A stretch of DNA of 22,338 bases from Candidatus Helarchaeota ASGARD archaeon Hel_GB_B (GTDB lineage Archaea > Asgardarchaeota > Lokiarchaeia > Helarchaeales > HEL-GB-B), in NCBI GenBank assembly GCA_005191425.1, contig SUPR01000060.1, positions 1-22,338 of the forward strand, in the 5' to 3' direction. A model generated the notes under the pieces. That model was not told where the DNA came from, ran no database searches, and was given only the letters and a program-made list of their open reading frames with translations. Positions 1 through 22,338 of this stretch are shown piece by piece. A program made the position numbers and the translations under genes. Every line of letters begins with the position of its first letter. Within the stretch, counting starts at the first letter, position 1.

Positions 1-1650
1 GGTTAGGAACAGTCCTATTATTAATGTCTTTTATTTCGATTGATGTGTTAATAGCTCCACCGACTATTCCAGTAAGGTTTTGTGCTATTGGAATTACCTC
101 AATTGGAATTTTTAAAATGTGAATTATTAAATTGTTAGTTGCGTTGACATAATCAACTGCAGTCCCATAAATTGGAATAGTAATATTTGCTGGTACTTGG
201 CCCTCTAAATTGATTATTCCTTGATAATAGCCAGTGGTACCATTTTTAGCCATTACTTGTCGGGAACCATTGAAATCAAAATAAATAGTCCCGTCTACCC
301 CTAAATTATTATGAGTGTCATTAAAATAAACGGAAAAAATTATTGTATCATCAATATAACCAGTAATTTCAGGCGTATTTAGGACTAATTCTGATGGAAT
401 CCTAAGAATAGTAATTGTTATGTTTATATTTAGTTTTTCATACGATTCATTTTCAAGATGTATCTGAAGAATATGTACCCCATTTCTGGGAATTGAAAGT
501 TTACTACTATTTATCAATATTGAATAATTACCATCTGTTCTAAAAGTTACATTACAATTAATATTTGAATCCAATTTGGCAGTTACGTTAGCATTTTCAA
601 TGATTATATCGTTAGAAATATTATAATAAGTAATATTTATTTCAAATAAGTCTCCTGAATAAATATTAGCCGACCAATTCCCAAATGTTCCGTTAATCTC
701 GGATGTTATTGAATAATTAGCTGGATATCCATAAATTTGAAACGTTAATATTACAGATGCTTTATCGTAATATTCAGCGGATGCAGTAAACTTTATGGTA
801 TAATATCCTAACTTGAGATTTGTTATGTTTAAGGTAATATTATAATATCCAGAGTTGTTATTTGTTGCATATTCATATGACATCGACCAATTTGTCCAAA
901 TTGTAGCGTTGTTGATCCCACTACTATTTTCTTGATTAACATACTGAAGAATAACGTTCAAATGGTCAGACCTATTATAAACGATTTGGTCTTGATAATC
1001 TACCATGGTCAGACGCGTTGTAAAATTTAAGATTGTGAAATATATGATAAATTGTTGTGATTTGAATTTATTTGACTCAAATAATAGATTTATAGTGTAA
1101 TCTCCATTTTTAGTAAAATTATTACTATCTAATATTAGAATCGAGTTGTCATAAGAATAATTAGTATTCAAGATTAAATCACCACTATCAGCTCCCAGCG
1201 TATAAGTAGCAGTTAAATCATATCCTTGTATTTTCATATATTTTGAAAGAGACATATTGTAATAGGCATACGTGATGTTAATTGCAACTTTTTCTCCTCT
1301 TGTAATTGTTACTGCCGAATCATTAAAGAACAAACGAGAATCCAACACGATCTTTAATGTTATAACATCGTGTTTTTCTTCTACATTTTTTCTTGCAGTT
1401 GCGTTGATATAAATATGATAAACACCTTCGATTGAGGGAGATGAGATCATTGTAGTAAATTCCCATTTACTATGAAGGACTGAAGTCAATGGTTTCCACG
1501 TATTATTCCAAGAAGTTTTATATACCACGCTTGCCTCAGTCCCATTAAAATAATACGTTGTCCAACCATTATCCCAGTAAGACATGTTATAATACAAGGT
1601 CAGGTTAAACACAGTTCCTGGAGACATTTCTATTTTATTGCCAATTAAAT
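1..1650 (-). repeat. Tandem ~100-aa Ig-like beta-sandwich repeats forming the stalk of the surface protein
   Basis: A recurring pattern, G..I.I.Y....I.NA.V...G.Y.I.L....L..G.Y.I.I.A...Y, e.g. GINNATIWTN...SGYYNITLNITNLKLGYYTIKFTASAEYY and IIENANVTAKL...DGNYSILINSSKL..NGVHILQIHLENESY. The Ig-like fold is inferred. Confidence 0.55.
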
Positions 1651-4126
1651 CAGGTCTTGTAATTATCAGTGAGGTGGCATTATACATTAAAACAGTGAGG
1701 TTAATTGCACCTGCTTCGTAATTGTTATGCCATTTAAGACAAACAAAATAATATCCATTGGTAGTAGCATTTAACCGTACATTCCAAGTTATGTTTATTC
1801 CAGAATTATATCCATTTCCGTTATTAGTATAATTTAATTTTTGATTTATATCATAGACTTCAATAAAGCCTGAGCCATATCCTTCAGTTGGAGTATTAAA
1901 TGTAGAATGTACATTAATAATGTCAAACGTAGTAATGATTTCTACCGGTATATTATTTTTGTATAATTTAATTTCTTTTAACATATTTTTTCCTAATGCT
2001 TCAATTAACCACGTGCCTTCCGATGGGTCATTAACCCATAAAAATTGATGGTTACTATTGGAACTATTATGCCAGTTTGTAAAAAGTACGCTATTATTAA
2101 ACACGCCAGTTACGTTCCAGTATGTCGGAAGAGTAAAATTAATAATTTTGCCAATAGAATTTGCCGGAAATGTTGGACTAAAAGATACATTCCAGAGAAC
2201 AGTATTATTATTAGCTTCAGTCCAAAAATTTGTTTTTGCTGAAGTAAGGTTTTCTCTACTCATTGAAGCATTTACAATATATGTTAAATTGGGCCAATTT
2301 GAAGATACATTAAACTTTACATTACCATTTTTGTCTGGAATTAAATAGGTAGAATTTTGCCAACTGGCTTCATATTGATTTATCGTAGAAACAGATTGAT
2401 TGTTAATTTTTAAATTTAGTTCATTGATGTTGGGAGTATTATTTAACGGGTCTAATTTCACAATTAAGTCTAAATCCGAACTAATATTATGCCAATAAGA
2501 TAGTGAAGGATAATAGAGAAATGCGGGCCCAAATATACCTGTTGGGTCGTATTGATGAGATACCCCCAACCAGCTCATATCGACTGAACTATTAATGCCA
2601 ACAAAATAAGTATTATTATCTGTCTTGCTTGAATCTAATAATTGAGAGTTATTTAATGTACCATTCCATAGGGTACTTTTTGACAGCCACCCGATATCTC
2701 CTTGAATAAGCCCAGGACTTTTTATTCCTTCAGGGTGATATTCAGAATAAATTTTTTGATCTGGAATTGGTAATTTTCTTGATTTATTCCATGTAGCATT
2801 ATAAAGGTAAAAATAATTGCCAGTAGTATCTTGGGCAGCAAAAAAGAGAATATCAATAGCTTCTAATAAGCAACTATTTTCAATTATAAAGGGCATTAGA
2901 TAGTTATTACCATTGATAGAGTTATATTGACTGTATAACCCAAAATAATTTTCTATCACCTTTTGATAACTATAAGCAGTAAAATTATAGAGTATCATTT
3001 CTGTATTTGTAATATTTTCGTTGCTATGGATTACAATTTTTGTTTGATTTCCCGTTGTAGTAACATTTTCTCTGAAACTAACTTTAACAGGAATTTCACC
3101 GCCATTACTATAATAAACAGTGTGGACGCCATTTGGGACAGTATAAATAGTGTAATTGACATAATATACAATATTTGACCAAGAAGTTGATGCATTATAA
3201 AATACTTTATTTCCAATTGGTCTTAAAATTGTATTATTTACCCATATTCCAGCATTTGTCCCATTGACTACTTTATTAATAACTTTTTGATAATGCCATT
3301 CATTATTATAGAACGAACCGAATTTTAAATTTACACCTTCAGGAGATGGATTCTGGGAGAGCGGATACAATGTTAAATTCAAGGCTAGATCACAGCTTTT
3401 TAATAACCAAATATTCCCCGATTTTAAATATGCCAGACCTGAATCAACACTATTAGAATCAGATTGATATGCCCATTCAGGAGGATCAAAAAGTCCATAT
3501 TTTGTCCCATTAAAAGTAACGAAAAACGTGGAGTTATAAGTTTCTGCAGTCCTTAAAATCATTGTTTTATTAAACATAAATTTTAACCAAGTTAAAGTCC
3601 CAGCTACGTTTCTCGAAATATTTCTACTCATATTTCCAATTATAACATCGGGTATTATATCAGTTCCATTCCATGTAGAATTCCAAACAGAAATTTTAGC
3701 AATTTCCAATGACCGCTTGAATGCCACATATAAGTATCCTAAATACGAATCGTTTGTAATAGTAAATTGCATTGCATAAATATTTGAATCAACTTGATAA
3801 TCATCGGAATATTGCGGATTATCTTCAATTATAAGGCTAATATTTCCAGCAGAAATATTATATATAGTCAGATTAGTAGACGTAATGATTTGGCCATTTG
3901 AATCTATATAAAAACCAGTATTATTCCCAATTATCATATTCCCTTTAACTTTATCTCCAAAAGTATTGTTTTTAATTAATATCGGAGAGGATGATTGTAA
4001 ATAATTAAAATTTGAGTTGCTTCCAATCAAGGGTGAAAATAAAAATACTAAACTAGAACTAATAATTGATATAATAATCATTAACGAAAAAACTTTATTT
4101 TTAAAATTATTAAAAAGATTTGTCAT
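1..4126 (-). CDS. Large secreted/surface glycoprotein (S-layer/adhesin-like), >1375 aa, 3'-truncated by the window edge
   Basis: Manual translation from ATG at 4126: MTNLFNNFKNKVFSLMIISIISSSLVFLFSPLIGSNSNF... (basic N-region plus hydrophobic stretch, a signal peptide/anchor). The frame was read stop-free from 4126 to ~420 and again over positions 1-60. The ORF track lists no terminated ORF in this frame, consistent with it running off the edge. It has dense N-x-S/T sequons (13 in the first ~215 aa) and a beta-rich N/T/Y/I composition. Confidence 0.9.
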   Translation of the reverse strand, partial: MTNLFNNFKNKVFSLMIIISIISSSLVFLFSPLIGSNSNFNYLQSSSPILIKNNTFGDKVKGNMIIGNNTGFYIDSNGQIITSTNLTIYNISAGNISLIIEDNPQYSDDYQVDSNIYAMQFTITNDSYLGYLYVAFKRSLEIAKISVWNSTWNGTDIIPDVIIGNMSRNISRNVAGTLTWLKFMFNKTMILRTAETYNSTFFVTFNGTKYGLFDPPEWAYQSDSNSVDSGLAYLKSGNIWLLKSCDLALNLTLYPLSQNPSPEGVNLKFGSFYNNEWHYQKVINKVVNGTNAGIWVNNTILRPIGNKVFYNASTSWSNIVYYVNYTIYTVPNGVHTVYYSNGGEIPVKVSFRENVTTTGNQTKIVIHSNENITNTEMILYNFTAYSYQKVIENYFGLYSQYNSINGNNYLMPFIIENSCLLEAIDILFFAAQDTTGNYFYLYNATWNKSRKLPIPDQKIYSEYHPEGIKSPGLIQGDIGWLSKSTLWNGTLNNSQLLDSSKTDNNTYFVGINSSVDMSWLGVSHQYDPTGIFGPAFLYYPSLSYWHNISSDLDLIVKLDPLNNTPNINELNLKINNQSVSTINQYEASWQNSTYLIPDKNGNVKFNVSSNWPNLTYIVNASMSRENLTSAKTNFWTEANNNTVLWNVSFSPTFPANSIGKIINFTLPTYWNVTGVFNNSVLFTNWHNSSNSNHQFLWVNDPSEGTWLIEALGKNMLKEIKLYKNNIPVEIITTFDIINVHSTFNTPTEGYGSGFIEVYDINQKLNYTNNGNGYNSGINITWNVRLNATTNGYYFVCLKWHNNYEAGAINLTVLMYNATSLIITRPDLIGNKIEMSPGTVFNLTLYYNMSYWDNGWTTYYFNGTEASVVYKTSWNNTWKPLTSVLHSKWEFTTMISSPSIEGVYHIYINATARKNVEEKHDVITLKIVLDSRLFFNDSAVTITRGEKVAINITYAYYNMSLSKYMKIQGYDLTATYTLGADSGDLILNTNYSYDNSILILDSNNFTKNGDYTINLLFESNKFKSQQFIIYFTILNFTTRLTMVDYQDQIVYNRSDHLNVILQYVNQENSSGINNATIWTNWSMSYEYATNNNSGYYNITLNITNLKLGYYTIKFTASAEYYDKASVILTFQIYGYPANYSITSEINGTFGNWSANIYSGDLFEINITYYNISNDIIIENANVTAKLDSNINCNVTFRTDGNYSILINSSKLSIPRNGVHILQIHLENESYEKLNINITITILRIPSELVLNTPEITGYIDDTIIFSVYFNDTHNNLGVDGTIYFDFNGSRQVMAKNGTTGYYQGIINLEGQVPANITIPIYGTAVDYVNATNNLIIHILKIPIEVIPIAQNLTGIVGGAINTSIEIKDINNRTVPN
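2265..3785 (-). repeat. Two diverged tandem copies of an N-terminal module (period ~290 aa) within the surface protein: copy 1 ~3785-3135, copy 2 ~2905-2265
   Basis: Colinear motif pairs: YAMQFTITNDSYL/YLMPFIIENSCLL; VWNSTWN...IPD/LYNATWN...IPD; TYNSTFFVTFN/TDNNTYFVGIN; DLALNLTLYPL..NP....NLK/DLDLIVKLDPL..TP....NLK; FYNASTSWSNIVYYVN/KFNVSSNWPNLTYIVN. Confidence 0.7.
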
Positions 4127-4460
4127 TGTATTCCATCTCTTTATCTATATTTTATCATTTATTTCAATTATTGACACATAAGATTTTTATTGATATAATA
4201 GATCAATTAAATAATTAATTATTAAGCAAAATTTTGCAATATCAATTTTTTTGAAAATTTGAAATCATTTTGGTATTTTTATTATTTATCTTTTACAATT
4301 TGAATAGGTTTTGGTCTTTATATATTTTAACTCATACATATTATCAAAGTAAATAGAAAAGTAAATTATGAATTTTTAAATTTTATGAATATTATTTTTT
4401 CATATAAAATTTAATACAAAATGAAATTTAAAATAAAAAACTCAAATATAGAAATAAAAA

Positions 4461-6023
4461 ATGAAAATTCAAGAAATTAATGTAATTAAAAAGGTAAATT
4501 TTAAGTCTAAGTATATAAAATTTGCATTATGTTATCCAAATATTTATAGAGCAGGTATTTCAAATTATGCAATTCAATTGATTTATCGATTGATCAATCA
4601 AGATAAGAATTTTAAATGTGAAAGGTTTTTTTTCGAAAAAAATAAAGAACCATTATCTGTTGAAAGCCAAACTCCTTTAAGGGAGTTTGATGTAATTGGT
4701 TTTACACTTCAATTTGAATTGGACTATTTAAATATAATAAATATGTTAAATAACGCAAAAATTCCTATTTTATCAGAAAATAGAAAAAGACCACTTTTAA
4801 TTGCAGGTGGTCCTTGTGCTTTAGAAAACCCAATTCCTTTAAAGAATATTTTTGATCTTTTTATTTTAGGAAACATTGAACCAATTTTTGATGACCTTAT
4901 TCAGTTTATAGAAGATTATTTAAGATCAAATTTAAAGCCAAAATCAAAATATGATAATATTGACGGCTTTTATTTTCCACTAAAAAATAAGCAAATAGTA
5001 AAAAAAACTACAATAAAAGATTTAAATTCTTCTTTTCATGCTATTCAACAAGTAATACCAATAAATTATAAAGAGAATAAAAATTTAGGACTGGGAAAAT
5101 CTATATTAATTGAATGTACTCGAGGTTGTAAAGGAAAATGCAACTTTTGTTTAATAGGATGGCAAAATAATCCATATAGAGAACGGTCGTTCCCTAGACT
5201 TAAAGAAATTATAGATGAATGCATTAGTGTTAATCCGATTAAAAAAATTTCATTAATTGGATCTGGAATTTCATATCATTCTAAATTGAAGGATATTGTG
5301 TGGTATATAGCAAATTTAGGTTTAAATTTATCAATCCCATCTCTTAGAGCAGATAAATTTGATGAAGAACTGGCAGAAGCTCTATATAAAGCAAATTTAA
5401 AACAGATCACTTTTGCTCCAGAAACGGGGTCTGAGAGATTGAGAAAATTGATAAATAAGAACATTAAAGATGAAGATATTTTACAATCGATACAAAATGC
5501 ACTGAATTATGGAATTAATAAATTTAAATTATATTTTATGATTGATTTACCAACTGAAAATAACGAAGATCTAGTAGCTATTTGTAATTTAATAGATAAT
5601 ATTATTAAAGAAGGCGTTAGATATAGAGATTTATCGATTTCTATTAATAATTTTATTCCCAAGCCACATACACCATTTCAATGGTTTGAGATCTCTAATT
5701 TAGAGATTAGACGAAATAAAATAAAATTTCTAGAAAAAGAAATTAGAAAAAAAAGGAAAATAAAAGTTTCTTTTTCAGATCCGAAATGGGGACAAATTCA
5801 AACATTATTTTCAAGAGGTGATGAAAAAACAGGATATTTATTATATAAAACGAAGGGATATGGTTCAAATTTAGGAGCAATTCGTAGAATTATGAGTGAA
5901 ATGCAGACATCAATAAATGATTTTAATAAAAAATTAAATATAAATGAAGAATTGCCATGGAATTTTATTGACGTTGGTATAAATAAAAAGATATTAACCA
6001 AAATTTGGAATAAAATATTTTAA
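4461..6023 (+). CDS. Radical SAM protein with N-terminal B12-binding-like domain (TIGR03960/YgiQ-like group)
   Basis: 520 aa. It has the CX3CX2C motif in ECTRGCKGKCNFC, N-terminal ALCYPNIYRAGISN / FDVIGFTLQFELDY / IAGGPCALENP, then SLRAD, TFAPETGSERLR, KLYFMIDLPTE and FIPKPHTPFQW, all typical of this family. Confidence 0.88.
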   Translation: MKIQEINVIKKVNFKSKYIKFALCYPNIYRAGISNYAIQLIYRLINQDKNFKCERFFFEKNKEPLSVESQTPLREFDVIGFTLQFELDYLNIINMLNNAKIPILSENRKRPLLIAGGPCALENPIPLKNIFDLFILGNIEPIFDDLIQFIEDYLRSNLKPKSKYDNIDGFYFPLKNKQIVKKTTIKDLNSSFHAIQQVIPINYKENKNLGLGKSILIECTRGCKGKCNFCLIGWQNNPYRERSFPRLKEIIDECISVNPIKKISLIGSGISYHSKLKDIVWYIANLGLNLSIPSLRADKFDEELAEALYKANLKQITFAPETGSERLRKLINKNIKDEDILQSIQNALNYGINKFKLYFMIDLPTENNEDLVAICNLIDNIIKEGVRYRDLSISINNFIPKPHTPFQWFEISNLEIRRNKIKFLEKEIRKKRKIKVSFSDPKWGQIQTLFSRGDEKTGYLLYKTKGYGSNLGAIRRIMSEMQTSINDFNKKLNINEELPWNFIDVGINKKILTKIWNKIF

Positions 6024-6084
6024 TCATTGTAATTAAATTAAAGATTGACTGTTATAGTCCATAGACTATTCATTTTTTAGACTT

Positions 6085-7992
6085 TTAAAAAATGTGAAGT
6101 TTCTTGTCTGGAAAATTGCCAACTTGTTTTAAAAAATTACTTGTTTCAGGATAAAAACTTAAATCAGCATATGGTAAATAATTTGAATTTAAATATACTT
6201 TTTGAAAATCTGGATGTGCCCCAAGTTCAATATATTCTACTTTTTTGGAAATTTTTTCAATAATATTACGCATTTCTTTAGAGACAAGGCACATCCGAGC
6301 ACCAGTTCCGGCGGCATTTCCCACAGTTTTTATTTTAGAAGTGGGAATTTCTGGAAACATACCAATAAATCGGGCATTTTCAATATTGATATGAGTGCCA
6401 AATGCACCAGCTATAAATAATTTATCAATATCACTTTCATCAATACCAAATTCTTGAAGTAAAATGGTCGTTCCTGTATGTATTGCTGCCTTTGCAAGTG
6501 AAATTTCTCGAATATCTTTTTGAGTAATTACAATATCTTTATTAAATGCTGTATTTTTGGCCCATACTAAAACATATTCATAATATTTTTCTCCTTTTCT
6601 AAGCCGTGGTGAATCTAAGTTATAATTCATTTTTCCTTTTACATCAATTATTTTAGATTTTAGCATTTCAGCCGGGATATCAACAATTGCAGAGCCACAA
6701 ATACCTCTTGGTTTTACATGGTCAATGGTTTCAATTTCTGGGTCAAGAGTTTTGGGGTCGATTTTAATTTTTTCAATTGCACCACTTGATGCTCGCATTC
6801 CAAATTGAATATGAGCGCCTTCAAATGCAGGGCCCGAAGCACATGAAGTAGTTAATATCCTGTCCTTATTACCCAAGATTACTTCAGTATTGGTCCCGAT
6901 ATCCAATGCCATACATATTTCATCTTTTTTATAAATTTCAGTGGACAATAAGACGCCCATTGTATCTGCGCCAACATATCCTGAAATTACGGGTAATGTG
7001 TAAATCCGACCGAATTCATTCATTTTAATTTTTAAATATTCATTTTTTACACTTATACCTCGTGAAATCACCGGAATATAAGGGGATACTCCTATTTGCT
7101 TAGCCTTTATTCCTAAAAATAGATGGTGCATAGAAGTATTGCCAACAGCTACTAATTCATATACATTTTGGGGGTTTATATTAGCTTTTTCACAAATTTC
7201 TTCAAAAATTTTATTCAATCCATCTATTACGGCAGATTGTAATTTGTTTGGCTCTTTATAACCAATTCTTGAAATAACATCTTCTCCAAATGGAATTTGA
7301 GGGTTCATTAATGACCCAACTGCTAAAACTTCGCCATTACGTAAATCAAGTAAATATCCAGCTAATTTAGTAGTACCTATATCTGTTGCATATCCATATA
7401 TTTTGTTTGTCGTATCACCCTCTTCAATTGATATTATTTCCTCATTATCCCAGATGCAAACCGTAAAATTCCAGTTATAGCTCCTGATTAATTCACCCAA
7501 ATTTTTTAAAAGATTCAAATTGATTCTTAAATTTAAGATGTCAAATTTTGATTTTAATGCTTGTTTTATTCTATCGAAGTCAGAAGTTTGGTCTATTAGT
7601 GTAGGCTTTTCGAGTTTAATATAATATTTTTTAATTACAGGATCGAGTTTAACTTTTGTTTTAATTCCTTCTACTTGTAATCTTTGTTTACCAGTCCTAC
7701 TTTCTTCAGGGATTCTTATTATTAAGTTATCGTGGATTTTTACTCTGCATGCAAGGCGATAATTTTCGTCAATTTCATGTTCAGAGATAAATTTAAGTTC
7801 AGTATCATCTAATTGTTGCTTTAATTCCCCTTTTTCAATAATAACCTTACATTTTCCACAAATACCCTTACCACCACAGATAGAAACCAAATCAATACCT
7901 GCCTCTTTTGATGCATCAAGAATTGTAGTATCTTCTTCGACCTTTATTCTTTTTCCATCCGGTTGGAATATAATTTCAAATTTTTTTGCCAT
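6085..7992 (-). CDS. ASKHA-type ATPase with N-terminal 2Fe-2S ferredoxin: reductive activator of corrinoid proteins (RACo/AcsV/DUF4445 family)
   Basis: 635 aa. 2Fe-2S motif CGGKGICGKC...RLAC; ASKHA motifs DIGTT and DIGTNTE; GNTSMHHLFLG, CASGPAFEG, GICGS, FIAGAFG, GNAAGTGA. A GGAAGG site lies upstream of the ATG. Confidence 0.9.
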   Translation of the reverse strand: MAKKFEIIFQPDGKRIKVEEDTTILDASKEAGIDLVSICGGKGICGKCKVIIEKGELKQQLDDTELKFISEHEIDENYRLACRVKIHDNLIIRIPEESRTGKQRLQVEGIKTKVKLDPVIKKYYIKLEKPTLIDQTSDFDRIKQALKSKFDILNLRINLNLLKNLGELIRSYNWNFTVCIWDNEEIISIEEGDTTNKIYGYATDIGTTKLAGYLLDLRNGEVLAVGSLMNPQIPFGEDVISRIGYKEPNKLQSAVIDGLNKIFEEICEKANINPQNVYELVAVGNTSMHHLFLGIKAKQIGVSPYIPVISRGISVKNEYLKIKMNEFGRIYTLPVISGYVGADTMGVLLSTEIYKKDEICMALDIGTNTEVILGNKDRILTTSCASGPAFEGAHIQFGMRASSGAIEKIKIDPKTLDPEIETIDHVKPRGICGSAIVDIPAEMLKSKIIDVKGKMNYNLDSPRLRKGEKYYEYVLVWAKNTAFNKDIVITQKDIREISLAKAAIHTGTTILLQEFGIDESDIDKLFIAGAFGTHINIENARFIGMFPEIPTSKIKTVGNAAGTGARMCLVSKEMRNIIEKISKKVEYIELGAHPDFQKVYLNSNYLPYADLSFYPETSNFLKQVGNFPDKKLHIF

Positions 7993-8331
7993 AAAAAACC
8001 TTCCGATGATAGAATTTTAATTGCAACTATTTAATATAATAAATGATATTGGTTTATCTAAATGTAAAACTTTTAGATATTTTACAACATTAATTAAATT
8101 ACTTTTTTATTATATAATATAATTTCTTATATTTTTAATACCAATTATTGTAAATTTCTTGATTAATTTTAATTAAAATGAATACTTTTAATATTCATTG
8201 TTATTTTTGCATTGATTTTTTTTCTTAAATAATTTTTTTGAAGGGCTGATTAGTAAATTAATTTATAATATTTTTTATTTCTATATCAATCTAAAATAAT
8301 TTTTTAATTTACTATATAAAAAATATGAAAT

Positions 8332-11300
8332 CTATTTTATTTTGTTCCATCCATACGTAAAATCTAATCTTTGCCATAGTTCGTTAAGTGATAAAATAGA
8401 TAATTCATTAGTCCGAGCGAATTCTAAGGCATCGACCATTGCTTTTGCTAATTGTAAATTTGTTATTACTGGAATATTATATTCTACAGCTTTTCTTCTA
8501 ATATCATATTCATCTTTCAGCATTGCTTTATATTTTTCAAGGACGCGTGCAATAGGAATATTGATAATTAAATCAATTTTACGTTTCAATAAATAGTCTT
8601 TAATATTAGGTTTTCGTTGAGGTTCGCTAATTTTATATAGAGTTGTCACTTCGAACCCTTTATTTTTAATTGCAATAGCAGTATCTTCAGTTGCATAAAT
8701 TTTATAATTCAATTTAGTTAGTTTTTCAACAAGGGGGATGATTTTTTGTTTTAATTCATAGCCCCCAACAGTAATAAATACATTTCCTCCATCAAGAGGG
8801 ACTTTAATTTCAGCAGAAATCAAGGCTTTAATAAGAGCTTCGAGAAAAGTATTACCATAAGATGCAACTTCGCCGGTTGAGAGCATTTCAACTCCTAAAA
8901 TTGGATCGGCGCCCTCGAGCCGCATAAATGAAAATTGAGGTACTTTAACACCAAAATAATCAACAGGATTTATATCAGGTAATTTAAGATCTTTAAGTTT
9001 CTTACCTAACATAATTGGAGCTGCTACTTCCATTAAATTTATCCCGCTGGTTTTACTTACAAATGGCATAGACCTTGATGTTCTTAAATTACATTCTATA
9101 ACAAATACTTCTTCATTCTTTACAATATATTGAATATTGAAAGGACCAACAATTTGAAGTGATCTAGCAATTTTTTTGGAATATTTTTTGATCTCATCAA
9201 TAACTTCTTTAGAAATAGAGATTGGTGGAATAGACATAGTAGCATCACCACTGTGTACCCCGGCATTTTCGACATGTTCTATGATGGCGCCAATTAAGAC
9301 GTCCGTACCGTCTGAAACGCCATCAACTTCTACTTCTCTTGCATCTTCAATATATTTACTAATAATCACGGGATGTTCGGGGGAGACATTTGTAGCTAGA
9401 AGTAAATATTCCTCAAGTTGGTTTTTTGCATAAGCAACTCGCATAGCTGCACCAGACAATACATATGAAGGACGTACAAGTACAGGATAACCTACTTTTT
9501 TAGCAAATTTTTTTGCATGTTCTAAATCAGAAAGGCTACTCCAATCTGGTTGACCAATTTTTTCTAGGTCAAGTACTTTACTAAATTTTACCCTATTTTC
9601 TGCTCTATCGATATTTTTTCCCAATGTACCAATAATTTTTACATTACCAATTCTTAATATCTCTCGTGCCATTGTTATTTTAGGAGCTATATTATTGCTG
9701 ACTTGCCCACCAACTGAAACAACTATTCCATAAGGTTTTTCTATATCACAGATGTCTAAAACTCTTTCAAAATTTATTTCTTCAAAGTAAAGCTTGTCAG
9801 ATATATCATAATCAGTTGAAACAGTTTCAGGATTATAATTGACCATTGCGACTTCGTCAATTCCTTGATTTTTTAGTGCCCAAACGATATTTACAGCGCC
9901 CCAATCAAATTCAACGCTAGAACCAATCCTATAAACACCGGAACCCAATACAATAATTTTTTTGCGCATAAAATCGTGTTTAAACTCCAAGTCATGAGTA
10001 TTGCCACCATAAGTTAAATAAAGATAATTTGTAGTAGCTGGCCATTCAGCTGCAAGTGTATCTATTTGTTTGATTACTGGTGTAATATTTAAACGAGTAC
10101 GAAGTCGACGTACTGCGAATTCATCAGTATTCCATAATTTTGCAATCTGTAAATCAGAAAAGCCGTATTTTTTTGCTTCTTTTATTAATTCTTTTAATTT
10201 CATTTGTTTAGAATCATCATGAATACTATCGTTGTAAGAAGAAAACAATTTATTTTTCTTGAGCTTTTTCTCAATTTCTGAAATATGGAGTAATTTATAT
10301 AAAAACCACTTATCAATCCCGGTTAATTGATAGATCTCATCGACAGAAATATTGTGTCGTAATGCACTCATTAAGACAAAAATTCGCTCATCTGTAGGGT
10401 TTTTAAGAAGAGTCTTAATTTTATCATCTGAATAATCATCAAAATTATTAGAATTACCACTTAGACCAATTTTTCCAATTTCGAGCATTCGGATAGCTTT
10501 TTGAATTGATTCTTCAAAGTTTCTACCGATTGCCATAACTTCTCCTACAGATTTCATTTGACTCCCTATTCGACGGTCAACAGATCCAGAGAATTTTTGA
10601 AGGTCCCATCTTGGAATTTTAGTAACTAAATAATCAAGTGCAGGCTCAAAACAAGCGGTAGTTATTCCAGTTACTTTATTACTTAATTCTGGAAGTGTAT
10701 ATCCCAATGCTAATTTTGCAGCAACATAAGCTAAGGGATAACCTGTAGCTTTTGAAGCTAGTGCACTTGACCTTGAGAGTCTAGCGTTAACTTCAATTGC
10801 CTTAAATTGTTCAGAGCGAGCATGAAGTCCATATTGAATATTACATTCGCCAACAATTCCTAATTCCCTAATAACACTAATTGATGCACTACGGAGGATA
10901 TGATATTCTCTATTCGTAAGAGTCTGACTAGGAGCTATAACAATAGATTCACCAGTATGAATTCCCATTGGATCGAAATTCTCCATGTTACAGACAGTTA
11001 TACAATTGTTTTGAGAATCTCTAACAACTTCGTATTCCACTTCTTTCCAGTTAGGTACATCTAAATACTCCTCAATTAATATCTGGTTAATCATACTTTG
11101 AGCTAATCCTCTACTAGCTATTTCTCTTAATTGGTCTTCATTTCTAGCTATGCCAGATCCTCGACCACCTAATGTATAGCCCACTCTAACAATTATTGGA
11201 TATCCAATATCATTCGCTATTTTCAGAGCATCATGTAAGTTATTAGCTATTTTACTTTTTGCAATTTCTATACCACACCTAAACATAGCTTGTCTAAACA

Positions 11301-11691
11301 ATTCTCTATTCTCGGTTTCTTCGATAGCTTTAATTGGTGTTCCTAATACTTCTACCTCGTATTTTTCCAATATACCCTTCGAGTTTAATTCGACTCCACA
11401 ATTTAAGGCAGTTTGACCCCCAAAAGCCAACATTATTCCATCTGGTCGTTCTTTTTTGATTACTTTTTCTACAAAAGGGACAGTAATTGGTAATAAATAA
11501 ACTTTATCTGCTAATCTTGGATCTGTCTGAATAGTTGCTATGTTAGGATTAATTAATATTGTTTCAATACCTTCCTCGCTAACAGCTTTTACACATTGAG
11601 AACCAGAATAATCAAACTCGCCAGCTTGACCTATTCTAATTGCCCCTGAACCTAAAATCAATACCTTTTTTATATGATCATATAATGGCAT
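8332..11691 (-). CDS. carB: Carbamoyl-phosphate synthase large subunit
   Basis: 1119 aa. KKVLILGSGAIRIGQAGEFDYSG, NPNIATIQTD, two ATP-grasp halves (GIHTGES / GVHSGDA), RPSYVLSG, and a C-terminal MGS-like domain (IRRKAVEYNIPVIT). Confidence 0.98.
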   Translation of the reverse strand: MPLYDHIKKVLILGSGAIRIGQAGEFDYSGSQCVKAVSEEGIETILINPNIATIQTDPRLADKVYLLPITVPFVEKVIKKERPDGIMLAFGGQTALNCGVELNSKGILEKYEVEVLGTPIKAIEETENRELFRQAMFRCGIEIAKSKIANNLHDALKIANDIGYPIIVRVGYTLGGRGSGIARNEDQLREIASRGLAQSMINQILIEEYLDVPNWKEVEYEVVRDSQNNCITVCNMENFDPMGIHTGESIVIAPSQTLTNREYHILRSASISVIRELGIVGECNIQYGLHARSEQFKAIEVNARLSRSSALASKATGYPLAYVAAKLALGYTLPELSNKVTGITTACFEPALDYLVTKIPRWDLQKFSGSVDRRIGSQMKSVGEVMAIGRNFEESIQKAIRMLEIGKIGLSGNSNNFDDYSDDKIKTLLKNPTDERIFVLMSALRHNISVDEIYQLTGIDKWFLYKLLHISEIEKKLKKNKLFSSYNDSIHDDSKQMKLKELIKEAKKYGFSDLQIAKLWNTDEFAVRRLRTRLNITPVIKQIDTLAAEWPATTNYLYLTYGGNTHDLEFKHDFMRKKIIVLGSGVYRIGSSVEFDWGAVNIVWALKNQGIDEVAMVNYNPETVSTDYDISDKLYFEEINFERVLDICDIEKPYGIVVSVGGQVSNNIAPKITMAREILRIGNVKIIGTLGKNIDRAENRVKFSKVLDLEKIGQPDWSSLSDLEHAKKFAKKVGYPVLVRPSYVLSGAAMRVAYAKNQLEEYLLLATNVSPEHPVIISKYIEDAREVEVDGVSDGTDVLIGAIIEHVENAGVHSGDATMSIPPISISKEVIDEIKKYSKKIARSLQIVGPFNIQYIVKNEEVFVIECNLRTSRSMPFVSKTSGINLMEVAAPIMLGKKLKDLKLPDINPVDYFGVKVPQFSFMRLEGADPILGVEMLSTGEVASYGNTFLEALIKALISAEIKVPLDGGNVFITVGGYELKQKIIPLVEKLTKLNYKIYATEDTAIAIKNKGFEVTTLYKISEPQRKPNIKDYLLKRKIDLIINIPIARVLEKYKAMLKDEYDIRRKAVEYNIPVITNLQLAKAMVDALEFARTNELSILSLNELWQRLDFTYGWNKIK

Positions 11692-11708
11692 TCTTTTTAA
11701 CTCTCTTA

Positions 11709-12902
11709 TTAATTCTTTACAATAAAACTTTTAAATTTGTCAAATAAAAATTCGGTGTCCATAGGACCAGGGTAATTTTCTGGGTGAAATTGAACCGCAA
11801 ATGCCTTTTTCTTTTTATGATAAAGCCCTTCATTTGTATTATCATTTGCGTTAATAAACCATACCTCGAGATCAGTTTCTTTTAATGAATCTTCAGATGG
11901 CGCAAATCCATGGTTTTGAGTAGTAATATAACATTTATTCGTTTTTACATCTAAAGCAGGTTGATTTTGAGACCTATGACCATATTTTAATTTGTAAGTA
12001 CTTCCACCCATAGCTAACGCGAAAATTTGATTTCCTAAACATATTCCCATAAATGGAAGGTTATTCTCAATTAGATATCTAGTTGTTTCAATAGCTTGAA
12101 CATTTATTTTAGGGTCTCCTGGCCCATTTGAAGTTAGAAAAGCATCTGGTTTATATTCAAATATCTCATCAGGCTTAAAATTGTAAGGTACCCTAACAAC
12201 TTCATAATTCCGCAACAAAAGTTGTCTAATAATATTTAATTTAATACCCATATCTAATACTACTACTCTTGAACCATTATTTTCATAAATTATTGGCTCT
12301 TTTATTGATACTTCAGACACTAAATCTCTTAAATTTGGATCTTTAACTCTTTTTACTTTCTCAACTAATTTTTCAATGTCAGGTACCTCACCATAGTCAT
12401 AAACTTTTAATATACCAAGCATAACACCCTGAATCCTCAATTTTTTAGTTAATTCTCTTGTATCTATACCCTCAATGCCAGGTATATTTTCTTTTTTCAT
12501 CCATTCATCTAAGGACATAAAGCAATTCCAATGAGATGGGATTTTGCATGCTTCGTGCACAACGATCCCGCTTGTTTTAATAAAATGTGGATTTTCAAGA
12601 TCTTCATAAGGAACATTTATTTTTTCGGATTGAAGATCCAATCCATCAGACTCGAAAAAACGTGGAATTCCCCATTTATCTCTGATATTTGGGTTTGGAA
12701 CACCATAATTTCCAATTAATGGATAAGTAAATGTAAGAATTTGACCATGATAAGATGGATCGGTCATACTTTCTGGATATCCAACCATTCCTGTATTAAA
12801 GACAAATTCACCATCTATTTCCTTTGTTGCACCGAAACCATAACCTTCAAAATAAGATCCATCTTCTAAAACTATTATGGCTTTTCTTTTTTCTTCTTTC
12901 AT
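11709..12902 (-). CDS. carA: Carbamoyl-phosphate synthase small (glutaminase) subunit
   Basis: 397 aa. LEDGS, GEFVFNTGMVGYPE..TDPSY.GQIL, SNGPGDP, catalytic GICLG, GHRSQNQP, TQNHGF and QFHPE. It ends 17 nt upstream of carB, consistent with an operon. Confidence 0.98.
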   Translation of the reverse strand: MKEEKRKAIIVLEDGSYFEGYGFGATKEIDGEFVFNTGMVGYPESMTDPSYHGQILTFTYPLIGNYGVPNPNIRDKWGIPRFFESDGLDLQSEKINVPYEDLENPHFIKTSGIVVHEACKIPSHWNCFMSLDEWMKKENIPGIEGIDTRELTKKLRIQGVMLGILKVYDYGEVPDIEKLVEKVKRVKDPNLRDLVSEVSIKEPIIYENNGSRVVVLDMGIKLNIIRQLLLRNYEVVRVPYNFKPDEIFEYKPDAFLTSNGPGDPKINVQAIETTRYLIENNLPFMGICLGNQIFALAMGGSTYKLKYGHRSQNQPALDVKTNKCYITTQNHGFAPSEDSLKETDLEVWFINANDNTNEGLYHKKKKAFAVQFHPENYPGPMDTEFLFDKFKSFIVKN

Positions 12903-13078
12903 CTCTTAGTACCTTAAGATAGTTAGTTTTTGTTTATTATAAAATTAATGTTCCGATAAAAACAACGAAATTGGATAATGTTAAAATTATTACTGAATTT
13001 ATTTTTTTGAAAAAAACAAAAATAATGATACAACAGACCTCAATTTCGAAGTTTTTAAGATTAAAGGTATTAAAAAAA

Positions 13079-14344
13079 TTAGATGGAAGGTCTTGGAAAA
13101 CTTTCCGTAAAATGCCAAATTCCATAATTCCAAATATAAGCCATAAAATAATAGAAAAAATAAATAAAAATTGTTAAAGTGATTATGATTACTAACTTGC
13201 TATAGACCTCCCTTTTTCTAAACCTTTTTATAATTGACTTCTCATTCAAATTTTTAAAAACATAAATTAAATTCCCTATCTGATAAATAATTACTGCAAG
13301 AATAGTAAAAAATATTGGCGCAAATAGATAATTAAATCCGATTATGTCTACAACTAAACCTGATGAATAATCATAAACTATTATATCATCGCCAAAAGTA
13401 TTTCCCACAATGATTTTTCCATCACTAGTTAAATCTGCATCAAATGGAGTAAATAGTCCAAATGTAAAGCATTTGACAATTTCTTTAGTAGTTTTATTTA
13501 TTTCAATGATCCTATTGTTATTTGAATCAGTTATTAATAAATTACCATTTGGTAATAAATCACAATCGCGTACCCACCTTAATTTCTTATCTCTATATTC
13601 CCAGATTAATTTACCATTTTTATCAATTTCAATTACTCTATTATTTTCAGAATCACAAACCAATGTATGTCCATTTGATAAACGTTTTGGCGAATGTTGA
13701 TGAAACAATAATGAATGATTTCCAGGAATTCCATAATGCCAGGTTATGTTCAAATAGCCAGGTTCCCCAATTTTTGCACTATGATTTATTTCAATCAATA
13801 AATCAAAATTTCTAATAGAAACTAAAACAGTATCGTATTTTTTCCCAGATTGGCTCCCATTTATAAATTCAACTGCGTTTAAATGTGTATAATAACCGTT
13901 TGGTGGATTTTTGTTTTGGACTATAGATAAAGCATTATGATCCCACCCGTTTTTTAATCCAAAATCAGTCCAATTAACTTGGGAATTGTTTTTTGCGTCC
14001 CATTCCCAAACTACCTTGTTTGTAGTAATATTTATCTCAATTATTTTATCACCGCCAGTATCCGCAATTAATACATCTCCATTAGGAAGTAAATCAGCGT
14101 CATGAAAGAAAAAGTGGGGGCAATTATTTTTCCATAAAATTTGTCTGGTATAAGGGTCCATAATTTTTACAACCCCTACTCCATCTGAAATCAAGTAATC
14201 ACCTTTAAATTTTCCATATCGAATTTCATCAACATCAGTTGGGCCAATTATAGGAGAGAAATTAAATTGGACCGGAATAAGAATAAAATTAAGAATAATA
14301 GGGAGAATTGCAATTATAATTTTAATAATTGTCCTTTTTTTCAT
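13079..14344 (-). CDS. Membrane-anchored extracellular beta-propeller, aryl-sulfate sulfotransferase (ASST)-like
   Basis: 421 aa. N-terminal signal anchor; repeated D.D.LPNG..LI.D blades; His/Asn/Arg motifs HDAD, THLNAV, SIRN, FHQHSP matching the ASST active-site pattern; two C-terminal hydrophobic helices. A GGTGA RBS lies at 14349-14353. Confidence 0.72.
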   Translation of the reverse strand: MKKRTIIKIIIAILPIILNFILIPVQFNFSPIIGPTDVDEIRYGKFKGDYLISDGVGVVKIMDPYTRQILWKNNCPHFFFHDADLLPNGDVLIADTGGDKIIEINITTNKVVWEWDAKNNSQVNWTDFGLKNGWDHNALSIVQNKNPPNGYYTHLNAVEFINGSQSGKKYDTVLVSIRNFDLLIEINHSAKIGEPGYLNITWHYGIPGNHSLLFHQHSPKRLSNGHTLVCDSENNRVIEIDKNGKLIWEYRDKKLRWVRDCDLLPNGNLLITDSNNNRIIEINKTTKEIVKCFTFGLFTPFDADLTSDGKIIVGNTFGDDIIVYDYSSGLVVDIIGFNYLFAPIFFTILAVIIYQIGNLIYVFKNLNEKSIIKRFRKREVYSKLVIIITLTIFIYFFYYFMAYIWNYGIWHFTESFPRPSI

Positions 14345-14348
14345 TAAA

Positions 14349-14582
14349 TCACCAAATGTTTATGAAATAAGTTAATGTATATAAAAGAATATAAAGAGAA
14401 AATTGTGTCCCAAACCCCTTCATTGTTCTTTTAAAAGAGATCCAATGCCCATGCTCTTCTTTAATAGCTAAAATTAAATACGGTATAGTAATTAAAGTAA
14501 TCAAATATATAACAAAAGTTATTACTAAATTTCTCAAATTGTTCCATAAAGGAAGATAAAAGAAATAGCCTAAATTCGGCAT
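14349..14582 (-). CDS. Small (77 aa) two-helix membrane protein, probably co-transcribed with the ASST-like gene
   Basis: Two hydrophobic segments (LVITFVIYLITLITIPYLILAI; FSLYILLYTLTYFINIW). Its TGA stop overlaps the GGTGA RBS of the next gene, 4 nt before that gene's ATG. Confidence 0.55.
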   Translation of the reverse strand: MPNLGYFFYLPLWNNLRNLVITFVIYLITLITIPYLILAIKEEHGHWISFKRTMKGFGTQFSLYILLYTLTYFINIW

Positions 14583-14757
14583 TCAAATTCCAATAAATAA
14601 TAATTTGAAATTCCAAATATGATCGTAATTAATATTTTTGTCCAATATAGTTTTTCATCAGAAAATTTATACAACATTTTATTAGACATTATTATTTCCT
14701 CAATTCGCAATTTATATGTTAGAAGTGATTAATTATTTAGATTTATTAATTTTTTTC

Positions 14758-15428
14758 CTAATTTGGATGAAGATTAATAATAATTATACAATAATTTTCT
14801 TTATTATTAATTCCATAAACTTGAACATCTATTTTAAAAACAAAAATGGAGTTCGTTTTAGCTTCTAGAACACCTGCTTGAATAAAGAAATGAAGTGGAT
14901 AATCTACAAATTCAGTATTTTTGATTTTTATTATTCCCTTATTTTCTTTTTCTAAAATAATTATTTCATAGTCATATTCTTCTCCTAATATATTTGCATT
15001 GAGAAAGATTTCACATAATGTTTTGAGAATTTCTTTTTTATTATTTTTATTTAAATCTTCATTTATGTTCTCAAAATCGAGGTATTTTTCAATTTCAAGC
15101 GATTCTACAAGGAGAATACCAATTTTTTTGCCATTATTAATTATATCTGGATAAAGATTATTTAATGATTTTAAAAGACTTTTATAAAAATTCCTTATTA
15201 ATGGACGATATGGGTTTTGTTTTAAAAGTTCTTCGTTTTCTTTTGAAAACCAGAGTGAATAAAACCTACTTTTCTATTTATACATCTATTTTCTTTGTCT
15301 AAAATCTTCAGATACTTAGAAACAGTAGTCCTACTGAGATCTAGTTCTACAGCAATTTTTTTAATAGATTTTCCAAAATTGGTGCTTTTTAGAGATTTTA
15401 GAATTCTACTTTTAATATCAAGAGCCAT
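14758..15428 (-). pseudogene. Frameshifted winged-HTH transcriptional regulator with C-terminal V4R-like domain (~223 aa if repaired)
   Basis: The track ORF 15222..15428 gives an HTH (KSIKKIAVELDLSRTTVSKYLKIL...RKVG). Shifting -1 at the T4 run (15261-15264) gives YSLWFSK... and 167 stop-free, Met-free codons ending at TAG 14758-14760 (...NGKKIGILL...LHFFIQAGVLEA...NYCIIIINLHPN). Confidence 0.8.
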
Positions 15429-15717
15429 TTTAATTATACCTGAATATATATTTCAAAATGATTATGTTCATTTGTATTCATTTAACAGTTTTTTCTATGT
15501 CCAGTAATTTAAAGAAAGTCTAATGAGTTTATTAAATTATTTCGATTTTTATTTTTTATTTTTTTACTTATTATTTATTTTTATAGAGATTTTTAATATA
15601 TTCTTGAATTATTTATTTATTTTTTTTCTCGAGTTTAGATATAAATTAAATATATTTGATATTAGATATTTTTGATATTAGATGATCTAATCCAATGATA
15701 AAAATTCATATATGTGA

Positions 15718-16077
15718 ATGGTTATTTATGCCATTGATGATTGGGCATTTGATATTTTCTTGAAATCTTTAAAAAAAGCAGGTTATCCTGGAGTTAATGA
15801 GGGAAATTGGAGTACATACATTAATTTGGGGTCAGGAGCTCATTATGCATGCTTAGAACTCGATATGATTTATGACCCAAAAAGCCAAGAAGAAAAAGAT
15901 AAAATCCTCGAAATACTTAATAATGTTTCGCTTGCATTAATGAAAAATGGTATCTTTTTTCCACACAACCTTAGACAAACAAGAGATATTGTTGAACAGA
16001 TGGTCATGCCAAAAATTTGGAAACTAACAAAAGAAATTAGAGAGGCAATACAAGCTACAATTTTAAGTCCACTATAA
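15718..16077 (+). CDS. Hypothetical 119-aa protein, possibly a stand-alone or remnant C-terminal part of an FAD-linked oxidase
   Basis: Protein-like composition. The C-terminus MPKIWKLTKEIREAIQATILSP resembles the ...K.IK.ALDP.NILNP end of FAD-oxidase_C domains. An in-frame TGA immediately precedes the ATG. Confidence 0.5.
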   Translation: MVIYAIDDWAFDIFLKSLKKAGYPGVNEGNWSTYINLGSGAHYACLELDMIYDPKSQEEKDKILEILNNVSLALMKNGIFFPHNLRQTRDIVEQMVMPKIWKLTKEIREAIQATILSPL

Positions 16078-16698
16078 CAAATATATTTATTCCTTTAATT
16101 TTTTATTTAAAAATTTGTAAAAATAAATATAGAAGAGAATTTAAAGAATTCCTTCAATTTTTAAAGGAGAATTAATATAGCCATTTATTAAGAGGAGGGG
16201 GAAAATTTAGGGGGAGGGGATAAATTAAAAGTAGTACATGGCAAATTAAGACCCTATCTTTAATTGAAGGAAAGTAATCTCTTCTCATTTGGCCTTTATT
16301 TGGTACATCATTGAAAATTTTTTCATTATAATAATTATCAAATGTCTTTTCCAAACAAACCAAATTTACCATTCCTTATTCTTAATTTAATTCTATATAT
16401 TTACACCAACATATTTAATCCCAATGCATAAAGATAGTAATGGGGAATATTAAATAATTTCGCAAATTAATTCTGCTAACTATTATTGCCTTGCAAAAGA
16501 GAATTTTTTAATCTATTGTCAATTAGTTTAATTCATTTTATGGATAAAGAATATTTTATTAAAAAAATATATTAAAAAAATTCTTTTTGACATTTTTAGA
16601 CATTTTATGAAACTTTTTATTTTTCTTTTCTCTCGAAAAAAAAGATTTACATCTAAAAATATTCAGAAAAAAAAATTATTTAAGTACATCGGATTATT

Positions 16699-17616
16699 CT
16701 ATTCGATTAAACCTAAAATCAAACTTATTAATGCCATCCTAACGAGTAGACCATAATAAGGTTGTTTAAAATATTTAGCATGTTTGGTATTATCAACTTC
16801 ATAAGCAATTTCATCTAACCTGGGCAAAGGGTGCATGATTATAAAAGATTCTTTTACATTTTTTATAGTTGATAAATCTATTTTATAAGAGCCTTTCAAT
16901 TTTAAATATTCGGTAGGGTCAGGAAATCGTTCTTTTTGAATTCTTGTGACATAAAGTACATCTAAGTCGTTAATCACGTCCATAACATCTTTAAACTCTT
17001 TATATTGAATATTTTTTTCATTAAGATAATTTAATACTTCCTTGTTCATTTTTAAAGATGGAGGAGAAATAAAATTTAAATCACAATCATACAGACTGAG
17101 GGCATACGTCAAACTTTTAACGGTCCTGCCATATTTTAAATCACCTAAAATTCCAATATTGAGGCCGTTGATATCTTTATATTCTTTTTTAATAGTCAAT
17201 AAGTCCAATAATGCTTGAGTAGGATGTTCTTTTGTCCCGCAGCCTGCGCTAATAATAGGAACTGGGCTATTCTCTGCAGCTAGCATATCAGCGCCTTCTA
17301 ATGGATGTCGAATTACAATTATGTCGCAATAATTGCTTACACATCTTATTGTATCTGTTAAATTTTCACCTTTAGTTTTTGATGAAGTTTTGGGGTCTGA
17401 AAAACCAATTACATTTCCACCCAGTCTATACATTGCCGATGAAAAACTCATTTGTGTCCTGGTAGATGGTTCATAAAATAGAGAACCAAGAATTTTGTTT
17501 TTTGCAATATCAGTGCCCGAATGTATTATATCTTCCATTTTTTCTGCGGTTTTTAAAATATATTCGATTTGCTTCTTAGAGAAATTTTTTATTGATATAA
17601 AGTGGCTATTTTTCAA
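16699..17616 (-). CDS. pyrB: Aspartate carbamoyltransferase catalytic subunit
   Basis: 305 aa, TTG start. FYEPSTRT..SF, KGENLTDT, IRHP, HPTQALLD, GDLKYGRTVKSL, LYVTRIQKERF and MHPLPR are all present. Confidence 0.97.
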   Translation of the reverse strand: MKNSHFISIKNFSKKQIEYILKTAEKMEDIIHSGTDIAKNKILGSLFYEPSTRTQMSFSSAMYRLGGNVIGFSDPKTSSKTKGENLTDTIRCVSNYCDIIVIRHPLEGADMLAAENSPVPIISAGCGTKEHPTQALLDLLTIKKEYKDINGLNIGILGDLKYGRTVKSLTYALSLYDCDLNFISPPSLKMNKEVLNYLNEKNIQYKEFKDVMDVINDLDVLYVTRIQKERFPDPTEYLKLKGSYKIDLSTIKNVKESFIIMHPLPRLDEIAYEVDNTKHAKYFKQPYYGLLVRMALISLILGLIE

Positions 17617-18336
17617 TTTTAATCCCTAAATCTCTAGTTTATATTTTATTATGATTTAAAATTAAATAAAGATATCTATAATTAAAAAAAGGAGAATTAA
17701 AGTTAACAAAAGAATTATTAATCAAAAAAATTATCATTTTTTAAAAAATGTCAGTATTTTTATCATTTTTTTTCTTATGTTGAGTGGAAGGAATGTTGAA
17801 TATCCTTTTTTTGTACCAATATAATTTCATTTTTGATGAGTTTATCCTCAATCTCAATCGCCTTTTTTATTAAAAAATATTGATAATTTAATAAAATTTT
17901 TTTTAGTTCTACTTAAAAATATTTTGATTCAAAAGCTGTATTAGATAAACAATAAATATCACATTTCTAAACATTTAAACTAATAACTACTATTTTGTTA
18001 TTGTTTTAAAAATTCTGCAAAATATTTGGAGAATATTGGTCAAAATTTGACATCTAAATTTTTTATAATAACTATTTTGCCTTATATTTTATATTAACAA
18101 AAAAATTACTTTAAGCTTTTTTATTGTATTTAATAATTATTCCAATATCAATGCTTTTTTTTAATATTATCTTTGGTCTAATCTAATTCTAAGTAATTTC
18201 CTATTAATTTCTGATATTATTATTTATAATTATTTTTAGCTGCTATTTCTTCATATTTATCGCAGTTCATTATCTGTTTCTTCCAAATTACTATCAGTTT
18301 GTCAAGTTGGGGTGTGAATTATAGGAAGACCGATAA

Positions 18337-18372
18337 AAATCAATAATAAAATAAAAAATTAAAATGAACAAA
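18337..18372 (-). terminator. Putative archaeal oligo-T terminator after the HTH-ATP-cone-NrdD-like gene
   Basis: The minus strand reads TTTGTTCATTTTAATTTTTTATTTTATTATTGATTTTT directly after the stop. The AT-rich background weakens this call. Confidence 0.35.
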
Positions 18373-20502
18373 TTAAGGACACTTTTTAACAAATTTGAAA
18401 TACCCAATATCTTTTTGGCAAATCCACTTTAATAAATTAAATAATTCGTCAATATCTTCATTACAAATGGGCACAATTAATCGATGACCACCTTTTAATA
18501 ATTTCTGGAATTTGGACTCATATTTAATAATTTCTTTAATTGAAAGATTAGAATTAATAAAATTAGATTCATGATATTTTTGGAAATTTTTATAATCTGT
18601 AAAAGCATCGTCTTTTTCAAATTTTAATTTGTCTAATTTAACCAGATTTTCGGACCATTTACCACTTATAGCTTGTCTAAGGTTTAGATTATAATTAAAA
18701 GTTTCATTTTTTTCATTAATTAAATCGTTCATATATTTTAGTACTTCCTCAACAAATTTCAATTTATCATTAAAATCTGCTTCAGGAGATAGAAAAATAT
18801 TTGCACATTCAAAAATTCCCAAATAACTGATAGAAATTGTAGACTTCGCTATATTAAAATAATATTTATTGTTAACCAGATAGTTAAAAAATGGCAAATT
18901 ACGGTAATCAAATATATTTTTTCTGATAACATTAATTTTTTCCTGTAAAGCTACAAGACATTTTTCTATTCTCTCATTTATCAAATTGTAGAATTTAGGG
19001 ATGATTTTTTTCGATTCTATGGCGATTCTGGGCATATTTAATATGACCCAATCAAGATTTCCACATGCAGTATAGTCATTATTTAAGTCCTTAAGCCACC
19101 TATTTTCTATTCGTTCTAATGAATCAGTATAAGATACATTTTCATTTTGCCAAGTAGGTGAAGTATTAATAAAATTAATTTCACCCCATTTTCTGACGAC
19201 TTTTATTAAATATTCAAGAATCGGTTTATGATTTAAATTATTTAATAGTTCTTTATTAATTTTAAAAATTTGACGGGGAGTAGAAACAGGACTTTTTTTG
19301 TTTACCCCTTCATATAAGATCTCTAAATTTATTTCAAGAATCTTATCTAGTTGGTCGTCATAATCGCTATATGTTTTTGAAACGCTATTATCAATTTCAT
19401 CGATGTTTAAATTATTAAAAAATGGTGGGATTTCTAAATCAAATTGTAAATCAGCAGAAATTAATTGCCCACCTCTTGAAGAAAAACTATTAGAAATATC
19501 AGTATAAAAAGTTAACAAACTCTTTTTGATTTTTTTCTCGTCCAAGTTCTTAATGAATGGTAATAAGAAAATATTAAAAGAATCAATTACTTGATTTCCT
19601 GAAACAAAAATTTGAGACAAATTTAGTAAATGAAAGATTAGGTTAAAAGCTCCAGCCAAATCTTTAGGTTTATGGATGAGTAAATTATTTTTGTTATAAT
19701 CATATTTTAGGCCATCTTTTAAAAACCAACGAATATCGTGATGAAGTGAATTTACTCGGAGAATAAAATAATTTGCATTAGGGATATAAAATTCGCCAGA
19801 TAAATACCCATCTGCGACTTTATGGTCTAAAATATTTAGTAATAAATATTGTTCCATAACTGCATCGCCAGCAATTTTATGGACAGTTTCGGGGTTAAAA
19901 TTTTCATTTATAGATTTTTCCCGGTTAAGCATGACAGTAATATCATAAGGAGGTAGTCCCAATCGAGTTAATGAATGACGATAATCCTCATATCCTTTTT
20001 CAATTAAAATAAAATTAACGGCTTCTCTTATTAGAGGTGCAGTTAAATATTTTATATTTGCCTTAAACAAGCGTTCCTCAGTTTCATTTGCGATTTCTTT
20101 AGCTAAATCTTCAGGCACAGATGCCTCTTTAGTAAGAGACTGGATAATTTTAGTTTTATCAAAATGTTCAATTGTATAACCTGAAGTTCTGACAGGTATA
20201 TAGGAATCTACTCGTTCAATATCAATTAAAGTCCATAGAAATTCTACTACTTTTTCACCGATTGTTGTTAATTGATATCCTTCCTCGGGACCACCCTTTA
20301 TTAACCGAGCTTTTCGTAATTCTCGTAAATGATATCCAAACCTTCCGGCATCTTGGGATGGATTTAATCCTCTCTCTTCCATTATTTCTGTAAAAGATAA
20401 TGGATTTTTCCGGCTCAATAATTTTAGAATTTCAGCCCTAACATCATTAGAAATCGCACTTAATATTTTCTGAGAGCTTACAATATTATTAGATTTGTCC
20501 AT
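18373..20502 (-). CDS. Winged-HTH (ArsR-like) + ATP-cone + degenerate class III ribonucleotide reductase (NrdD-like) fusion; probable pseudo-enzyme regulator
   Basis: 709 aa. The wHTH is ISNDVRAEILKLL...SFTEIM...AGRFGYHLRELRKARLI....GYQLTTIG. The ATP-cone is VRTSGYTIEHFDKTKIIQSL...TAPLIRE. NrdD barrel motifs are TRLGLPPYD, GNQVIDSFNIFLLPF, GNLDWVILNMPRIA, ISYLGIFE and IGYF. No C-terminal Zn ribbon or R-x-x-G-Y glycyl loop is present. Confidence 0.85.
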   Translation of the reverse strand: MDKSNNIVSSQKILSAISNDVRAEILKLLSRKNPLSFTEIMEERGLNPSQDAGRFGYHLRELRKARLIKGGPEEGYQLTTIGEKVVEFLWTLIDIERVDSYIPVRTSGYTIEHFDKTKIIQSLTKEASVPEDLAKEIANETEERLFKANIKYLTAPLIREAVNFILIEKGYEDYRHSLTRLGLPPYDITVMLNREKSINENFNPETVHKIAGDAVMEQYLLLNILDHKVADGYLSGEFYIPNANYFILRVNSLHHDIRWFLKDGLKYDYNKNNLLIHKPKDLAGAFNLIFHLLNLSQIFVSGNQVIDSFNIFLLPFIKNLDEKKIKKSLLTFYTDISNSFSSRGGQLISADLQFDLEIPPFFNNLNIDEIDNSVSKTYSDYDDQLDKILEINLEILYEGVNKKSPVSTPRQIFKINKELLNNLNHKPILEYLIKVVRKWGEINFINTSPTWQNENVSYTDSLERIENRWLKDLNNDYTACGNLDWVILNMPRIAIESKKIIPKFYNLINERIEKCLVALQEKINVIRKNIFDYRNLPFFNYLVNNKYYFNIAKSTISISYLGIFECANIFLSPEADFNDKLKFVEEVLKYMNDLINEKNETFNYNLNLRQAISGKWSENLVKLDKLKFEKDDAFTDYKNFQKYHESNFINSNLSIKEIIKYESKFQKLLKGGHRLIVPICNEDIDELFNLLKWICQKDIGYFKFVKKCP

Positions 20503-20701
20503 TTTTCATGCATCCAAAAGATAAAATCAGTTAAATATCTAATTATTTTTTTAAAATTATAAAATTTTTTTAAAAAATAAATATTTTAAATTTTTAAATA
20601 GCAATTTATTTTATACCAAAAATTTAAAATTTTTGAATAAAAGCTAAAAAGCTAAATTCAAGATACAAATAATATTTGTTTAAGTTGTGTTTAAATTGAT
20701 A

Positions 20702-20711
20702 GATATAAAAA
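20702..20711 (+). promoter_or_regulatory. Putative TATA box of tRNA-Pro (and the downstream SWIM gene)
   Basis: GATATAAAAA lies about 18-27 nt upstream of the mature tRNA 5' end (20729), close to archaeal promoter spacing. Confidence 0.5.
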
Positions 20712-20767
20712 ATGGATATACCTCTAATGGGAAGATGGTCTAGCTTGGCTATGATTCCGGTTTCGGG

Positions 20768-20784
20768 ACATATAAAAGCGGAAC
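20768..20784 (+). other. tRNA intron 1 (canonical 37/38, 17 nt)
   Basis: Central BHB helix TTCG(32-35)/CGGA(20779-82) with 3-nt bulges GG|A and AC|A; the outer helix is minimal. Confidence 0.82.
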
Positions 20785-20793
20785 AACCGGTGA

Positions 20794-20823
20794 ATTCACT
20801 GAGAATATATCTCTGGAGCTGAA
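20794..20823 (+). other. tRNA intron 2 (non-canonical, variable loop 46/47, 30 nt)
   Basis: Helix CGGT/GCTG (2 WC + 2 GU), bulges GA|A and AA|T, and intron hairpin TTCA..GAGA/TCTC.TGGA. The flanking exon helix is relaxed. Removal restores a TGATC variable loop. Confidence 0.72.
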
Positions 20824-20836
20824 TCGAGGGTTCAAA

Positions 20837-20865
20837 AATTAAAGTCGTGTTGACTTAATTGAAAT
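20837..20865 (+). other. tRNA intron 3 (non-canonical, T-loop 59/60, 29 nt)
   Basis: Strict BHB: the T-stem as lower helix, central TTCA/TGAA, bulges AA|A and AT|T, and upper helix ATTAA-GTC/GAC-TTAAT. Removal restores the TTCAAAT T-loop. Confidence 0.87.
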
Positions 20866-20896
20866 TCCCTCTCTTCCCATTACATAAGGTGGAGCA

Positions 20897-21295
20897 ATGA
20901 CAGAATTTACTGAGATTCTTGATGAAATTAAAAAAAGTAAGACAATTTCACTTAATCAACTTCAAGAATTGGATAGGTTATTTGACGACAGGTTTTGGAA
21001 GGGACTGAGTCTGGCCATTCAGAATAAAGTGAAGAAATATATTTTTAAACCTAGTAATAGAGAGGTTTGGATAATAACAAGTAAGAATCGAGACTATCTA
21101 ACGCTAGATGATTATTTCTGTAATTGTAAAGATTTTTTTATAAAAATTGTATTAAAAAGAGAAGCAAAGTATTGTAAACATCTTCTGGCGAAATTTTTTT
21201 CTATTGCTTTTGAAAATTTTGAAACCATCGAAATCGACGATGATAGATATATTAACTTAATTGAAGAATGGAGATCAATTGAATTAGACCCATAG
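20897..21295 (+). CDS. Small SWIM zinc-finger protein, SWS1/ZSWIM7-like
   Basis: 132 aa with the CxC-x15-CxH motif FCNCKDFFIKIVLKREAKYCKHLLA. A GGTGG RBS lies at 20888-20892, and the gene starts 17 nt after the tRNA discriminator base. Confidence 0.85.
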   Translation: MTEFTEILDEIKKSKTISLNQLQELDRLFDDRFWKGLSLAIQNKVKKYIFKPSNREVWIITSKNRDYLTLDDYFCNCKDFFIKIVLKREAKYCKHLLAKFFSIAFENFETIEIDDDRYINLIEEWRSIELDP

Positions 21296-21428
21296 TTCTG
21301 AGATGATTGTTCTAATTTTAATTAAAAGCCTATTTTATTTATTATAATTAATTTTCTTAAACACCATTTAATTAATTTATACCATAAAACTTAAAATATA
21401 CAAAATAAAATATAAACCAGTGAATCCA

Positions 21429-21590
21429 ATGACTTTAATGGATATTATATATTATATAGGACAAATTAAGGCATTAACATCACTCGAATATGAAGGTTTG
21501 TATAATATTCTTATGTTCCTAGGAGTAATAGTTACAATTTTGGTTATGGTGTATGTATTAGTAGGAAGAGAGCCTGAGGAAGAAGAATAA
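21429..21590 (+). CDS. 53-aa single-pass membrane microprotein with acidic tail (below the ORF-track cutoff)
   Basis: Manual translation: MTLMDIIYYIGQIKALTSLEYEGLYNILMFLGVIVTILVMVYVLVGREPEEEE*. It has a clean TM helix, a GTGA RBS-like site before the ATG and AT-rich promoter-like DNA upstream, and is locally purine-rich like coding DNA. An alternative ATG lies at 21438. Confidence 0.65.
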   Translation: MTLMDIIYYIGQIKALTSLEYEGLYNILMFLGVIVTILVMVYVLVGREPEEEE

Positions 21591-21642
21591 AGGATATTTT
21601 TAGACCCCAGCTTGTTTTTTACAAAAAAATAATTTTACAAAA

Positions 21643-22338
21643 TCATAAATAAGAAGATGCAATTCTATAAGCTAATTTTATATGTTTCGACCCATTTTTT
21701 AGAACAGGGTTCATGTGCCCAGGAAGCAACAGATTTACATTTAGGTCGCTTAATTTTTTTAGTGATGCTACAAGGTCTTTGCCATTTCCCATTGGAAAAT
21801 CGACTCTACCGAAACTACCATTTGTAAAAACAGTATCACCCGTAAAGATTAATTTGAAATTTTCGTCATACAAACAAATACTGCCCGGAGTATGTCCAGG
21901 AGTTAAAATTATCTTGAAATTAAAGTCGCCAAATTTGAGATAGTCCCCATCATTTAGTTTGACATCAACATTAACGGGATAGATTCCGGCACCATTAATT
22001 AATTCAGAAACTTCAGAAAACATTGGGCCAATAATTTCTCCAATGATAGGAACTATTACCTTTTTATCAGCATTTTCAATAAAAGCAGCTTCAATTTGAG
22101 ATGCAATTATTTGAGGTTTAGGAGTTATTATTTTTAAAAACTTATAAAGACCCAAAATATGATCTATATGACAATGAGTTTGAATTATTTTTTTAATATA
22201 CTCATTTTTAAATTCCGTATTATTCTCGGATTTGAAAATGTTTTTAATAACTTTTAGATTTTGGTCAAAGGTAATGCCATTTCCTGAATCTATTAACATA
22301 AGATCATTTTTGTCCACTAAGACATACAAATTTGAATC
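21643..22338 (-). CDS. MBL-fold metallo-hydrolase (glyoxalase II-like), 5'-truncated by the window edge
   Basis: Motifs IDSG, THCHIDH, TPGHTPG, FTGDTVF, GRVDFP.G and LPGH. The frame stays open to the edge (DSNLYVL), so the track's start at 22329 is an internal TTG. Confidence 0.93.
   Translation of the reverse strand, partial: DSNLYVLVDKNDLMLIDSGNGITFDQNLKVIKNIFKSENNTEFKNEYIKKIIQTHCHIDHILGLYKFLKIITPKPQIIASQIEAAFIENADKKVIVPIIGEIIGPMFSEVSELINGAGIYPVNVDVKLNDGDYLKFGDFNFKIILTPGHTPGSICLYDENFKLIFTGDTVFTNGSFGRVDFPMGNGKDLVASLKKLSDLNVNLLLPGHMNPVLKNGSKHIKLAYRIASSYL

Follow-up and report, generated by a model that had tools for sequence, protein, structure and literature searches.

The window, by which the whole analyzed stretch of 22,338 nucleotides is meant, contains on its reverse strand an uninterrupted open reading frame of 709 codons. 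As had been read from the sequence alone in a first-pass annotation, the encoded protein consists of three parts, i.e., an ArsR-type winged helix-turn-helix domain (wHTH), an ATP-cone, and a barrel of the type found in the anaerobic ribonucleotide reductase (RNR) NrdD. The coordinates of the gene, of its parts, and of the downstream region including pyrB are compiled in Table 1.

Table 1. Features of the 709-codon gene and its downstream region (positions in the window)
Feature	Position	Strand	Basis
Whole gene, wHTH + ATP-cone + pseudo-NrdD, 709 aa + stop	18373..20502	(-)	Pfam, AF2, Foldseek
ArsR/SmtB-type wHTH, aa 12-88	20239..20469	(-)	Pfam DUF7347, HTH_5; CadC match
ATP-cone, aa 104-174	19981..20193	(-)	Pfam
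Cone-to-barrel linker, aa 175-198; NxN substrate flap of true NrdD missing	19909..19980	(-)	alignment; PMC11226230
NrdD-type 10-stranded barrel, aa 199-706, without C-terminal Zn-ribbon/glycyl-radical domain	18385..19908	(-)	Pfam, AF2, Foldseek
YIPN, aa 239-242, replacing the HxHD triphosphate-binding motif	19777..19788	(-)	alignment; PMC11226230
Ser252 ("RVNS"), replacing the first active-site Cys (E. coli C175; T4 C79)	19747..19749	(-)	HMMER, MAFFT
Predicted homodimer-interface helices, aa 282-297 and 322-337	19492..19659	(-)	complex prediction
Ser461 ("YTDS"), replacing the thiyl-radical Cys (E. coli C384), shortened finger loop	19120..19122	(-)	HMMER, MAFFT
Stop codon (18373-18375) and following T-rich tract	18330..18375	(-)	downstream frames
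Conserved block of about 65 nt between the gene and pyrB	17801..17866	(-)	intergenic comparison
Promoter-like block (ATAGATA-nn-TTTATTTAA) upstream of pyrB, shared by the three short-clade genomes	17660..17679	(-)	
pyrB (aspartate carbamoyltransferase), conserved downstream neighbor, candidate target	16699..17616	(-)	neighborhood comparison

Domains and predicted structure

All three parts were recognized by Pfam models above their cut-offs. The N-terminal domain matched DUF7347 (PF24038) with 47.8 bits (cut-off 27.6) and HTH_5 (PF01022) with 28.9 bits (cut-off 22), and thus the proposed ArsR-like wHTH was confirmed. The profile of the protein family described below matched CadC chains in the PDB at E 4e-4, the order of secondary structure elements in an AF2 model (pLDDT 88, pTM 0.75 for the 709-aa protein) fits a predicted winged-helix topology, and the recognition-helix motif G53-x-F55-x-Y57-H58-L59 is invariant across the family. 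The domain would bind DNA sequence-specifically as a dimer.

The ATP-cone (PF03477) matched with 30.2 bits (cut-off 25.8), and with 33.9 bits in a scan of the genome. It had been called intact, which is true insofar as it resembles the cones of canonical archaeal NrdDs; the textbook V-x-K-R-D-G is replaced by V-R-T-S, as it is in canonical archaeal NrdD cones. To our knowledge, the regulation of these canonical enzymes has not been studied. A phmmer search of the PDB with the cone alone gave no meaningful match. The K-R pair is replaced, and the invariant basic residues R105, R175, and R180 may mediate the binding of ATP/dATP. In the linker to the barrel, R175, H176, T179-G182, and P184 are invariant across the family.

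The NrdD-type barrel was also verified. It matched the NRDD model (PF13597) with 202 bits (cut-off 26.2, E 2e-59), and in a Foldseek comparison of the AF2 model with the PDB the top 36 matches were all NrdD (E 1e-26 to 5e-19). The match covers profile positions 4-506 of 562, and therefore the last approximately 56 positions, which comprise the Zn ribbon and the Gly loop, are missing. A homodimer prediction with two copies of the barrel (aa 205-700) yielded a score of 0.34 versus 0.00 for the best control. In a calibration, this mark was attained by 21 of 30 proteins whose solved structures are pairs of one and the same chain and by none of 23 whose solved structures are single chains. At least 82% of the contacts agreed between the runs, and the partner pLDDT was at least 77. 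NrdD dimers have already been solved, so the pass may reflect likeness to them. The predicted interface is located on helices 273-295 and 330-339. In the model, these interface helices would occupy the position of helices alphaA and alphaB of class III enzymes.

Loss of the active site and maintenance of the gene

HMMER alignment of the profile with NrdDs of the PDB and MAFFT alignment with E. coli NrdD both verified that the two active-site cysteines are replaced by serine, as had been read manually. S252 is aligned to E. coli C175 and to the "MPYC" of T. maritima, and S461 to the thiyl Cys of "PMGC". Further losses had not been noticed before: the finger loop is about 10 residues shorter than in NrdD, HxHD has given way to YIPN, and there is no counterpart of the NxN flap. 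The HxHD motif and the NxN flap are substrate-binding elements of NrdD (PMC11226230). The 709-aa protein has no equivalent of the glycyl-radical residue G681 of E. coli, and neither CxxC nor R-x-x-G-Y is present in any of the three frames beyond the stop codon, which is followed by T-runs, in agreement with the first-pass annotation. The NCBIfam equivalog model for NrdD (TIGR02487) scored 198.5 bits, which is under its cut-off of 326.35. A cysteine in "TACGN" had been considered as a replacement in the active site; this Cys480 is confined to the proteins P0001 and P0002, and thus it is not a conserved substitute for the catalytic Cys. Of the residues that are invariant in NrdD, N446, N489, D624, and G671-G672 are retained in the barrel. 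Taken together, sequence comparison supports that the 709-aa protein is a catalytically dead homolog of NrdD.

The gene is maintained and not decaying, as had been supposed. The dN/dS values of 0.04-0.22 over the whole protein revealed purifying selection, which was strongest on the wHTH (0.04-0.08) and the cone (0.05-0.08), compared with 0.10-0.22 for the barrel. Four independent homologs with 60-68% identity (P0002, P0003, P0004, P0006) share the same C-terminal end, and near-identical DNA was found in metagenomes of several studies. Among public runs, no RNA data containing the gene were listed.

The same genome contains a separate set of intact RNR genes, for which the first-pass annotation had suggested to look. 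Two canonical nrdD genes are present (with RPFC and the tail SRVTGYY). NrdG2 was likewise recognized, with a score that exceeds its cut-off, and a further RNR gene belongs to PF02867 (class I/II-type, also termed adenosylcobalamin-type). It was verified that the window is devoid of NrdG; the radical-SAM gene at 4461-6023 is of another type. A profile scan of the genome detected no NrdR-like ATP-cone protein. The NrdR model was absent from the NCBIfam matches of the 709-aa protein, which does not have the composition of an N-terminal Zn ribbon and a cone in about 150 aa. The genome also encodes an HdrA/MvhD-like enzyme, apparently an ordinary one, that carries the DUF7347 wHTH as a fusion, and thus a wHTH fusion alone does not prove a dedicated regulator.

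A widespread family and its gene neighborhood

The conversion of an RNR was not peculiar to a single genome. The same architecture is encoded by Asgard archaea, Bathyarchaeia, and Methanomethylicia, in no fewer than 582 species genomes, and the 709-aa form is a derived branch of this family. The family is monophyletic (SH-aLRT 100), shares only about 26-29% identity with canonical NrdDs, which indicates a deep divergence, and is separate from the canonical archaeal NrdDs, which retain all motifs. The full set of Cys, Cys, and Gly was kept in none of 116 close cluster representatives and in none of 115 further representatives at 50% identity. The first active-site Cys was never present among these approximately 230 proteins, and its position varies by lineage between S, E, D, N, and G, that of the thiyl Cys between T, S, D, N, and C, and that of the radical Gly between G, A, S, and N. 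Of the 49 positions that are invariant in 13 canonical NrdDs, only 12 are retained by 90% or more of the family members. The losses differ between lineages: Bathyarchaeia members have retained the thiyl Cys and lost the Gly, Asgard and Methanomethylicia members have retained the Gly and lost the Cys. Most family members still have the Zn ribbon; the Helarchaeota/Loki-labeled subclade in which the 709-aa form is located has also lost the Zn-ribbon tail, and with it the entire C-terminal domain.

The wHTH was found throughout the family, and together with the cone it is the most conserved part across phyla. The cone ranks first: in 46% of its columns, conservation extends to 90% or more of the sequences, and R105, R159, E160, R175, H176, and R180 are invariant in its region. 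In sister families the barrel has diverged strongly, down to a Pfam match of 50 bits, while the wHTH and the cone are still about 40% identical. Relatives also harbor a second pseudo-NrdD lineage that is devoid of the wHTH. An active intermediate, i.e., a wHTH on a catalytically complete NrdD, was found neither among the canonical NrdDs compared nor among the 230 family members. A full-text literature search, which covered papers accessible without subscription, yielded no description of the family or of any RNR-derived regulator.

The gene neighborhood was compared for 54 species loci whose downstream flank measures 4.5 kb or more. A true nrdD was located downstream in 18 of them, mostly as grx and nrdD directly after the gene, pyrB was present in 27, and true nrdD and/or pyrB(-pyrI) in 38. 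The link to pyrB spans the short clade, Hel, Atabeya, Odin/Baldr, and Bathyarchaeia, and in Bathyarchaeia the family gene adjoins true nrdD. In the lineage of the 709-aa form the conserved neighbor is pyrB and not an RNR gene. Some lineages lack the neighborhood link; it is missing, e.g., from many loci of Methanomethylicia and from P0043 of the Lokiarchaeia.

The promoters of the gene, pyrB, carA, both nrdD genes, nrdG, and the PF02867 RNR gene were compared in an exhaustive (w,d) word search, with 600 AT-rich windows as background. No common motif emerged; of about 1000 candidates none was significant, and the best p value was about 1e-3. In Bathyarchaeia about 17 loci share the conserved motif TATACAGAATTTTATAC upstream of grx-nrdD, and the grx-nrdD promoter carries TTATACAGAATTTTATAC. 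TATACAGAATTTTATAC occurs once per genome, with a single site in a complete Bathyarchaeum genome. It was rejected as a regulon operator, as that genome contained 8 near-matches versus 23 for the reversed control; nucleotide genes were not found at the other near-matches there, and no regulon could be defined. The word ATAACTCTT, probably a promoter element, is located in the pyrB/pyrI spacers of Bathyarchaeia and was absent from the vicinity of the family gene and of nrdD. Two copies of CAACCATA in the pyrB/pyrI spacer of Atabeya were dismissed as an operator, being confined to that spacer. The conserved block between the 709-codon gene and pyrB did not match any Rfam family (only a sub-threshold C/D-box match, E 0.43), did not have a stable fold (z -0.68), and had no further copy in the genome; a conserved small ORF was ruled out.

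Proposed function and comparison with known systems

The combination of a dead NrdD with a wHTH and an ATP-cone, in a family that adjoins nucleotide-synthesis genes, indicates that the protein is probably a nucleotide-sensing regulator. With a probability of roughly 60%, we regard it as a non-catalytic descendant of NrdD that works as a one-component nucleotide-sensing transcription regulator. The barrel, which would neither bind nor reduce a substrate, would serve as a dimerization scaffold, and the two N-terminal ArsR-type winged helices would bind an operator. The cone, which lies between wHTH and barrel, would sense the ATP/dATP pool and bring the heads that bind DNA into another geometry or oligomeric state. 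In NrdR and NrdD, ATP-cones act in this way, through a nucleotide-driven change of geometry or oligomer. Likely targets would be nucleotide-synthesis genes, i.e., pyrB(-pyrI) directly downstream in the lineage of the 709-aa form and the adjacent grx-nrdD operon in Bathyarchaeia. Nucleotide binding, DNA binding, the targets, and the sign of regulation are what we infer from these comparisons. The earlier proposal of a pseudo-enzyme regulator analogous to NrdR stands in part: the protein is dead and maintained, NrdR was not found in the genome, and the family adjoins nrdD/pyrBI, but a shared operator motif was not found.

Several alternative explanations have to be weighed. The wHTH might respond to a non-nucleotide signal (metal, redox, or another ligand), with the cone and the barrel as a structural dimerization scaffold only. 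The nearest solved relatives of the wHTH are indeed metal sensors of the CadC/ArsR type, and the canonical K-R pair is missing from the cone. Yet a passive spacer would hardly be expected to show the high conservation of the cone, with its six invariant residues, the neighbors are nucleotide-synthesis genes and not metal or redox genes, and the NCBIfam metalloregulator model scored 24.5, under its cut-off of 55, so that this explanation is regarded as unlikely. We consider it quite unlikely that the protein is a non-catalytic partner of true NrdD, which would form hetero-oligomers and tune the enzyme allosterically, with a secondary role of the wHTH. Inactive paralogous RNR subunits tune active enzymes in other systems, the predicted dimer helices are retained, true nrdD genes are present in the same genome and adjacent in Bathyarchaeia, and the pseudo-NrdD lineage without wHTH indicates that dead NrdDs can persist without a DNA-binding domain. 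Against such a partnership stand the strongest purifying selection on the wHTH and its presence throughout the family, the deep divergence from canonical NrdD, and the loss of the loops that signal to the active site of the partner (NxN flap, glycyl-radical domain).

The protein might also still be an enzyme, with a new non-radical chemistry or a nucleotide-binding task in the barrel and an autoregulatory wHTH, i.e., a "trigger enzyme." The purifying selection on the barrel, its retained NrdD-invariant residues, and the HdrA-like enzyme that carries the same wHTH in this genome could be explained in this way. But the residues at the catalytic positions vary between lineages, which indicates relaxed and not redirected constraint, the HxHD triphosphate motif and the NxN flap are gone, and in the sister families the barrel decays while the wHTH and the cone persist; a remaining catalytic role thus seems very unlikely. 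It is hardly credible that the gene is a decaying pseudogene or an artifact of assembly or gene calling. The C-terminal domain is missing and the source is a fragmented metagenome-assembled genome (182 contigs, 4.9% contamination), but the long open frame, dN/dS values far below 1, the common end of the four homologs, and the near-identical DNA from several studies argue against it.

The position of the family beside true nrdD and pyrBI across phyla fits an NrdR-like role of the proposed nucleotide-sensing regulator. It is a tentative extension, to which we give slightly less than an even chance, that the family is the missing master regulator by which Asgard and TACK archaea adjust the synthesis of dNTPs and pyrimidines to the nucleotide pool that it senses. 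An RNR would have been recruited as a whole, it would perform the job of NrdR and in addition control pyrBI, and after the fusion with the wHTH its catalytic residues would have disappeared step by step, in a lineage-specific manner. The control of RNR genes and of the dNTP supply in archaea is largely unknown, and this widespread family, which includes Asgard relatives of eukaryotes, offers a testable candidate for a regulator that links the adenine-nucleotide pool to the expression of nrdD and pyrBI. Family members are annotated everywhere as "anaerobic ribonucleoside-triphosphate reductase," and therefore RNR inventories are inflated.

In comparison with the NrdD structures of T4, T. maritima, P. 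copri, and S. thermophilus, the protein shares the 10-stranded barrel, an N-terminal ATP-cone of the archaeal NrdD type, and a predicted dimer on the same helix pair. It differs from NrdD by the lack of the first Cys, the thiyl Cys, the Gly-radical loop, the Zn ribbon, HxHD, and the NxN flap, by the additional wHTH, by the score under the equivalog cut-off, and by forming a clade of its own. With ArsR/SmtB proteins (PF01022) and DUF7347 it has in common the fold order alpha1-alpha2-alpha3-alphaR-beta-beta-alpha5 and the recognition-helix signature "xHLxxL"; unlike in these, residues of a metal site were not identified, and the domain is not standalone but fused to cone and barrel. The bacterial RNR-specific repressor NrdR, composed of a Zn ribbon and an ATP-cone, has been reported to be rare in archaea (PMC9110341). 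Both NrdR and the family couple a cone to a DNA-binding domain and are linked to RNR genes (the family in Bathyarchaeia). However, the family has an ArsR-type wHTH instead of the Zn ribbon plus a 500-aa ex-enzyme barrel, and the gene of the 709-aa protein has an additional, or even its main, link to pyrBI. Kinship with NrdR exists through the cone only, and the resemblance is a functional analogy. The family would represent a clean natural example of the transition from a radical enzyme to a pseudo-enzyme sensor, with lineages frozen at different stages of decay. Ligand sensors that derive from enzymes and are fused to HTH domains are known from archaea (ThiR, derived from ThiN, and RbkR) and from bacteria (PyrR/PurR); as in these, the fold of a metabolic enzyme would have been reused as a sensor that regulates its own pathway, with a different donor enzyme.

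Architecture and loss of catalytic residues

The 709-aa gene had been read in the first-pass annotation as a fusion of an ArsR-like winged helix-turn-helix domain (wHTH), an ATP-cone and an NrdD-type barrel, and this three-part architecture was recovered with Pfam (see table), with an AlphaFold2 model and with PDB matches. HTH_5 was a second Pfam match for the winged helix (28.9 bits), and the family profile also matched CadC chains in the PDB. The model, which was computed from 101 family sequences, had a mean pLDDT of 88 and a pTM of 0.75. The secondary-structure order of its residues 1-100 was consistent with ArsR/SmtB topology, and its best 36 PDB matches were class III ribonucleotide reductases (RNRs) only (P. 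copri, S. thermophilus, T. maritima and T4; E 1e-26 to 5e-19). The score for the NCBIfam NrdD equivalog was 198.5 bits, below the cut-off of 326, and the final approximately 56 positions of the NrdD profile, i.e., the Zn ribbon and the glycyl-radical loop, had no match. As a separate observation, on contig C43 of the same genome (L149:584-3118) a DUF7347 wHTH is fused to an ordinary-looking 844-aa HdrA/MvhD-like iron-sulfur flavoprotein.

Coordinates of the gene, its domains and further features (positions without a contig or locus name refer to the window)
Feature	Position	Remarks
pyrB, next gene downstream, same strand	16699-17616	
Block between the 709-aa gene and pyrB	17801-17866 (-)	about 65 nt
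709-aa gene	18373-20502 (-)	709 uninterrupted codons
Block upstream of the 709-aa gene	20729-20879	
DUF7347 winged helix, N-terminal	aa 12-88	Pfam, 47.8 bits
ATP-cone	aa 104-174	Pfam, 30.2 bits, cut-off 25.8
NRDD domain	aa 199-706	Pfam, profile positions 4-506 of 562
nrdD N-terminal pieces, cone and 'RPFC'	C46:6129-7087, C14:8975-9933	among loci L002-L005
nrdD C-terminal pieces, 'CPKCG..SRVTGYY'	C56:4-129, C13:9819-9944	among loci L002-L005
Bathyarchaeia element GTGTTAATTT..TTATACAGAATTTTATAC..CTAAAAAATTAAATA	L024, L043, L051-L054, L056, L059, L060, L066, L068, L069, L076, L082, L090, L092, L096	

Three alignments were performed, with HMMER (a profile of 30 family sequences against PDB NrdDs), with MAFFT including E. 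coli NrdD from NC_000913, and with L-INS-i including 13 canonical NrdDs. All three placed Ser252 ('RVNS') at E. coli C175 and at the Cys of T. maritima 'MPYC', and Ser461 ('YTDS') at the thiyl Cys of 'PMGC', which verified the proposed loss of both active-site cysteines. A Cys in 'TACGN' had been named as a possible rescue; this Cys480 was limited to P0001 and P0002. The position of HxHD, which recognizes the substrate triphosphate, is occupied by YIPN, and the NxN flap, which covers the substrate and is counted among the most conserved NrdD motifs (PMC11226230), is missing. Relative to canonical archaeal NrdDs, the finger loop is shortened by about 10 residues. The 13 canonical enzymes share 49 invariant positions, of which only 12 are retained by 90% or more of the family. 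As had been noted, T-runs follow the stop codon, and neither CxxC nor R-x-x-G-Y was found in any frame from there to pyrB. At the level of sequence, the observation of a dead NrdD with wHTH and cone was thus confirmed.

Distribution and evolution of the family

Judged from database searches, the protein belongs to a family and is not one isolated conversion in the Hel_GB_B genome. A word-indexed search, in which 8000 candidates were scored, yielded 941 clusters at E <= 0.001, and the wHTH, cone and NRDD architecture was common to the best matches listed. An exhaustive phmmer search with residues 1-200 as the query yielded 319 clusters (50% identity) at E <= 1e-10, nearly all of 580-800 aa, and at least 582 loci were found when species, each represented by one genome, were scanned. 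The taxon labels of the matches are Helarchaeota, Lokiarchaeota, Odin-, Baldr-, Njord- and Atabeyarchaeia, Bathyarchaeia and Methanomethylicota, and the proteins are named 'anaerobic ribonucleoside-triphosphate reductase' or 'ArsR family/HTH domain-containing protein' in public records.

The typical length is 750-770 aa, and the four Zn-ribbon cysteines were present in 110 of 116 representatives. Homologues that keep the catalytic residues would have spoken against the first-pass annotation; the full set of both cysteines and the radical Gly was retained in none of 116 and none of 115 representatives. The first position was never Cys; S, E, D, N, G and T were among the residues found there. 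Bathyarchaeia alone retained the thiyl Cys ('TGCR'), and they have Ala or Ser in place of the radical Gly. The Gly was retained mainly in Asgard and Methanomethylicia members, which have lost the Cys. Such a mosaic of relics is the expected outcome when the constraint on an old active site is relaxed.

In a maximum likelihood tree of the barrel the family formed one clade (SH-aLRT 100), apart from the canonical archaeal NrdDs, all of which had P-F-C, Q-C-C-R, the Zn ribbon and S-R-V/I-T-G-Y-Y. The short clade (P0001-P0004 and P0006; 707-716 aa, 60-68% identity, support 100), labelled Helarchaeota and Lokiarchaeota/Promethearchaeota, was nested within the Helarchaeota group and had a long stem of 0.88 substitutions per site. 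Therefore, the loss of the C-terminal domain is secondary and clade-wide, and by this placement it is no truncation artefact of the Hel_GB_B assembly.

Two further types of NrdD frame were observed in related genomes. A second type of pseudo-NrdD of about 605 aa (L127, L128, L130, L131 and L133, in class-level relatives G016, G007, G019, G013 and G011) comprises an ATP-cone and a truncated barrel and is devoid of the wHTH, the Cys pair and the C-terminal domain; in the tree it was nested among canonical Loki-type NrdDs, so its loss of catalysis is independent. In L121 (G002:C170) and L119 (G006:C133) canonical nrdD frames of 990-1225 aa split the profile into 1-251 and 259-562, which is consistent with an intein before the finger-loop region.

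The gene had been regarded as maintained rather than decaying, and this was supported by the open frame and by dN/dS values of 0.04-0.08 for the wHTH, 0.05-0.08 for cone and linker, and 0.10-0.22 for the barrel, which are rough because dS to L017 and L018, the two nearest relatives compared at the DNA level, was close to saturation. Among 101 members, columns that are conserved in 90% or more of the sequences made up 46% of the cone, 33% of the linker, 22% of the wHTH and 10% of the barrel. In sister families from the same class (L122, L123 and f4/f5; 650-780 aa) wHTH and cone are about 35-44% identical to the gene under study, and the barrel has decayed to a Pfam NRDD match of about 50 bits over about 150 residues. 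Taken together, low dN/dS, column conservation and this decay point to the DNA-binding head and the cone as the functional core. The cone (consensus V-R-T-S..E-x-F..K-I..L-[ST]-[AG]-P-L-I-R-E..R..T-R-L-G) matches canonical archaeal NrdD cones residue for residue in the alignment; the textbook K-R pair is missing from both.

Other RNR genes, gene neighbourhood and putative operators

Separate RNR genes were found elsewhere in the assembly (3.54 Mb, 182 contigs, 93.7% complete, 28% GC): two canonical nrdD genes, both broken at contig ends, an NrdG2 gene (C153, above the cut-off), and a gene for an RNR large subunit (PF02867, C107). Both nrdD copies are cut at the same residue, suggesting that the assembly was broken by near-identical paralogues or strains. 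The copy on C46 directly follows an OMP decarboxylase gene (pyrF). Only three ATP-cone genes were detected, the 709-aa gene and the two nrdD copies, and the ATP-cone scan of this genome did not reveal any NrdR.

The adjacency to pyrB is retained in the short-clade orthologues and in a 768-aa Helarchaeota form (43% identity), and adjacency to pyrB and pyrI in Atabeyarchaeia, Odin/Baldr and Bathyarchaeia. The usual order in Bathyarchaeia is regulator, glutaredoxin-like gene, true nrdD, and divergent pyrB and pyrI. Downstream flank of 4.5 kb or more was available at 54 species loci; the downstream neighbours included a true NrdD at 18 of these, pyrB at 27, and one or both at 38. In the window, carA and carB lie beyond pyrB, outside the conserved neighbourhood.

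No operator was found in the Hel_GB_B genome, and no word was common to its seven relevant promoters. The grx-nrdD promoter of Bathyarchaeia contains the strongly conserved element GTGTTAATTT .. TTATACAGAATTTTATAC .. CTAAAAAATTAAATA about 85 nt upstream of the glutaredoxin-like gene, in one copy per genome. The element could be an operator of the neighbouring regulator; no tie to the regulator protein could be established. Two further sequence blocks are conserved in three short-clade genomes (window, L017 and L018). The block between the gene and pyrB is surrounded by diverged DNA of 14-24% GC, and yielded no Rfam family, stable fold, conserved ORF or second copy in the genome. The upstream block looks like an intron-bearing tRNA, and was called neither by ARAGORN nor by Rfam at the gathering threshold.

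A putative nucleotide-sensing regulator

The barrel would act as a dimeriser, in the model via the same two helices as in class III RNRs. Prediction of a homodimer of residues 205-700 gave a score of 0.34, compared with 0.00 for the best control; this mark was attained by 21 of 30 proteins solved as same-chain pairs and by none of 23 solved as single chains, but it may reflect likeness rather than independent support, because NrdD dimers have already been solved. Contact agreement between runs was at least 82%, the partner pLDDT was at least 77, and the predicted interface comprised residues 273-295 and 330-339. Such a dimer would offer two ArsR-type heads to an operator, and the ATP-cone between head and barrel would bind ATP or dATP and thereby alter the arrangement or the oligomeric state, as nucleotide binding to the ATP-cone does in NrdR (PMC9110341) and in P. 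copri NrdD (PMC11226230).

For this protein, we infer nucleotide binding, DNA binding, targets and sign of regulation. All parts of the proposed pseudo-RNR regulator that can be tested by sequence were upheld, whereas its defining function, nucleotide-modulated DNA binding, is putative. Caution is advised because no operator was found and the wHTH also occurs on the HdrA/MvhD protein. In addition, the wHTH-free pseudo-NrdDs indicate that something other than DNA binding can preserve a dead NrdD.

The full texts searched, among them an RNR-evolution review, a 2026 glycyl-radical enzyme review and the structural papers on P. copri NrdD and NrdR, yielded no account of an NrdD family that carries a wHTH or is non-catalytic. 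The novelty lies in an RNR that has turned into a putative regulator, and its conceptual kin are the ATP-cone repressor NrdR and HTH fusions with enzyme-derived sensors.
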